A stretch of 52,910 nt of DNA. Origin: a virus (taxonomy: Duplodnaviria; Caudoviricetes). Below the pieces are notes generated by a model, which ran no database searches, had not been told where the DNA came from, and saw only the letters and a list, made by a program, of their open reading frames with translations. Position numbers and translations under genes: made by a program. The stretch lies in the IMG/VR virus record IMGVR_UViG_3300032401_000016, positions 1-52,910 of that record. One strand, 5' to 3'. Each line of letters begins with the position of its first letter. Positions within the stretch are counted from its first letter, which is position 1. This document shows positions 1 through 52,910 of this stretch, piece after piece.

Positions 1-2
1 CC

Positions 3-164
3 CACACGGACTCGCACGGCCAGTACGTGGCGCGCATCCGCGAGGCCGAGGAGGACGGCAACCCGATGCCGATGGTCGACCTCGACGTCGACCCGGTGAA
101 CCTGTGGCAGATGTATGACTCGCGCGACGACGTGACCCACACCGAACAGGAGGCCCAGACGTGA
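3..164 (+). CDS. Partial CDS, C-terminus only (possibly AAA_24/Sak4-like recombinase)
   Basis: Open frame HTDSHGQYVARIRE...EAQT* ends in GTGA overlapping the next start. The Sak4 guess rests only on position upstream of an SSB-like gene. Confidence 0.4.
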   Translation, partial: HTDSHGQYVARIREAEEDGNPMPMVDLDVDPVNLWQMYDSRDDVTHTEQEAQT

Positions 165-748
165 GCATCAAGTATTACAGCATTTCGAAGGAGGCCGGAG
201 AGGCCGCGGTAGCCGCGACGAGCTTCGACATCGTGGAGCCGACCGAGGGGTGCGGGGTGCCGTTCAAGGTCCAGAGCGGCGGCAACCCTCCGCGCGAGTT
301 CAAGCGCTGGAGCGAGCCGCTGAAGGTCGTGAGGACCCACGCAGAGCCCCAGGAGTTCACGAATAAGGAGTCAGGAGAGAAGCGTCCCGTCACCACGTTC
401 TACCTCGCGCTCCAGGGCCGCGCGACCTCGATCCTCAACAAGGGCCGCTTCTTCCACGCGCGCCACAGCATCAACTTCGCGACGCTCCTGGGTCAGTCGA
501 CCGAGGACAAGGGCTCGAACGACCGCTCGATCAAGGCGCTCATCACGCTCTTCGACGCGTGCGGTACCAAGCTCCCTGGGGGCGAGATCACGGACGCGAT
601 CCTCCAGGTCGCGTTCCCCGAGAAGGGCGGGCCCGGAAACTCGATCCTCGCCGGCAAGGAGTTCACGGCCGTCGTGTGCGCGAGCCCCAGGACCGACGGC
701 AAGGAAGGCCGGAAGATCAACGTCGAGGAGTACGCCCCGAAGGCGTAG
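161..748 (+). CDS. Putative ssDNA-binding protein
   Basis: GGAGG RBS, 195 aa, beta-rich, first full gene of the replication module. Confidence 0.45.
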   Translation: MSIKYYSISKEAGEAAVAATSFDIVEPTEGCGVPFKVQSGGNPPREFKRWSEPLKVVRTHAEPQEFTNKESGEKRPVTTFYLALQGRATSILNKGRFFHARHSINFATLLGQSTEDKGSNDRSIKALITLFDACGTKLPGGEITDAILQVAFPEKGGPGNSILAGKEFTAVVCASPRTDGKEGRKINVEEYAPKA

Positions 749-757
749 GGAGGCACC

Positions 758-1501
758 GTGGGACTTCGTGAGTCGTTCAGCAAGGACGGGCGGATGGTGC
801 TCTTCAAGGACAACCCGGCAACGCGGCTCGCGGATAGGATCGCGGAGCTCAACTCGATGTACGGGACCCGGGCGTCGGGCGGGGGTGTTCCCTCCGCTCC
901 GGCCCCGGAGCCCGGCGGGGAAGCCCCGCCCACCCTCAACAGCGGCCTGAGCGAGGACGGCGGGGGCGGACTCCGGATGGTGGCCGCGCTCCCTCCGGAA
1001 GAGCAGGAGCGCCTCAACAGGCGCGCGGTCGAGGCCGGCCTCATGGTCGACGACAGCATCCCGGCCGACAACTCGGACCTCGAACCGGCGGCGGACCCCC
1101 CGACCCGCAGCCTCGTCGGGAAGCGCGGAACGCCGGTGCGGGGAGTACAGATCACGGGGCTCTCGGCGGACCCGGCCGGGCCCGTGAGCTTCACGGACTT
1201 CCAGACGATCGACCTGAAGCAGCGGCTCGTGTACGTGGGCGGGTTCCCGTTCCCGTACGGAGACACCGAGGCGCGCGCGTTCGGCGCGCTCATCGTCGGC
1301 ATCATTCGTCGCGTTGTCGACTACGACCTGGAGAAGGCCCTTGCAAACCTTAGAGAAGACGTGCTGGCGGTGCCGGGGGCTGAAGCCACTGTCGGAGTAC
1401 CACCGGCGATCGCGGAGCAGGGACGGACTCCAGGGGCACTGCCGCTCGTGCCGTCGGGAGATGACCCGGGTGCACCAAGCGAAGTACGGCCGAACCCATA
1501 A
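758..1501 (+). CDS. Hypothetical protein
   Basis: GGGAGG RBS plus GTG. The last ~160 nt overlap the HNH gene. Confidence 0.7.
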   Translation: MGLRESFSKDGRMVLFKDNPATRLADRIAELNSMYGTRASGGGVPSAPAPEPGGEAPPTLNSGLSEDGGGGLRMVAALPPEEQERLNRRAVEAGLMVDDSIPADNSDLEPAADPPTRSLVGKRGTPVRGVQITGLSADPAGPVSFTDFQTIDLKQRLVYVGGFPFPYGDTEARAFGALIVGIIRRVVDYDLEKALANLREDVLAVPGAEATVGVPPAIAEQGRTPGALPLVPSGDDPGAPSEVRPNP

Positions 1502-2033
1502 GGGGCTCGCGGCGCGGTACCGTACGAGCGGCTTCGATCCGGAGGCCGCGGACGTCCTCGCGCGGGCCGTCGTCAGCCCGTACGGGCAGTGCGAAATCTG
1601 CGGGCTTCCTCACCGGGTACTCACGCACTACCGGAAGCGCCGCATCCCGACGCCGATGCCGATGGAGGTGTGGACGCTCTCGGTCGACCACGTAAAGCCG
1701 CGCTCAAGGGGCGGGCCCAATACCCTCACGAACGCGCGGGTTCTGTGCGTGCTGTGCAACACGAGGCGCGCGGACGCGCGGTACACCGACGAGGTCGTGC
1801 TGCGATGGGTCCGCAGGCAGTGGTTCATGCTCCACACGAACCGCGACATGTGGTGGCTCAACACGGAGCCGGGCCGCGGGGGGAAGGCGTACCGGGGGCA
1901 GAAGCACCCCGAGTGGGTCCTGGACCTGCCGGAGGAGAACTCGGCGTTCCGCCGGGCGCTCGTAGGAGGAAAGGGTGGCGCGTGGCGCGATGCGAATCCG
2001 GTGTGCATTCTGCTGGAAGATGGCGCGCGCTAA
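1341..2033 (+). CDS. HNH endonuclease with N-terminal zinc finger
   Basis: KTCWRC...HCRSC finger, CEIC, SVDHVKPRSRGG...NARVLCVLCN HNH motif. TTG start after GGAGAAGG. Confidence 0.85.
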   Translation: MQTLEKTCWRCRGLKPLSEYHRRSRSRDGLQGHCRSCRREMTRVHQAKYGRTHKGLAARYRTSGFDPEAADVLARAVVSPYGQCEICGLPHRVLTHYRKRRIPTPMPMEVWTLSVDHVKPRSRGGPNTLTNARVLCVLCNTRRADARYTDEVVLRWVRRQWFMLHTNRDMWWLNTEPGRGGKAYRGQKHPEWVLDLPEENSAFRRALVGGKGGAWRDANPVCILLEDGAR

Positions 2034-2310
2034 CGCGCTCGGGACACTGCGGGAGGACGTCTTCGCAATCACGTTCCCGGAGGCCCAGGTGTGCGAGGCG
2101 TGCGGGGAGCTGATGTACTCTCTCTTCTCGGAGCTCGCGTCGCAGCTCCGGGCCGGCGTAAACATCACCAGGGACGAGCAGGTCGAGCGCTTCATCGCCC
2201 GCCTCCGGGGACGCCCCGGGCGGCCCGTCGAGCCGGTGAGCCAGGAGCCGGCGCAGTTGGTAGACGACCTGCTGCGCGACATGAAGATCAAGCCCGAGGG
2301 GGACTCGTGA
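1990..2310 (+). CDS. Hypothetical protein with two CxxC motifs
   Basis: CAFC and CEAC. Stop overlaps the polymerase start (GTGA). Confidence 0.65.
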   Translation: MRIRCAFCWKMARANALGTLREDVFAITFPEAQVCEACGELMYSLFSELASQLRAGVNITRDEQVERFIARLRGRPGRPVEPVSQEPAQLVDDLLRDMKIKPEGDS

Positions 2311-4736
2311 GCCGCGTACTGGTGGTGATGCTGGCGCCCGAGAGCGTCGCGACGATGCGGTGGGTCCGGGAGCTCCTGACGCGCGATTGCGGGCTGCGCC
2401 CCACGGAGTACGAGTTCGCGTACCTGCTCGACGAGCCGGCCCGCGGCGCGAGCGGCCGGCCAACCGCGAAGCAGCTCGAGGCGAACCGCGCCCGGTTCCG
2501 GGCCCGCGTCGAGGCCTCGAGCGCCGACGTCGTGATTGCGATGGGTCCCTACGTGTTCCGCCACATCACGGGCCTCGGCGCTGGGATCGAGGACGCCAGG
2601 GGGTACATCCTCCCGTACGGCATGTGCAAGCCCGTGATCGAGCGCGAGCTCCAGCAGATCGGGCTCTACAAGAGCTCGAACAAGGCCCGCGGCGTGAAGG
2701 TCGGTGACCCGCGCTCCAAGCTCATGCCCGTGTCGAAGGACCCGCCGCTCCCGCCCGGGTGCAGCTTCGTGGTCCCGACCTACTCGGCCGAAATGGTACA
2801 GAAGAGCGGCTACAAGCTGATCTTCGCGCTGAAGAGCGACTTCTCGAAGGCCGCGTCGCTCGTGAACGCCGCCGCGTTCGGGGCCCCGTTCGACGACGAC
2901 GGGCTCGTGTACTGGACGAACCTCGAGCAGACCCGCGGGTTCGGGGACTTCAACGGAACGTACCGCCCGGAGATCGCGGCATCGTCCGACTACACGAGCG
3001 ACCTGCTCGCGTTCGACATCGAGACCGCGGGCAAGAACAGCCGGGTCATCACGTGCGTGAGCCTCAGCGACGGCGAGCTGACCCACACGCTGAAGTGGTG
3101 CGAAGAGACCCGCGCGTACGTGCAGCGCCAGATCGAGCTCGCGGTGGAGCGCGGCGCTCTGCTCGTGGCCCACAACATCCAGTTCGACGTCCCAATCCTG
3201 CGGGAGCACGGGGTCTCCGTGCCCGAAGGCGCGCTCACGTTCGACACGATGTTCGGGGCCGTGAACCTCCAGCCCGATCTACCGAAGGGGCTCGGGAAGG
3301 TCGCGTCGCTCTACCTGCGGCTCCGGGAGCCGTGGAAGTGGCCCGAGATCGCGGAGGTGGACCCGGAGCACTACAGCGCGAAGGACAGCTTCATCACCGC
3401 GCGGGTCGCGCGGAAGATGATCGAGATCATGAAGGGCACCGGGTGGTACGATCGCTTCGTGACGGTCATCATGGATCGGGTGCGGCTCCTCATGGACCTC
3501 GGGGAGGAGGGCATCCGCGTCGACCGCGCGGCCCTCGCGGCGTGGAACCGCACGCTCTCCCGGGGGCTCTGGCACTACGAGCGCCTGTGGGGCCGCGCGT
3601 TCCCGGGCCTGAACCCGCACTCGACCCAGCAGCTCGCGAAGCTCTTCTTCAACGAGTGGGGTCTCCCGGTACAGCGCAACCTACGCGAGGGCATCACGAC
3701 CGACGAGCTCGCGTGCGTGAACCTCCGGGAGTGCGTGGTGGCCGGGACGCGGGACAAGGACTCGGCGTGGGAGAAGGACCCGCGCTGCACCCCCCGGGTG
3801 TTCGACCTGCTCCTGAAGATCAGGTTCGAGTCGAAGGAGCTGAAGACGTACGCGAAGGCCCAGCTCGACGAGCACTCGCGCGTGTACCCGAAGTACCTGC
3901 CGGAGGCGAAGGACCGCGACAACACCGATGGCAGGAAACGGAAGGGCGCGGCCGCGACGGGCCGGCTCGCGAGTCGTGACCCGAACCTCCAGAACCCGAG
4001 CAAGGGCGCGCGGCGGGTCTTTATCCCGGACCGCGACGACATGTGCTTCATCCAGTGGGACTACCGGAGCGCGGAGCCGGCGGTGATCGGGTGGCTCTCG
4101 GGCGACAAGCGGCTGCTCGAGGCCCTCGCGGCGGGCAGGTTCCACCAGCGCAACGCCGACGAGATCGGGTGCGAGCGCCGGACCGCGAAGAACGTGTTCT
4201 TCGGCTCGTGCTACGGGGCCGGCCCCGCGACGATCAGCGACACGATCAAGCGGAACGACCACATCTTCGTGCCGGTCGCGGAGTGCAAGCGCGTCCAGAA
4301 CAGGCTGTACCAGCTCTACCCCGACGCGTTCTCGTACCTCACGACCCAGGGCACGCTCGCGGTCGAGCAGGGGTACCTCGTGAACCCGTTCGGGCGCGTC
4401 CGGTTCTTCTACGGCGGGACGCGCGACATCCCGGCCGCGAAGGACAACCAGCCCCAAAGCACCGTGGCCGACATGATCTGGGACGTCATGCGCCCGATGT
4501 CCGACATGCTGCGGCGGCGGGGAGGCCGATTCACGACCACGACCCACGACTCGATCCTCGGGCAGGTCCCGAAGTCCGCGGTCGTCGGGGCCATTGCCGA
4601 GGGCCGCGCCATCATGCAGCGGGAGTTCCCGCAGGTCGCGCCCGGGTTCTTCTGCCCCGTCGACGTCGAGGTCGGGTGGCCCGGCGCCTCGTGGGGCAAC
4701 CTAGTGAAGGAGGCCGAGTTTGGATTCGCCGCGTAA
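2307..4736 (+). CDS. polA: Family A DNA polymerase with N-terminal uracil-DNA glycosylase-like domain and 3'-5' exonuclease
   Basis: ExoI FDIET, ExoII HNIQFD, ExoIII YSAKD; ATGRLAS-DPNLQN; motif A DYRSAE, motif B RRTAKNVFFGSCYG, motif C THDS. N-terminal DVVIAMG...IEDARG...VVPTYS resembles family-4 UDG. Confidence 0.93.
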   Translation: MSRVLVVMLAPESVATMRWVRELLTRDCGLRPTEYEFAYLLDEPARGASGRPTAKQLEANRARFRARVEASSADVVIAMGPYVFRHITGLGAGIEDARGYILPYGMCKPVIERELQQIGLYKSSNKARGVKVGDPRSKLMPVSKDPPLPPGCSFVVPTYSAEMVQKSGYKLIFALKSDFSKAASLVNAAAFGAPFDDDGLVYWTNLEQTRGFGDFNGTYRPEIAASSDYTSDLLAFDIETAGKNSRVITCVSLSDGELTHTLKWCEETRAYVQRQIELAVERGALLVAHNIQFDVPILREHGVSVPEGALTFDTMFGAVNLQPDLPKGLGKVASLYLRLREPWKWPEIAEVDPEHYSAKDSFITARVARKMIEIMKGTGWYDRFVTVIMDRVRLLMDLGEEGIRVDRAALAAWNRTLSRGLWHYERLWGRAFPGLNPHSTQQLAKLFFNEWGLPVQRNLREGITTDELACVNLRECVVAGTRDKDSAWEKDPRCTPRVFDLLLKIRFESKELKTYAKAQLDEHSRVYPKYLPEAKDRDNTDGRKRKGAAATGRLASRDPNLQNPSKGARRVFIPDRDDMCFIQWDYRSAEPAVIGWLSGDKRLLEALAAGRFHQRNADEIGCERRTAKNVFFGSCYGAGPATISDTIKRNDHIFVPVAECKRVQNRLYQLYPDAFSYLTTQGTLAVEQGYLVNPFGRVRFFYGGTRDIPAAKDNQPQSTVADMIWDVMRPMSDMLRRRGGRFTTTTHDSILGQVPKSAVVGAIAEGRAIMQREFPQVAPGFFCPVDVEVGWPGASWGNLVKEAEFGFAA

Positions 4737-4761
4737 TCCGCCGGAGGACCCGGAGGTGCGG

Positions 4762-5073
4762 ATGGCCCGGGAGCTCGCTGAAGGCAGGAAGCGGTACGAC
4801 GAGAAGTTCAAAATCGTGCAGCTACCCGGGTACCCACCGGCCTTGAAGCTCGTGGCCGATGAGCAGCCGGAGCCCTCGGGGCGGGGCCCGGAGGTCGCGC
4901 CGCTCGTGATCGCCGACATCGTCGCGCGGGTGAAGATGGGGGAGAAGAAGTACGGGGAGCGGCTCCGGGCCAACAACGGGCGCGACGCGCTGCTCGACGC
5001 GTACCAGGAGGCCCTCGACCTTGCGCTCTACCTGCGGCAAGAGATCGAAGAGAGGACTACACCGTGCCCATGA
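4762..5073 (+). CDS. Putative all-alpha (MazG-like) nucleotide pyrophosphohydrolase
   Basis: GEKKYG...NGRDALLDAYQEALDLALYL (ExxD) motif. GGAGG RBS. Confidence 0.55.
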   Translation: MARELAEGRKRYDEKFKIVQLPGYPPALKLVADEQPEPSGRGPEVAPLVIADIVARVKMGEKKYGERLRANNGRDALLDAYQEALDLALYLRQEIEERTTPCP

Positions 5074-5684
5074 CGGTAGAGGGGAATTGCGGGCTGTTCG
5101 TTGCGGCGAACGCGCTCCGTGAGCTGAGGAAGTCCGAGCGTATGTGCTCGGAGGACCCCGAGACCTGGCGCCTGTGGCGCCGGACCACCCAGGAGGTGCT
5201 TAGGATGTGCGAGAGAGGGATGCCGGCTACCGACGGGCCGCGGAACTACGTCGGCTACAACGTGCCCGAGCCGAGGCCGGGGCGGCTCATTCCGGTTGAC
5301 GGTGACCCCAGCAAGCTCAATGCGGTCGACCTTATGGTGGCCCCGATCCTGTACCCGCAGTGCTGCGAGCCGCGAGTCGCGGCCAACCAGTCCAGCGTCG
5401 CGCTCGAGGCGGACGCGCTCGTGCACGGGGCGCGCGGCGAGAACTACGGGCACCCGCTCGACGACTTCGGGCGCACGGCTGGGATGCTGAACGCGATGTT
5501 CCAGCACAAGCTGAAGGCGGACTTCACGGCCGAGGACGTCGCGAAGATTCTGATCTGCGTGAAGCTCAGCCGCGAGACGAACTGCCCGAAGCGCGACAAC
5601 CGGGTTGACATCGCGGGCTACGCGGAGACGCTCGACATGGTCGTGCACGAGCGCGCGCGGCGCGACTGCGAAGTGTACGCGTGA
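5064..5684 (+). CDS. DUF6378-like protein
   Basis: C-terminal GARGENYGHPLDDFGRTA...VKLSRE...DNRVDIAGYA pattern. Confidence 0.7.
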   Translation: MPMTVEGNCGLFVAANALRELRKSERMCSEDPETWRLWRRTTQEVLRMCERGMPATDGPRNYVGYNVPEPRPGRLIPVDGDPSKLNAVDLMVAPILYPQCCEPRVAANQSSVALEADALVHGARGENYGHPLDDFGRTAGMLNAMFQHKLKADFTAEDVAKILICVKLSRETNCPKRDNRVDIAGYAETLDMVVHERARRDCEVYA

Positions 5685-6043
5685 TCCCCGCTTCCGAGCT
5701 CGCGCGTATGCCCATCAAGGCGCTGCGGGAGAAGACCGCGGACGCCTTCAGGGACGCCGAGAAGACCCAGCGCAAGCTCGCGGACGACATCGAGAAGCTC
5801 GAGGCCCTGTGTGCCGCGTACCTCGAGGTCGCCGCTCAGGCGCGCCTCGGGGTCAGGATGAACGACATCGCGAGCGACGCCTACTACCACGCGCGGGGCC
5901 CGTACGCGACGTCCACGATCCCGCGGGACGAGGTCAAGCTGATCTGCGCCCTCGCGGTCCGCGAGCCGTTCTGGGGGTGGGTCGTGCGGGTGCTCTCGAG
6001 GGTAGCAAGTACGCGGCTCCAGGAGGACGCCAATGCCGAGTAG
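5681..6043 (+). CDS. Hypothetical protein
   Basis: GTGA-coupled to the upstream gene; helical N-terminus. Confidence 0.7.
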   Translation: MIPASELARMPIKALREKTADAFRDAEKTQRKLADDIEKLEALCAAYLEVAAQARLGVRMNDIASDAYYHARGPYATSTIPRDEVKLICALAVREPFWGWVVRVLSRVASTRLQEDANAE

Positions 6044-6422
6044 TCAGACCAGCCGCCAGTACCGGTGGCAGCAGAAGACGCTCGCGGGCGGAGGGTGTAT
6101 CTCGTGCGGTCACCCGAAGCTCCCGAGCTCCGACCGGTGCTTCCGCCACTACGTGATGCGCGTCATGAGGCGCGCGGGCCTCAAGCCCCAGAACCAGGTG
6201 ATGGGCCGGAACCGCGACTACCTCATCACGTGGCTCCGGGGGATGTACATCGAGGCGCGGGTCTTCGGGGAGGCGCGGCCGGACCTCACGACCGAGGCCC
6301 TCGGGAAGTGGGAGGCCTCGAGGTTCACCCACCTCAAGAGCGGCGCCGCGAGGTTCGCGCGCGTCGCGCTGTCCGTCGAGAGGCGGGCTCGAAAGGACCG
6401 TAATGCCAGTACCGATGAGTGA
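6033..6422 (+). CDS. Hypothetical zinc-finger protein
   Basis: GGAGG RBS; CISC...CFRH. Confidence 0.65.
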   Translation: MPSSQTSRQYRWQQKTLAGGGCISCGHPKLPSSDRCFRHYVMRVMRRAGLKPQNQVMGRNRDYLITWLRGMYIEARVFGEARPDLTTEALGKWEASRFTHLKSGAARFARVALSVERRARKDRNASTDE

Positions 6423-6915
6423 CCGGATCAGGCTCGTCGTCGACAACATCATCCGGCGCGAAGGCGGCTACACGAACCACCCGAACGACCCGGGTGGCCC
6501 CACGAACTACGGCATCACGCTCGCCGACCTCTCGGAGGTCAGGGGGGCGCCGCAGACGGCCGCGAACGTGAAGGCCCTCACGCGCGACGAGGCCTCGATG
6601 ATCTATCTCAACCGCTACATCGTGGGGCCCGGGTTCGATCGCCTCGATTCTCCGCTCTTCGAGCTTGTAGTCGATACCGCGGTCAACAACGGGCGCGGGC
6701 GCGCGATCCTGTGGCTCCAGCGCGCGTGCGGTGCGGTTGAGGACGGGATTCTCGGGCCGAAGACCGTGCGGGCCGCGGCCGACGGGGGCCAGCACACGTA
6801 CGACGCGCTTCTGAAGCTGCGGCTCAAGGCGTACGGCGCGCTCGTGTCGCAGAACAGCTCGCTCTCGGTCTTCATCGCCGGCTGGATCAACCGCGTGTGC
6901 GAGTTCATGCCGTGA
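6403..6915 (+). CDS. Endolysin, glycoside hydrolase family 108
   Basis: REGGYTNHPNDPGGPTNYGIT catalytic motif, DGILGPKT, FIAGWINR. Confidence 0.92.
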   Translation: MPVPMSDRIRLVVDNIIRREGGYTNHPNDPGGPTNYGITLADLSEVRGAPQTAANVKALTRDEASMIYLNRYIVGPGFDRLDSPLFELVVDTAVNNGRGRAILWLQRACGAVEDGILGPKTVRAAADGGQHTYDALLKLRLKAYGALVSQNSSLSVFIAGWINRVCEFMP

Positions 6916-7721
6916 GGGGCTACCGGGTGATCCTCGAGCACGAGGGCCCGCTGCTCCTCACGCGCGTCACGAATCACATCAGCGAGGAAATCTCCGCGCA
7001 GTTCCGCGGGACGTCCGCGATCCAGGAACTCGTGGGCTACATGCAGCGCAAACTCGATCGGGGGAGGGAAGCCGTGAAGCTCTTCGTATTCGATACCGAG
7101 ACCGGCGGGCTCGATCCCGCGGCGCACAGCCTCCTGACGATTGGGGGCGTTGCGTGGGACGAGGGCGAGATCGTGGGCTCGATTGAGCTGAAGATCAACG
7201 AGCCCGAGATTATCGCGACCCCCGAGGCGCTCGCGGTCAACAAGATCGACGTCACCCGGCTCCCGTACGACGGGCTCCGGCCGCTGGAGGCGGTTCGGGC
7301 GCTCGAGGGGTTCCTCGCGTCCCACTGGAGCGAGGGCCCGATCACGCTCGCGGGCCACAACGTGCAGTTTGACTACGGGTTCCTGAAGCGCCTCTACCGG
7401 CTTTCGCACGAGCAGGCCTACGAGGTGTGGTCGGCGTGCTCCGCGGCCGGTGAGCAGCCCGAGCTGCGGTGGGCGACGTGGCAACAGCGCCTCGACCGCA
7501 GGTTCTCGTACCGGCTGCTCGACACCCAGACGATCGCGCTGTTCCTGAAGCTCACGGGGATCGCGCCGCAGCCGGGCGGAACCACGAAGCTCGAGCGGCT
7601 CTGTAGGTACTACGGGGTCGAGAACCCGGAGGCCCACACCGCGCTCTCGGACGCGAAGGCGACCGCGGAGCTCCTCACGAAGATGATCCTGCTCGTGGGG
7701 GACCGGAACAAGGGGAGGTGA
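6912..7721 (+). CDS. DEDDh 3'-5' exonuclease (DnaQ-like); alternative start at 7074
   Basis: FDTETGG, AGHNVQFDYGFL, AHTALSDA. GTG at 6912 is coupled to the lysin stop; a second GTG at 7074 has a GGAGG RBS. Confidence 0.88.
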   Translation: MRGYRVILEHEGPLLLTRVTNHISEEISAQFRGTSAIQELVGYMQRKLDRGREAVKLFVFDTETGGLDPAAHSLLTIGGVAWDEGEIVGSIELKINEPEIIATPEALAVNKIDVTRLPYDGLRPLEAVRALEGFLASHWSEGPITLAGHNVQFDYGFLKRLYRLSHEQAYEVWSACSAAGEQPELRWATWQQRLDRRFSYRLLDTQTIALFLKLTGIAPQPGGTTKLERLCRYYGVENPEAHTALSDAKATAELLTKMILLVGDRNKGR

Positions 7722-7724
7722 GCC

Positions 7725-7955
7725 GTGTGTTCGAGTGGTACTGCTGCGACATCTTCTGGTGGATCAGGCGGTAGATCGCAGACCTGCGCGGACCTGTGGT
7801 ACGACTTGAATCTGAAACTCCACGCGTGCGACAACCCCGCGTTTGGAAGTTCCGGATTCTGCCTGCACCATCTGCCCGATCACGAGGCCCTGTGGCGCCG
7901 CGAGGCGATGAAGGTGCTGATGGAGATTAGGGACAAGCTGTATCACCTGGGCTAA
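7725..7955 (+). CDS. Hypothetical small protein
   Basis: Fills the gap; C...FCLHH motif. Start uncertain. Confidence 0.45.
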   Translation: MCSSGTAATSSGGSGGRSQTCADLWYDLNLKLHACDNPAFGSSGFCLHHLPDHEALWRREAMKVLMEIRDKLYHLG

Positions 7956-7977
7956 CGCCCGCTACGGAGGAGGAAGC

Positions 7978-8916
7978 GTGCTGCTGTTCGTTCTGAAGTT
8001 CGTGGTGCTGGCCCTGATCGGGCTCGCGTTCGCGTCGAAGGTGAAGCGCGTCATCAAGGAGACGACGGTCCGGTACGACATGCAGGGCAAGCCCCAGAAC
8101 GTCGAGGTCGAGGTCCCCGGTATCCACATCCCTACGATCGTGGCGGGCGTCGTGGCGCTGATCGTCGCCGGGCTCCTGATGACGTCGTTCGGGGCGCTCG
8201 GGGCCGGCGAGCGGGGGGTCGTGCTCCAGTTCGGCGCGACGACCGGGCGGGTGCTCCAGCCCGGAATCTACGCGGTCGTGCCCCTGATCGAGTCGGTCCA
8301 CGCGGTTGATGTGCAGGTCCAGAAGGAGGAGGTCAACAAGGCGACGGCCGTGAGCCACGACCTCCAGCAGGTCTGGACGAACGTCGCGCTCAACTACTAC
8401 GTGCGCCCCGAGGGCGTCTCGATCCTCTACAAGACGGTTGGCGACGCGTACAAGAACCGGATCATCGACCCCGCGGTCCAGGAAGCCCTGAAGGCCGTGA
8501 CCGCGCGCTTCAGCGCGGAGGACCTGATCGCTCGACGCAACGAGGCGAAGGTCGAGCTCGTTATGGAGATTCAGAACCGGCTCGCGACCCACAACATCGT
8601 GGTCGACGCCGTGAGCCTCACGGACTTCCAGTTCACGGAGGAGTTCACGAACGCGATCGAGGCGAAGGTCACGGCCGCGCAGCTCGCGCTGAAGGCGGAG
8701 AACGACCTCGATCGCGTGCGGTTCGAGTCGGAGCAGCGCCTGAACCGGGCGGAGGCCGAGGCGAAGTCGATCGAGATTCAGGCACGCGCGATCCAGAACC
8801 AGGGCGGCGCGGAGTACGTGCGGCTCCAGGCGATCTCGAAGTGGGATGGGAAGCTGCCGGTCAACATGTACGGGAGCGCGCCGGTGCCGTTCCTCAACAT
8901 CGCGGCGCACCAGTAG
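7978..8916 (+). CDS. SPFH/band 7 (prohibitin-like) membrane protein
   Basis: Two N-terminal TM helices, GERGVV..FG, coiled-coil AIEAKVTA, KWDGKLP end motif. GGAGGAGG RBS. Confidence 0.92.
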   Translation: MLLFVLKFVVLALIGLAFASKVKRVIKETTVRYDMQGKPQNVEVEVPGIHIPTIVAGVVALIVAGLLMTSFGALGAGERGVVLQFGATTGRVLQPGIYAVVPLIESVHAVDVQVQKEEVNKATAVSHDLQQVWTNVALNYYVRPEGVSILYKTVGDAYKNRIIDPAVQEALKAVTARFSAEDLIARRNEAKVELVMEIQNRLATHNIVVDAVSLTDFQFTEEFTNAIEAKVTAAQLALKAENDLDRVRFESEQRLNRAEAEAKSIEIQARAIQNQGGAEYVRLQAISKWDGKLPVNMYGSAPVPFLNIAAHQ

Positions 8917-8954
8917 TGTTCGCGCACGTCAGGCACGTCTATCTCGGTGGGCTC

Positions 8955-9122
8955 ATGAGCCAGATCGCGGTGTTCGACGCGTCGAAGGAGGTGGTGCCGG
9001 GAATCCGTCAGGGATGCCCCCCGTGGTTCGCGAGGGTCTCGTTCCCGACGTTCGACATCTACCTCACGGAGGAAGACGCGAAGGAGCTCGCGAGGCAGTT
9101 GCTCTCTCCCGCCGGCTATTAG
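8955..9122 (+). CDS. Hypothetical small protein
   Basis: ATG ORF ending just before the terminator. Confidence 0.5.
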   Translation: MSQIAVFDASKEVVPGIRQGCPPWFARVSFPTFDIYLTEEDAKELARQLLSPAGY

Positions 9123-9130
9123 CCAGAAAC

Positions 9131-9167
9131 AAAGAACCCCCGGGGCCTCACGGCTCCGGGGGTTTTT
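9131..9167. terminator. Bidirectional intrinsic terminator
   Basis: AACCCCCGGGGCC-TCAC-GGCTCCGGGGGTT hairpin flanked by A and T runs, between convergent genes. Confidence 0.85.
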
Positions 9168-9180
9168 GCGTTCGGGCGGG

Positions 9181-9438
9181 TTAGCGCACGAGCTTGTAGA
9201 GCGACGCCGGGTCGGGCGAGACCTCGGTGCCGTCGAGGGTGATCTTGTCGAGCATCATGCCAGCGTCGGGCGTGATCTCGAACGTGATGTCGGTTCCGCC
9301 CGCGACCTGCGTGGTTCCGGGCGAGACGGTTCCGCCGGGGCCGGCGTTGACGGTGATCGTGAAGAGCGCGACGAGGGCCTTGAACGTGGCCTCGAGGATG
9401 TGGTCGGCCTGGACGTTGATGAGCGTGAAGCGTGCCAT
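9181..9438 (-). CDS. Circularly permuted InlB-B-repeat-like beta-domain protein
   Basis: FTLINVQADHILEATF precedes FTITVNAGPGGTVSP...FEITPDAG...ITLDG, the reverse of the usual repeat order. Confidence 0.7.
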   Translation of the reverse strand: MARFTLINVQADHILEATFKALVALFTITVNAGPGGTVSPGTTQVAGGTDITFEITPDAGMMLDKITLDGTEVSPDPASLYKLVR

Positions 9439-9439
9439 G

Positions 9440-9589
9440 CTAGTTATGCCCCTCGGTCCTGAAGCGGACCGTGATGGTTTGGTCGCTCCTCACGTTGCGG
9501 AGCGTGAGGCGGACCGGGTGGCGCCGGCCGTGATGGCGGTGGCGGTGGTGCTTCTTCCCGAACAGGAGCTCGAACAGGTACCAGATCAT
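9440..9589 (-). CDS. 49-aa His-rich peptide carrying only the terminal strands of the same repeat
   Basis: MIWYLFELLFGKKHHRHRHHGRRHPVRLTLRNVRSDQTITVRFRTEGHN; GGGGGA RBS. Confidence 0.6.
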   Translation of the reverse strand: MIWYLFELLFGKKHHRHRHHGRRHPVRLTLRNVRSDQTITVRFRTEGHN

Positions 9590-9602
9590 CGTTCCCCCAG
9601 AT

Positions 9603-9642
9603 AGAAACGCCCCGCGAAGCCTTGGTGCGGCCCGCGGGGCGC
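9603..9642 (-). terminator. Probable intrinsic terminator at the end of the tRNA operon
   Basis: CGCCCCGCG...CGCGGGGCG stem followed by TTTCTAT on the minus strand. Confidence 0.55.
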
Positions 9643-9647
9643 GGTAT

Positions 9648-9806
9648 CTACCAGGAGAGCCCGAGGCGCCTAAGCACCGCGTGGGCCTTCCGGTTCTCGG
9701 TCCGCACGCGCTGCCGTTCGTACTTCCTGGTGAGCCTGTTGTGGGCGCTTTGTCGCGCCTTCTTGCTGTTGCCCCCAACCTTGATCTTCTTGATCTTGAG
9801 GTCCAT
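9648..9806 (-). CDS. 52-aa highly basic protein
   Basis: AGGAGG RBS; MDLKIKKIKVGGNSKKARQSAHNRLTRKYERQRVRTENRKAHAVLRRLGLSW. Confidence 0.65.
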   Translation of the reverse strand: MDLKIKKIKVGGNSKKARQSAHNRLTRKYERQRVRTENRKAHAVLRRLGLSW

Positions 9807-9870
9807 GACGTCCTCCTGCTGCGTCTAGCGCAGCTACGAAAGGTCTGTCATGTGATCCTCCTTCTGAAAA

Positions 9871-9943
9871 TGGTCGTGGGCAGGGAATCGAACCCTAGCT
9901 TGACCGTTATCGGCGGCCTGTCCTACCACTAGACGATCCCACG
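9871..9943 (-). tRNA. tRNA-Ile(GAU)
   Basis: Anticodon arm GGCCG-CCGATAA-CGGTC, TTCGA loop, CCA. C33; acceptor 3' strand is one nt short. Confidence 0.85.
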
Positions 9944-9948
9944 AAAGT

Positions 9949-10024
9949 TGGAGTCCTCGGCAGGAGTTGCACCCGCGTCATCCGGGTTCGAAGCCCGGCG
10001 GTCTGTCTGCTGGCCTACGAGGAC
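9949..10024 (-). tRNA. tRNA-Arg(UCG)
   Basis: CCGGG-CTTCGAA-CCCGG; CCA; G55. Confidence 0.88.
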
Positions 10025-10097
10025 GTGACGTATGTTGATTTTTCGTCCATGTACGGATGCGGTGGCAGTTGGCGCACACCACGTCACACTCTGTATG
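10025..10097 (-). pseudogene. HNH endonuclease 3' remnant
   Basis: Spacer translates ECDVVCANCHRIRTW with no start codon or RBS. Confidence 0.75.
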
Positions 10098-10174
10098 TGG
10101 TCTCCTCGGCACGGATCGAACGTGCGGCCTCGATCTTCGCAGGATCGCGCTCTGTCCTACTGAGCTACGAGGAG
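10098..10174 (-). tRNA. tRNA-Arg(GCG)
   Basis: CGATC-CTGCGAA-GATCG; canonical D and T loops; CCA. Confidence 0.92.
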
Positions 10175-10179
10175 AAATC

Positions 10180-10257
10180 TGGAGGCCCTGGTGGGAGTCG
10201 AACCCACACTGTTCCGCGCTTAGGAGGCGCGGTGCCTGTCCGGTTGGCGACAGGGCC
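10180..10257 (-). tRNA. tRNA-Arg(CCU)
   Basis: CGCGC-CTCCTAA-GCGCG; CCA. Confidence 0.9.
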
Positions 10258-10262
10258 GGTGT

Positions 10263-10496
10263 CTACTTCGTGCCGTGCTCGCGATCGAGCGCGTCCGAGA
10301 GGCGCCCTTCGAGGATCGCGATCTTCGTGAGCGCATCGGAGAGCCGGCTGTTGACGAGCACGTGAATCTCCTGGAGCTTCTCCGCCGTAGCGGTCACGTT
10401 CTTGACGCTCTTGCGGGCCTGGAGAATCACAACGATCAGGGTCGGGAGGCTTGCGATCAGCGCGATGATGATAGCGATGGTGTCGGCGTGCGTCAC
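10263..10496 (-). CDS. Small single-TM coiled-coil protein (holin-like)
   Basis: TIAIIIALIASLPTLIVVIL TM followed by a heptad helix; GTG directly after a tRNA. Confidence 0.65.
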   Translation of the reverse strand: MTHADTIAIIIALIASLPTLIVVILQARKSVKNVTATAEKLQEIHVLVNSRLSDALTKIAILEGRLSDALDREHGTK

Positions 10497-10501
10497 GAAG
10501 G

Positions 10502-10571
10502 GGCCCTCGGCGGGACTCGAACCCGCGGAAACCGGCTTAGAAGGTCGGTGGTCGTCCAGCGACACAAGGGC
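10502..10571 (-). tRNA. tRNA-Arg(UCU), atypical fold
   Basis: ACCGAC-CTTCTAA-GCCGGT; 1-nt connector, 5-nt D loop; no encoded CCA. Confidence 0.75.
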
Positions 10572-10576
10572 AGTAC

Positions 10577-10648
10577 TGGCGCAAAGCCGAGGTGTCGATC
10601 CCCGCTCGGCGGGTTTTGGAGGCCCGCCTGGACGCCGGTCCGCGATGC
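10577..10648 (-). tRNA. tRNA-Trp(CCA), atypical fold
   Basis: GGCGGGC-CTCCAAA-ACCCGCC; G73, CCA; mismatched acceptor stem. Confidence 0.7.
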
Positions 10649-10655
10649 GTACGTC

Positions 10656-10731
10656 TGGTCGGCCTCGTCGGATTCGAACCGACACTGTGCGGTGTTTGAA
10701 GCCGCCGCCTCTGCCGTTGGGCTACAGGCCG
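10656..10731 (-). tRNA. tRNA-Leu(CAA), short variable loop
   Basis: GCGGC-TTCAAAC-ACCGC; Leu-type D arm; A73, CCA. Confidence 0.8.
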
Positions 10732-10736
10732 AAATC

Positions 10737-10823
10737 TGGTCGTCAAGGGGGGACTTGCACCCCCACGAGCTCGCGCCCACACGGCTCTCAACCGTGCGCG
10801 TCTGCTGATTCCGCCACTCGACG
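10737..10823 (-). tRNA. tRNA-Leu(GAG)
   Basis: CACGG-TTGAGAG-CCGTG; long variable arm; CCA. Confidence 0.9.
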
Positions 10824-10831
10824 ATGTGTTC

Positions 10832-10907
10832 TGGTAGCCCCCCAGGGATTCGAACCCTGACTGGCGCGCTTCTGAGGCGCGTGCCTCTGCCGTTGGGCTA
10901 GAGGGCC
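10832..10907 (-). tRNA. tRNA-Leu(CAG), short variable loop
   Basis: CGCGC-CTCAGAA-GCGCG; A73, CCA. Confidence 0.88.
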
Positions 10908-10913
10908 ATGAGC

Positions 10914-10988
10914 TGGAGCGGGCAGCGGGATTCGAACCCGCGACTTCGGCCTTGGCAAGGCAGCGTGCTACCGCTACACCATGCCCGC
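10914..10988 (-). tRNA. tRNA-Gly(GCC)
   Basis: TTGCCAA loop; GCG start, U73, CCA. Confidence 0.93.
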
Positions 10989-10993
10989 GAATC

Positions 10994-11067
10994 TGGAGCG
11001 ATCAGCGGGAATCGAACCCGCGTCGTCGGTTTGGAAGACCGAGGCCCTACCGCTGGACGATGATCGC
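10994..11067 (-). tRNA. tRNA-Gly(UCC)
   Basis: TCGGT-CTTCCAA-ACCGA; U73, CCA. Confidence 0.93.
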
Positions 11068-11072
11068 GTTTC

Positions 11073-11143
11073 TGGTAGCGGGTACGCGAGTCGCACGCGT
11101 CGAGCCTGGCGTATGAGACCTGGCCGATCCTGGATCACCCGCA
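11073..11143 (-). tRNA. tRNA-Met(CAU), atypical fold, 1:72 mismatch (initiator-like)
   Basis: GCCAGGT-CTCATAC-GCCAGGC; D arm GATC-CAG-GATC; CCA. Confidence 0.7.
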
Positions 11144-11148
11144 ACGTC

Positions 11149-11224
11149 TGGAGCCCACGGCGAGAGTCGAACTCGCTGGGACCGACTTACAAGGTCGGTG
11201 CGCGTCCACACGCGCAACGAGGGC
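11149..11224 (-). tRNA. tRNA-Thr(UGU)
   Basis: CCGAC-CTTGTAA-GTCGG; CCA. Confidence 0.85.
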
Positions 11225-11229
11225 ACTTC

Positions 11230-11305
11230 TGGAGCCGCACCCGGGCTACGATCCCGGCACCTCCCCCTTACCAAGGGGGTGCTCTGCCGACTGAGCTAGA
11301 GCGGC
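11230..11305 (-). tRNA. tRNA-Thr(GGU)
   Basis: CCCCC-TTGGTAA-GGGGG; CCA. Confidence 0.9.
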
Positions 11306-11321
11306 ACGAACGTATGCTTTC

Positions 11322-11339
11322 TGCGTACGATCGTACGCA
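11322..11339. repeat. Perfect 18-bp palindrome
   Basis: TGCGTACGATCGTACGCA in a tRNA spacer. Confidence 0.9.
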
Positions 11340-11351
11340 CACTGCGTAAGC

Positions 11352-11422
11352 TGGAGCCCTGGCCGAGAGTCGAACTCGGGGAGGCCGCGCTACGAGGGCG
11401 GCCCGCGTCCAACGCCGAGGGC
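11352..11422 (-). tRNA. tRNA-Thr(CGU), atypical fold
   Basis: GGCCGCC-CTCGTAG-CGCGGCC; D arm GCGT-TGG-ACGC; CCA. Confidence 0.75.
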
Positions 11423-11427
11423 ACTGC

Positions 11428-11503
11428 TGGTCACCCTCACGGGGATTGCACCCGTGTTTCCGGCTTGAGGGGCCGGCGTCCTGGGCTACTAGACGAGAGG
11501 GCG
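11428..11503 (-). tRNA. tRNA-Glu(CUC)
   Basis: CCGGC-CCCTCAA-GCCGG (C33); CCA. Confidence 0.88.
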
Positions 11504-11511
11504 AAACTCAT

Positions 11512-11590
11512 GACCGGTGCTCTTCCAGTTGAGCTATGCCGACCGCGGGGCCCCGCAGCCGGCCGGGGACTCGAACCCCTATCTCCGGTC
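11512..11590 (-). ncRNA. Circularly permuted tRNA-like RNA (YrlA-type module order: T arm, closed acceptor stem, D arm)
   Basis: GACCGG-AGAT-AGGGGTTCGAGTCCCC-GGCCGGCTGCGGGGCCCCGCGGTCGGC-ATAGCTCAACTGGAAGAGCA-CCGGTC. Confidence 0.85.
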
Positions 11591-11595
11591 CTACT

Positions 11596-11670
11596 TGGCT
11601 GGCGGGGAAGGACTCGAACCTTCGTGCCTCGGGTCAGAGCCGAGTATCCTGGCCGCTGAATGACCCGCCA
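11596..11670 (-). tRNA. tRNA-Gln(CUG)
   Basis: CTCGG-CTCTGAC-CCGAG; U1-A72, G73, CCA. Confidence 0.92.
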
Positions 11671-11674
11671 AAGA

Positions 11675-11749
11675 TGGCTCACTCGGTAGGACTCGAACCT
11701 ACGCGCAGCCGGTTAACAGCCGGCGGCTCTGCCGCTGAGCTACGAGTGA
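11675..11749 (-). tRNA. tRNA-Asn(GUU)
   Basis: CCGG-CTGTTAA-CCGG; U1-A72, G73, CCA. Confidence 0.92.
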
Positions 11750-11756
11750 ATAAAGC

Positions 11757-11830
11757 TGGTGCCGCCCGCGCGGATGGCTACGCGCATCGCCGGGGGTAAA
11801 GGCCCCGCACTCTACTTGAGCTAGAGCGGC
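11757..11830 (-). tRNA. tRNA-Lys(UUU), degenerate T loop
   Basis: CGGGG-CCTTTAC-CCCCG (C33); T loop TAGCCATC; CCA. Confidence 0.75.
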
Positions 11831-11836
11831 GAAACT

Positions 11837-11912
11837 TGGTGAGGCCCCTCGGCTTCGAACCGAGACCTGAGCGGGTAAGGGCCGCTCGCTCTGCCAGTTA
11901 AGCTAGAGCCCC
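11837..11912 (-). tRNA. tRNA-Lys(CUU)
   Basis: AGCGG-CCCTTAC-CCGCT (C33); CCA. Confidence 0.88.
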
Positions 11913-11917
11913 GAAGT

Positions 11918-11989
11918 TGGTGGAGATGTCGGGTATCGCGCCCGCGAGGGCTGCTTGCAAGGCAGCCGTGTGACCTTTCACACATCCCC
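11918..11989 (-). tRNA. tRNA-Ala(UGC), atypical fold
   Basis: GGCTGC-CTTGCAA-GCAGCC; G3:U70, A73, CCA. Confidence 0.8.
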
Positions 11990-11994
11990 ATATC

Positions 11995-12080
11995 TGGTGG
12001 CGCCGGCAGGACTCGAACCTGCGAAGCCCGGAGGCATCCGGTTTACAGCCGGAGGCGATTGCCGCTACGCGACGTGCGCC
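11995..12080 (-). tRNA. tRNA-Tyr(GUA)
   Basis: TCCGG-CTGTAAA-CCGGA; long variable arm; CCA. Confidence 0.9.
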
Positions 12081-12148
12081 GAAACTTTTCGTTTGTGTGT
12101 GCGAACTGCATGGCAGTTGGCACATACTACATCACACTTTTCGATAGA
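12081..12148 (-). pseudogene. HNH endonuclease 3' remnant (second copy)
   Basis: Spacer translates IEKCDVVCANCHAVRTHKRK; lower GC than surroundings; no start. Confidence 0.75.
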
Positions 12149-12223
12149 TGGGGTGACCGACGGGGTTCGAACCCATCCTGCCGCGTTCACAGCGCGACGT
12201 GCTTCCGCTACACCACGGCCACC
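12149..12223 (-). tRNA. tRNA-His(GUG)
   Basis: TCGCG-CTGTGAA-CGCGG; G-1:C73; CCA. Confidence 0.9.
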
Positions 12224-12231
12224 ATGTCGAT

Positions 12232-12299
12232 TGGCGGAAGGGGCGACCCCGATCGCGGGCCGGCTACGACCCCCCGGCGCGCCGGGGGCCGATCTCTCT
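12232..12299 (-). ncRNA. Unclassified CCA-terminated structured RNA
   Basis: tRNA-sized slot; hairpin CGGCCCCCGG-CGCG-CCGGGGGGTCG, then GGGG-TCG-CCCC-TTCCGCCA; no anticodon arm. Confidence 0.45.
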
Positions 12300-12374
12300 T
12301 GGTCAGGCCAGCCGGAATCGCACCGGCGTCATCGCCTTGAAGGGGCGAGGTCCTGTCTGCTAGACGATGGCCCG
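12300..12374 (-). tRNA. tRNA-Glu(UUC)
   Basis: TCGCC-CCTTCAA-GGCGA (C33); CCA. Confidence 0.88.
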
Positions 12375-12380
12375 AATGTG

Positions 12381-12461
12381 TTACGGGTCGACGACGACTT
12401 CCGGCCCGCAGTTGACGAAGAGGAACCGCACGAGGAGAGCGAAGAGGCTGTAGTCGAACAC
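12381..12461 (-). CDS. 26-aa hydrophobic peptide
   Basis: GGGGGTGAT SD plus GTG; MFDYSLFALLVRFLFVNCGPEVVVDP. Confidence 0.5.
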   Translation of the reverse strand: MFDYSLFALLVRFLFVNCGPEVVVDP

Positions 12462-12493
12462 GAGGTATCACCCCCTCTTCGGACGGCCGTAGA

Positions 12494-12568
12494 TGGCGGA
12501 CTCTGGGGGTTACGATCCCCGCCCTGCGCGTTGACAGCGCGCTGTGCTACCACTACACCACAGGGTCC
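12494..12568 (-). tRNA. tRNA-Asp(GUC)
   Basis: GCGCG-CTGTCAA-CGCGC; G73, CCA. Confidence 0.87.
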
Positions 12569-12574
12569 GTACGT

Positions 12575-12650
12575 TGGTAGCTCCTCTCGGCTTTGCTCCG
12601 AGTGCCTCCGCTTTGTAAGAGCGGCGCTCTCCTGATTGAGCTAAGGAGCT
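12575..12650 (-). tRNA. tRNA-Val(UAC)
   Basis: CCGCT-CTTACAA-AGCGG; T loop AGCAAAG; CCA. Confidence 0.85.
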
Positions 12651-12655
12651 ATGCT

Positions 12656-12732
12656 TGGCGCCTCCGGGCGGAATCGAACCGCCTACGCGCTGCTCTTCAG
12701 GCAGCCGCTACTACCGGTGAGCTACAGGAGGC
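12656..12732 (-). tRNA. tRNA-Phe(GAA)
   Basis: GCTGC-CTGAAGA-GCAGC; CCA. Confidence 0.88.
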
Positions 12733-12739
12733 GTGAAAC

Positions 12740-12832
12740 TGGAGGAAGGCGGGTCGAGTTGAACGCCCAACACGGTACATGCCGTGTGCTACGGTTTTCG
12801 GGACCGTCCGCTTACCATTCGCGCAGCCTTCC
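12740..12832 (-). tRNA. tRNA-Ser(CGA)
   Basis: ACGGT-CCCGAAA-ACCGT (C33); long variable arm; CCA. Confidence 0.87.
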
Positions 12833-12838
12833 GAAACT

Positions 12839-12909
12839 TGGGACCCGATTGTGGCTTGACACCCTCCCCGTCGACAGGGGGCATGGCTCGAGTCGACACC
12901 ACACTGGCC
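12839..12909 (-). ncRNA. Unclassified CCA-terminated rod-like RNA (possible Y-RNA Ro-binding stem)
   Basis: GGCCAGTGTGGTGTCGAC...GTGTCAAGCCACAATCGGGTCCCA; ends pair (TGTGG/CCACA); no D or T arm. Confidence 0.5.
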
Positions 12910-12912
12910 TTC

Positions 12913-12984
12913 TGGAGTCCGCGCCCGGTAACGCTCCGGGGTAGGCGTGCTTTGCAGGCACGCGCGCGACTTTCACTCGCGGAC
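12913..12984 (-). tRNA. tRNA-Cys(GCA), atypical fold
   Basis: GCGTGC-CTGCAAA-GCACGC; U73, CCA; 3-nt D loop. Confidence 0.8.
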
Positions 12985-12989
12985 AAAAC

Positions 12990-13079
12990 TGGCGGAGGCG
13001 CGAGGGATCGAACCTCGGCGCGCTGTTGAGCGCGGCTACGGTTTAGCAAACCGTCCCGTTACCGCTCCGGCACGCCTCC
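12990..13079 (-). tRNA. tRNA-Ser(GCU)
   Basis: ACGGT-TTGCTAA-ACCGT; long variable arm; G73, CCA. Confidence 0.9.
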
Positions 13080-13249
13080 TACTTCTTCTTGCCCTTCATC
13101 ACCTTGATCGCCTTCTTCACGACCTTGTGGAGGGACTTGTCTTCCTTCTCGGCCTTCTCGTAGGCTCGGGTCTCGCCGGCCTCGTGGGAGACCGTTTCCT
13201 TCTCGCGGCGCGCGTCGGCACGCATCTTCGGATTGACACGACGTGCCAT
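13079..13249 (-). CDS. 56-aa basic protein inside the tRNA array
   Basis: AGGAG RBS; MARRVNPK...KVMKGKKK. Confidence 0.7.
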   Translation of the reverse strand: MARRVNPKMRADARREKETVSHEAGETRAYEKAEKEDKSLHKVVKKAIKVMKGKKK

Positions 13250-13258
13250 TTCTTCTCC

Positions 13259-13334
13259 TGGTCGGGTGGCGCGGATTCGCACCGCGATTGGCTCGCTTCC
13301 AGGGCGAGGGGCTTGGCTGTTAGCCGACCGCCCG
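13259..13334 (-). tRNA. tRNA-Pro(UGG)
   Basis: CTCGC-CCTGGAA-GCGAG (C33, A37); C1-G72; CCA. Confidence 0.85.
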
Positions 13335-13338
13335 AAAC

Positions 13339-13414
13339 TGGTGGAGAGAGCAGGATTCGCGCCTGCGTTAGCTCGCGTCCGAAGCGAGAGTCTTATCTGC
13401 TAGACGACCTCTCC
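13339..13414 (-). tRNA. tRNA-Pro(CGG)
   Basis: CTCGC-TTCGGAC-GCGAG (A37); CCA. Confidence 0.85.
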
Positions 13415-13420
13415 GTAAAC

Positions 13421-13498
13421 TGGTTGGGAAGGCGGGATTCGAACCCGCGACCACCTCCATCCCGAGGAGGTACGCTGACCGGGCTGCGCTACTTCCCA
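13421..13498 (-). tRNA. tRNA-Pro(GGG)
   Basis: CCTCC-TCGGGAT-GGAGG (C33, A37); CCA. Confidence 0.88.
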
Positions 13499-13506
13499 AT
13501 GAAGTC

Positions 13507-13580
13507 TGGCTGACGGGGCTCGGTTCGAACGAGCGCTGGATGGGTCAAAGCCACCTGTGCTTCCGCTACACCACCCGTCA
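13507..13580 (-). tRNA. tRNA-Gln(UUG)
   Basis: GGTGG-CTTTGAC-CCATC; G73, CCA. Confidence 0.9.
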
Positions 13581-13616
13581 AAGGTAGGTGGGTCGGTACC
13601 ACGACCCGCAGAAGGA

Positions 13617-13645
13617 AATGTAGCACACGCCCCGGCCCGTGTCAA
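13617..13645 (-). promoter_or_regulatory. Sigma70-type promoter of the tRNA array
   Basis: TTGACA-17 nt-TACATT with extended -10 TG. Confidence 0.85.
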
Positions 13646-13649
13646 GAGG

Positions 13650-13681
13650 AAAAGTTCGGGGGCGAGCCTGGGCCCGCCCCC
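13650..13681 (-). terminator. Intrinsic terminator of the late operon
   Basis: GGGGGCGGGC-CCAG-GCTCGCCCCC then GAACTTTT. Confidence 0.6.
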
Positions 13682-13710
13682 TACCCCTTAACCCCTTCTA
13701 AACCATAGAG

Positions 13711-14088
13711 TTACATGGGCGGAAGGGGCGGCGGCGGGGTCTTGTCCGCGATCTTCTGGGCCGCGGCGGCCGCGCGCTGCGCGAGGATGAACTTCAGGAC
13801 GCTCAAGAACGTGCGGCCCGTGGCCTTCGCGCTCGACTGCATACCGCTCGCGAGGACCGTGGTTGCGGCCGACTCGAACAGGACGCTGTACGCGGCGGCC
13901 CCGATCACGCTGAAGATGCCGGCCTCGGCCGGCTTGATCTCGAGCGCGAGCCTTCCGAAGAACTGGAGCAGGAAGTTCACGATCGGGATCGCCTGGTTGT
14001 TGAGCGACGTCTTGTTCTTGAGGAGGTACCCGACGACGAGCGCGATGCCCACCGCGAGGGCCTGGTTGAGGATCAGAGTGAGGTCCAC
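13711..14088 (-). CDS. Holin-like membrane protein
   Basis: AAGGAG RBS; 2-3 hydrophobic helices; last gene of the virion operon. Confidence 0.6.
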   Translation of the reverse strand: MDLTLILNQALAVGIALVVGYLLKNKTSLNNQAIPIVNFLLQFFGRLALEIKPAEAGIFSVIGAAAYSVLFESAATTVLASGMQSSAKATGRTFLSVLKFILAQRAAAAAQKIADKTPPPPLPPM

Positions 14089-14130
14089 AGCGTTCTCCTT
14101 GTGGCGGTTCGTGTTCCGGAGCCGTCGCCG

Positions 14131-16719
14131 CTACCGCCGTTCACGGTCGCGCTCCTCTTGCTGCGCCTGCGCTACACCAGCGACGCGCGCGAGCCGGTCG
14201 CGTGCCTTATCGCGCCTCTTCATTGCTTCCTCGGCCTTCGCGGTCTCTCCGTTAATCAGGAGCGACCGCACCCTCATGTTGGCGTCGTCGAAGTCGCGCT
14301 TCGCGTCGACGAGAGCCGCGTTCTTGATGCCGGGCCCGGTGCGGGTGATCGAAGTCTGGGTCATTCCCCCGAGGGCCGACATCGTCCGCTTCGCGGCTTC
14401 CTTCTGGCCCCACGTTTTCGCGGCGAGGATGTGCTCCCGCGTCATGCGTACCTGCGGGACCAGCCCGGTCACGAGGTCCGACCCGCTCTCCTCCTGACCG
14501 GTGAGGAGATTGCGCTTGTAGCCCATCTCGATCGCCATGCGCGCCGGCATCAGGGACCCGGCCCAGAAGCGACCGGCGCCCGCCGCGACCGATCCCGCAA
14601 GTTCGGCGGGGGTCTGGTAGCGTTCGGTGACACGCCGGAGACGGCTCGGAAGGTTCCCGAGCCCGAACATGCTGGCGACCTGCTCCGGGACCCAGTACTG
14701 GATGCGCTTCACGACAGGCTTTCCGGTCGGGTCCTTGAGCGGGCGCCCATCTGGCCCTGCCACGATCACGTGGAGTCCGAGCTGCTCGAACTCCGGAAGC
14801 GAGCGCTCGACCGCGGCGAACTCGTCGTCCTGGTAGTTCCACATCATGATCGCGGTCGGCACCGCCGCGATTCCCGCGAGCATCGTGCCCCGCGTGCTCT
14901 TGTCGGTCGAGAGCGCAAGAATCTTCGGGGTCACGGCCCCGAAGAACGTGTAGAACGGGGCCATGAAGCGCGCGGTCGGGTTCCGCATGATCGCGGGACC
15001 CTTCGAGAAGTCGACCGTGATGTTGCGGCCCACGCGCCCGTACTCCGCGAGGTTTCCCAGGCGCTTCAGGGCCTCCTCCCCGGCCGCGATCTTCGGGGTG
15101 AGCTCCCCGGCCTGCCGCAGATTCGCGAGGAACTGGAGCGCGCCCGGGACGGCCTTCTTCAGGAGGTTCCGGCTGTCGGTCTCGTGGAGCTCCTTGAGGA
15201 TGCCCGACACCGGGGCGCCTCCCACGTCGTACGTGAAGGTCGAGGACGCGAGGCCCTCGTGGAGCGCGCGCGCGTACTTCCGGCCGCCCTTCCCGAAGAA
15301 CACGCCTCCGATCGCGGACCCGAACGCGTCGGGCCACTCGCGCAGGAACCCGAGCACCCGGCCGGGGCCGCCCTCGGCCGCGAGCGTGGTGAGCGCGAGC
15401 GCGTGGTCCGACACGAAGTTCACGGACGTGACCGCGGGGTTGTAGCTCGTGAACATGCGGGTAAAGGCCTGGGCGCCGCGGTAGATGCGGTTCTCGGACT
15501 CGCCGGGGATTCGGGGGTTGAAGTTCTCGAGCGCCTCCGCGACGCGCTTCGGGAGCACGAAGCCCCTCGCGAGCTCGTTGGCCCGCGCGCGCTTCATCGC
15601 GGCGGTCTGGCGGGCCGTGAGCCCGTCGATCGCTCCGTCCATCGCCTGCTGGATCGGGTCCTTCGCGCCCATGTAGCCGATCTTCCCGGGCCTCGGGACG
15701 TAGTACGCGAGCCCCGGGGGCAGCGGCCCGCCGGCCTCCCGAATCGCCTTGATCTCCGAGCGGTCCGTGAAGTTGATGGTCTGGTCGTTCAGGACCTTCG
15801 TGAGGAGGTCCTCCTCCGCGACGCGGCGCCGCACTACCGAGAGGTAGTCCGAGAGAAGCGTTACGGCGTCGGTGTTCCGGTGTCCGCCTTCGTGTCCGCG
15901 GCGCAGGAACTGCACGAGCGGCTCCGACATCACGCCCTCTTCCCCGCGGTCCTTCGAGACCGCATCGAGGACCATCGCCATCCTCTTGATGGGGGAGTAG
16001 GCCTCGTTGCGGCTCTCCTCGCTGACCCACCCGCGCTCCACCGCGGTCTCGAACGCGTCGTCGTACTTCTGGCGGACAGACTCGTGCACCGCCCTCGTGT
16101 CGCCATCGAGCGCGGCCCACAGGCGGGGCACGGCACCCTCGAGCTCGGCCTTCGTCAGCCCGTCGACGGTGTCCACCTTGTTGTGTGCGATCTGCGCGAG
16201 CCGGTCCGCGTTCACCATGAAGTCCGAGAGCTGGCGCGCCTTCGCGTACGTCTGGCGCCCCAGTCCGGAGATCGGCTTGAAGACGTCATCCTTGAGCTCG
16301 AGCTCGACCTGCTCGCGGATACGGCGCTCGAACGCGCGGGTCTCCCCGAAGTCCTCGCGCATCTTCTTCGGGAGCCCGGCCTCGCCGAGGAACAGGCTCC
16401 CGAGCCAGACCTTCGCGTCGTCCGTGATGTCGGCGATCGTCTTGCGGGTCGCGGGCGCCGGTACCGTACGGCTCGCGCGGCGCATCGACTCGGGGCCCGC
16501 GAACGGGACATCGAGCCCGGCCTCCCGCACGCCAGCCGGGAGCTCGCCGGCCGCCGGCATACGCTTCAGGGCCCGCTCGAGGATCGCGGGCGCCGCCGCG
16601 GTACCGCGCGCCCCGGCCTCCGGCACCGCGCTCTCCGCGATGCCCCTGAATGCCTGGCTCAATCCCCGACCGAGGCCTCGTGCCGCCTCTACGAACGGTT
16701 CTACCGGGAGCGGTGTCAT
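14131..16719 (-). CDS. Large internal virion/ejection protein (LPD38-like C-terminal region)
   Basis: About 862 aa, helical; RNITVDFSKG...PFY...WNY pattern; ATGA overlap with the upstream gene. Confidence 0.7.
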   Translation of the reverse strand: MTPLPVEPFVEAARGLGRGLSQAFRGIAESAVPEAGARGTAAAPAILERALKRMPAAGELPAGVREAGLDVPFAGPESMRRASRTVPAPATRKTIADITDDAKVWLGSLFLGEAGLPKKMREDFGETRAFERRIREQVELELKDDVFKPISGLGRQTYAKARQLSDFMVNADRLAQIAHNKVDTVDGLTKAELEGAVPRLWAALDGDTRAVHESVRQKYDDAFETAVERGWVSEESRNEAYSPIKRMAMVLDAVSKDRGEEGVMSEPLVQFLRRGHEGGHRNTDAVTLLSDYLSVVRRRVAEEDLLTKVLNDQTINFTDRSEIKAIREAGGPLPPGLAYYVPRPGKIGYMGAKDPIQQAMDGAIDGLTARQTAAMKRARANELARGFVLPKRVAEALENFNPRIPGESENRIYRGAQAFTRMFTSYNPAVTSVNFVSDHALALTTLAAEGGPGRVLGFLREWPDAFGSAIGGVFFGKGGRKYARALHEGLASSTFTYDVGGAPVSGILKELHETDSRNLLKKAVPGALQFLANLRQAGELTPKIAAGEEALKRLGNLAEYGRVGRNITVDFSKGPAIMRNPTARFMAPFYTFFGAVTPKILALSTDKSTRGTMLAGIAAVPTAIMMWNYQDDEFAAVERSLPEFEQLGLHVIVAGPDGRPLKDPTGKPVVKRIQYWVPEQVASMFGLGNLPSRLRRVTERYQTPAELAGSVAAGAGRFWAGSLMPARMAIEMGYKRNLLTGQEESGSDLVTGLVPQVRMTREHILAAKTWGQKEAAKRTMSALGGMTQTSITRTGPGIKNAALVDAKRDFDDANMRVRSLLINGETAKAEEAMKRRDKARDRLARVAGVAQAQQEERDRERR

Positions 16720-19700
16720 TGGGTACCCCTCGTGGCGGCCGGCTCCTCCGGCCCGTATCCCTTCGGCAGGGCCCGGCCCTCGCCCGCCCGCTGGAACCGG
16801 TACGGGAGCTCGACGCACATGCGCTGGAACTTCGGCCACGTGTCGGCGATGATGCTCGAGAACGTCCCGCGCGGGCTTACGGCGTTGCCCACCCCGAACG
16901 TGGTGTTCGGGAGGATTTCAAGGATAATGCTCGTCTGCTCGTTGGTTGGGCGGTACGTGAGCTCGGCGTTGAGCTCTCCCCGCGCCTGGACCCGGATGAA
17001 CCCGAGGTTCAGGAGCGTCTGGTTCGACCCGTTGTTCGCGCCGATCGTGGGCGGGGCCGTGACTCCGGCGCCCCTCAGCATCTGGTCGGCCACCATGCTG
17101 TGGCGCCCGTCCTTCGCGGCGATCAGGGTCCCGTTCGGGGCGAGCCACAGCATCGTGCGGCCCTTCGAGAGCCCGACGTCCTTCGGGCTCGTGACCATGT
17201 GCTTCACGGTCGTGACCATCTTCTGGACCGTGTCGTTCCACTTGTAGGTGTCCTCGATTCCGCGCTGGAACTCCCCGAACGTCTTCGCCTCGATGATGTT
17301 CGAGGGCCACAGGCCGCCGGACTCCGTGTAGATTTCGGCCGTGATGCCGGCCTCGTTCCCGTGCTCCTGGTGCATCTTGTACTGGCGCGCGATCGTCTGG
17401 ACCTGCTCCGGAGTCGGGGCCTTCCCGATGCTCACGGCGAAGTTGTCCATCCCCGGGTTCACGCGGATCATGCCCTCGCGCTGGAAGGCGACCGACGCGT
17501 CGCCCTCGTACTTCACCTTGAGCTTCTTGTACGCCCCCTCCGCGAGCTCGTGGTGGGTGTCGGTCCCGAGCCGCATCACGCGTCCGTCCGGGACCACGTA
17601 CGCGGGCTCGAGGAACGACCCGTCCGCGGGCTTCACGACAGCGAGCTCACCCTTCCCGAGGGGGCGCTTCGAGTAGAGCGCTACGACCTGCTCCCAGAGC
17701 GCCTTTCCGGCCGGCGGCTTCTTCGCGAGCGACTTCTTGAGGAGGTCCGCCGGGGCGATCATGGGCTCCGGGGCAGCCGCCCCGAGCGCGAGCGCGCCCT
17801 GCTCGGGCGGCGGGATGAAGCGTCCCGGGGCCTTCGCGTGGCTTTCGGCCCGGTTCTTGAACACGATCTCGCTCGCGGCCGCGAACGCGAGGTCCCCGGA
17901 GTCGCGCGCGCCGGCCTCCCGCCACAGGCGCTTCTCGCGGTCCCACAGTACGGCCTGGAGAGCGTCGGGGTCGATCCCGAGCTGGTTCGCCATGTCGATG
18001 ATCGTGGCGCGGATAACCTCTCCCTCCTCGTCGTTCACGGGCGCGTCAATCAGCACGCCGTTCTTGTCGAACGGGGTGCCCATCAGCCGGTGCCACCAGC
18101 GCGTCATCCACACGTCGACCGTGACCTCGTCGTGGATGCCCATCAGGTTGAGCCAGAACCGCCCGACCTTCGGACCGAACTCCGAGACCGCGTTGTAGAC
18201 CCCCTTCTCGTTCTTCGTGAGGAGGTAGTCGACGAGCTGCTGCTCACCGCCGTGCTCCTGGACGAGCTTGGAAACCTTCGTGAGCGACGGGCGGACGTTG
18301 CGGCCGAGCTCCTGCCCGAGGCGCGCGATGATCGGAACCTTGCCGGTGCGGGAGTAGTGGTCCCAGACGCGCGACGCGGTGTCGACGTTGAGGATCGGCT
18401 TGCGGGTCGGGCTTGTGATGGCCGTGACCATCTTGTAGACCCCGAGTCCCCCGGGGTTGCCGAGGAGGTGCGGGAACTCCTTCTGGACGTTCTTCTCGAA
18501 CGCCGCGATGTCGTCGTGGTACCAGACCGCGGCCTTCGGGTTCGCGTCCATGTACTTCTTGACGTTCTCGAGGATGTCGGACTCGGCTCGCGAGCGCGCT
18601 TCCACAAGGTCCGCGGCCTTCGGGACCCCCTTCGTGAGCCGCCGCGCGACGTGGGTGGTCGAGACCCTTTCGGTGCTCGTGGTCGGGGCCCCGGCGCTCA
18701 GCGAGTCGTAGACCTTGCCCTTTCCGCGGGCCTCGATGATGCCCGAGAACTCCTTCTCCGGGAGGATTGCGCCCTTCGGCTTCGCGAGCGTGAACGGACG
18801 GGCCTCCGAGGCCTCCTTCGAGAGGATTTTTCCGAAGCGGACCGACGCGGTCTGCCCGAGCGTCTCGGTCGCGAGGGCCGGGATCGCCATGTTCGAGAAC
18901 AGCTCGCTGTGCGCGAGCCACGCGTTGTACGCGCCGCGGGTGTCGAATCCGTAGCCGCTCGCGGAGTGCCCGAACAGGTCGTGCACGGCGCGCAGCATGT
19001 CGTTGTCCTCCGGGCTCATGAACGGGTGGGAGTAGTCGTCCGGAGTCTTCGGGAGCCGGATCGTGTTGTTCTCCCGCAGGTCCCGGTTCAGGCTCTCGAC
19101 CGATCCCCTGTACGGGTCTCCGGTCCCTTCGAACACGAAGTTGATTCCGGAGTCCTGGGCCTTCTTGAACTGGCGCTTCACTTCGTTCTTCAGCGCGTCG
19201 TAGTGCTTCTTCGCGCTTGGGTCCTTCTCCGGGAGCTTGTTGTAGAGGGACGCGATGTCCCTGCCCCACGAGTTGCGGAACTCGAGGAAGTCTCGGGCGA
19301 CCGGCGGAAGCCCGCCCCCGAGTTCGTCCATGTAGTGCGACGCGATGACGCGCGAGTAGTCGTTCCCGACGGTCCCGCGCGAGTTGTGCATCGCGAGCGC
19401 GCTCTGGTAGAGGCGGTTCAGGTGGGGCTGAACGGCTTCCCCGAAGTCCTGAAGCATCATCGTCGAGAAGTCCGCGAACTTCGTGGCGCCCCGGAGAATG
19501 TAGTTCGCTCCGATGATCGCGGCGTCGCGGATGTTCGCGGGGTCGATGTAGCCGCCCTCACCGGCAAACAGGTTGTAGAAGTCCGTCTGGACGCCCTTGA
19601 TCTCTCCGGACGCGACGCGCGCCTGCTGGCGCTCGAGGATTCGGGCCTTCGCGGCCACGATGTTGCGGTCGGCGAGCTCCGTGAACTCGCGCCAGTGCCC

Positions 19701-21482
19701 GGGCCCCGGGAGCGGGGCGTCGGTAGCGCCCCGGAGGTTCGAGCTCGGGCGCTGCATGTAGACGACGTCGGGTCCGCCCGGGGTCCAGTTCGGCTCCCGG
19801 CGGTACTCCTTGAACCCGAAGAGCTTGTAGAAGTCCGGGAGGTACGGGTCGAACACGTCGAGGTGGGTCGCGCCCATGTCTACGGCGTCCTGGGCCGCGA
19901 TCGCTCCGGCCCCCGGCCTTCCGGCGTTGAAGAGCGACGCGAGCTCGAGCCCGCCATCCTCTCGGGGGATCAGCGCGAAACCGGTTTTCCCGTCGGGGGC
20001 CAGGTACGTCTTCGCGCCCTTCCCCGCGAGGTCCTCGGCCGTGTAGGGCGTCAGCATACTTCCGACCGTGTTCCCGGTCCGGGTCGGGACGTCCTTCACG
20101 GCCTGCACGGCCGCGACGAACGCCGCGGGGTCCGCGGGCTGGACCGTGCGGGCTCCCCCGAACGCCGCCGAGGGCTCAAGCGGCGCTGCGGCCGGGGGAG
20201 TCGGGGGGCGCTCCGGGAGGACCTGCTCGATCGGGCTCTGGAGCCCCGGGACGCTCTGGGGCGGCGCGGCGGGCAGCGGGCCCTCGGCCGTGACCCCGAG
20301 GGGGGCTACGGGCGGTCCGGGCGGGACTGCGGTGGGCTCGAGCACGGCGGCGCCGGCGGCCGGCCGGGGCTGCTCGAGCGGCCCTACGACCTCCAGCGGC
20401 TGCTGGGGCGCGCGGGGCGCCTCTACCATTCGGCCCTCGGGGGCGAGGCGCGCGGCCGGGCCCTCGGGGGGAGGCATGGGGGCGGCTCCCTGGAGGCCGG
20501 GAACGCGTCCCTCGATGGTGTTCGGCTCCGGCCCGAGGCCGGGGTACTGGCCGGCCGGGGGCTCCGTCACGGTGCGCGGCGGGCCGGCCGGCGGGAGCTC
20601 GACCGGGTGCGGCTCGACCGGCTCCGGAACGGGCTTGGTCCCGAGGCGCTCGGCCACCGAGGCCTCGAGCGGCGCGGCCGGGGTTCCGAGCCAGTAGCGG
20701 AGCTGGCGGCCCGCGGCCTCGCCGCCGGCGTGGAGCCCGGCCCCGATGAGGGAGCCGGCCACGACGCCCTGGGCGACGTTCGACACGAGCTGCTGGGGGT
20801 CCTCGCCCTTCAGGGTCCCGAGGATGCCCTCGTACGTGCCGCCGTACGTGGCGCCCGCGGCCGCCGCGCGCTGCCACGCGGCCGCGCCGGCCTCCGCCAG
20901 CCCGCGCCCGAGGGCCTGCTCGGCCTTGTAGCCGGCGAACAGCGACCCGACCTCGGCCGCCGCGCGCGGGAGGGCCTCGACGGCCTGGGCTGGACCCGTC
21001 TCGATTCCGGTGGCCTTCTTGAGGCTCTTCCGGGCCCCGGCCGGGAGGGCCGCGGTCGGGAGGTACATGAGCTTCCCGACGGCTTCCGAGCCCTCGCGCA
21101 GGGTGTTGAGTACCCCGCCCCCGAGGGCCCCAGCCGCTCCCCGCACGGCCTCGGCCTCCGGGGTCTTCAGGCCCGCGAGGGCCTCCGGGATTCCGGGGCT
21201 CACCATGCGGCCGAGCTGCGACAGGACCCCCCGTCCCTTGGGCGGGACCGGGGCCGGGCCGTAGGTCTTCGCGAGCCCGACGAGGAACTGCTCCTCCGTC
21301 AGGTCCCCGAAGTCGACCTTGTGGACGCCCTTGATGAGCTTTTCGTCATCTAGGTCCTCGAGCTCGGGGTAGAGCGAGCGCAGCCCGGCCACTGGCCCCT
21401 GGGGGCTCGGGGGGGCTACGGGGGGCGGCTCAGGTCGGGTGCGCTCGGGTGCTACCGGCTTCCAGCCCTGGGGGTCGGCCAC
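16716..21482 (-). CDS. 1588-aa polyvalent internal virion protein (GNAT-like, metallopeptidase-like, HhH-glycosylase-like and duplicated C-terminal domains)
   Basis: GGAGG RBS; motifs LDVFD..LPDFYKLFGFKE, RAVHDLFGH, TVDVWM...LQAVLW, and two PDG/PNG...H...GxIRV...PTxEQ repeats. Confidence 0.8.
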   Translation of the reverse strand: MADPQGWKPVAPERTRPEPPPVAPPSPQGPVAGLRSLYPELEDLDDEKLIKGVHKVDFGDLTEEQFLVGLAKTYGPAPVPPKGRGVLSQLGRMVSPGIPEALAGLKTPEAEAVRGAAGALGGGVLNTLREGSEAVGKLMYLPTAALPAGARKSLKKATGIETGPAQAVEALPRAAAEVGSLFAGYKAEQALGRGLAEAGAAAWQRAAAAGATYGGTYEGILGTLKGEDPQQLVSNVAQGVVAGSLIGAGLHAGGEAAGRQLRYWLGTPAAPLEASVAERLGTKPVPEPVEPHPVELPPAGPPRTVTEPPAGQYPGLGPEPNTIEGRVPGLQGAAPMPPPEGPAARLAPEGRMVEAPRAPQQPLEVVGPLEQPRPAAGAAVLEPTAVPPGPPVAPLGVTAEGPLPAAPPQSVPGLQSPIEQVLPERPPTPPAAAPLEPSAAFGGARTVQPADPAAFVAAVQAVKDVPTRTGNTVGSMLTPYTAEDLAGKGAKTYLAPDGKTGFALIPREDGGLELASLFNAGRPGAGAIAAQDAVDMGATHLDVFDPYLPDFYKLFGFKEYRREPNWTPGGPDVVYMQRPSSNLRGATDAPLPGPGHWREFTELADRNIVAAKARILERQQARVASGEIKGVQTDFYNLFAGEGGYIDPANIRDAAIIGANYILRGATKFADFSTMMLQDFGEAVQPHLNRLYQSALAMHNSRGTVGNDYSRVIASHYMDELGGGLPPVARDFLEFRNSWGRDIASLYNKLPEKDPSAKKHYDALKNEVKRQFKKAQDSGINFVFEGTGDPYRGSVESLNRDLRENNTIRLPKTPDDYSHPFMSPEDNDMLRAVHDLFGHSASGYGFDTRGAYNAWLAHSELFSNMAIPALATETLGQTASVRFGKILSKEASEARPFTLAKPKGAILPEKEFSGIIEARGKGKVYDSLSAGAPTTSTERVSTTHVARRLTKGVPKAADLVEARSRAESDILENVKKYMDANPKAAVWYHDDIAAFEKNVQKEFPHLLGNPGGLGVYKMVTAITSPTRKPILNVDTASRVWDHYSRTGKVPIIARLGQELGRNVRPSLTKVSKLVQEHGGEQQLVDYLLTKNEKGVYNAVSEFGPKVGRFWLNLMGIHDEVTVDVWMTRWWHRLMGTPFDKNGVLIDAPVNDEEGEVIRATIIDMANQLGIDPDALQAVLWDREKRLWREAGARDSGDLAFAAASEIVFKNRAESHAKAPGRFIPPPEQGALALGAAAPEPMIAPADLLKKSLAKKPPAGKALWEQVVALYSKRPLGKGELAVVKPADGSFLEPAYVVPDGRVMRLGTDTHHELAEGAYKKLKVKYEGDASVAFQREGMIRVNPGMDNFAVSIGKAPTPEQVQTIARQYKMHQEHGNEAGITAEIYTESGGLWPSNIIEAKTFGEFQRGIEDTYKWNDTVQKMVTTVKHMVTSPKDVGLSKGRTMLWLAPNGTLIAAKDGRHSMVADQMLRGAGVTAPPTIGANNGSNQTLLNLGFIRVQARGELNAELTYRPTNEQTSIILEILPNTTFGVGNAVSPRGTFSSIIADTWPKFQRMCVELPYRFQRAGEGRALPKGYGPEEPAATRGTQ

Positions 21483-21485
21483 GGG

Positions 21486-22433
21486 TTACCCTCCGGTCGC
21501 GGCGGCGCGGATCGCGTCGATCTTGCCCTGCCGCGGGCTGGCCGGCGTGGTGGGCGAGGCGGCGGCGCCGGCGCCGGGCGTCGAGGGCGTGAGCTTCCCG
21601 TCCGCGTAGTCCTGGAGGACCTGGCGGTCGGACGCGTCCATGTCGGCGTTCTCCCGCGCCTTGAGCTCGTCCTTCTTGGCCTCCGTCAGCATCGCGAGGC
21701 CGCCGAGCGCCCGGATGTACGCGTCGGTCGAGGTCTGGATCGCCATGCGGCGGCGCTCCATCGCCTGCGCGACGTGCTTCGGGACGCTGTAGAGCGACTG
21801 GAGCTGGTCGGTCTTGAGGGCCGCGTTGAGTCGCGCGAGGCTCTCCTTCCCGCCGTACGTCGCCCTGATCTTCTCGAGGGCGCGCTGGTGCTCGACCTTC
21901 CCCTCCTCCTCCTTGCGGGCGCGCTCGTCCTTCGCATTCTTCGCGTTGAGGGCCCCGATTTCCTCCTCCTTCTTGAGCGCGGTCTTCACGTCGTTCGAGC
22001 GGAGCGCCATGTCGGCCTCGGCCTTGAGGCGCGAGAGGTGGAGATCACGCAGGCCGCCGACCCGGGTCTGCTGCGACGCGAGCGACTCGCGGCGCCGCTG
22101 CTCGACGGTCGAGAGGACCTGCTCCGCGATCCCGGACTGGCCGGTGAGCGAGGAGCCCATGATCCCCATCGCGGCCGCGCCCGCGGCCTGGAGCGGGTTC
22201 ATCGGGGCGACCTGCGGCTCGGCCTCCTGCCGCGAGGCCTCTTCCTCGAACATCTTGCGGACGTCGTCGTTGAGCCGGAGCTGACCCTGGTCGATCATCG
22301 AGGAGAGCCGCCCGAAAACGCCGCGAATGCGCTGCACTTCTGGGTCGTTCTCGTCGGCGGGTACTTCCTGCGGGGTCGCGCTCGTGGGGGCCGTCAGGCT
22401 CTGTCCCTGGAGTGTGTTCTGGAGGTCTGCCAT
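21486..22433 (-). CDS. Coiled-coil internal virion protein
   Basis: AAGGAG RBS; helical, charged; lies in the ejection cluster. Confidence 0.7.
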   Translation of the reverse strand: MADLQNTLQGQSLTAPTSATPQEVPADENDPEVQRIRGVFGRLSSMIDQGQLRLNDDVRKMFEEEASRQEAEPQVAPMNPLQAAGAAAMGIMGSSLTGQSGIAEQVLSTVEQRRRESLASQQTRVGGLRDLHLSRLKAEADMALRSNDVKTALKKEEEIGALNAKNAKDERARKEEEGKVEHQRALEKIRATYGGKESLARLNAALKTDQLQSLYSVPKHVAQAMERRRMAIQTSTDAYIRALGGLAMLTEAKKDELKARENADMDASDRQVLQDYADGKLTPSTPGAGAAASPTTPASPRQGKIDAIRAAATGG

Positions 22434-22442
22434 TGGGGCTCC

Positions 22443-23150
22443 TTAGAAGCGGTACGGCGACTTGTTGGAGAACATCTTCCCGAAGGTCGGGGAGAGCGCG
22501 TTGTTCTTGTACCCTCCGAGGTCCGGAAGCAGGGGAGTCCCAGGGGTTCGGAGGAACTGCGGGGTGCTCATCGAGTTCTGGAACTGCTGGAGCGCGCCGC
22601 CCGTGTAGCTCGCGGCGCCGCCGGCCGGCGCGGTCTTCGCGGGCAGCATCGAGAGCCCGACCCCGGCTCCGCCCGTGATTGCGCCACCGATCTTCTCTGC
22701 GAACGTCGGGGTCTGGGCCTCCTGCATACGGCCCTGGGCCGCGATCCCCATCCGGTTGTTGACGTTCGAGGTCACGGACCCGAGGGCGCCCGCGAGCGTC
22801 TGGGCCCGGCCCTGGAGCTCGAGCGCGGTGCCGGCCTCCGCGCCGGTAGCGGCCGCGAACGACGTCATGCCCGAGGAGCCCTCTCCGCCAAGACCCGCCT
22901 TCGCCATCCTGTCCTGGATGTTCTGGCTGATTCGCCCGCCCGCGAGCTGCGCGTCGCGCGCCATCTTCTGCCCAACCGGTGAGGTGATGAGCGTATTGAA
23001 GAGGTCGAGCGTCTCCTTGCTGATCGTCTCGGTTCCGAAGAACCTCTTGAGCTCTTCGGGGCTCATTGGGGTCTTGCGCTTTCCGAAGAGGCCGATGATG
23101 CTACCGAGAACTCCGGCTCCGGCGAGTACCGCCGCGATCGGGAATGGCAT
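22443..23150 (-). CDS. Gly/Ala-rich ejection (pilot-type) protein
   Basis: MPFPIAAVLAGAGVLGSIIGLFG N-terminus of the kind seen in podovirus small ejection proteins. Confidence 0.65.
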   Translation of the reverse strand: MPFPIAAVLAGAGVLGSIIGLFGKRKTPMSPEELKRFFGTETISKETLDLFNTLITSPVGQKMARDAQLAGGRISQNIQDRMAKAGLGGEGSSGMTSFAAATGAEAGTALELQGRAQTLAGALGSVTSNVNNRMGIAAQGRMQEAQTPTFAEKIGGAITGGAGVGLSMLPAKTAPAGGAASYTGGALQQFQNSMSTPQFLRTPGTPLLPDLGGYKNNALSPTFGKMFSNKSPYRF

Positions 23151-23159
23151 TTGGTTCTC

Positions 23160-24440
23160 CTAGACGCCCGCGCCCATGAGGGTGCGATATGGGGTCACGG
23201 CCGCCCCGGCCGGTGAGTACTGGATGAAGATGACGCGTCGGTACGGCGGGTAGGCCGCCTCGGACGCGCAGTCGTCTACAGCGACAGTGATGGAGTTGTT
23301 GGTGGCGGTCTTGGTAGTCACCGACCAGGTGTGGATATGGGCAGGAAGAGAGGCCGCAGCCCCAGTGCCGGTCCTTCGACTGATGGTCCCCGAGCCACCC
23401 AGGTCCGTCCCCACCCCACCGTGGTCGTGGCCGTCCTGAGTAGGCGCGCATCCGGTGGTCGTGTGGCTATGGGCTTGGGAACCACCATTTACTCCTACCT
23501 CGGTGTCGTTCGCGCATCCCTTGAGGAAGTAGCCGTCCATCGCGGTGTAGCGGGACCAGTCGGCGGGGATTGCTGAGTTTAGGCCGCCCCACATACAGAT
23601 GATGTTGGTCGGAAAGTCCGCGCCCGCGTTGTTGTTCTTGATGATGTTGAGCTTCTTCCAGAGGGGCTCTTGGTTCGTGGCGTTGATGGTGACCGTATAC
23701 GACTGGTTCGTAGCGACAGCGGCTGCCCCAATCTGGACCGAGTGCGTGTGGCTCGTCGTGTTGAGCGTGATTGCACTGCCGCCCGTGGTCGCTACGTTCG
23801 CGGTTCCAACCTCGGTATATGAGGTAGTGTTCGTGTGGCTGTGTGAGTTCTGGGTGTGGGTGTGGCCCGGCTCTGTGTGGATGTGGGTAACCGCTCCCCC
23901 AGTACCTGAGCCTCCTGCACCCGCCGCTGCCCCAAGTAGGTAGTTGTCCTGCTCGACCCGCGCCCAGTTGGTAGGGAAGGTGTCGGACACGAAGAACGCA
24001 TACGCCCCGGCCGGAATCCCAGTGGCTGCTCCACCAGACTTGATGAAGATTACCTTGCGGTATGGAGGATGGTTGTCGGTGCTGTTGTTCACCGTCATCG
24101 TCGAGGCGATGTTGGTAGCGATGGCTGTAGCCGAAGACTTGATGTCGTGGGTGTGGGTTTCCGAAGCAACCAGAGACCCAGTGGCTCGGACTGCCTGAGT
24201 GAGGTCGGGACCGGAGGTCGTCTGGAAGTTGTGGAAGTGCGAGTTCTGGATGGGGGTATGGGCTGGCGAGGTGTGGTTGTGGCTCGCATTTCCCCGAGAG
24301 GTACTGAGGTCCCCGTCGAGCCCGCCCGGCGCGCCCTGGACATAGCACGAATCCAGGTTGGATTCCCGCGACCAGCCCGCCGGAATCAAGGCAACCGTAT
24401 CAGGCCAGCAGCAGATGACGTCAGTTGCTACAGTCGGCAC
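23160..24440 (-). CDS. Tail fibre protein with three tandem tail-collar-like repeats and HxH motifs
   Basis: IPAGW/FPTNW/IPADW...GA/GC...HxH...PPY/EPLW repeated three times. Confidence 0.75.
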   Translation of the reverse strand: MPTVATDVICCWPDTVALIPAGWSRESNLDSCYVQGAPGGLDGDLSTSRGNASHNHTSPAHTPIQNSHFHNFQTTSGPDLTQAVRATGSLVASETHTHDIKSSATAIATNIASTMTVNNSTDNHPPYRKVIFIKSGGAATGIPAGAYAFFVSDTFPTNWARVEQDNYLLGAAAGAGGSGTGGAVTHIHTEPGHTHTQNSHSHTNTTSYTEVGTANVATTGGSAITLNTTSHTHSVQIGAAAVATNQSYTVTINATNQEPLWKKLNIIKNNNAGADFPTNIICMWGGLNSAIPADWSRYTAMDGYFLKGCANDTEVGVNGGSQAHSHTTTGCAPTQDGHDHGGVGTDLGGSGTISRRTGTGAAASLPAHIHTWSVTTKTATNNSITVAVDDCASEAAYPPYRRVIFIQYSPAGAAVTPYRTLMGAGV

Positions 24441-24663
24441 CGATGCGTCCCCGTAGGTAGTCCTGAAGTTCCGTGAGCGACTGAGTGAGTTCTTTCACAA
24501 GCTCACGCATGTTCGATCCCCACGAATAGCTTCTGGTTTCCGGAAGAATCGCGAACTTCGTTGTGCTACGCATCGGCTCAAGCTGCCGTACGCAGACGTA
24601 CGCGTCGGTGACGTTCTGAAAGACCTGGGTCTTGCCGTCGTCGTGCTCGATCGTGATTTTCAT
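24421..24663 (-). CDS. Hypothetical protein
   Basis: ATGA-coupled, 80 aa. Confidence 0.55.
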   Translation of the reverse strand: MKITIEHDDGKTQVFQNVTDAYVCVRQLEPMRSTTKFAILPETRSYSWGSNMRELVKELTQSLTELQDYLRGRIGADCSN

Positions 24664-24872
24664 AGGGACTGTACGGCCGCGTTTACGTCATCGAGCGCGG
24701 TCTTCACGTTGGCGATCTGCGTGTTGAACGCGGCCTTCGCGGCCGTGAGGCCGGCGGCCGAGAGCCACGACTTATGGTCGAGGATCGGATCGGAAATATC
24801 GCGAAGGGCGACGAGGAGGCTGATCTGCTGATTGTAGTACTGGAGCCACGTCATACCAACCGGAAGGGCCAT
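24660..24872 (-). CDS. Hypothetical helical protein
   Basis: 70 aa in the tail module; GAGG RBS. Confidence 0.65.
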   Translation of the reverse strand: MALPVGMTWLQYYNQQISLLVALRDISDPILDHKSWLSAAGLTAAKAAFNTQIANVKTALDDVNAAVQSL

Positions 24873-24875
24873 GTG

Positions 24876-25271
24876 TTAGACCTCGATGTAGGTGATGGAA
24901 CCGCTGATCTGGCACGCCGTACCGAGCGTGACGTAGAAGTTGGTGTTCGTGGCGGCGGTCTCCATCCACCCCTTGGGGTTGTAGGGGAGGACGATACCGC
25001 CCCCGGCCTTGATGGTGGCCGCGCCGGCCAGGACAGTGCCGCCGGTGTTGCTGCTGAGGGCGACCGTCGCGTCGGCGGCGACCGTGAACCACATCGCGAG
25101 GATTCGGAGCTTCTTGTTGGCGACCGCGGCGAGTAGCTCCCCGGTCGTGGCCCTGTTGATCGCCGCGAACTTCGGGACGAGGGCTGTGAGGTCGTTCATC
25201 ACGGCGTCGGTGACGTCGGCGGCCGCGATGCTCTGGGTGATGCGGGTGGAGAGCGGCGTGTAGGTAGCCAT
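24876..25271 (-). CDS. Putative virion structural protein
   Basis: TAATG coupling; Thr/Ala-rich beta protein. Confidence 0.7.
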   Translation of the reverse strand: MATYTPLSTRITQSIAAADVTDAVMNDLTALVPKFAAINRATTGELLAAVANKKLRILAMWFTVAADATVALSSNTGGTVLAGAATIKAGGGIVLPYNPKGWMETAATNTNFYVTLGTACQISGSITYIEV

Positions 25272-26776
25272 TACGCTCCTTCGACGACAACCATGAGGTC
25301 ACGAGGCGCGGTTCCGGTCTCGATGGAGTCGACGTCGATAGTAAGCACGTCTCCGGCCGCTACCGACCGCTTGTCGGAATCGGGAAGCGACTGAACCTGC
25401 TTCGTGACCGTGTAGGCGATCGAGGGCTTGCCGGTAGTCGCGTAGATGGTGCTTCCGTTCTTGTTGATGTCCACCACGGTCGATCCGCCGGTCCCGGGAG
25501 TAGTCCGAGTGAGCCACACGGCCGTGATCGTGAACGCGGTCGGAGCTACGAAGCTGCCGTCCACGCTCACCTCACTGGCCCGGTACGGCCCGTTCGCGTT
25601 CCACGTGTAGAGTACTCGTGTCGGGAGCCCCGATGGTGGTGTCCACTGGAGCGTTCCGGGCGTCGCCGTATGCTGGAGCACCGAGAGCGCGGCGCCCTGG
25701 GCCGCCGGCAGCAGCAGCGCGTAGTCCGTGACGGAGCTCGGAGGGCTGATCTTGATGCTCTGGCCCGCCCCGTTCTGGAGGTCGAGCAGCGTCCGGCCGT
25801 TCGACGCGTTGTTCTTAATGACGAGACCGGTAATCGCCTGTCCATCGGTCCCGCGGCCGCCTGGGAGCTGGAGCTGGCCCCAGTCCCATTGGACGAACTC
25901 GGTACCACTGGCATTAAACGTACCGGACCCGACTACGATGATGATCCGAATGCGGAGGTCAAGAAACACCCCACCGGTGGCTACAATGGAGCCCGCTTCG
26001 GCCGGCAGCACGTTGTACGTAAATTGCTGAAACGCGGTGGTAAGCGACGCCTTGGGTACCGACGTGGAGCACACATTCAACGCGCTTCCCTGCTTCAGCA
26101 CCAGTTGGACTGCAAAATCCGCGGCCCCCGGGTTCACGTGCCGGAGCCCGAACGCGAGCACGAACCCGGTGTCTGTTCCTGGGTCCACGATGTCCGCGAT
26201 CGACATCTCCAAATAGTAGGTTCCGGGCGACATCGTGCCGCCGTTCGTCTGTAGCCACGAAGTGTCGCCCACGCCGGGCCACGAGTCCTCGTTGATCTGG
26301 TCTTCCGCGTTTCCTCCGAACGGGTTCGTCCACGGCTTCGTCGGGTCATTCGCGATATACGCGTCGGGCTTCGACTTGACGGTTACTTCCGGCGGTACAA
26401 CAACATGGAGGCGCGCGAGTGGTGTCGTGGTCCCGAGCCCGAGCCGCTGCTGCACGTCGTCGAACGCGCACAGGTCCGGGGTCCCGAGATAGATTTTTCC
26501 TAGCACCGGGTGGATCGTGGACCGGAGCTTCAGGAAACCGCTCGCGTTCTTCGACCCGTGAGCAACCTGGCCGCCTTCGCGTCCGAGGAGCACGAAGTAG
26601 TCCCCAAACGGGCCCGCAACGGGCTCGCCCGCGGAGTTCGACTGGAGGCCTCGGTCGTGTAGCTTGATCGCGGCCCCGATCTCCCGGAGGAACGGGTTCA
26701 GCTTCGTCTCGATCTCGCGAACCATCTGGATCGGCTCGTACTTCCTCGAGAACCGGAGCTTCGGCGGAGTCCTCAT
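25271..26776 (-). CDS. Tail fibre/spike-like protein
   Basis: RLGLGTTTPLARLHV fibre motif; C-terminal TVVDINKNGSTIY...AAGDVLTIDVD domain. Confidence 0.7.
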   Translation of the reverse strand: MRTPPKLRFSRKYEPIQMVREIETKLNPFLREIGAAIKLHDRGLQSNSAGEPVAGPFGDYFVLLGREGGQVAHGSKNASGFLKLRSTIHPVLGKIYLGTPDLCAFDDVQQRLGLGTTTPLARLHVVVPPEVTVKSKPDAYIANDPTKPWTNPFGGNAEDQINEDSWPGVGDTSWLQTNGGTMSPGTYYLEMSIADIVDPGTDTGFVLAFGLRHVNPGAADFAVQLVLKQGSALNVCSTSVPKASLTTAFQQFTYNVLPAEAGSIVATGGVFLDLRIRIIIVVGSGTFNASGTEFVQWDWGQLQLPGGRGTDGQAITGLVIKNNASNGRTLLDLQNGAGQSIKISPPSSVTDYALLLPAAQGAALSVLQHTATPGTLQWTPPSGLPTRVLYTWNANGPYRASEVSVDGSFVAPTAFTITAVWLTRTTPGTGGSTVVDINKNGSTIYATTGKPSIAYTVTKQVQSLPDSDKRSVAAGDVLTIDVDSIETGTAPRDLMVVVEGA

Positions 26777-29586
26777 TAGCGGTTGCTCTGCTCCTTTCCG
26801 TGGGACACGACGTCGAGCCCGATGTAGTGGACCGAGAGGTCGGCCACGACGGTCGGGAGCTTCACGATCTTGACCTCGTGGGCCTCGGCCTGCGCGTCGA
26901 GGTGGGTGCGGATCAGGCCGCCCACGAGTGTGTCGGCCACGAGCGTCACGCGGTCCCCGATCGCCTCGCCGACGTTCTGTCCCCGGACCGTGAGTTCGAT
27001 CGCCCCGGTGCTGAACGTGAGCGTGACGCCGGTTCCGGCGGCGATCGCTGCGAGTGAAATCGTGATGCTGCTCGAGCTTGCCTTCGCCGAGACCTTCGTT
27101 CCGGGCTGGATTCCGGCCCCGCTGATCTTCATTCCGACCGTGACGTTCGTGAACGTGGCGCTCGAGGTGACGGTGGTGGGGGTCGAGAGGGTGGTGTTTC
27201 CGGCCGCGGTGAACGCGGTTCCGGCCGCGCTCGTGCGCGCGTACACCCGGTGGATTCGGGCCTTCGACCCGAGGTCCGCGATGTACTGGAGCCGGGTCCG
27301 GAGGACCGGAGAGATCGTCCCGCCGGCCTCGGGAACGAGCCCGGAGTTCTCAACGTACACGACCCCGTCGCTCGAGTGGCCGGTCAGGAGGTACGGGACC
27401 CCGTTGATCTCGGCCTGCGCGGTGCTGCGGGCCGCGACGTTGAGCGGGCCCATTGCGGGGAGCTGGCCCCCGGACTTCACGTGGAGCCGGTTGTAGCTGA
27501 ACTGGAGCGCCTTCGTGTTCGCGGTACCGCCGTACGGGGTGTAGTAGAGCACGAGCGCCTGGTTCTGGACATCGTTGCGGAGCACCGCGCTGCTGAGCGC
27601 CGAGACCTTCACGGTGGCGGCCCAGTCGAGGTCGATGTTGAGAGGCTGGTCCGTCATTCCGTCGGTCGCGCGGAGCCCGGTTTGCGACGCGTACGCGAGC
27701 ATCGGGCCCTGGCCCATGTCGAAGATGCACGCGGCGTTCTTGCCCGGGATTCCCGAGACGGTGCTGATGTCCTCGAAGCACCGCGAGCGGTCGAAGTCCG
27801 CGTCGGTCTGGCGCGGGAGGTAGTTGAGCCGTACGATCGACGAGACCATTCCGACCACCATCAGGTTCCCAACCCGTCGGATGCACGTCACGCGGTTGAG
27901 CTTCTTCGACTGGAACGCGATGACGTATGGGGGAGGGAAACTCTCGGGCTTATCGGGGACCGAGTAGCGGATCGCATGGGGCTTGAGCGGGTCGTTCAGT
28001 ACGATCTGGCCGTCGAGCACGTCGCCGGTATCGGCGTTTGGCGGAGGGAAGTCCGCGCCGTATGAGGTCGTGACCCCGATTTCGCTCTCGAGCGTGATGT
28101 ACCGGAACGGGCGGTTCAGGGTTTTGTCGATGATCGCCCCACTCGAGAAGACGCGCACTCCAACCGCGTCGATTCTGAGGGTGTCGTTGTGGGCGGTCCC
28201 GATTTTCCCGATGATCGCCCCGAACTCGGCAGAACCGTCGTCCACGAAGTCGGCCGCGACCCACGCCTTACCCCACGCGTCTCCGGGGCCGCCGACCGTT
28301 ACCCATCCGGCGTAGATGTCGTTCCCGTAACGCGTGACGTTCTCGGACGCGTTGAAGCGGAATTCGCGCCGGGGCGATGTGTACTCGGTCGCGGAGCTTC
28401 CAAGCTCAGCGTTCTTCGATAGCGAGACCCACGCGCCGGCTACGCTACTGTTTCCGTCGTTTGTCCACTGTCCGAAGACCGTGACTTCGATCCCGGTAAT
28501 GGTGCCGGTGATCGCTGGGATCGCGAACTTCTGAAGGACGTTTGCCGCGAGATCATTAGAAGAGGTGGCGTACGTCCCGTTGCGCCTCCCGAGCATGTTG
28601 GTGGGGCTCGTAAACTGCGTGTACACTCCCGACCACGCAACAACGGCGCTGGCAAATCCAGTAGCCCCGGTCGCACCCCACCCGAACGTGCCGTTCGCGG
28701 CCCCGAGTTGGAAGGTTGTTGGGACGTCCGCGAGCGCAGTTCCCTGGCCCCCGACCGTGGCGACGAGCGAGAACTCAGCGAGGGCCGGAACCGTTGCGGC
28801 GTCGGCCGCGCGGTTCGACATGTAGATGCGCCACGCGTTCGCGGTGTTCTTTCCGTCGGTCCCATCGTTGATGAGGGGCGCGTGTCGAGTCACGATCACG
28901 CTCTGGGTCGCGTAGCTCGTGATCGTGACGTACTGGAGGTACGGCTTCCCGTTCTTGTCGTATGGGATGAAGGTGCTCTCAACCTCGTCGGCCTGACCCG
29001 GGTTGTAGACCTCGGTAACGAGGAACCAGTAGACTCCATCGCCGAGCAGGAGCGGCCACGATCCGGCCATCGTCGCCACCGAGAACGGAGTTGTGCTGCC
29101 GCTCGCGCCCGGGTCGACCGGCTCCATCCCCATCGCGCGCGTTACGAGGACGGGCGGGTTACCGTCGGTCGGCGCGTTGTAGGCTACCCTTCGGGGCCTG
29201 TTCTGGGCCCCGAGCAGCAGGTAGTTGGCGCCCTGAAACTGGATTGTGTCCATCTGGTCGTTGGTGCCGGCCACGAGCGTGAGGCCCATGCCGGTGAACG
29301 TGCCGGTCACGGCCGAGAACGGGGACGAGAAGAGCTTCGTGCCGACCGGTCCACCCCACGCGATGAGCTGGTCGCCGGCCTCGTCGAACGCGAGGTGCGC
29401 GAGCCCCTTCACGGGGTATGAGGCCTCGACGGTCCCGTACGCCAGCCTTCCCGGGAGCCTGTGGACCGCGGCACTGTACGGCTTCAAAATCAGGTCGTCG
29501 GCCTGCTGTAGCTCGCCATCCGCGAGCAGAGTCGCGTCGCGCGCCGTTACGAGACCGCTGTTGAGGGGCTCCTTCGTCATCGCCAT
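26776..29586 (-). CDS. Tail nozzle/stabilisation protein (P22 gp10-like)
   Basis: About 936 aa, beta-propeller-like; N-terminal SGLVT..D; IRYS..DKPESFP; follows the adaptor gene. Confidence 0.7.
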   Translation of the reverse strand: MAMTKEPLNSGLVTARDATLLADGELQQADDLILKPYSAAVHRLPGRLAYGTVEASYPVKGLAHLAFDEAGDQLIAWGGPVGTKLFSSPFSAVTGTFTGMGLTLVAGTNDQMDTIQFQGANYLLLGAQNRPRRVAYNAPTDGNPPVLVTRAMGMEPVDPGASGSTTPFSVATMAGSWPLLLGDGVYWFLVTEVYNPGQADEVESTFIPYDKNGKPYLQYVTITSYATQSVIVTRHAPLINDGTDGKNTANAWRIYMSNRAADAATVPALAEFSLVATVGGQGTALADVPTTFQLGAANGTFGWGATGATGFASAVVAWSGVYTQFTSPTNMLGRRNGTYATSSNDLAANVLQKFAIPAITGTITGIEVTVFGQWTNDGNSSVAGAWVSLSKNAELGSSATEYTSPRREFRFNASENVTRYGNDIYAGWVTVGGPGDAWGKAWVAADFVDDGSAEFGAIIGKIGTAHNDTLRIDAVGVRVFSSGAIIDKTLNRPFRYITLESEIGVTTSYGADFPPPNADTGDVLDGQIVLNDPLKPHAIRYSVPDKPESFPPPYVIAFQSKKLNRVTCIRRVGNLMVVGMVSSIVRLNYLPRQTDADFDRSRCFEDISTVSGIPGKNAACIFDMGQGPMLAYASQTGLRATDGMTDQPLNIDLDWAATVKVSALSSAVLRNDVQNQALVLYYTPYGGTANTKALQFSYNRLHVKSGGQLPAMGPLNVAARSTAQAEINGVPYLLTGHSSDGVVYVENSGLVPEAGGTISPVLRTRLQYIADLGSKARIHRVYARTSAAGTAFTAAGNTTLSTPTTVTSSATFTNVTVGMKISGAGIQPGTKVSAKASSSSITISLAAIAAGTGVTLTFSTGAIELTVRGQNVGEAIGDRVTLVADTLVGGLIRTHLDAQAEAHEVKIVKLPTVVADLSVHYIGLDVVSHGKEQSNR

Positions 29587-29587
29587 G

Positions 29588-30523
29588 TTAGATGTCCCAG
29601 TAGGTCCAGATGTCGAAGTCGACGTAGTTCTGCTCGCCGGCCTCCTTCTGCGAGAACAGGCGGACGTCCTCGTCCTCGCTCTCGAGCTCGTCGAACTCGA
29701 CACAGCGCTGGATGCCGGTCTCGACCTCCTTCATAAGGATCGGGAGCCGCTGGTCGTCCTCGGCCTTCACGCGCATCAGCGCTACTCGAGCGTCGTCGAG
29801 GAACACGTACAGGAACGAGTCGGGAATGTCGATGTAGGTGCCGGTCGGGTCCATCCGGCGATAGTACTTCAAGAAGAGCGTGTCACCCTGTCCCGGGACC
29901 GGGTAGAGCTTCATGTGCTTGTGTTGGGCCCCGACGTTGAACGTGTGGACGTTGTAGATCGTGTAGTGGGTCGGGACACCGCCGCGTGACTGGTTCGAGA
30001 CCTTACGGTCGAGCTCGCGCTGGCGGTAGTAAACGAGCGTGCGGGGACTCGTCATGAAGCGCACGGTGTAGGGGCGCTGGAAGTTCGGCGGGAGGTAGTA
30101 GATGTTGGTGCCCGCGATGATCGGGATGTAGGCCGAGAACGTCATGTCGATCCCGGCGGGGGCGGGGGTCGAGGCCGCGGAGAGCGTGAACGACGTGATT
30201 CCGTTCCCGCTCGTCTCGGTCACGGTTGCGACCGTCGTGGCGGCCGGGATTCCGGTGCCAGTTACGGTCTGGCCCACGTTGACCCCGAAGATTGCCCCGG
30301 GGGTCGCGTTCGTGACGGTGAGCCCGTCAGGCGCGATGATGCAGCCCGCGATGACGGTGGGGATCGAGTTGTCCTGGAGAAGGAACGTCCAGTCCTTGAT
30401 CGCGTTCCACTTCGCCATCGTGGACGCGATCGCGTCGCCGGCTGCGAGCACGAGGTTCGGGTCGTCCTGCGCCGCGATGATTCGAGCGACGTAGATCTTC
30501 GCATCCGACAGGAGCATCGACAT
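29588..30523 (-). CDS. Head-tail adaptor protein
   Basis: WTFL...IAGTNIYYLP...GVPTHY...KLYPVP...LKYYR adaptor pattern, with an inserted beta domain also present in the nozzle. Confidence 0.7.
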   Translation of the reverse strand: MSMLLSDAKIYVARIIAAQDDPNLVLAAGDAIASTMAKWNAIKDWTFLLQDNSIPTVIAGCIIAPDGLTVTNATPGAIFGVNVGQTVTGTGIPAATTVATVTETSGNGITSFTLSAASTPAPAGIDMTFSAYIPIIAGTNIYYLPPNFQRPYTVRFMTSPRTLVYYRQRELDRKVSNQSRGGVPTHYTIYNVHTFNVGAQHKHMKLYPVPGQGDTLFLKYYRRMDPTGTYIDIPDSFLYVFLDDARVALMRVKAEDDQRLPILMKEVETGIQRCVEFDELESEDEDVRLFSQKEAGEQNYVDFDIWTYWDI

Positions 30524-30526
30524 CGG

Positions 30527-31081
30527 CTAGACCTCGTACCACGAAACGGTGCCGTCGAGTCCGCACCCCGTGAGGTAGCCGCCCCCGTACGAGCGTACGC
30601 AGAGGCCCTGGCCGGGAGCGAGCGTGATCGGGAACGAGGGGTCGATGACGTCGACGGACGCGGTCGCGTCGAGACCCGCGCCCACGCCGAGCGACGAGAA
30701 CGGGCCCTCGAACACGACGCTGGTGACCGTGAGGCCGGCCTCCGCGTAGCGGACGTCGGTGACGGCGCTAGCCGCCTGTCCGGTCGCGTTCGGCACGGCC
30801 GCGAGCGCGGTCCCGCCGGTGGGGGTCGCGGTCGAGAAGCGCGCGAACACCATGCCACCGCGCGCCGCGCGGCCCGCGACGACCGCGGCCGTGAGGGCCG
30901 CGTGGAGGTGCGTGATGATGCAGCTTTTGGTGGCGGATGTGTTCCTCATCGCCCAGATCGTGAGGTCCGCGGCCCGGTCGCTGGCTGCGTTAGCGCAGAA
31001 GAGGGGCGCCGAGTAGGCGGGGAGGCTTCCGATGTGGCGTCCGAGGACGTCGGACTGGTAGACGGGCAGGCTGTACGGCAT
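30527..31081 (-). CDS. Putative structural/decoration protein
   Basis: TAATG coupling with GGAGG; ends ITLAPGQGL...VSWYEV. Confidence 0.65.
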   Translation of the reverse strand: MPYSLPVYQSDVLGRHIGSLPAYSAPLFCANAASDRAADLTIWAMRNTSATKSCIITHLHAALTAAVVAGRAARGGMVFARFSTATPTGGTALAAVPNATGQAASAVTDVRYAEAGLTVTSVVFEGPFSSLGVGAGLDATASVDVIDPSFPITLAPGQGLCVRSYGGGYLTGCGLDGTVSWYEV

Positions 31082-32337
31082 TAGACCTCCAGGGCTTCCG
31101 CTCGGCGGACCGCCCGAAGTTCCTGGTAGAAGGCGAAGAGGCCGGGGATCGTGGCGGCCGGGCTTCGGTTGGCGCGCACCCACTCGCGCGCGTTCTCGGC
31201 GAGAGTGCGGCGGAGCTCCGCGTTCTCGATGAGGGTCCCGAGCTTCTCCACGAAGTCATCGGGGGTATCGTAAAGGAGCGCGGTCTTGCCGTGCTCGACC
31301 TCGTCGGAGTACGGCGGCAGGTTCGACACGAGCGAGGCCTCGGGGGAGGGCCCGATGCTCGACTCGTACCACTTGATCGCGCTCTTGCAGCGGTTGAACA
31401 CGCTCTTCGCGAGCGGAGAGAGGCTGATGTCGCACTGGAGCCCGTGGCGCTTGATCTTGTAGGCCGAGTAGTCGAGCCAGTCGTGGTACTCAACCTGGCT
31501 GTCCGGGATCACGTCGTGAATCCACGGGAACTTGGTCCCCCAGATTACAAACGTGACCTGCGGGTACCGCTGGGCGATTGTGCGAAGCGCATCGCGAAGC
31601 GGGTACCAGTCCGGCATGTGGGACTGGCCGCCCTGCCACAGGATTCGGACCCTGTCGTCGGTGCGGGGAGCTAGGTTCGGGTACCAGTAGTCGGTTTCGA
31701 CGACCGTGTTAGGGAACACGTATACACGCGGGCACTTGTGAATCTCGCGATAGTACTTCGCAAGCATTTTTGAGGGGACTGTTACACCGTGGCACAGGCG
31801 CGCGATTGCGTGGCACGAGTTCACGACTTTCCGATTTCGTGCGATGTCGAACAAATGGCCCGATTCATCGAACGTTTCTCGGTCGCGCCACACGAGGAAC
31901 TCATCGCCGTTTGGCATTACGGTTGTGATTTCGTCGCCGGACTCCAGCAGCCTGCCGTTCCCGTCGCGCGTCCCTAGCCGCCCGAACGCGGGATTGAACG
32001 GGTGAATGTAGTCGACGTTGTCGTCCAGGTCGTACACAAGTGACGGGGGGTAAATCGCGGAGCCATCCGGCCCCTTGCCGGGCTTCATGTCGCAAATGAT
32101 TTCAGGTACGCCGCCCATTGTGTCTCCGGTGGTCGCGAACAGCAGCGCGATGTCTGCGTTCACAAGGGCCTGGATCGTATTTGCCTGGTGCGCCCCGGAG
32201 TCGAGCCACGTTTCCGCGAGTCCCATAGCCGAAAGCGCCGCAAGCGGCACGTGGACTCTGTAGTAGTTGCACGCGTTGAGTTTCGCGTTCGGATCGAACG
32301 AGAAGACCCCCAGCTTTTCATCCCGAAGCGCGGTCAC
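31081..32337 (-). CDS. Glycosyltransferase, GT-B/GT4-like
   Basis: ACNYYRVHVP, VYDLDD, WQGGQSH..D, FNRCKSAIKWYE, SNLPPYS. Confidence 0.85.
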   Translation of the reverse strand: MTALRDEKLGVFSFDPNAKLNACNYYRVHVPLAALSAMGLAETWLDSGAHQANTIQALVNADIALLFATTGDTMGGVPEIICDMKPGKGPDGSAIYPPSLVYDLDDNVDYIHPFNPAFGRLGTRDGNGRLLESGDEITTVMPNGDEFLVWRDRETFDESGHLFDIARNRKVVNSCHAIARLCHGVTVPSKMLAKYYREIHKCPRVYVFPNTVVETDYWYPNLAPRTDDRVRILWQGGQSHMPDWYPLRDALRTIAQRYPQVTFVIWGTKFPWIHDVIPDSQVEYHDWLDYSAYKIKRHGLQCDISLSPLAKSVFNRCKSAIKWYESSIGPSPEASLVSNLPPYSDEVEHGKTALLYDTPDDFVEKLGTLIENAELRRTLAENAREWVRANRSPAATIPGLFAFYQELRAVRRAEALEV

Positions 32338-32350
32338 GCGGTTCCTTTCG

Positions 32351-32692
32351 TTAGAGGACGATCTTGCTGCGGACGTCGTAGTCCTTAAGCGGCCCTGCGA
32401 GGAGCTCGTAGAAGAGCTTCTTGTCCGTGAACGCGTCGGGCATCACCTGTAGGATCGCGGCGCGAACAGACGCTGGGATGCGTGCGACGAGCTGGAATTG
32501 GCGCCCCGGAGTGAACCCGGTCTTGCGGGTGAAGCGCCCAAGTACCGAGATTTCGTGCTGCATGTCCCGATACATCTTCACGCCCTCCGCGATCTCACCG
32601 ATCCTCGGCACGAGCGGAGTAAGAACTTCCGGAGTCACAACAGCCTCCATGAGGTTTTTGTCCGCGAAGCTCAGGACGTGCTTCTGGCCCAT
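32351..32692 (-). CDS. Hypothetical head-module protein
   Basis: TAATG coupling; LVARIP motif. Confidence 0.7.
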   Translation of the reverse strand: MGQKHVLSFADKNLMEAVVTPEVLTPLVPRIGEIAEGVKMYRDMQHEISVLGRFTRKTGFTPGRQFQLVARIPASVRAAILQVMPDAFTDKKLFYELLAGPLKDYDVRSKIVL

Positions 32693-33051
32693 TACTTCTT
32701 CCCTTTCTTCAGTCCCTTGAGGAGCTCGTTGTACATCGAGTCGGCCTTCGCGGCCGCGGTGGGCGAGATTGGGGTGCCCCCAAGGATCGTGCGCTGCGGG
32801 GCCACGGTCGGCTTCGGGCTCGGAACGCTCTTAGGTCCCGGCTTCACCCGGACCGAGTCGGCCACGAACGTCGCGGGCCGCGTCGCGCGAGCGACTACTC
32901 CGCGTCGCATGGTGTCCTCACCGACGGTTTCGGCCATCTGCGGGTCCATCCCGGCCGTGTCGACCGGGTTGTCCTTCCGGACGCGCTCTTGGAGGCGCTT
33001 CGTCGGTACGATTCGGCGTCGAACCCCGACGGTGTCGATCTGCGAGGGCAT
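32692..33051 (-). CDS. Hypothetical basic protein
   Basis: TAATG coupling; ends LKKGKK. Confidence 0.65.
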   Translation of the reverse strand: MPSQIDTVGVRRRIVPTKRLQERVRKDNPVDTAGMDPQMAETVGEDTMRRGVVARATRPATFVADSVRVKPGPKSVPSPKPTVAPQRTILGGTPISPTAAAKADSMYNELLKGLKKGKK

Positions 33052-33230
33052 TACTTCTTCCTCCGGCGGCCGGTAGGCCACCTCGTGTGGGTATTTCCGT
33101 CGGCCGCGAGGCGCTCCGCCTTAACGTCGAGTTTTGTGGGCCGCGGATTCGCGTGGCCGTCGGCGTGGCCTTCGAACGCACGCTCGCGCGCTCGAATTCG
33201 GTTCATCGGTACCGCCCGCTTGGGTGCCAT
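33051..33230 (-). CDS. Hypothetical small basic protein
   Basis: MAPKRAVP...RRRKK; fills the gap exactly. Confidence 0.55.
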   Translation of the reverse strand: MAPKRAVPMNRIRARERAFEGHADGHANPRPTKLDVKAERLAADGNTHTRWPTGRRRKK

Positions 33231-33234
33231 CGGC

Positions 33235-33498
33235 CTACAGCATCGGGCCGGGAGGGGCCTTGCGGGGCGCCTGGTAGTTCTTGCGGGTGTCGGCGCCGGT
33301 GCCGAGCTCGATCGGGCCGCTCTTCGGGGCGCTGCCCTGGTCGCCGTCGTTCGGGCCTCCCTCCGAAATCGAGAACTCGCCGCCGGACTGTACCGGTGCG
33401 AGCGCCGGACCCATGTCGGGGGCCTGCCGCACGTTGCCGTGCTTGATTCCCTGTTCATCGTTCGAGGTCTGGAACCCCTGTCGTGGTGCTCGTGCCAT
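33235..33498 (-). CDS. Hypothetical Gly/Pro-rich protein
   Basis: GGAGG RBS after a post-capsid hairpin. Confidence 0.65.
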   Translation of the reverse strand: MARAPRQGFQTSNDEQGIKHGNVRQAPDMGPALAPVQSGGEFSISEGGPNDGDQGSAPKSGPIELGTGADTRKNYQAPRKAPPGPML

Positions 33499-33558
33499 GT
33501 TCGTTCCTCCGTTGGGGGAGGAGGGGGCCGTGGCCCCCTCCCGGACGTCCATCACCCG

Positions 33559-34557
33559 TTAGGTGACGGAGCTCTTGTTGTTGATCGCGAGCATCATGCC
33601 GTTCGCCTTCTCGTTGAGCACCTCGAGGGTGCACTCGCCGACGACGATACCGGCCACTGCGTCACCGCGCTTCCCGAGCAGCGTGTGCTGCATCGGGCGG
33701 AGCCACGCGAGGCGGTTGATGGCGCGCTGGAGGAAGAACAGCGCTCCGGTCGTGTGGAGGGCCGAGGCCTGGGCTGACGAGGTGTTCGTCGACTGCGGGA
33801 CCCAACGATCCAGCACGATCTGGAGCAGACCGAAGTCGCTGTCGTACATGTCGACAGCGGCGACGAGCTTCTTCTCCACGGCCGCGATGTTGCGGTTTCC
33901 AGCGATCTGCTGGAAGTTGCTGATCTGGCGCTTCAGCGAGGGCGAAGCGTAGACCTGCTCGGGGTTTCCCCCGGCCTCGTAGATCGTCTGGAGAATCTGG
34001 TTGAAGCTCACGGGCGTGAGGACCGAAGCGCTCGCGGTGGCGGTACCACCGTCCGCGGCCGCGGTGTTGGTCACGATGAAGTTCTGGAAGCTCCTCATCG
34101 TGCGGGCAGCGGCCGAGGCCGAGCCCGATGCCGAGGCGCTGGCACTGAACACGCGCTTCTCGAGCTTGATCGCGAGGCGCTTCGTGGCCTTCTGGATTTC
34201 GTACGCGTAGGCGTCCTTGAATCCGGCGGGGCTCACGGCGCGCTGCGACTCGCTCACGCCGATGTCCTGGCGGAGAATCTGCGTCACGTTCAGCACACGA
34301 AAGGGGGTCGAGGACCCGTCGTACGAGTAGTCGGCGCCTTCCTGCGCGCCGGTGTCGTCGACCGATCCGAGGGTGTCGGTCAGCCACTCGTGTACGACGT
34401 GGCTGGCGGTGGTCTTCGGGGCCTGGGTCACCCAGGGGGTGTCCCACGGGTCCACGTTCGTGATGAGGTCGAGCAGGTCTTCCCTGTTCGCCCCCGATCC
34501 GGCGAGGAACCCGAACTTGTAGACGCCGAAGTTTCCGGGAACTACGGTTCCGGGCAT
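33559..34557 (-). CDS. Major capsid protein (DUF5309/SU10-like, HK97 fold)
   Basis: REDLLDLI...DTP...HEWLTD.L, N.TQI, Y.SDFG, GECTLEVLNEKA. Confidence 0.9.
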   Translation of the reverse strand: MPGTVVPGNFGVYKFGFLAGSGANREDLLDLITNVDPWDTPWVTQAPKTTASHVVHEWLTDTLGSVDDTGAQEGADYSYDGSSTPFRVLNVTQILRQDIGVSESQRAVSPAGFKDAYAYEIQKATKRLAIKLEKRVFSASASASGSASAAARTMRSFQNFIVTNTAAADGGTATASASVLTPVSFNQILQTIYEAGGNPEQVYASPSLKRQISNFQQIAGNRNIAAVEKKLVAAVDMYDSDFGLLQIVLDRWVPQSTNTSSAQASALHTTGALFFLQRAINRLAWLRPMQHTLLGKRGDAVAGIVVGECTLEVLNEKANGMMLAINNKSSVT

Positions 34558-34575
34558 TGATGTTTCTCCGTTGGG

Positions 34576-35619
34576 TTAGCGCTCGACGCCGAAAAGCTCG
34601 TCGGGCAGGGTCTTGCCGATCATTTCGCGAAGCCACGGCTCCTTGTAGCCGGCGCGCCACAGGCTCTCGAGGCGGTTAGCCTCCTCCTGGGACGGTCCGA
34701 ACTGCGCTGGAGAGGTCTCGTGGACCCCGCTTACTTGGCTGGTGATGAGTCCCGCGTCTTTGCGGGCCGCGAGTACCTCTTCCTGGCGGGCCTGCACGTT
34801 CACCTCGATCTGGTGTTCGCGCGCGCCGCGCTGAGTGAAGTCGTACTTCAGCCACGCGAGCTCCATCGCGCCCTTGTAGTCACCTCGGGTCCACGCGCGC
34901 CCGACGGCCTCGGAGAGTTCAGGGTCGGCCTGAACGAACTGCACGAGCTCGTCGCGGAACGTCATGGAGTTGGGGTAGCGCTCGGCCATGAACTGGTCGG
35001 CCTTCGCGTACTCGTCCCTGGGGGCGAGCACGGACTGCACGGCGTCCATAGCTTCGATCCGGGCGAGCGCGGCGAAGTCCGCCGGGTCCACCTCGTACTT
35101 GTCGGCCAGCCGCTTGAGGAGTTCCTCTCGCTCGCTGGACCGCTGCACGGGATCGGTGCGCGTTTCGGGCATGATGGGCGGAGTCAGGGGGGTTCCCTGG
35201 CCCCGGAGGAGCTCGTTCTGACGCAGGAGCTCCTTGTTAGCATGGAGGAGCTTGTGGTACGAGTCCTCGGCGAGGCGCTCGCCCTCCGCTGTCCTCTCAT
35301 ACTTGCCAAGCAGCCTGCCGGCACCCGCGGGTTGCCCGTCGGGAGGTTCGGTGCTGTCAGCGGTTGGCGCGGCGGGCGGGCGGGCCTGGGCAGGGTCGGC
35401 CTGCTGAGGCTGCTGGCCTGGCGCCGGTTGTGCGGGGACCGGTCCCAGCGGCTGCGGTGCCGCCGGCGCCTGGGCCGGGTCGTCCGGCTTCGGCGGGATC
35501 GGGAGCGGATTCCCTACGTTGTGCATCGGGGCCTGCCTCTCCACCTCGTTGAATACGTCTTCACCGATGGTGGCCGCGAGCAGGTCGCGAACCTGTTGGG
35601 GATGCGTGAACTCTGGCAT
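34576..35619 (-). CDS. Capsid scaffolding protein
   Basis: Directly upstream of the MCP; Pro/Gln-rich N-terminus, LLGKY, coiled coil. Confidence 0.75.
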   Translation of the reverse strand: MPEFTHPQQVRDLLAATIGEDVFNEVERQAPMHNVGNPLPIPPKPDDPAQAPAAPQPLGPVPAQPAPGQQPQQADPAQARPPAAPTADSTEPPDGQPAGAGRLLGKYERTAEGERLAEDSYHKLLHANKELLRQNELLRGQGTPLTPPIMPETRTDPVQRSSEREELLKRLADKYEVDPADFAALARIEAMDAVQSVLAPRDEYAKADQFMAERYPNSMTFRDELVQFVQADPELSEAVGRAWTRGDYKGAMELAWLKYDFTQRGAREHQIEVNVQARQEEVLAARKDAGLITSQVSGVHETSPAQFGPSQEEANRLESLWRAGYKEPWLREMIGKTLPDELFGVER

Positions 35620-35621
35620 GA

Positions 35622-35807
35622 CTACCCCTTCTTTCGAGAGGGACGAGCGGCCCGCTGGGGTCGGCCCTTGCGCTCCGCCTGCACCTTCTCGGGGAGGTGC
35701 ATCCCCTTGCTGGCCCGGTCGTACTCATCGACGACCTTCTTAGAAATTTCTCCTTTGCTGAGCATGGCGTGGAACTTCCTGCGCTGCGCGTCGCTCTTGT
35801 ACGGCAT
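35622..35807 (-). CDS. Small basic phage protein (MPYKSDAQRR type)
   Basis: MPYKSDAQRRKFHA...LPEKV; GAGG RBS. Confidence 0.75.
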   Translation of the reverse strand: MPYKSDAQRRKFHAMLSKGEISKKVVDEYDRASKGMHLPEKVQAERKGRPQRAARPSRKKG

Positions 35808-35809
35808 GT

Positions 35810-36172
35810 CTACTTCCTCTTCTTCGCGCGGATCGCCGCGACCTTGGCTTTCGCGGCGTCGATCTTCGGGAGCGTGTCGCGAATCGCCTTGTGGGCCTTG
35901 TACATGCGGTGGGCCGCGAGCCCGCCGGAAACCATGTTGGCGGCCTCGATCCCGGCCGCGAGCGGGAGCCCTACGGGCCCCATAACCGGGTTCGCGCCGA
36001 CGAGCGGGAGGAACTCGGCCTTGCGGATGCGGGCTGTCATGTCCTCGCGTTCGGGCTCTAGGACCTTCGAGGCACGCTCCCACGCCGAAGAACCCCGCGG
36101 ATACAGTACTTCACCGGTCTTCCGCATTCGGCCTGCTACTCGTTCAGCGGGAGTCTGTCGGGGCTTCGCCAT
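35810..36172 (-). CDS. Basic protein with hydrophobic Gly-rich core (paralog 1)
   Basis: MAKPRQTPAER...PKIDAAKAKVAAIR. Confidence 0.7.
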   Translation of the reverse strand: MAKPRQTPAERVAGRMRKTGEVLYPRGSSAWERASKVLEPEREDMTARIRKAEFLPLVGANPVMGPVGLPLAAGIEAANMVSGGLAAHRMYKAHKAIRDTLPKIDAAKAKVAAIRAKKRK

Positions 36173-36618
36173 TACTTCTTCACCTTCCGCTCGGAGCGGA
36201 TGCGCGCGACCTGCGCCTTCTGCTTGTCAATCTCCGGCTTTACGCGCGCGATCCACTTCTTGGACTTGTCGAGCGAGGCGGCCGCCTTGCCCCACCCCGC
36301 GGCACCAAGGAGGGCGGCGCCCGCCGAACCGGCGGCCGCGGCCTGACCTCCCGCACGTAGCGCTCCAGCAACTTTACGCATCCTTGGAATAGCGCTGGTT
36401 GCCTGGTACGTCCACCCGGCCTTCATGGCGTGGTTCGCACCGGCCTTGTCCAACGCGAGGCCTCCTACGCCTGGGATCACGGTGCCGAGGGTTCCGGCCA
36501 GGCCACGCTTGTTGACCTCGCTAGTTTCCGGTTCGAGGACACGGTCCGCGTACTCGTTGGGGGTCTCCCACTGCCGCTTCGTCTGCCGCTCCGCGGGTGT
36601 CTGTCGCTTCTTTGCCAT
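36172..36618 (-). CDS. Basic protein with hydrophobic Gly-rich core (paralog 2)
   Basis: MAKKRQTPAER...PEIDKQKAQVARIR. Confidence 0.7.
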   Translation of the reverse strand: MAKKRQTPAERQTKRQWETPNEYADRVLEPETSEVNKRGLAGTLGTVIPGVGGLALDKAGANHAMKAGWTYQATSAIPRMRKVAGALRAGGQAAAAGSAGAALLGAAGWGKAAASLDKSKKWIARVKPEIDKQKAQVARIRSERKVKK

Positions 36619-36619
36619 G

Positions 36620-36991
36620 CTAGTAGTCCTCGTCCTCGTGGGGGATGCCCGCGGGACCGATCTCGCCGCTCGCGGCGCGATCCGCGTAGTGCTGCTCCTC
36701 GGCCTTCTGCCGCGCGTCGGCCTGCTCGCGCTCCTGGAGCTCCTGAATCGCGTTTTCCGGGAACGAAAGCAGCGCGTTAATGACCATGATGCCACCACGA
36801 CAGTAGTCATCAGGTTTCGCGTTATGGCGTTCACGAGCCGGGGCCGCAAGGTCGTGATAGAAGCCCCGCAGCATTCCCTCAAGGAATGGTTTGTAGAACG
36901 TCATGTACGCGTCAGAATTAACGATGAACGCGATCGCGTTCGCTTGGTCCGTGTTGATGTCGAGATTGATTCTCTGGGACTCAAAATCCAT
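36620..36991 (-). CDS. Hypothetical post-portal protein
   Basis: TAATG coupling; DYCRG motif; acidic tail. Confidence 0.65.
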   Translation of the reverse strand: MDFESQRINLDINTDQANAIAFIVNSDAYMTFYKPFLEGMLRGFYHDLAAPARERHNAKPDDYCRGGIMVINALLSFPENAIQELQEREQADARQKAEEQHYADRAASGEIGPAGIPHEDEDY

Positions 36992-37893
36992 TACCGGGTC
37001 CACTTATGGCCTCCAATCATTGGGTACTCGTGCTTGAACCACTCCTGAGTCAACTCAAGACCGTGTTGAAGATCGGTTTTTGGCCGCCACCCAAGTAGCG
37101 TGCGCGCCATTGTCGAGTCGATTACGCGCCTCGGGATTCCATCAATTCCGCGAGGTTTCTCATGACGGGGAGTGACGCCCATCAGCCGCGCGAGGTCGTT
37201 TACCGATGTTTCGATGCCGGTCCCGAGATTCATCATGACGCCACGCAACCTCTGTGATCGGTACAACGCGATCACGAGGGCATCCACCGCGTCGTCGATG
37301 AATAGGTAGTCACGTGTGTCGGTTCCGTCCCCGTAGATCACCGGGTCCGGCTTCCGCATGAAGTTCGAGACGACCCCACAGTAGGGATTCGTTTCAAGCT
37401 GGTGTGGGCCGTACACGTTAGAGAGCCTGACGGTGACCGCACCACCGCGTGCCGCGAGGTGATCTCCGGTCAATTTCGTTGATGCGTAAATGCCGCGCGG
37501 ATTTGTGCGCGTATCCTCGGTAATGGGCTGAACGTCGCTCCGCCCGTAAATCGACACAGAACCTGTGTAGACTACTCCGGCACCAGTAAAACGTGCAGCG
37601 TCCAGTACGCGCTGCATCCCGGCCACGTTTGTACGGATTGCGCGCATTGGCTCGATTTCCGCGAGCGTGATGTTCGTGGTCGCGAGGTGCGCGATGAGCT
37701 CAACCCCGCGAAGCGCTTCATACATGGCGAAATCCGCGATGTCAAGAAACAGGCGCGAAGCTCCCTCTGGGATCAACGAACCATCCGCCGTTGAGAGGTT
37801 GTCGATCACGAGTACGTCGTGGCCGGCGGCTACGAGGTACTTCGCGAGCCTGGAACCGATAAATCCAGCCCCGCCCGTCACCGCGATCTTCAT
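36991..37893 (-). CDS. NAD-dependent nucleotide-sugar epimerase/dehydratase (extended SDR)
   Basis: VTGGAGFIGS, YASTK (YxxxK), NVYGP, GDG.DTRDY. Confidence 0.93.
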   Translation of the reverse strand: MKIAVTGGAGFIGSRLAKYLVAAGHDVLVIDNLSTADGSLIPEGASRLFLDIADFAMYEALRGVELIAHLATTNITLAEIEPMRAIRTNVAGMQRVLDAARFTGAGVVYTGSVSIYGRSDVQPITEDTRTNPRGIYASTKLTGDHLAARGGAVTVRLSNVYGPHQLETNPYCGVVSNFMRKPDPVIYGDGTDTRDYLFIDDAVDALVIALYRSQRLRGVMMNLGTGIETSVNDLARLMGVTPRHEKPRGIDGIPRRVIDSTMARTLLGWRPKTDLQHGLELTQEWFKHEYPMIGGHKWTR

Positions 37894-39125
37894 GAGGGCC
37901 TCACTTGGTAGATGATGTTGCTGCGCCACACAAGATCGTGCTTTCCGTTCGGATAGAGGTAGAGCGTCGAGAGGATGAAGTCGAAGTCCCCTTCGTATCG
38001 GTCACCCCACACGCCGAGCCTGTCGGGGACGTTCGGGCAGACAAACATCGGTCCCCCGACGTTGCCCTCATACACGACCCAGTGGGCCGGGAGCATCTTC
38101 CCGTCCCCGTACGCCATCGCGAACATGAAGGGCCGATCGGGGAGCCGCGCGATCTGGTCGCGCACGATGTCCAGCGCACGAGGGCTCAGGGAATCGTCAT
38201 CATCGACAAACATCAGGTGGGTCCCCGTGGCACGCTTAATCGCGGCCCGCCGCTGTGGGTTGCCGAACGATCCAGGAGCCTCGTCTCTCCAGTACTTGAA
38301 CCGTGGGCCCATTCGTGAGACGAACTCCTCCGGATCATTTCGAAGGTTGTTTCCGACTACGAGGACCTCGTCGTTGTCGCCGAGCTGCTGAGCGAGCTCG
38401 TTGAGGGTTCGCTCAAGTGCGGGTCTACCGATCGTCGGTACGATGATCGAGAAGCGAACGTCGAACGGCGCGCGGTTCTCGATGTAGTACGCGTATTCTT
38501 CCGGGCGTTCATCGGGCCGCGTGAACGAAATTACGCGGTCCAGCCATACGGTATCGTTGAACCAGAGCAGCTTGGCGGCCTGGATCATGACCTGATCGCC
38601 GATGTACTCGAGGCCCATCTTCGGGAGCACGGAAGCGCGGCCCGGGAGCACGAGGCAATGCCCGTCGAGCGCGTATAGCCCACTCAGGTTCTCGAGCCCG
38701 TCGCGCAGCGGCTGCGTGAACGACGGCGTGAACCATAGCTTGCCCCACACGAAGCTGTCGATCTGCGCGACGATCAGCGAGCTAGGGTGCCGCTCGCGCT
38801 CCTCGCGGATCGCGTCGAACGCGCCGGGGACAAACACATCGTCGTCATCCTGGTATACGATGCTGTCAACAGTTCCGTGGAGCTCGTCGAGCGCGAAGTT
38901 GAGGTGCTCGTGGCCGTACTCCGCGCTCGGTCTCCTATCGCGCACCACATACTCAAACCCGAACGACTTCACGAACTCTACGTAGGCGTCGGCCGGCGTG
39001 CCGTCGAACACCACCAGCACCCGGTCGCCGGGCTCTAGTCCCTGGGCCTTGATGCTCGCGAGCGCCGCGGCTAGTGATGGGCGCCCAAACGTCGTCACGG
39101 GTACCCCGATCGTCGTACGTACCAC
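37890..39125 (-). CDS. Glycosyltransferase with two tandem GT2-like domains
   Basis: VPVTTFGRPSL...YQDDDD and IIVPTIGRPAL...FVDDDD; AAAGGA RBS. Confidence 0.88.
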   Translation of the reverse strand: MVRTTIGVPVTTFGRPSLAAALASIKAQGLEPGDRVLVVFDGTPADAYVEFVKSFGFEYVVRDRRPSAEYGHEHLNFALDELHGTVDSIVYQDDDDVFVPGAFDAIREERERHPSSLIVAQIDSFVWGKLWFTPSFTQPLRDGLENLSGLYALDGHCLVLPGRASVLPKMGLEYIGDQVMIQAAKLLWFNDTVWLDRVISFTRPDERPEEYAYYIENRAPFDVRFSIIVPTIGRPALERTLNELAQQLGDNDEVLVVGNNLRNDPEEFVSRMGPRFKYWRDEAPGSFGNPQRRAAIKRATGTHLMFVDDDDSLSPRALDIVRDQIARLPDRPFMFAMAYGDGKMLPAHWVVYEGNVGGPMFVCPNVPDRLGVWGDRYEGDFDFILSTLYLYPNGKHDLVWRSNIIYQVRPS

Positions 39126-39136
39126 GCGGTTCCTTT

Positions 39137-41050
39137 CTACTGTACAGGCGAGAGAGTGCCCTGGAGGTCCTGCGGGAGACCGGGGCCCTGCTGCTGGAGA
39201 GCGACCGGAACCTGGCCCGAGAGAATCTGGCCGGAGGTCGGGACGTTCGTGGCCTGCCCGTTGCCGGCGAGATCGAGCGCCTCCTTCATCGCGGGCTGCT
39301 GCTGCACGATCTCGTTGATGTTCGGAATCTCGAGCGCCCGCATGATCGAGCGGAGGAAATTCACCATGTTGATGTTGCCCATGATCTGGGGGCTCGCTCC
39401 GATGAACTGGAGCACCTGGAACAGGTTCTGCTGCTGCACGGTCTTCGAGAGCGCGGCTGAGGCGCCGAGGGCCCTCGCTGCGTAGTCCGGGGCGAGGTCC
39501 GCGTCCTCGATCGTCGCGCGGCTCGGGGGGTAAGGGCTGTTCGTGATCGGGTCGATCTCCGACGCGCTGTCGAGAATCAGGACCTCCTTGGGGGTCGGGA
39601 GGAACTGCTTGTCGAGCGCGACGAACATGTTCGCGAGCTTCTCGAGGTAGACCTCCTCGTAGATTCGGCTCTCGAGCATGAGGCGGGTGCCGGCGGCCTC
39701 GCGGCGGCCGACGAACTCGCGCGCGGTCTGGCGGTCCCCGCCGGGGAGCCCGCTCACCGCGTCCTCGATGATCCCGGTCCCCATCTGCGCGAACTCGCGC
39801 ATCTGCGAGACCTGCTGCACCCCGACCTGGATTCCGCTCAGGTTTGCCTGGAGCGGCCACACGACGCTCTGGGGCGGTCCGTCGACTCCGATGAAGCGCC
39901 CGGGGCGCGCGAAGAGGTTGCGGGTGTTGAGGCCCTTCGAGCGGTCGTAGAACCACATCGGGTCGATCACGAGGTCGGTCGCGTCGAGCTGCTGGTTGAT
40001 GTAGCGGTTCGCGGCGATCTGGAGCTTCTCCGCGATGTCGGCCTTCCCGGGAGAGTCGAAGTAGTGGGGGTCGGGGGTCGGGGAGAACGCGACGAACGGG
40101 ATGCGGCCGTGCCAGAACGGGTTCGGGCGGTTCCGCATCAGGTACTTGCGGTTCGCGACCGTGATGACGCGGTTCGTGCACCCGTCGTCCGCGAGCTCGG
40201 TCGGGACCATCCCCCAGAGCTCGAGGAGCTCCACGGGACGCGAGTACTTGTCCATCCAGCGGGCTTCCTGCTCCGTCATCCCGGTGCGGGCCTGGAAGCG
40301 CCGCATCAGGACCTCGTCCGCGGCCTGCTCGGCGTTCGTGCCGCCCTCGGTCTCGAGGCGGGTTACCTCGTCCTTGTCGAAAATGCCCTGGGACGTGAGG
40401 AACCGGAGCTCGTCGACGTCGAGGAAGTAGCGGCGGATGAACCACTGGTGCTTGCGGATCGGGCCGCGGCCGGGCTGCGGGAACGCGTCGAGCCGGTCGA
40501 CGTTCTCGTAGTTCGGGCCGTCGAACGTCGTGACGTTCTGGCGCCGGATCGTGCGGACCCGGGTGCCGGAGAGCGGCATCGCCTCGACCTTCTCGAGGAT
40601 GCGCGACTCCTCGCGGTGGTCCCACATCACGGCCGAGATCGCGACGCCGTAGAGGTCGGCCGTCACGAACGTGTCGACCTCCTTCATGAAGGCCTCGCAG
40701 TCCTTCATCTGCGCGGACACGAGGGCCTCCCACTTCCTGGCGGTCGGGGCGTCGTCGGGCCCGTAGCCGTAGAAGTACACGAGCGGCCACGCGTTCAGGC
40801 TCGTCGCGACCTTGCGGGCCGCGTCGCTCCAGATCGTCTGGAAGATCAGGGGGATGTGGATGTTGTTCTTGTGGGGGTGGAATCGGCCGGTGTAGACTCC
40901 ACGGAAGAGGTCGTAGAGGCGGGGGAGCCGGTTGCGAACGCCGAGGAAGTAGTTCTCCGAGAACTTGTGGCGCCCGCAAACGACGTCGACGATCTGGTCG
41001 CGTCGAGCGATCGCGCCGCTGGCCCTCGTGAGCTTGTAGTTAATCCCCAT
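39137..41050 (-). CDS. Portal protein (podovirus type)
   Basis: 637 aa; NIHIP, LYGVA, NPFWHGRIPF, QTAREF; downstream of the terminase. Confidence 0.88.
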   Translation of the reverse strand: MGINYKLTRASGAIARRDQIVDVVCGRHKFSENYFLGVRNRLPRLYDLFRGVYTGRFHPHKNNIHIPLIFQTIWSDAARKVATSLNAWPLVYFYGYGPDDAPTARKWEALVSAQMKDCEAFMKEVDTFVTADLYGVAISAVMWDHREESRILEKVEAMPLSGTRVRTIRRQNVTTFDGPNYENVDRLDAFPQPGRGPIRKHQWFIRRYFLDVDELRFLTSQGIFDKDEVTRLETEGGTNAEQAADEVLMRRFQARTGMTEQEARWMDKYSRPVELLELWGMVPTELADDGCTNRVITVANRKYLMRNRPNPFWHGRIPFVAFSPTPDPHYFDSPGKADIAEKLQIAANRYINQQLDATDLVIDPMWFYDRSKGLNTRNLFARPGRFIGVDGPPQSVVWPLQANLSGIQVGVQQVSQMREFAQMGTGIIEDAVSGLPGGDRQTAREFVGRREAAGTRLMLESRIYEEVYLEKLANMFVALDKQFLPTPKEVLILDSASEIDPITNSPYPPSRATIEDADLAPDYAARALGASAALSKTVQQQNLFQVLQFIGASPQIMGNINMVNFLRSIMRALEIPNINEIVQQQPAMKEALDLAGNGQATNVPTSGQILSGQVPVALQQQGPGLPQDLQGTLSPVQ

Positions 41051-41630
41051 TCGGTACTTCCTTTGGCTTCAGCCAAGGCGGTAGCTCGAGCTTCAGCTCG
41101 CGGCCGTTAACGTCGACCACGGTGCCGGTCTCGAGCGCGTGCTCGAAGAGCGCGCGGGTGAGGTCGACGTCGTCCATGCAGTACTGGAAGAGCTTCGCCC
41201 AGTGGCCGTCCTTCGCGAGCTGGGGAGCCGCCGCCCCCTTCCCGGTCTTGGTGCGCCCGATCGTGCGGAGCGCGACGTCGCCGAGCTTGTTGCCCTTGAA
41301 CTGCTTCACGCCGGTGCGCCGGAGCGCGTCCCAGATCGTGGTGAGCAGGTCGAGGTGGTGCTTGAGCCGGAGCTTCCGTCCGAGGATGCCCTCGACGATG
41401 GGGATGTCGAAGGACCGGGAGTTGAACCCGACGACGAGGTCGGCCGACTCGAGGTGCGCCGCGCAGTCCGCGACGCAGTGGTCGTCGTACAGGTACGTGC
41501 GGCGCTGCTCGGAGTCCCAGACCGCGAGCGCGGAGATTCCTCCCTCGCCGCGCCTCATGGCCTCCCAGCCGTCCTCGAGCTCGTCGGCCATCAGGCGGGT
41601 CTCGAGGTCGAACACAACGATGTGGGGCAC
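41040..41630 (-). CDS. RNase H-like (YprB/RNase_H_2) 3'-5' exonuclease
   Basis: FDLET, VVGFNSRSFD, YCMDDV. Confidence 0.85.
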   Translation of the reverse strand: MPHIVVFDLETRLMADELEDGWEAMRRGEGGISALAVWDSEQRRTYLYDDHCVADCAAHLESADLVVGFNSRSFDIPIVEGILGRKLRLKHHLDLLTTIWDALRRTGVKQFKGNKLGDVALRTIGRTKTGKGAAAPQLAKDGHWAKLFQYCMDDVDLTRALFEHALETGTVVDVNGRELKLELPPWLKPKEVPNGD

Positions 41631-41642
41631 GGAGAGTCCTTT

Positions 41643-42074
41643 CTACTTCGGGTTCTTAGCGGCCCTCGCGCGAAGCGCGCGGTTCACAACCTTACGCATC
41701 TCGATCTGGGGCTTTAGGGCCGCGATCTTATGCTCGTTCTCGGTCTGCTTCCACGCGGGAACCGCGCTCACGATACCGCTGTACATCCCCGCCTGCGCTC
41801 CAATCGCCGTGCCGAGGGGGCCGAATAGGGACCCGATCGCTCCGCCGGCCACGGTGCTCGCCCCTACGTGCGCTCCGAAGCGGCCCAAGGAAACCTCGCC
41901 CTTCGAGGGCTTCGTCGGCTTCTTGGGGATCGAGGTGCCCGTTCCGTCGCGCGGTGCCTCGAGGAGAGGCGTCATCTTGATGGGCCGCGAGACGCCGCGG
42001 GGGCCCTCAGAAAGCGGTGTGAGCTTCATGGCCCGCGAGGCGCTCTTCTCGATCGGGTTTGGGCGCTTTGGCAT
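41643..42074 (-). CDS. Basic protein with glycine-zipper motif
   Basis: GGAIGSLFGPLGTAIGAQAG; AGGAG RBS. Confidence 0.7.
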   Translation of the reverse strand: MPKRPNPIEKSASRAMKLTPLSEGPRGVSRPIKMTPLLEAPRDGTGTSIPKKPTKPSKGEVSLGRFGAHVGASTVAGGAIGSLFGPLGTAIGAQAGMYSGIVSAVPAWKQTENEHKIAALKPQIEMRKVVNRALRARAAKNPK

Positions 42075-42083
42075 CCTGGTCTC

Positions 42084-43901
42084 CTAGTAGTGGAACGACT
42101 CGGCGCTCGTCTCCGGCGCGAGGTTCGGGTGCTGCTCGTCGTATCGCTTCATGAGCTCGAGGTCGCCAATCCGGCCCCCAAAGCCCTTGAGGTCCTCGTC
42201 GCCCGGCGAGATCGGGTAATCGCCTTCGTTCGGGTCTCGGCCGCCCATCGCGTAGTAGGGGCGGTACCACCAGTGGAGCTCGTCCTTGTCCTCGTCGCCG
42301 AACACGTCGGCCGAGCAGTCCGAGAGGTCGCGGGGCTTCACGAACCCGACGCGAAGCATTTCGTACTCGAGCCGCGCGCGGTTCTGGGCATCTTCGAGGA
42401 GCCTTACGTAGCCCTCAACCCACAGCGCAGCGGCCGCGCGGATGCGGTCGTCCTTCCCTGTCTTCCGGTTGATCTCGATGATGTCGGGCACCCGGATTCG
42501 GGCGCCCTCGAGCGCCTGCTTCACGCTACTCGTCCAGAGGCCCGAGAGGCCCCCGGGGTTCTTGTCGGCCGTGATGACCCGCACCCGAATCATCCGGCGC
42601 CGGAGCTCGAGCATCGTCTTCACGAGCTCGTCGTTGAAGTCCTCGGCGCGCCACGTCGCGTCCATCTTCGCGCCATCGAAGTACACGATCCCGTTCCGGG
42701 ACGCGGGGTGGAGCCACACGGCGATCACGTTCGTGTCGCCCTTGCGGCGCCGGTCCTCGGTCCGGTACGCGGTGTCGCAGTGGACCGTCGCGTACTCGAT
42801 CGCGGGGAGGTGCTGGCGCGGCGAGCAGTCCTTCGGGCACGCGGCTGTGCACGCGATCCGCATCGTCGCGACCTGTTCCTTAACGAGCGGCATGTGTTCT
42901 CCGGTCGCGGGGTCGTTGTCGAGTTGCGCGGCGTAGTCGGACGCGTCGCGCGCCTCTTCCTGGAGCAGGCGCTTATGGGACCACACGCACGGGAGCACGG
43001 GCTCGCCTTGCTCGTAGTTCGTGGTGTTCATGTGGTCGCGCGCCTGGAGGTAGTAGACCCGCCAGCGCCCCGAGCCGATCTTCTTCGCGAGCTCCGGGTC
43101 GTTCGGGGGCATCCCGTCCCACGAGAGCACCCCGTCGTCCGCGAGCGCCTTCCCGATGATGTCGTCGATCAGGTAGCGGTTCCCGACGAGCATGTAGAAC
43201 CCGTCCTTGCGGACGGCCGGGAACACCGCGTCGTGCGCGATCTGGACCGACTTGAGCCACGCGCCGCCGGTGTCGCGGAGCTTGTTGCGGGAGATTGGGT
43301 CGTCGAACACGACCGCGAGGGGATGGTAGCCCGTGATGCCCTTGTCGACTCCGAACGTGTCGAACGAGGGTTCCGAGAGCCCGGTTGCGGTGCGGTACGC
43401 GTGCTCGAAGCGCTCGTACGACCACTCGCGGCGCGGATCGTACCACTGACCGAAGAGCCAGCAGAACCACGCGTACGGGTTCGTTCCGCGGACGACTTCC
43501 TTGACTGGCTTCAGAAAGTCCTTGGCCTTCGGGTGGACCTCGGAGCCGATAACCGTTGACATGTTAGGCTCGTCGAGGTGCATCCACAGCATGGCGATCT
43601 TGGTCGCCGTCACCGTTTTCCCGAAGTCGCGCGGGAGGACTACGCCCACCTGCCAGAGTTCTACGTTACCGGCGCGGCGGCTTTCCTTCCACTCGATGAT
43701 CTGGTTCTGAAGCCAGCGAAGGAACGGGCGGTGGACCGGCTCGTAGAACCACCGGATGCCACCCGTCTCGCGGATGAAGGGGTCGATTCCCCAACCGAGC
43801 CGCGCGAACCACCAGAGCGCGTCAGGATGGGTGTCGAGGCCCTTGGGCGCCATGACGTCGCGCCAGAGTTCGCGCTCGGCGTCGAGCGACCACTGGACCA
43901 C
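42084..43901 (-). CDS. terL: Terminase large subunit
   Basis: Walker A PRDFGKT, Walker B VVFDDP, GNRY, nuclease HCDTA...DLSD. Confidence 0.92.
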   Translation of the reverse strand: MVQWSLDAERELWRDVMAPKGLDTHPDALWWFARLGWGIDPFIRETGGIRWFYEPVHRPFLRWLQNQIIEWKESRRAGNVELWQVGVVLPRDFGKTVTATKIAMLWMHLDEPNMSTVIGSEVHPKAKDFLKPVKEVVRGTNPYAWFCWLFGQWYDPRREWSYERFEHAYRTATGLSEPSFDTFGVDKGITGYHPLAVVFDDPISRNKLRDTGGAWLKSVQIAHDAVFPAVRKDGFYMLVGNRYLIDDIIGKALADDGVLSWDGMPPNDPELAKKIGSGRWRVYYLQARDHMNTTNYEQGEPVLPCVWSHKRLLQEEARDASDYAAQLDNDPATGEHMPLVKEQVATMRIACTAACPKDCSPRQHLPAIEYATVHCDTAYRTEDRRRKGDTNVIAVWLHPASRNGIVYFDGAKMDATWRAEDFNDELVKTMLELRRRMIRVRVITADKNPGGLSGLWTSSVKQALEGARIRVPDIIEINRKTGKDDRIRAAAALWVEGYVRLLEDAQNRARLEYEMLRVGFVKPRDLSDCSADVFGDEDKDELHWWYRPYYAMGGRDPNEGDYPISPGDEDLKGFGGRIGDLELMKRYDEQHPNLAPETSAESFHY

Positions 43902-43904
43902 GCG

Positions 43905-44183
43905 CTAGAAGGGCCGGGGGACCCGGCGCTCGAGGTCGGTCGTGTCGATGCGGCTAAAGCCGGCGTCAGGCCTGCCCTTCGCCGCCATCCCTAGCGGAGA
44001 GCGGCGAGCCTCGAGGGCCTGCTCCTTCATGTGGTCCCAGAGCGACTTCCCGAGGTTCTTCTCGTCGGCCTCCTTGCGGGCGGCTTCGATCGCCCGAAGG
44101 CAGTCGTCGCAGTACGGCTGGTACTCCTGGCCCGATAGCTTCGGGCCGTTGCAGTTGCCGCACGTGTAGCGGATGTGACTCAT
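43905..44183 (-). CDS. Hypothetical zinc-finger protein
   Basis: CGNC...CDDC; GGAG RBS. Confidence 0.7.
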   Translation of the reverse strand: MSHIRYTCGNCNGPKLSGQEYQPYCDDCLRAIEAARKEADEKNLGKSLWDHMKEQALEARRSPLGMAAKGRPDAGFSRIDTTDLERRVPRPF

Positions 44184-44368
44184 TGGGTCTCCGTCCATGT
44201 CCGGCCGTTGAAGGTCCCGGCGCGCGTCCCGAAGTGGACGTAGACCGCGCGCGTGAAGTCCTCGCCGGGCTTGAGGTGCGCGAAGCACTCCTTGAGCTTG
44301 TAGCCGTAGAAGAACTTGGTCGTGCGGCCACGAACAACGGTCACGCAGTACAGCTTCTTCGGGATCAT
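44180..44368 (-). CDS. Hypothetical small protein
   Basis: AAAGGA RBS; ATGA overlaps. Confidence 0.6.
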   Translation of the reverse strand: MIPKKLYCVTVVRGRTTKFFYGYKLKECFAHLKPGEDFTRAVYVHFGTRAGTFNGRTWTETQ

Positions 44369-44504
44369 GTGATCCTTTCTTCGGGGGTGCAGACGAGCCC
44401 GAGGGTGTCGTACGAGGCCTCGCGGGCTGACCGGAGTCGGAGGATGAACTTGTCGATCGTTTCGTGGGGGCGCTGGTGGATCACGCGGGGGAGGAACCCG
44501 AGCG

Positions 44505-44873
44505 CTAGTTGAGCTTCGCGGCGATCGCGTTTCTCCACCACGTTCGCTTTCGTGTGTCCGCGTCTACGTAGACCCACAGCGCCTTTCCCCATGCTTCGAT
44601 GATCTCCTCTTCGAGGTCGTCGGCGACCGCGGCGTCGAGATCGAGGACCTCGGAGGCCACAACGTGCGCGAGCTCGTGGAGCACGAGCAGGATCAGGCCG
44701 TCCTGGTCCCCGTCGATGTGAATGTGTACGTCAATCGGTGAGCGGCCCTGGCTCTGGTTCCACTTCACCTTCGCGCGGTCCGCCTGGAGTGGCGACGAGC
44801 TGATCGTCGTGTCGGGGCGCTGGATCAGGGTCCGGCACCGGGTGTGGAGGGTCCGGAGCGAGAGCGGCCGCAT
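44505..44873 (-). CDS. Putative zincin-like metallopeptidase
   Basis: VLHELAH (HExxH) plus downstream EE; AAGGAG RBS. Confidence 0.7.
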   Translation of the reverse strand: MRPLSLRTLHTRCRTLIQRPDTTISSSPLQADRAKVKWNQSQGRSPIDVHIHIDGDQDGLILLVLHELAHVVASEVLDLDAAVADDLEEEIIEAWGKALWVYVDADTRKRTWWRNAIAAKLN

Positions 44874-45459
44874 CGGGTTGCTCCTTCCGCCCGAAGGCGC
44901 GTTCGAACGCGAAGCTCGCGATCCGGAGCCCGACGGCCTCGCACAAGAGCGAGAGCCGCGTGATGCGGTCGTCGTCCGTGAGGGGCCGGCCGGGCCCGAG
45001 CTGATCGCGTGCCCCGAGCTCCGACTTGATCTTGTTGTACATCGCGAGCGCCGCGAGGCGAACCTGCGGGGACTCGACCCGGCTGTTCGCGAAGCGGCGG
45101 CAGAGCCTGAGCTGCTCCTCGATCGAGAACTCGTGGCCGGCCTCGGCCTCCGCGTTCGCGGCCTTCGTGAGGAGCTCCGCGGTCCCGGACGCGATCAGCG
45201 CCTCGGGGTCGTCGTCGGGAGCGGCGGGGGTGGCCGGCCGGGGGGTGGCCTTGGGAGGACCCGCGGTCGAGGTCCAGTCGCCGAAGGACGGAGGGACTCG
45301 GCCCTCGGTCCGGAGCACCGCCCGCACGCTCGTGACGAGCCGCATCGAGACCTGGCAGGCCTTGACTACGTCCTCGTTGCGGTGGCGCGGGTTTAGGAGT
45401 AGGAAGCGCTCGACTGCGAGCCACTTCTTCGATCGCTTGTTCTGTGGTCGCTTGGACAA
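44731..45459 (-). CDS. Putative terminase small subunit / HTH protein
   Basis: TTG start; HTH-like NEDVVKACQVSMRLVTSVR; first gene of the late operon; tail overlaps the next gene. Confidence 0.55.
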   Translation of the reverse strand: MSKRPQNKRSKKWLAVERFLLLNPRHRNEDVVKACQVSMRLVTSVRAVLRTEGRVPPSFGDWTSTAGPPKATPRPATPAAPDDDPEALIASGTAELLTKAANAEAEAGHEFSIEEQLRLCRRFANSRVESPQVRLAALAMYNKIKSELGARDQLGPGRPLTDDDRITRLSLLCEAVGLRIASFAFERAFGRKEQPDAAALAPDPPHPVPDPDPAPRHDDQLVATPGGPREGEVEPEPGPLTD

Positions 45460-45666
45460 CTCGTTGTCCCTTCGTCGTTTGCGAGCCAAAATGCGGCGCG
45501 CGGGGAGAGGCGCGTACCCCCCTTTTTGTACCCGTATCGGTATGTATGGGGGCCCTCCCCCGGCCCCGCGCCGCCCGGCGCCCGCGCGCTGGCTGGGCCC
45601 TCGTCGAGGGGGAGGGGGCAGGCGGGCCCTTGGCGCGCTTCTTGCCCGGGATCGCCCCACGCGCGC

Positions 45667-45695
45667 ATTGTCTCACCCGCGCTCGCGCGTGTCAA
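45667..45695 (-). promoter_or_regulatory. Sigma70-type leftward (late operon) promoter
   Basis: TTGACA-17 nt-GACAAT with extended TG. Confidence 0.7.
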
Positions 45696-45701
45696 GCGAA
45701 A

Positions 45702-45718
45702 TCGGCACGCGTCTTGCT
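45702..45718 (+). promoter_or_regulatory. Sigma54-like -24/-12 motif
   Basis: TCGGCACGCGTCTTGCT (GG-N10-GC). Confidence 0.55.
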
Positions 45719-45720
45719 AT

Positions 45721-45737
45721 AGCGCACAGCGTGCCAA
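45721..45737 (-). promoter_or_regulatory. Sigma54-like -24/-12 motif
   Basis: TTGGCACGCTGTGCGCT (GG-N10-GC). Confidence 0.45.
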
Positions 45738-45852
45738 CCCGGGCTCCCGCGTTCCGCACTGTACGCGATGGCGTAACGCCCGATCGCCCTCGAAAGCGCG
45801 CGAGGCCCCGCCCGCAACCCCTTGCGGCGCAACGATGCGCGCGGCGCGCGGA

Positions 45853-45869
45853 CTGGCACGCCCCGTGCA
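45853..45869 (+). promoter_or_regulatory. Sigma54-like -24/-12 motif
   Basis: CTGGCACGCCCCGTGCA (GG-N10-GC). Confidence 0.55.
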
Positions 45870-46308
45870 CTGGATCCCGGGTAGCTGGCCGGGTACATCG
45901 GGCCGGTACAGGAGGCGCGGCGCTACGGCTGCCGGCCCACCACGCGGTGCGGACGCTCGACCGTGTAGACTGGTGGGGACCGGGTGTCACCGCCGCCGGG
46001 ATCCCGAAGCGGGGGACAGCGCTCGACCGGCCGTCTACAGACGCCGGCCAGGCGCGCGGCCCCAGCGACCCGGACCCGCCCACCGACCCTTCGGGGTAGG
46101 GGCACACGGGCTACAGGCTCCGAGCCAGCGAGAGCATCCGCCCGTCCATTCTGGTGTAGACGACGCCGCCACCGTGCGGCACAGTACAGCGGACCCGAGC
46201 GCGCGCCCAGCGGTGGGCGGGCGCCACGGTCCGCCGGCCCCAAGGGCGCCGCCTTCACGGTGGCGGGGCTGAGCAGCTACAGAGCGCGCCCGCACACGGA
46301 GGTCTAAC

Positions 46309-46494
46309 GTGATGGACAACACCGAGACGATGGACACTCAGAAGAAGCTCGCCGAGAGCGCCCTGGAGCGCTCCGACCATTACGCGGCCCCCGCGTCGCA
46401 AGTCATCGTCCTGCGCGCGATGGTGCACGCCGTCCTTTGCCTCGCGGCCACCATCGCCCGGGGCCAGCGCTACCCGTTCAACAAGGGGGCCTAA
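46309..46494 (+). CDS. Early hypothetical protein
   Basis: GGAGG RBS. Confidence 0.65.
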   Translation: MMDNTETMDTQKKLAESALERSDHYAAPASQVIVLRAMVHAVLCLAATIARGQRYPFNKGA

Positions 46495-46495
46495 C

Positions 46496-46747
46496 GTGCC
46501 CGCGATGATGCACACCGGAATGCACACGACCCGCGTCCGCAGCTTCGGCTACGACCCGCAGCAGGGCGGCTCCACGACCCGCGAGCACGACGTCACCATC
46601 GAGCTTACCATCGACGTCGGGCGCCTCGTCCAGAAGATGGCCTCGCAGGCCCTGCGCTCCAAGAACCGCAAGAGCACCCTCGCCGACAGCATCATCGTCG
46701 CGCACGTCATCAACTCCAAGTGCATCGACCTGAGCGCGGAGGCCTAA
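46496..46747 (+). CDS. Early hypothetical protein
   Basis: RBS, tight packing. Confidence 0.7.
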   Translation: MPAMMHTGMHTTRVRSFGYDPQQGGSTTREHDVTIELTIDVGRLVQKMASQALRSKNRKSTLADSIIVAHVINSKCIDLSAEA

Positions 46748-46748
46748 C

Positions 46749-46946
46749 GTGGCGGTCCGAGGCTTCGACAAGCTCCCGCGCTGCAACGTAAACTGCTCGG
46801 GCGGTTCGCTCGCCCAGCTTGAGGCCGCAGTCGTCAACGCGGCCCGCATGGGCTTCGACGCGGCGCACCTCAAGCGCCACGTGGCCGGCGTCCTGAAGGC
46901 GTGCGCCGAGGGCCGCTACACCGACGAAAGCGAGGGGACCAAGTGA
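46749..46946 (+). CDS. Early hypothetical protein
   Basis: GGAGG RBS. Confidence 0.65.
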   Translation: MAVRGFDKLPRCNVNCSGGSLAQLEAAVVNAARMGFDAAHLKRHVAGVLKACAEGRYTDESEGTK

Positions 46947-47251
46947 AAACCATCCTAAACGACGCCACCCGGAAGCTGGAGCCCGTCGAGGACCCGAGCG
47001 AGACCCGGGCCCGCGAGGCCCGCCACGCCGCGCAGCGGGCCGCCTGGGACCGCCCGGTGCGCTTCACCGTCGAGCGCCGCAACGCCTGGGGCCGCGTGGT
47101 CTATGCGGTCCTCGACACCTACCGCGTCGCCACCCGTGAGCAGCCCGACGCGCGGCTGGTCGCGCGCTGCGACTCGCAAGCGCTCGCCGCGAACGTCTGC
47201 ACCGCGATGAACGCGTTCGAGAAGCGCAACCTGGAGGCCCTCAACAAGTAG
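46943..47251 (+). CDS. Early hypothetical protein
   Basis: GTGA coupling. Confidence 0.65.
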   Translation: MKTILNDATRKLEPVEDPSETRAREARHAAQRAAWDRPVRFTVERRNAWGRVVYAVLDTYRVATREQPDARLVARCDSQALAANVCTAMNAFEKRNLEALNK

Positions 47252-47259
47252 GAGGCCCC

Positions 47260-47502
47260 GTGCTTACCCTCAAGCGCAAGCCGTTCCCGTTCGATCGCGG
47301 GTTCACCGACACCGCCACCGGGGAGCACCTCGACGCCTTCGAGCGCCGGTGCGACACCGACGGGGACCCGCTCAAGAGCCCGTTCACCTGCTCGCTCTGC
47401 GACCGGGTCCTCAAGTGGGGCTCCCACTTCTGGCGCAGCGCCCCCGCTCTCCGGAACGCCACCCGCGCCGTCTGCAACGAGTGCGCCACCGTCACCGACT
47501 AG
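47260..47502 (+). CDS. Early zinc-finger protein
   Basis: CSLC...CNEC; AGGAGG RBS. Confidence 0.7.
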   Translation: MLTLKRKPFPFDRGFTDTATGEHLDAFERRCDTDGDPLKSPFTCSLCDRVLKWGSHFWRSAPALRNATRAVCNECATVTD

Positions 47503-47513
47503 GAGGCACCACC

Positions 47514-47738
47514 ATGCTGGCACACGAACGGCGCCTGTACCGATTCTCGTGCAGCGCGACGCTGGAGTTTGCGGTCGAGTCCGACTGCTACGCCGGCGCG
47601 CGCAAGCTCGCCGAGGCCTATATCGCCGACAACCTCGGCGGCATCACCATCGACGAGTCGCTCGGGGGCGTGACGGTCGCGCCCGACGGCGGCGAGTACC
47701 TCGTGTTCGAAGACGTGAACCCCGACCAGGAGGCGTAA
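47514..47738 (+). CDS. Early hypothetical acidic protein
   Basis: AGGAGG RBS. Confidence 0.7.
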   Translation: MLAHERRLYRFSCSATLEFAVESDCYAGARKLAEAYIADNLGGITIDESLGGVTVAPDGGEYLVFEDVNPDQEA

Positions 47739-47740
47739 CC

Positions 47741-48115
47741 GTGGCCCACTTCATCGTCAGCGCAACCGGGCGCGCCTCGACGCGCGCCACCCGCATCGGC
47801 ACCAAGAAAACCGGGGTCGACGCCCACGCGCGCGGCTGGGACATCGGTGGCCGCGTGTCGTGCTGGCACGCGGACGACACCGACTACGTCGCGCTCTACA
47901 TCACCGCCGGAAGCAACAACAGCTACACCGACGCCCACGTCGCGACCTTCAAGCTGACGGGCGACGGCCCCAAGCGGGTCGAGGCGTCGGCGGCGCTCCA
48001 GGCCATCATCGACCGCGGGGCCGAAATCCTCAACGGCCCCCCCGAGAACAAGGAAGAGCGGGCGCTGGAGGTTCTCCAGGCCCTCGTCGACTACCAGGAG
48101 GTGACACCGTGCTGA
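47741..48115 (+). CDS. Early hypothetical protein
   Basis: AGGAGG RBS; ATRIGTK...ARGWDIGG. Confidence 0.7.
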   Translation: MAHFIVSATGRASTRATRIGTKKTGVDAHARGWDIGGRVSCWHADDTDYVALYITAGSNNSYTDAHVATFKLTGDGPKRVEASAALQAIIDRGAEILNGPPENKEERALEVLQALVDYQEVTPC

Positions 48116-48288
48116 ACCTAACCGACTCCATCATCGACTTCGAGCAGGGCGCCCTCGACGAGGACGCCACGATCGCGCTCTTCCAGGCCCTGATCGACAA
48201 CGGGATGGCCTGGACCCTACAGGGTTCCTACGGCCGCACGGCCGCCTCGCTCATCGAAGCGGGGCTCTGCACCAGGAAGGGGGCCTGA
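48109..48288 (+). CDS. Conserved small phage protein (LQGSYGR type)
   Basis: FQALIDNGMAWTLQGSYGRTA. Confidence 0.8.
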   Translation: MLNLTDSIIDFEQGALDEDATIALFQALIDNGMAWTLQGSYGRTAASLIEAGLCTRKGA

Positions 48289-48289
48289 C

Positions 48290-48865
48290 GTGTTCCACGC
48301 GTGGAGAATCGGCTACATCACGGACGGCAGCGTCCTGTGCGAGAAGTGCGGCAGCGACGAGATCGCCGAGGCGGTCAACGCCGCGGTGCGCGAGCAGAAC
48401 AGCGCGCGCGCGCTGGAGGGGATGCCGCCCCTGACCGAGGAGGAGGAGCAGAGCGTCCTCGACGACTACCAGAGCGAGGACATCCGCCCCCTCTACGACA
48501 TCGAGGTCGGCGACTCGTGCGGCGAGTGGTGCGACAACTGCGGGGCCGAGGTCGTGGAGCCCTGCGAGCCCGAGCCCGGCGACGTGTGCCCCAACTGCGG
48601 AGCCCAGGGCCCCGACGTGGAGCCCGAGGAGGACGAGGAGGACGACGACGGGGCAAACTACCCGCCCAAAGGGGAGGACGGCGGCAGCGAGCCCTCGCAG
48701 GAGGGCCCGTGCGGGTGCGCCGAGTGCGGCGAGCCCCGTGAGGACGAGGAGTGCGCCCACTGCCGCGCGTGCGGCGGGCGACCGCCCCAGGACGCGCCGG
48801 ACGACTGCCCCCCAAGCGACGCCGCGACCGCGACCGGGATGTACGACCACGACGACACCACCTAG
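48290..48865 (+). CDS. Very acidic, multi-CxxC protein
   Basis: CEKC, CDNC, CPNC, CAEC, CRAC; EEDEEDDD tract. Confidence 0.75.
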   Translation: MFHAWRIGYITDGSVLCEKCGSDEIAEAVNAAVREQNSARALEGMPPLTEEEEQSVLDDYQSEDIRPLYDIEVGDSCGEWCDNCGAEVVEPCEPEPGDVCPNCGAQGPDVEPEEDEEDDDGANYPPKGEDGGSEPSQEGPCGCAECGEPREDEECAHCRACGGRPPQDAPDDCPPSDAATATGMYDHDDTT

Positions 48866-48884
48866 ACCCCACAGGAGGACGACA

Positions 48885-49097
48885 ATGTACAAGCCCTGGA
48901 AGGCCTCGATCATCGAGGACCGCAACCCACTGAGCGGGGACCTGCTCGGCTACTTCGCGGTCTTCGAGAAGTACGCCACCGACCACAGCGGCCACCCGTA
49001 CAGCACCGACTGCGCGCCGTGCAGCACGATCGAGGACGCGAACCAGAAGATGCTCGCGATGATCGCGGCCCACACGAAGACCGGAGGCGCCAAGTGA
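48885..49097 (+). CDS. Early hypothetical protein
   Basis: AGGAGG RBS. Confidence 0.7.
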   Translation: MYKPWKASIIEDRNPLSGDLLGYFAVFEKYATDHSGHPYSTDCAPCSTIEDANQKMLAMIAAHTKTGGAK

Positions 49098-49303
49098 CGA
49101 TCGTCTTCCGCTCGCAGGTCGGGGTGCTGGAGCGCCACGACTGCGACACGCCGGGCTGCACGATGCCCGCCGGCTACAGCTACAAAATCGGGATCGTCGA
49201 GGCGTTCGTGTGCGCGCCCCACGACCTGCTCGTGGCCGCCGAGTTTGCGGCCGAGCCCGCCACGATGGTGCTGGCGGTCGCGGCGCTGGAGCCCGCGCGC
49301 TAA
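49094..49303 (+). CDS. Early hypothetical zinc-binding protein
   Basis: GTGA coupling; CDTPGC...CAPH. Confidence 0.6.
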   Translation: MTIVFRSQVGVLERHDCDTPGCTMPAGYSYKIGIVEAFVCAPHDLLVAAEFAAEPATMVLAVAALEPAR

Positions 49304-49430
49304 AGCCGCGGGCCCCGATGCCGACAACGTGTGGGACGGCGCCGGACGCGCCGGCCAGCGCGGACGGGCCCCACGGGCCCCCCGCAAGGGCGGCGCCGGC
49401 CCCTTGACAAACCAGCCAGGAGGTGCTTCA

Positions 49431-49799
49431 ATGACCCGCATGGACAACATCGCCAAGGCCAACCCGGTCGGCTTCTACCTCGCGTGTAAGAGCGACCCGA
49501 GCGTTCTGGACGACGACTCGTCCGACCGGCGCTACGCCGAGCAGCACAAGGACCACGAGCCCGGCCAGTGCCCCGAGTGCGACGCGGGCCAGGTGTGCTG
49601 CCCGATCTGCCACGCGCCCTCGCGGTTCGGCGACATGGTGCCGCTCTCGACCGAGCACGTGTGCCTCGACTGCGGCAACGACGCGGAGGCCTCGGCGGAG
49701 GAGTTGCGGATGCTCGCCGACTACGAGAACGAGAGCGAGGACGCGATACACGACTGGCGCATGGGGCACGAGCGCCACCAGGAGGACGACAATGCGTGA
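49431..49799 (+). CDS. Acidic multi-CxxC protein
   Basis: AGGAGGT RBS; CPEC, CPIC, CLDC. Confidence 0.7.
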   Translation: MTRMDNIAKANPVGFYLACKSDPSVLDDDSSDRRYAEQHKDHEPGQCPECDAGQVCCPICHAPSRFGDMVPLSTEHVCLDCGNDAEASAEELRMLADYENESEDAIHDWRMGHERHQEDDNA

Positions 49800-50019
49800 G
49801 GTCACGATCGGCAGGTACAAGCACACACCCGGCCGTTGGGTCATCACCCTATGGCCCGAGGGGGCCCACTCAGGCGCGTTCCAGGTGCCCCCCTCGTGGT
49901 TCTTCAACACGCTCGAAGAGGCGCTGGAGAAAGCGCGCACGATCCTCGCCCACGAGGGCATCTACAGCTACCCCGACCCGGAGGACAAGCAATGGTCGCA
50001 CCCCGCACCGTCACGCTAA
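49792..50019 (+). CDS. Early hypothetical protein
   Basis: GGAGG RBS. Confidence 0.65.
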   Translation: MREVTIGRYKHTPGRWVITLWPEGAHSGAFQVPPSWFFNTLEEALEKARTILAHEGIYSYPDPEDKQWSHPAPSR

Positions 50020-50171
50020 CCGACGGCGGGTCCCACTGGACCGCCATCCTGACCGAGGGCCACGAGGCCGTCTCGGTCACCGCGCCCTCGTGGCGCGCCA
50101 TCACCGAAGTCGCGCGCCTGTTCCTGATGGGCGAGCCCCCGTACGACGTCCCCGACCAGGAGGCCAAGTGA
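49992..50171 (+). CDS. Early hypothetical protein
   Basis: GGAGG RBS. Confidence 0.6.
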   Translation: MVAPRTVTLTDGGSHWTAILTEGHEAVSVTAPSWRAITEVARLFLMGEPPYDVPDQEAK

Positions 50172-50383
50172 CCACGCACACGGTGCCGATGGCAGAGTTG
50201 GAAGTAGGGCTATCCCGGGCGGGTGTGCACAACGCCAACCGGTGCTTCACCGACCGGAAAGAGGCCCTGGCATTCGCCCGGGACATCCGGAAGCGCGGCG
50301 GCGTCGCGACCACCAAGAAGGTCAGCTTCGAGGGCCTGGGCTACAGCGTCGCCTGGTTCGTCGAGTGGAAGGAGGTCGCGTGA
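50168..50383 (+). CDS. Early hypothetical protein
   Basis: GTGA coupling, GGAGG RBS. Confidence 0.65.
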   Translation: MTTHTVPMAELEVGLSRAGVHNANRCFTDRKEALAFARDIRKRGGVATTKKVSFEGLGYSVAWFVEWKEVA

Positions 50384-50565
50384 ACCCGGACCGCCTGCCG
50401 GCCATGCCGGCCATGCCCAAGCTCTTCGCGTTCGACGTGACCGTGGTAGTCTCGGCGTTCAGCGCGGACGAGGCGCTCGACAAGCTGCTACACTTCAACC
50501 ACACGACCCCTCAAATGAGGGTCTGGAAGGCCACGGTCTACGGCGGCGAGGAGGTGGCGTCATGA
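50380..50565 (+). CDS. Early hypothetical protein
   Basis: GTGA coupling, GGAGGT RBS. Confidence 0.6.
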   Translation: MNPDRLPAMPAMPKLFAFDVTVVVSAFSADEALDKLLHFNHTTPQMRVWKATVYGGEEVAS

Positions 50566-50792
50566 ACGTTCCCGGAACGATCAGCCAGTACCCCCGGAAC
50601 CCGATGGGCGCCGACTACGTCCCGGAGACCGAGGAGGGCCGCGCCCTCCTGGCGCGCTGGGCCCAGGAGCGCGAGCAGACCATGCGGTTCGATGAGACGC
50701 GCTACGGGCTCACGGCGCTCGTGGGACTCGACAACAAGGACGGGCTGATGGCCGCGATGCGCTACGTGCTCACGGGCTCGTACGCGAAGTGA
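50562..50792 (+). CDS. Early hypothetical protein
   Basis: ATGA coupling, GGAGGT RBS. Confidence 0.65.
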   Translation: MNVPGTISQYPRNPMGADYVPETEEGRALLARWAQEREQTMRFDETRYGLTALVGLDNKDGLMAAMRYVLTGSYAK

Positions 50793-51061
50793 TCGAGCCC
50801 GGCGTGCTGCCCTACAGGTGCGGGGACGAGGGCTGCGCGTGCCACACGGACCCCGAGCGGGGGGCCGACCTGCGGGTCCGGCCCCTCAGCTTCGACGCGC
50901 GGAAGCTGCGCCGCCCGCGCGCGTACGTCTACGACCCGGACGGGATGATCGTCGACCGGTTCGCGGCGCCCGACGACACGACGCTGCTCCAGATGATCCA
51001 CGCCGCGTACCCCGCGGCCTCGATGGGCTACCGGAAGGAGGACGACCAGAGTGGAGGTTGA
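50789..51061 (+). CDS. Early hypothetical protein
   Basis: GTGA coupling. Confidence 0.6.
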   Translation: MIEPGVLPYRCGDEGCACHTDPERGADLRVRPLSFDARKLRRPRAYVYDPDGMIVDRFAAPDDTTLLQMIHAAYPAASMGYRKEDDQSGG

Positions 51062-51242
51062 CCTGCGGGACCTGCGCTACCGCATCACCGCGTGCACCGC
51101 GGGCCAGCGCCTCACGGTCTACGACCGCGCCGAGTGGGCCGAGCGCGAGGCAACGCTGCTTGAGGGCCTCGTGTTCGCCACGCCGGCCGACGCGCTCCAC
51201 TTCGTGGGAGTGCATTACCCGAACGCATCGGAGGACATGTGA
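51051..51242 (+). CDS. Early hypothetical protein
   Basis: AAGGAGG RBS. Confidence 0.6.
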   Translation: MEVDLRDLRYRITACTAGQRLTVYDRAEWAEREATLLEGLVFATPADALHFVGVHYPNASEDM

Positions 51243-51478
51243 TCGCGGAACGCTTCAAAACCCTGAACGACCAGATGTGGCAATCGCTCCGAACCGCCGA
51301 CGCGCTGCTGGACGAGTCCTACGCGGCCCCGATCGAGAACGGGGAAGCCGACCTGACGATCCAGCGCGCGCAGTACTGGCTCGGGCGCGCGGTCTTCTTC
51401 CAGACGCAGATCGCGATGGAGGCTCGCTACCCGATGCCCGCGCCCAACCCGTCCACCGAGCCCGCGACCCCCGCATGA
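51239..51478 (+). CDS. Early hypothetical protein
   Basis: GTGA coupling, GGAGG RBS. Confidence 0.65.
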   Translation: MIAERFKTLNDQMWQSLRTADALLDESYAAPIENGEADLTIQRAQYWLGRAVFFQTQIAMEARYPMPAPNPSTEPATPA

Positions 51479-52089
51479 CGCTCCACGAAGAGACCACGAA
51501 AGCCCTCGCCGCGCTGCCGCCCGACCGGGCGCGCGCGCTCGTGATGATGGCGAACGAGTGGCTGTTCGGCCGCCGGTCCCCGAACCTCGACTACAGCGAG
51601 CGCCTCACGATCCGGGGGCCCGACGGGCAGCCCGCGAGCCCCGAGCGGATCGCGCTCTCTCGCGCCGCGCTCCTGACCAGGGTCCTGAAGCTCGCGACCT
51701 ACTCGGGCAGCCCGCCCGAGCCCTACACCCGGTTCCCGCGTCCCGGCGACGGGTTCGCGTCGATCGAGTCCTGGCGCCTCCACTGCGCCGCCCACCCCGA
51801 AGGAGGACAACCGTGTACCTCGACTTCCCCGCCGCCCACCACAAGGAGGGCCGCGGCGTCATCCGGCTCTTCGCGTACGACGAAGGAATCCCGGGCCACA
51901 TCTACCTCGAAGCCCGGTTCCACCCCGACAGGCCTCCCTATACAGCCCTCATCGTGCCGGCCGGCTCCACGCCGTTCGCCGAAGCCGAGAAGCTCGCCCA
52001 CTCGATCCTCGCGGCGGTCCGCGACGTCCGCAAAGCACAAAACGCCCCGTGCCCCACGTGCGGCCAGAAGAAAGAGAGGTCCTAAGTGA
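51475..52089 (+). CDS. Early hypothetical protein (low-complexity tail overlaps the next gene)
   Basis: ATGA coupling; plausible protein sequence up to about 51810. Confidence 0.55.
   Translation: MTLHEETTKALAALPPDRARALVMMANEWLFGRRSPNLDYSERLTIRGPDGQPASPERIALSRAALLTRVLKLATYSGSPPEPYTRFPRPGDGFASIESWRLHCAAHPEGGQPCTSTSPPPTTRRAAASSGSSRTTKESRATSTSKPGSTPTGLPIQPSSCRPAPRRSPKPRSSPTRSSRRSATSAKHKTPRAPRAARRKRGPK
51813..52085 (+). CDS. Early hypothetical protein
   Basis: AGGAGG RBS plus GTG; ends CPTCG. Confidence 0.65.
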   Translation: MYLDFPAAHHKEGRGVIRLFAYDEGIPGHIYLEARFHPDRPPYTALIVPAGSTPFAEAEKLAHSILAAVRDVRKAQNAPCPTCGQKKERS

Positions 52090-52220
52090 CCCCGTCCGAG
52101 TTTTTCAGCTTCGCGACCGACTTCATTCTGAAGGCCCTCACGATCATCGTGATCGGCGTCCTCTTCACGCTCGTGTGGGTGACGGTCTTCTCGAACGTCC
52201 TCCAGTGGCTCTTCCAGTGA
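52086..52220 (+). CDS. 44-aa single-TM membrane protein
   Basis: GAGG RBS; ALTIIVIGVLFTLVWVTVF. Confidence 0.6.
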   Translation: MTPSEFFSFATDFILKALTIIVIGVLFTLVWVTVFSNVLQWLFQ

Positions 52221-52588
52221 GCCCCGCCCGCAGGTTCGACCCGCACCTCGTGTGGCTGGTGCTCGCGACGCTCGCGGCGGCCCTGGCGGCCGCGGCGCTC
52301 CTAGGGCTCTTCGAGGACGTCCTGAAGGCGCCCGCCCGCCCCGAGGCCTCGTCGAGGGCCAGCCAGGAAGGGCCCGCCCTTGCCCCAGGGCGCCGTTTCG
52401 TGGTCGACCTGGCCCCCGGGACCCACCTCGTCCGCGGTTGGGCCTCGGAGGGCGACGGCCCGATCGTCCGCCAGCGGCTGCCGGCCGGCTGCGTCCTGCT
52501 GGTCCCGGACCCCGACGGCTCCTACCGGAGGGCGTGGGCCGGGTCGGGCGAGGCGCTCGTCTTCGGCCGCGGCCGCCCTCGAATGTAA
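52217..52588 (+). CDS. Membrane-anchored hypothetical protein
   Basis: GTGA coupling; N-terminal TM helix. Confidence 0.55.
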   Translation: MSPARRFDPHLVWLVLATLAAALAAAALLGLFEDVLKAPARPEASSRASQEGPALAPGRRFVVDLAPGTHLVRGWASEGDGPIVRQRLPAGCVLLVPDPDGSYRRAWAGSGEALVFGRGRPRM

Positions 52589-52739
52589 GGAGGAGGAGGG
52601 GCCGGCGGCCCGAGAAAGGGGGGTCGGTGGACCCCCTCCTCCATTCAGGGTTCAAACTGTAGTTATCTTCTTCTTATTGGGAGGCGCTGCAAGATGGCGC
52701 CCTACTGTCGATTACCCGGAACGCTAGGGGGATAACAAG

Positions 52740-52910
52740 ATGGGGAGGTTTTTGCTCTACGGGAAGATGCGGCGGGAGCGGGTGCCTTCGGCCCGCGCGA
52801 AGACCGTCCGGGTGCCCGGCGGTCGGCTCCCGAACCCGTACCTCGGGCACCGGCGCGACGGGCTCACCCGCAGGGAGCCGCTCTACAACAACCTCACGGC
52901 CGGCGACGCG
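52740..52910 (+). CDS. Partial CDS running off the window
   Basis: AGGGGGA RBS plus ATG; open to the end. Confidence 0.45.
   Translation, partial: MGRFLLYGKMRRERVPSARAKTVRVPGGRLPNPYLGHRRDGLTRREPLYNNLTAGDA

Follow-up and report, generated by a model that had tools for sequence, protein, structure and literature searches.

An out-of-register Flg_new_2 repeat unit and a hairpin-only peptide encoded side by side in a phage genome: candidates for fold completion in trans

Introduction

Can a repeat unit whose strands are encoded in the wrong order be completed, and by which chain? Two small neighbouring genes of a phage genome, here called P0001 and P0002, raise this question. P0001 encodes a single Flg_new_2 (InlB B-repeat type) unit that begins with the last two strands of the domain, and P0002 a peptide that contains just those two strands. 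The domain family and the principle of donor-strand completion are both already known. In chaperone-usher pili of the FimA/Caf1 type an incomplete fold is completed by the N-terminal extension of the neighbouring subunit. The preliminary description of this DNA proposed that each subunit completes the fold of its neighbour in a comparable manner, giving a filament for which the small peptide would serve as anchor, initiator or cap. Here we analysed whether the two reading frames are genes, how they relate to the repeat domain and what structure predictions suggest about their interaction.

Results

Genome context of the gene pair

The window, i.e. the whole stretch of DNA that was analysed, comprises the entire viral record of 52,910 bases, which is complete by CheckV estimate and has a G+C content of 62-76%. 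The structural operon is located on the minus strand and includes the terminase (43901-42084), the portal (41050-39137), the major head protein (34557-33559) and a tail protein (24440-23160). It is followed by an array of 28 tRNA genes (13580-9872), inside which lies a remnant of an HNH endonuclease (9978-10112) without a coding-type GC pattern. After the tRNA array three small ORFs follow on the minus strand, the first of them encoding the basic 52-aa P0003 (9806-9648), then the 49-aa P0002 (9589-9440) and the 85-aa P0001 (9438-9181). The direction of transcription of P0001 is that of the late, structural genes.

The stop codon of P0002 (TAG) is separated from the ATG of P0001 by 1 nt. A Shine-Dalgarno-like GAGGGG (9449-9454, minus strand) is situated within the end of P0002, at a distance of 10 nt upstream of the P0001 start codon, and a Shine-Dalgarno-like GGGGGA (9593-9598, minus strand) precedes the ATG of P0002. 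Between P0003 and P0002 folding revealed a strong RNA hairpin on the minus strand (9598-9650; -33.4 kcal/mol, z -3.04), followed by UUUCUAUCU; none of 200 shuffles folded equally well. Downstream of P0001 a hairpin that is rich in G+C and has runs of T on either strand (about 9135-9168; terminator site 9147-9135 on the minus strand) is the common terminator of convergent transcription units. The convergent plus-strand genes include those for an SPFH/Band 7 protein and an RNase T-type exonuclease as well as a 55-aa ORF. An antisense ORF on the plus strand (9227-9604) was rejected as a real gene, with a third-position GC of 0.79 compared to 0.93-0.94 for P0001 and P0002, and with the Pfam match on the minus strand.

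PHROGs contained no family for the ORF at 8955-9122 and nothing for P0001, P0002, P0003 or the orthologues described below. The portal protein matched a single cultured phage, at 23.6% identity. Neither blastn of positions 8900-9900 nor tblastn of P0001 gave a match among 50,697 phage records, and judged from these searches the pair is present in no cultured phage. A contig of sequencing run X2, which may be the source of the DNA, covers the whole stretch with one difference at position 9677. Identical pieces were found in runs X3 (9109-9455) and X4 (9234-9384), which indicate presence only, and no RNA run with this stretch was listed.

P0001 contains the segments of one repeat unit in swapped order

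Pfam assigned residues 27-75 of P0001 to positions 2-49 of the 73 positions of the PF18998 Flg_new_2 profile (E 4.5e-7, 30.2 bits), which passed the gathering cut-off of 23.6. Only these profile positions were contiguous, and the whole domain in its native strand order is absent from P0001. A search of the genome detected a single PF18998 match (28.7 bits, over the cut-off). No match at E <= 10 was obtained when the PDB sequences were searched with P0001.

Eleven in-register repeats, taken from three loci, served to build an HMM of 74 positions. This HMM matched P0001 in two pieces, the order of which was swapped. HMM positions 56-73, the last two strands of the domain, were found at residues 4-21 (9376-9429, minus strand; i-E-value 9.7e-5), hereafter the N-terminal hairpin, and HMM positions 2-52, the first five strands, at residues 26-75 (9214-9363, minus strand), hereafter the body. 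The same two swapped pieces were present in all four P0001-type proteins, where residues 4-21 corresponded to the last approx. 17 positions and residues 25-76 to the first approx. 50. These proteins, 78-85 aa long, thus have the length of one unit with two domain segments exchanged. In five shuffle tests of 200 shuffles each no shuffle equalled the observed HMM score, including the tests of P0001 residues 1-24 (score 12.9) and P0002 (score 6.8). The strand order that the preliminary description had read from the 85-aa ORF, with the last two strands first and the remainder thereafter, was hence recovered by the in-register HMM.

Among 599 candidates, 13 long proteins matched P0001 at E <= 0.01 with 35-49% identity, and 10 of the 13 carry PF18998. 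Their alignments cover 79-98% of P0001 because each of them crosses a repeat junction. The linker between the hairpin and the body of P0001 is 5-6 residues long, compared to 4 residues for the native linker between repeats (in the cellular locus L006). In an alignment with the native array L009:6484-6726, the C-terminal tail of P0001 (residues 76-85; 9184-9213, minus strand) falls on the beginning of the following hairpin. These 10 residues occur in the window copy only and are missing from the relatives of 78-79 aa, and by this alignment the tail is the relic of a strand of the following repeat. Taken together, the swapped HMM pieces, the junction-spanning homologues and the tail show that P0001 is clearly derived from a slice of a tandem array that was taken out of register.

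P0002 is a peptide with the hairpin only

P0002 consists of a hydrophobic start (residues 1-11, average Kyte-Doolittle value 1.57), a His/Arg tract (residues 12-24) with 7 His and a net charge of +8, and a hairpin (residues 25-45; 9455-9517, minus strand), as the preliminary description had it. The in-register HMM matched P0002 only with positions 57-73, at residues 29-45. A phmmer search of P0002 against 1.84 billion representatives returned only P0002 itself and P0018, a protein of 846 aa with 8 Flg_new_2 stretches, which matched residues 25-45 of P0002 in six stretches (E 1.7e-6). The hairpin is accordingly homologous to the last two Flg_new_2 strands, and the reading of the 49-aa ORF as a carrier of just these strands held. 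In all three small peptides of this kind the HMM match was confined to the last approx. 18 positions. The ESM Atlas gave no usable match for P0002.

The best mean Kyte-Doolittle value over 19 residues was -0.29 for P0002, compared to 1.56 and 2.12 for the peptides of the relatives, and on this scale the hydrophobic stretch of the window P0002 is too short and too weak for a membrane helix. The head of the peptide is poorly conserved: in the window P0002 it is rich in His and Arg, whereas that of the relatives is rich in Leu and contains Cys. No signal-peptide-like N-terminus was recognised in P0001 or P0002 when their sequences were read.

Relatives and conservation of the gene pair

A metagenome scan yielded six loci. 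Four of them (L002-L005) belong to phages and encode an orthologue of P0001 that is 78 aa long and 56-63% identical, and two (L006 and L007) encode cellular multi-repeat proteins. The orthologues are P0004 (L002), P0019 (L003) and P0020; the last one, of 79 aa, was obtained from a profile search and represents a fourth lineage with the same layout as P0001. When viral contigs were scanned, P0001 by itself gave no relative and the alignment only L008, which is the same contig range as L002. In a scan of bacterial genomes four loci (L009-L012) were detected at 40-51% identity, with matches mainly over residues 26-84 or at 42% identity. We rejected them as P0001 orthologues and regarded them as in-register repeat proteins of cellular origin; of these four loci only L009 was used for cutting out repeat stretches.

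A peptide gene was found upstream of the larger gene in 3/3 related loci with upstream DNA (L002, L003 and L005, of which L003 and L005 are identical), L004 being cut and hence outside this count. The conservation of the gene pair, which had been put forward as a check, was thereby observed. The peptides of the relatives are 60-61 aa long; their head is rich in Leu, they contain a basic stretch with Cys/His, and their hairpin motif is clearer still. In the relatives the peptide gene overlaps the larger gene by 35 nt, with the canonical Shine-Dalgarno sequences GGGAGG before the larger gene and AGGAGG or AAGGAGG before the peptide gene. In every copy both the reading frames and the Shine-Dalgarno sites are preserved. 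A programmed frameshift fusing both ORFs was considered and rejected; no slippery site was seen, and fusion would not bring the segments into register either. The two ORFs have the same +1 frame relation in the window and in L002.

The GC content by codon position was 0.59/0.45/0.93 for P0001 and 0.60/0.38/0.94 for P0002, similar to the long genes of the genome. Between L002 and L003 the P0001 gene had a dN of 0.059 and a dS of 0.237 (dN/dS 0.25), and the P0002 gene a dN of 0.145 and a dS of 0.272 (dN/dS 0.53), a mild constraint. The flanking gene of 281/286 aa had a dN of 0.63 in the same comparison. Among the four P0001-type sequences 12/19 columns were invariant in the hairpin, 24/50 in the body and 0/6 in the linker, so that the hairpin is the best conserved segment of the protein. 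Across lineages the hairpins of the larger protein are identical at 10-13/17 positions and those of the peptide at 8-13/17, whereas hairpins of the larger protein and of the peptide share merely 5-7/17. As the likeness within each class exceeds that between the classes, the two types of hairpin were distinct already in the common ancestor.

The conserved layout, the GC pattern, the selection and the ancestral hairpin classes point to P0001 and P0002 being real genes, and on these grounds we rejected a recent decay of one multi-repeat gene into fragments. The preliminary description had named such fragments as the finding that would speak against its proposal; what was found instead is a two-gene layout that recurs with its Shine-Dalgarno sites and dN/dS values of 0.25 and 0.53.

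L002 is related to the window phage, with a portal region approx. 56% identical by tblastx and a matching terminase. There the pair follows an HNH endonuclease gene, is flanked by tRNA-Gln and tRNA-Pro and has the terminase on one side and the portal on the other. In L005 it comes after five tRNA genes, and in the window after the tRNA array with the HNH remnant. Since the pair lies beside tRNA genes at differing places of the genomes, its position suggests that it travels with a tRNA/HNH cassette.

Predicted fold of P0001

AlphaFold2 modelled the P0001 monomer with a mean pLDDT of 74 (48 to 74 over the five models) and a pTM of 0.49. Residues 1-24 were without any secondary structure, and six DSSP strand segments were assigned between residues 25 and 73. 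In blocks of 10 residues the pLDDT was 75-87 for residues 21-70 and 59 for residues 71-80; the tail was disordered with values below 50. As a control we modelled a native slice, consisting of an orphan hairpin and a whole in-register unit, likewise with an alignment of 11 rows. It reached a pLDDT of 96.1 and a pTM of 0.78; the in-register unit formed eight strands at a pLDDT of 98 and the orphan hairpin formed none. The ESM Atlas model of P0001 had a pTM of 0.30.

A closed monomer, which the preliminary description had set against its own proposal, was thus not predicted, residues 1-24 remaining without strands. The alignment of P0001 had 11 rows, 8 of which were junction slices of tandem arrays, and because the hairpin in these rows belongs to another domain they may have biased AlphaFold2 against closure.

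In Foldseek searches against the PDB neither the P0001 model nor the control model had a match at E <= 0.001. The weak PDB rows of the control (E > 0.001) included entries of the streptokinase beta domain, MoaD-type and MucBP. The Foldseek rows for Caf1M, FaeE and FimA all had E > 0.04 and are not meaningful matches. Against BFVD the control matched 12 viral models at E <= 0.001 with TM values by query of 0.58-0.67, including entries annotated as tail tube protein and as bacterial repeat domain-containing protein. The naming of several of these matches as tail tube or bacterial repeat indicates that the fold is common as a decoration of phage particles.

Predicted complex of P0001 and P0002

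Full-length P0001 and P0002 were predicted together with ipSAE values of 0.60, 0.62 and 0.60, compared to 0.00 for the best of three controls. In these runs the pLDDT of the partners was at least 59 and the contacts agreed to at least 88%. The ipSAE mark applied here was reached by 58/80 solved complexes and by 2/110 mismatched pairs, counts that are rough owing to self-built alignments; scores of 0.60 or lower within this set belonged to 7/80 solved complexes and to both passing mismatches. The prediction lends weak support to a binding of P0002 to P0001. As both chains represent parts of a single fold, the result may mirror no more than their likeness to the intact domain.

Of the proposal that a neighbour completes the fold of each subunit, the need for another chain agrees with the predictions, in which the monomer stayed open (pTM 0.49), and the partner itself is indicated weakly by the heterodimer (ipSAE 0.60).

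Discussion

We think that completion of the P0001 fold in trans is the most likely mechanism for this gene pair, as far as the models go. The conserved gene pair encodes one InlB-B-type (Flg_new_2) unit, out of register and split over two phage genes. P0001 contributes the last two strands, the linker of 5-6 residues and then the five-stranded body. In the beta-grasp fold the first and last strands are parallel. The InlB B-repeat has been described as a ubiquitin-like beta-grasp domain (PMC12415215). With such a topology the linker would be too short for the hairpin of P0001 to return onto its own body, and the body would thus need a hairpin from another chain. P0002 could supply such a hairpin behind a head that is hydrophobic, cationic and His- or Cys-rich. 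Most likely P0002 would dock into the body of P0001 and thereby tether P0001 to the binding target of the head. The own hairpin of P0001, its best conserved part, would stay free for the body of a second P0001, which would give a small head-to-tail complex. We assign a probability of roughly 0.4 to this arrangement, with the P0002 hairpin plugged into the body and the P0001 hairpin reaching a further copy. It is a point against the proposed complex that, with the peptide included, hairpins outnumber bodies and one hairpin is left unsatisfied. Completion in trans, the donor role of P0002 and any stoichiometry are inferred. Both proteins are presumably cytoplasmic, and a late-expressed tethered scaffold or a decoration of the particle would be a guess at their role.

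The evidence above fits a 1:1 complex or a closed strand-swapped dimer equally well as a fibre, and these possibilities have to be weighed against each other. Two P0001 chains could exchange their hairpins side by side and antiparallel in a closed reciprocal dimer, P0002 being a competitor, a regulator or a separate matter. Dimers are the commonest outcome of domain swapping. The open monomer of the predictions would agree with such an exchange, as would the P0001 hairpin being nearer to the native consensus than that of P0002 (12.9 vs 6.8) and better conserved than any other segment. A review treats dimers, tandem swaps and permutants together (PMC6863430). The dimer leaves unexplained why the upstream hairpin-only peptide is kept in every lineage seen, and also the weak pass of the hetero-complex, and we regard it as rather unlikely. 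Alternatively P0001 might close as a monomer and be a true circular permutant, with P0002 unrelated and its hairpin-like motif used otherwise. Duplication followed by truncation is an established route to circular permutation, the length of P0001 equals one repeat unit without redundancy in the 78-aa relatives, and the AlphaFold2 result is possibly biased by its alignment. Neither AlphaFold2 nor the ESM Atlas model, itself of low confidence, nevertheless showed closure; the linker, besides being short, has 0/6 invariant columns, and the hairpin of P0002 keeps the core motif of the repeat across lineages. In a table of the same review (PMC6863430) joining the termini is rated as costly for ubiquitin-type folds, for ubiquitin at -13.4 kcal/mol with a zero linker. 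A permutant seems unlikely to us.

All evidence for completion in trans applies equally to an open-ended head-to-tail polymer, in which P0001 hairpins complete the next bodies and P0002 acts as initiator, anchor or cap. The linker is 1-2 residues longer than the native 4, and the geometry of the native rod would hence be available. There is also a precedent, as the N-terminus of TapA resembles the donor strand of TasA and was modelled as the strand with which the fibre begins (PMC9674648). From the coupled translation one would expect comparable amounts of the two products, whereas an initiator ought to be rare; the window P0002 has no convincing membrane helix, no signal peptide was recognised by reading, and no assembly or secretion gene was found among the annotated neighbours (tRNAs, the 52-aa basic ORF, the SPFH/Band 7 protein and the exonuclease). 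We consider such a polymer quite improbable. The term pilus-like system in the preliminary description goes beyond the evidence for related reasons, the surroundings lacking genes for a chaperone, an usher, a sortase or a signal peptidase and neither product having a signal peptide by reading. Finally the pair could be non-functional debris of a repeat gene, carried in a hotspot formed by the tRNA array, which holds other debris such as the HNH remnant at 9978-10112, and the tail of the window P0001 is itself a relic. Against debris stand the third-position GC of 0.93-0.94, the intact frames and Shine-Dalgarno sites of all copies, dN/dS values below 1 and four diverged lineages with a common start and layout, and we hold this explanation to be very improbable.

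How does the pair relate to known systems? Tandem Flg_new_2/InlB B-repeat arrays of bacterial surface proteins (PF18998, PF09479) are clearly homologous to P0001. In contrast to these arrays P0001 is single, out of register and phage-encoded, it has no signal peptide by reading, and it is accompanied by a separate gene for the hairpin only. The donor-strand fibres (chaperone-usher pili, TasA/TapA and archaeal threads) resemble it in that the N-terminal extension of P0001 (residues 4-21) matches the missing strands (HMM 56-73). Unlike chaperone-usher pili, P0001 and P0002 are without a chaperone or usher among the annotated neighbours and without signal peptides by reading, and their fold is a different one. 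The closest working analogue, by analogy of arrangement, would be TasA/TapA of Bacillus subtilis. In this system the N-terminal strand of one subunit completes the next, and an accessory protein from the same operon has a donor-like N-terminus (PMC9674648). TasA and TapA undergo secretion and processing by SipW, adopt a jellyroll fold and donate one strand, and the TasA monomer complements itself, whereas the putative donor of P0001/P0002 would be a two-strand hairpin of a beta-grasp-type repeat.

P0001 also resembles the central domain of tandem domain swaps, which as defined in PMC6863430 combines the C-terminal piece of one repeat with the N-terminal piece of the next through a native-type linker. 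There it is a misfolding state or an engineered construct, whereas P0001 is a natural free-standing gene under purifying selection with a putative donor peptide. The Ig-like or repeat decoration domains of phage virions are in register and fused to structural proteins; P0001, known from genes, is free-standing and permuted. In open-access text we found no description of a free-standing out-of-register single unit with a hairpin-only gene in phages, and, by titles and the beginnings of abstracts, no donor-strand-complemented phage fibre in the open-access literature.

If the completion in trans is true, the pair would be a natural case of a state so far familiar from work on misfolding and on engineered proteins, and it would illustrate one route from repeat proteins to self-associating small proteins. 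With 49 and 78-85 aa it would also be a very small complementing pair for study. A non-covalent rod of P0001, in which each N-terminal hairpin enters the body of the following subunit so that the stalk of a bacterial surface repeat is rebuilt from pieces of 8-9 kDa without chaperone, usher or sortase, nucleated or anchored by P0002, is hardly probable in our estimate. If that reading were true, it would be a minimal two-gene polymer based on donor exchange of two strands from a beta-grasp-type repeat; and should P0001 polymerise, no simpler fibre based on donor exchange would be known within the literature searched, and none from a phage before it.

Genes flanking the pair and repeat proteins

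A phage-encoded SPFH/Band 7 protein (7978–8916, plus strand; Pfam E-value 5.7e-32; phrog_200) was found convergent with the pair of small ORFs, P0002 and P0001, and a hydrophobic stretch was located at its N-terminus. In the related phage contigs L002 and L003 the pair is followed by a gene encoding 281 and 286 amino acids, respectively (L002, 2171–3016; L003, 515–1375), which could not be assigned to any family and for which tblastx detected no counterpart in the window. Between L002 and L003 this gene was far more diverged (dN 0.63) than the pair itself (dN 0.06–0.15).

Three longer proteins, P0011, P0013 and P0014 (404–496 aa), share an N-terminal region followed by 3–5 in-register repeats of the divergent InlB B-repeat family Flg_new_2, and have variable C-termini. 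No PHROG family was found for P0011 and P0013. Only weak or unnamed PHROG matches were obtained for a 1588-aa gene (21482–16716). In the interval 20001–22000 the G+C content reached 75.6% inside this gene, compared with 62–70% elsewhere in the window.

The tRNA gene array and its small ORFs

In this phage genome of 53 kb, 28 tRNA genes for 17 amino acids form an array (9872–13580, minus strand), with the last of the large structural genes on one side and the trio of small ORFs P0003, P0002 and P0001 on the other. Within the array lies the remnant of an HNH endonuclease C-terminus (9978–10112, minus strand), overlapping two tRNA-Arg genes; by tblastx it shows 82% identity over 17 residues with the HNH gene that L002 carries intact (1210–1620). 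The remnant did not display a coding-type GC pattern (0.58/0.64/0.53 by codon position).

P0003, a strongly basic 52-aa ORF (9648–9806, minus strand; third-position GC 0.91), immediately follows the final tRNA gene and precedes a strong hairpin. It matched no family in Pfam or PHROGs, and no counterpart was seen in L002 or L005. Within the array, a Lys/Glu-rich 67-aa ORF (13079–13282, minus strand; third-position GC 0.79), also lacking a family match, abuts tRNA-Ser and overlaps tRNA-Pro (tgg). A further ORF of 77 aa (10263–10496, minus strand), flanked by two tRNA-Arg genes, had no PHROG family; its sequence, with a clear hydrophobic helix and a third-position GC of 0.88, probably encodes a real small membrane protein.

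What the first reader, a model, noticed from the sequence alone, without database searches (positions are those of the whole stretch)
10502..12984. Six tRNAs with a tRNA-Pyl/mitochondrial-like compensated cloverleaf
Seen: Arg(UCU), Ala(UGC) and Cys(GCA) have about a 1-nt acceptor-to-D connector and a 6-bp anticodon stem. Trp(CCA), Met(CAU) and Thr(CGU) have a 0-nt connector, a 7-pair anticodon stem (one mismatch each) and a 3-nt variable loop. All have 3-5 nt D loops. Identity elements survive (Ala G3:U70/A73, Cys U73, Trp G73). Established: a shorter connector paired with a longer anticodon stem is the structural compensation described for tRNA-Pyl and atypical mitochondrial tRNAs. Inference: the coupled changes argue for a functional alternative tRNA class rather than decay. 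Standard scanners probably miss or flag these, and they may evade host tRNA nucleases or modification enzymes.
Basis: partly seen in the sequence, partly recalled or inferred. Interest (0 to 1): 0.8.

Follow-up and report, generated by a model that had tools for sequence, protein, structure and literature searches.

The report
Compact-core tRNAs in a phage array
Six tRNA genes in this phage's 35-gene tRNA cluster have a shortened core shaped like pyrrolysine tRNA, and the same unusual shape recurs with compensating base changes in many other phages, so it looks like a working alternative tRNA design that annotation tools largely miss.

Summary
On the minus strand, Arg(UCU), Trp, Met, Thr(CGU), Ala and Cys fold as cloverleaves with a 0-1 nt acceptor-to-D connector, a 3-5 nt D loop, a 6-7 pair anticodon stem and a 3-4 nt variable loop. 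Only 19-21 nt separate the acceptor stem from the anticodon loop, against 23-25 in the 17 canonical class-I tRNAs of the same array.

Default ARAGORN finds 2 of the 6. The Rfam tRNA model finds 1-2 of 6.

These are not isolated decay products. A spacing-only pattern recovered 48 distinct compact Ala(UGC) tRNAs from other viral contigs. In 20 of them, 98% of stem cells are paired and 18 of 23 pairs changed on both sides. The window's Ala has four relatives with its exact architecture. Compact Met, Arg, Trp, Gln, Thr and Cys tRNAs occur beside them. Cultured Rhodobacteraceae phages carry compact Ala and Arg genes that are mis-annotated or unannotated.

In this window the compact genes are the only Ala, Cys, Met and Trp tRNAs.

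Processing, charging and decoding are untested. Trp has two acceptor mismatches, and Arg(UCU) has no encoded CCA and an A.C pair, so these two are the weakest. The nuclease-evasion idea is speculation.

The parts
10502..10571 (-). Compact tRNA-Arg(UCU): connector 1, D 4/5, spacer 1, anticodon stem 6 (one A.C), V 4; no encoded CCA. It is a paralogue of Thr(UGU) at 11149-11224.
   Evidence: ARAGORN; Rfam 35.0 bits; scanner; paralogue alignment and stem comparison; compact model R1 19.4 bits.
10577..10648 (-). Compact tRNA-Trp(CCA): connector 0, D 4/4, spacer 1, anticodon stem 7 (C.A at the loop), V 3; G73 and CCA; two central acceptor mismatches. Its T-loop heptamer recurs in the compact class.
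   Evidence: Missed by ARAGORN default and by Rfam at E<=10; scanner score 30; R1 39.1 bits, end to end; MFE z +0.10; T-loop recurrence.
11073..11143 (-). Compact tRNA-Met(CAU): connector 0, D 4/3, spacer 1, anticodon stem 7 (A.A), V 3; U1.U72 non-pair, A73, CCA.
   Evidence: Missed by ARAGORN default and Rfam; scanner; MFE equals the cloverleaf; homologues in G024 (compact) and G010 (canonical); family of 106 viral stretches; R1 38.2 bits.
11352..11422 (-). Compact tRNA-Thr(CGU): connector 0, D 3/5 or 4/3, spacer 1, anticodon stem 7 (C.C at the loop), V 3; U73, CCA; C6.C67. It reads ACG, which is 45% of this phage's Thr codons.
   Evidence: Missed by ARAGORN default and Rfam; scanner; paralogy; R1 33.6 bits; codon use; identical contig in another metagenome.
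11918..11989 (-). Compact tRNA-Ala(UGC): connector 0, D 5/4, spacer 1, anticodon stem 6, V 3; G3.U70, A73, CCA; a G49.A65 non-pair that is conserved in its relatives.
   Evidence: Rfam 33.5 bits only in E-value mode; ARAGORN only at -ps80 or -mt; scanner; four relatives of the same architecture; R1 61.1 bits.
12913..12984 (-). Compact tRNA-Cys(GCA): connector 1, D 4/3, spacer 2, anticodon stem 6, V 4, with no mismatch; U73, CCA. Its T-loop heptamer is typical of the compact class.
   Evidence: ARAGORN; no Rfam hit at E<=10; scanner score 43; MFE equals the cloverleaf; G001 orthologue with identical acceptor stem; R1 26.2 bits.
9872..13580 (-). The whole tRNA array, about 35 genes separated by 4-9 nt spacers in most places. 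Canonical members cover 16 amino acids. The compact members supply the only Ala, Cys, Met and Trp.
13617..13645 (-). Sigma-70-like promoter match (10 of 12, extended -10 TG) about 37 nt upstream of the first tRNA.
   Evidence: 2 promoter-like sites found against a mean of 0.5 in shuffles. This is a consensus match only.

Best explanation
The six genes belong to a widespread structural class of phage-encoded tRNAs with a compact core. I found no description of this class in the literature I could search.

In this class the segment between the acceptor stem and the anticodon loop is cut to 19-21 nt. The 8-9 connector is lost or reduced to 1 nt, and the D loop is 3-5 nt. The anticodon helix is extended to 6-7 pairs by pairing what would be positions 26 and earlier with positions 44-45. 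The 3' half keeps its normal length, as do the 7-bp acceptor stem, the 5-bp T stem and the 7-nt anticodon loop.

Inferred mechanism:
1. The genes are transcribed with the rest of the array from the promoter-like site at 13645-13617.
2. They are cut out at the short spacers like their neighbours.
3. They carry an encoded CCA (5 of 6).
4. Host synthetases charge them through identity elements that lie in the preserved acceptor and anticodon parts.
5. They decode. In this phage they provide the only Ala, Cys, Met and Trp tRNAs of a set that covers all 20 amino acids.

Shown here: the architecture, its recurrence, covariation, and that scanners miss it.
Inferred: processing, charging and decoding.
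Speculative: that the altered core, variable region and D/T-loop elbow make these tRNAs poor substrates for host tRNA-cleaving defences, or independent of host core modifications.
For: Architecture and chance controls.

Completeness of the set:
- The canonical tRNAs cover 16 amino acids, and the four missing ones are supplied only by compact genes.
- Under a crude uniform model, six random identities would include those four with probability about 0.002. This is my own arithmetic, not a tool result.

Ala:
- A spacing-only pattern that canonical Ala cannot fit hit 60 viral stretches. Of 67 matches, 51 parse as cloverleaves, giving 48 distinct sequences.
- In 20 of one architecture, 98.0% of cells are paired against 69.0% in shuffles and 40-48% when the partner is slid. 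18 of 23 pairs changed on both sides.
- The window's Ala plus 4 relatives: 93% paired, 9 pairs changed on both sides, and the G49.A65 non-pair conserved in 5 of 5.

Met:
- The window's Met and the G024 Met share the D arm (stem 4 of 4 pairs identical) while 10 other pairs differ on both sides.
- The U1.U72 Met family has 106 viral stretches. Of 81 matches, 68 parsed, and 9 of those 68 have 21 nt or fewer.

The same shape elsewhere:
- G019's only tRNA is a compact Arg(CCU) with no mismatch in a genome rated 100% complete.
- Compact Arg(ACG/CCG) in four cultured Rhodobacteraceae phages: 99.4% paired, 12 of 23 pairs changed on both sides.
- In 60 loci holding compact Ala, 42 further compact tRNAs carry 15 other anticodons. 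37 of those 42 have an encoded CCA. The length distribution is bimodal.

Covariance model: model R1 was built without any window sequence. It scores Ala 61.1, Trp 39.1, Met 38.2 and Thr(CGU) 33.6 bits, whereas Rfam's tRNA model gives nothing for the last three.

Codon use: ACG is 45% of Thr codons and GCG is 54% of Ala codons in this phage.
Against: - No RNA data exist for this phage. No RNA run was listed and no read variation was seen, so expression, end maturation and charging are unknown.
- Trp has two adjacent acceptor mismatches and an MFE z-score of +0.10.
- Arg(UCU) lacks CCA, has an A.C pair, reads a codon used 10 times in 10,973, and scores only 19.4 bits with R1.
- The MFE folds of Thr(CGU) and Arg(UCU) are not cloverleaves.
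- For Cys, Trp, Thr(CGU) and Arg(UCU) I found no homologue of the same compact form. The only Cys orthologue (G001) has a 2-nt connector and a 6-nt D loop.
- In cultured phages, compact Arg(ACG) sits directly beside a canonical Arg(ACG). That arrangement would also fit a non-decoding role.
- The 20-sequence Ala alignment was chosen by my scanner, which favours pairing. However, the pattern that found those sequences specified no stem letters.
- A D-plus-anticodon stack of 11-12 layers against the canonical 10 could not be modelled in 3D here.
Confidence: 0.7

Rival explanations
1. The six are decaying or dead duplicates of canonical tRNA genes. Deletions in the D region happen to leave a foldable remnant.
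For: Mismatches in the Trp, Thr, Met and Arg stems; no CCA on Arg(UCU); weak or positive folding z-scores for Trp, Met and Arg. Arg(UCU) and Thr(CGU) are visibly shortened paralogues of Thr(UGU). The array holds other damaged-looking pieces.
Against: The same architecture recurs in hundreds of kb of unrelated viral contigs, with 93-99% pairing and many two-sided changes. Lengths are bimodal rather than a smear. Many members have no mismatch at all. In this window the compact genes are the sole Ala, Cys, Met and Trp tRNAs. This rival remains possible for Trp and Arg(UCU) individually.
Confidence: 0.12
2. The compact RNAs are made but are not adaptors in translation. They act as tRNA look-alikes, for example as decoys that soak up host tRNA-cleaving or tRNA-modifying enzymes, or as regulators.
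For: Compact and canonical Arg(ACG) lie side by side in DSS3_MAL1 and MD18, and compact and canonical Ala(UGC) coexist in RcXuper. The same array in the window holds a circularly permuted tRNA-like RNA that cannot be charged (11504-11595). Host defences that cut tRNAs, and phage tRNAs that counter them, are documented (PMC10264068, PMC11555353, PMC11464382; search listings and abstract starts only).
Against: Identity elements, a 7-nt anticodon loop with U33 and a purine at 37, the 7/5 acceptor-T helix and an encoded CCA are kept across the class. A pure decoy would not need all of these. In the window no other gene supplies Ala, Cys, Met or Trp.
Confidence: 0.13
3. The compact folds are artefacts of a permissive hand or scanner parse. 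The RNAs really adopt a canonical cloverleaf with a small D loop.
For: The split between connector, spacer and stem is ambiguous (for example Ala 0/5-4/1 against 1/4-4/2). Many canonical tRNAs can also be drawn with a 26:44 pair as a '6-bp stem' (His and Thr(UGU)).
Against: With only 19-21 nt between the acceptor stem and the anticodon loop, a canonical layout (2+4+7 or more+4+1+5 = 23 or more) cannot be drawn. All 4 D-stem pairs and all 7 anticodon-stem pairs of the compact drawing covary in the 20 Ala sequences, and sliding the partner destroys pairing. Rfam's canonical model fails on 4 of 6.
Confidence: 0.05

Closest known systems
tRNAPyl, especially the Methanomethylophilus alvus type
   Same: 0 or 1 nt between the acceptor and D stems, a 4-5 nt D loop, a 6-bp anticodon stem and a 3-nt variable loop. 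Often lacks G18-G19 and the T-Psi-C sequence (passages of PMC7609411). Four of the window's six also lack the usual T-loop start.
   Different: tRNAPyl is one amber-suppressor species (CUA) with its own synthetase, found in archaea and a few bacteria. Here the shape is used for many sense anticodons (Ala, Arg, Cys, Met, Thr, Trp, and elsewhere Gln, Gly, His, Lys, Val) in phages. No PylRS was noticed among the ORFs I scanned, and many ORFs were not scanned. The stem reaches 7 pairs. Thr(CGU) and Arg(UCU) keep GG in the D loop and a standard T loop.
Mammalian mitochondrial tRNASer(UCN) (type I mt-tRNA)
   Same: A single connector nucleotide, a small D loop, a 6-bp anticodon stem, a 3-nt variable loop, with the L shape retained (PMC7609411 passage).
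   Different: That tRNA is organellar, A/U-rich, a single species, and served by a dedicated mitochondrial synthetase. The phage genes are G+C-rich and must use bacterial enzymes.
Non-canonical 8/4 tRNASer and tRNAHis of alphaproteobacterial phages (allo-tRNA-like; PMC5389517, abstract and passages)
   Same: Phage tRNA clusters that carry structurally non-standard but apparently functional tRNAs.
   Different: Those alter the acceptor/T branch (8/4 or 9/3) and have long variable arms. The class here keeps 7/5 and alters the D/anticodon branch.
Large phage and mobile-element tRNA arrays (mycobacteriophage cluster M, L-arrays; PMC6409571 and PMC8421152 passages)
   Same: Dense arrays of up to dozens of tRNAs, sometimes covering all 20 amino acids, and associated with homing endonucleases. 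HNH-like remnants lie in this array too.
   Different: Those reports do not describe a compact core. The viral genomes with clusters listed in PMC6409571 were 72-617 kb, and this one is 52.9 kb.

Membership tests
tRNA (Rfam RF00005) | Score at or above the gathering threshold of 29 bits | tested here: inconclusive
   Arg(UCU) scores 35.0 and Ala 33.5 (E-value mode only). Cys, Trp, Met and Thr(CGU) have no hit even at E<=10. So 2 of 6 pass.
tRNA (general definition) | Four-arm cloverleaf with a 7-bp acceptor stem, a 5-bp T stem with a 7-nt loop, a 7-nt anticodon loop with U33 and a purine at 37, and a discriminator plus CCA | tested here: met
   all six parse, with 0-3 non-pairs. CCA is encoded in 5 of 6 (not in Arg UCU).
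tRNA (general definition) | Aminoacylation and decoding | not testable with these tools
   No RNA run was listed for this phage.
tRNAPyl | CUA anticodon read at UAG | tested here: not met
   The anticodons are UCU, CCA, CAU, CGU, UGC and GCA.
tRNAPyl | Compact core: 0-1 nt connector, 4-5 nt D loop, 6-bp anticodon stem, 3-nt variable loop | tested here: met
   The feature list comes from PMC7609411 passages. The variable loop is 3 nt in four of six and 4 nt in Arg and Cys.
tRNAPyl | A cognate PylRS encoded nearby or in the host | not tested
   23 distinct ORFs of the window were scanned in Pfam, PHROGs or both without such a hit. Most ORFs and the host were not examined.
Compact-core phage tRNA class (defined in this report) | 21 nt or fewer between the acceptor stem and the anticodon loop, with the 3' side (stem strand plus variable loop) at 9-10 nt | tested here: met
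   The six have 19-21 nt and 9-10 nt. The class distribution is bimodal, with its peak at 20-21 and a trough at 22.
Compact-core phage tRNA class (defined in this report) | Significant end-to-end match to a covariance model built from compact members of other contigs | tested here: met
   R1 scores: Ala 61.1, Trp 39.1, Met 38.2, Thr(CGU) 33.6, Cys 26.2 and Arg(UCU) 19.4 bits. The model is Ala-derived, so non-Ala scores are depressed. Canonical tRNAs also score 10-37 bits, but with insertions.
Bacterial initiator tRNA (for the Met gene) | 1:72 non-pair with A73 | tested here: met
   U1.U72 with A73 in the window; C1.U72 in G024; U1.U72 in G010. The pattern is shared by 106 viral stretches.
Bacterial initiator tRNA (for the Met gene) | Three consecutive G-C pairs closing the anticodon stem (feature recalled, not from a call) | tested here: not met
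   In the window the loop-proximal pairs are U.G, G-C, G-C.

The most novel reading that the evidence does not exclude
Phages maintain a second tRNA chassis of their own. It is a tRNAPyl-like compact core with a rewired D-loop/T-loop elbow, used for many amino acids. It is charged by host synthetases and read by host ribosomes, yet it escapes host enzymes that recognise the canonical core, variable region or elbow, such as tRNA-cleaving defence nucleases or core-modifying enzymes. On this reading the compact genes are counter-defence versions of ordinary tRNAs. That would explain why they sit beside canonical isoacceptors in some phages and replace them in this one.
Probability: 0.3. Interest if true: 0.9.

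Novelty: new variant of a known kind. Interest (0 to 1): 0.8.

Why it matters
[quoted passage not shown] If these RNAs work as tRNAs, bacterial translation systems routinely accept a tRNAPyl-like compact scaffold for many amino acids.

Consequences if true:
- Phage tRNA counts are underestimated, and some records are wrong. Examples are a 'tRNA-Ser' that is a compact Ala, and unannotated Arg genes in cultured phages.
- There would be a natural library of alternative scaffolds for genetic-code engineering.
- There is a concrete, testable hypothesis for the phage-host conflict over tRNAs.
- Cultured systems exist in which to test it: RcXuper with Rhodobacter capsulatus, and DSS3P8 or MD18 with Rhodobacteraceae.

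I found no description of this class in ten full-text searches. Subscription journals and supplements were not searchable, so earlier reports cannot be excluded.

Tried and rejected
- Close relatives. A megablast of the array against cultured phages gave only a 35-nt HNH-like match. The 902-aa neighbour protein had no viral match as a single query, and its alignment found two metagenome loci without tRNAs.
- Related records. RF00005 over 64 related viral records found large arrays only in G001, G010 and G024, with 5-6 tRNAs in G015. The G001 contig ends inside the array, so only Cys could be compared.
- Exact-motif scans. For the compact Met D arm and for the Cys family, these returned only G024 and G001. 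The looser Met pattern in one genome per prokaryote species gave 3 hits, none a cloverleaf.
- blastn against cultured phages. Cys and Thr(CGU) gave no match, and one compact Ala from a viral contig also gave none. Trp plus Arg(UCU) gave only a 43-nt match to a Yersinia phage tRNA-Arg(UCU).
- Sequencing runs. No RNA holder was listed. Laying four DNA runs showed identical low-depth pieces and no variants inside the six. That output is dominated by other organisms' canonical tRNAs.
- Model R1 over 151 genomes of one alphaproteobacterial-type class. All 150 listed matches are 75-76 nt, with a best score of 51.6 bits. No 72-nt compact hit was listed, and 194 weaker matches were not listed. So compact Ala was not found in those searched. 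One sampled genome (G105) is unpublished, and the statement does not depend on it.
- MAFFT alignments of Met and of the Thr/Arg paralogues misplace gaps in the acceptor stem. They could not be used for pair counting, so I compared the stems by coordinates instead.
- Unavailable. PMC3958112 is not held. Supplements were not consulted.
- Rejected reading. I considered that the six are canonical tRNAs with a 26:44 pair. The length arithmetic rules this out.

Full report
**What the window is.** The window is a complete viral record of 52,910 bases, rated 100% complete by CheckV. It has 66.8% G+C. It encodes an SU10-type major capsid protein and portal, a family-A DNA polymerase, and a GH108 endolysin with a PG_binding_3 domain. 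The endolysin suggests a Gram-negative host; that is an inference. No cultured phage is close. Between 9872 and 13580, on the minus strand, lies an array of about 35 tRNA genes, mostly separated by 4-9 nt. A sigma-70-like promoter match sits just upstream at 13645-13617.

**Checking the observation.**
- Rfam's tRNA model at its gathering score reports 23, including only Arg(UCU) at 35.0 bits.
- With E<=10 on the array alone, Rfam adds Ala at 33.5 bits. It still gives nothing for Cys, Trp, Met or Thr(CGU).
- ARAGORN at a lowered threshold finds Ala. It reports tRNA-like objects over the Thr(CGU), Met and Trp genes, but with wrong or undetermined anticodons.
- I wrote a cloverleaf scanner that allows a connector of 0-2 nt, a D stem of 3-5 pairs, a D loop of 3-11 nt, a spacer of 0-2 nt, an anticodon stem of 5-7 pairs and a variable loop of 3-5 nt.
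- In controls it gave 2 hits in 97,620 bases of the rest of the window and none in 20 shuffles.
- The minimum-energy fold equals the compact cloverleaf for Cys, Ala and Met, and for Trp with an open acceptor centre. It does not for Thr(CGU) or Arg(UCU).

**A robust description.** The division between connector, spacer and stem is ambiguous, so I use two lengths instead.
- From the end of the acceptor 5' strand to the anticodon loop there are 19-21 nt in the six. The 17 canonical class-I tRNAs of the same array have 23-25, and none has 22.
- From the anticodon loop to the T stem there are 9-10 nt in both groups.

The shortening is therefore entirely on the 5' side. The longer anticodon stem and shorter variable loop arise because the unchanged 3' segment pairs further up.

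**Evidence inside the window.**
- The canonical genes cover 16 amino acids. Ala, Cys, Met and Trp are supplied only by compact genes. With a crude uniform model, that coincidence has probability about 0.002 (my arithmetic).
- ACG, read by Thr(CGU), is 45% of Thr codons. GCG is 54% of Ala codons. AGA is only 10 of 10,973 codons.
- Thr(UGU), Arg(UCU) and Thr(CGU) are paralogues with the same acceptor 5' strand. Arg(UCU) also shares its anticodon-stem 5' strand with Thr(UGU).
- Across these three the D loop keeps the same four letters, while the connector goes 2, 1, 0 and the D stem goes 5, 4, 3. Their T stems differ by changes on both sides of a pair.

**Relatives of the phage.**
- Capsid-based scans gave 28 and then 69 related viral loci.
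- Rfam tRNA searches of 64 such records showed that large arrays are rare among them.
- G001 (capsid 83% identical) has a syntenic array, but the contig ends after His. Its Cys has an identical acceptor stem and 5 of 6 identical anticodon-stem pairs, but a 2-nt connector and a 6-nt D loop.
- I fetched 18 related genomes whole (0.97 Mb) and scanned them. This gave 60 hits, of which 9 lack a T-loop motif and are probably false. Three are compact:
  - a Met in G024 whose D arm matches the window's Met (stem 4 of 4 pairs identical), while 10 other pairs differ on both sides;
  - a Met in G045 with no mismatch;
  - an Arg(CCU) with no mismatch that is the only tRNA of the complete 45.6-kb genome G019 (fold z-score -5.18).

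**The class is widespread.**
- The window-type Met (U1.U72, A73) matches a pattern found in 106 viral stretches. In the 80 loci returned there are 81 matches, 69 to 81 nt long. Of these, 68 parse, and 9 of the 68 have 21 nt or fewer on the 5' side.
- A pattern that fixes only the four leading Gs, the Ala(UGC) anticodon loop, the 3' end, and spacings too short for a canonical tRNA hit 60 viral stretches. I estimated about 16 chance hits. Of 67 matches, 51 parse as cloverleaves, giving 48 distinct sequences.
- Twenty distinct sequences share the architecture 0 / 4-4 / 1 / 7 / 3. On their ungapped alignment 98.0% of cells pair, against 69.0% in shuffles and 40-48% with slid partners. 18 of 23 pairs changed on both sides, including all D-stem and all anticodon-stem pairs.
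- The window's own Ala architecture (0 / 5-4 / 1 / 6 / 3) is shared by four other contigs. In that set 93% of cells pair, 9 pairs changed on both sides, and the same G.A non-pair at the first T-stem position occurs in all five.
- In the 60 loci that carry compact Ala, the scanner finds 520 class-I cloverleaves, of which 89 are compact.
  - 42 of the 89 are not Ala(UGC). They carry 15 other anticodons: CAU 12; CCA, UUG, ACG and CUG 4 each; CCU 3; and others.
  - 37 of the 42 have an encoded CCA, and 17 have no mismatch.
  - Without Ala(UGC), the length distribution is bimodal: 42 at 18-21 nt, 7 at 22, and 420 at 23-29.
  - T loops that begin with A are frequent in the compact set and absent from the commonest canonical ones. 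The T-loop heptamers of the window's Trp and Cys are among them.

I built a covariance model from the 20 compact Ala of other contigs and ran it without filters over the array. The ranking was Ala 61.1 bits, Trp 39.1, Met 38.2, Thr(UGU) 37.1 (with a 4-nt insertion) and Thr(CGU) 33.6. Cys scored 26.2 and Arg(UCU) 19.4. Trp, Met and Thr(CGU) align end to end with at most a one-base D-loop deletion.

**Cultured phages.**
- blastn of the window's Ala hit Rhodobacter phage RcXuper at a 72-nt feature annotated tRNA-Ser(cga). Parsed, it is a compact Ala(UGC) with G3.U70, A73, CCA and the same G.A non-pair.
- RcXuper also holds an unannotated compact Arg(ACG). Its homologues in DSS3P8, vB_RpoS-V10, RpAliso and MD18 are unannotated, and DSS3_MAL1 annotates it as tRNA-Arg.
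- Seven compact Arg(ACG/CCG) genes from four of these phages are 99.4% paired, with 12 of 23 pairs changed on both sides.
- In MAL1 and MD18 the compact Arg(ACG) directly follows a canonical Arg(ACG).

**Not found in sampled bacteria.** The compact Ala model, run over 151 genomes of one class, listed only 75-76-nt canonical matches.

**Interpretation.** The comparative evidence shows selection for the compact pairing scheme, together with retention of the acceptor, anticodon and CCA features. The simplest reading is that these are working tRNAs. That reading is inference. I give the overall explanation 0.7. By gene, I rate Ala highest, Met, Thr(CGU) and Cys intermediate, and Trp and Arg(UCU) lowest. 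A decoy or regulatory role (0.13) and decay (0.12, mainly for Trp and Arg) remain open.

The link to defence evasion rests only on the general literature that hosts cleave tRNAs and that phage tRNAs counter this. For those papers I saw only listings and the starts of abstracts (PMC10264068, PMC11555353, PMC11464382, PMC12445682, PMC13096335).

**Comparison with known kinds.** In shape the class matches tRNAPyl, including the M. alvus form with no connector and a 4-nt D loop. It also matches mitochondrial tRNASer(UCN) (PMC7609411 passages). It is not a member of either: the anticodons are sense anticodons and the genes are in phages. Phage tRNAs with altered acceptor/T branches are known (PMC5389517). 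I found no paper describing this D/anticodon-branch variant in ten full-text searches. Subscription literature and supplements could not be searched.

**Limits.** My scanner handles only class-I tRNAs with 7-bp acceptor stems and 7-nt T loops. The 20-sequence Ala set was picked by that scanner. E-values of the custom model are rough. No 3D modelling, expression data or tRNAscan-SE run was possible.

Noticed in passing
window 11504-11595 (- strand): A 92-nt RNA between Gln(CUG) and Glu(CUC) folds as a circularly permuted tRNA. The order is T arm, then an acceptor stem closed into an 11-bp hairpin, then a D arm, all closed by a 6-bp 'anticodon' stem. The MFE structure has frequency 0.73 and z -3.17. 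The layout recalls the tRNA-like module of bacterial Y-RNA-like YrlA (recalled, not from a call), but Rfam gives no YrlA hit there.
   Followed up: partly
window 11757-11830 (- strand): A further tRNA-like gene missed by ARAGORN and Rfam. It has a Lys(UUU)-type anticodon loop but C at position 33, a 5-nt D loop, an 8-nt T loop, A73 and CCA. Its 5' part matches Thr(GGU).
   Followed up: partly
window 10025-10097 and 12081-12148: Two spacers in the array share a short stretch that resembles an HNH endonuclease zinc-finger motif (read by eye). The first of them holds a 35-nt match that lies under HNH endonuclease genes of Gordonia phages. tRNA arrays are reported to travel with homing endonucleases (PMC8421152 passage).
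   Followed up: no
window 12223-12299 and 12833-12912 (- strand): Two tRNA-sized spacers (77 and 80 nt), G+C-rich and hairpin-forming, that fit no cloverleaf. The second is absent from the syntenic G001 array, where Cys is followed directly by Ser(CGA).
   Followed up: no
window 11073-11143; loci L176-L255: The window's Met belongs to a phage tRNA-Met family with a U1.U72 non-pair and A73, found in 106 viral stretches. Some members have an anticodon arm that, from memory, looks like that of the E. coli initiator tRNA. It may be a phage initiator-like tRNA.
   Followed up: partly
window 10502-10571 and 11149-11224: Arg(UCU) and Thr(UGU) share the anticodon-stem 5' strand, and their acceptor 5' strands differ at one base. 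Their anticodon loops differ only at the middle anticodon base, which suggests an anticodon shift after duplication.
   Followed up: partly
L342 (OP186293.1 11039-11110, 12847-12919); L343-L345: Annotation problems in GenBank phage records. One 'tRNA-Ser(cga)' is a compact Ala. Compact Arg(ACG/CCG) genes and a short-D-loop Ala(UGC) are unannotated. DSS3_MAL1 has a 74-nt feature labelled 'tRNA-Pyl' at 13412-13485, which I did not resolve.
   Followed up: partly
whole window: About 35 tRNA genes covering all 20 amino acids in a 52.9-kb genome. A 2019 survey listed viral tRNA clusters only in genomes of 72-617 kb (PMC6409571 passage).
   Followed up: no
window 12744-12832 (- strand): Ser(CGA) scores 36.8 bits on the Rfam tRNA-Sec model, below its threshold of 47. 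This is probably only because of its long variable arm.
   Followed up: no
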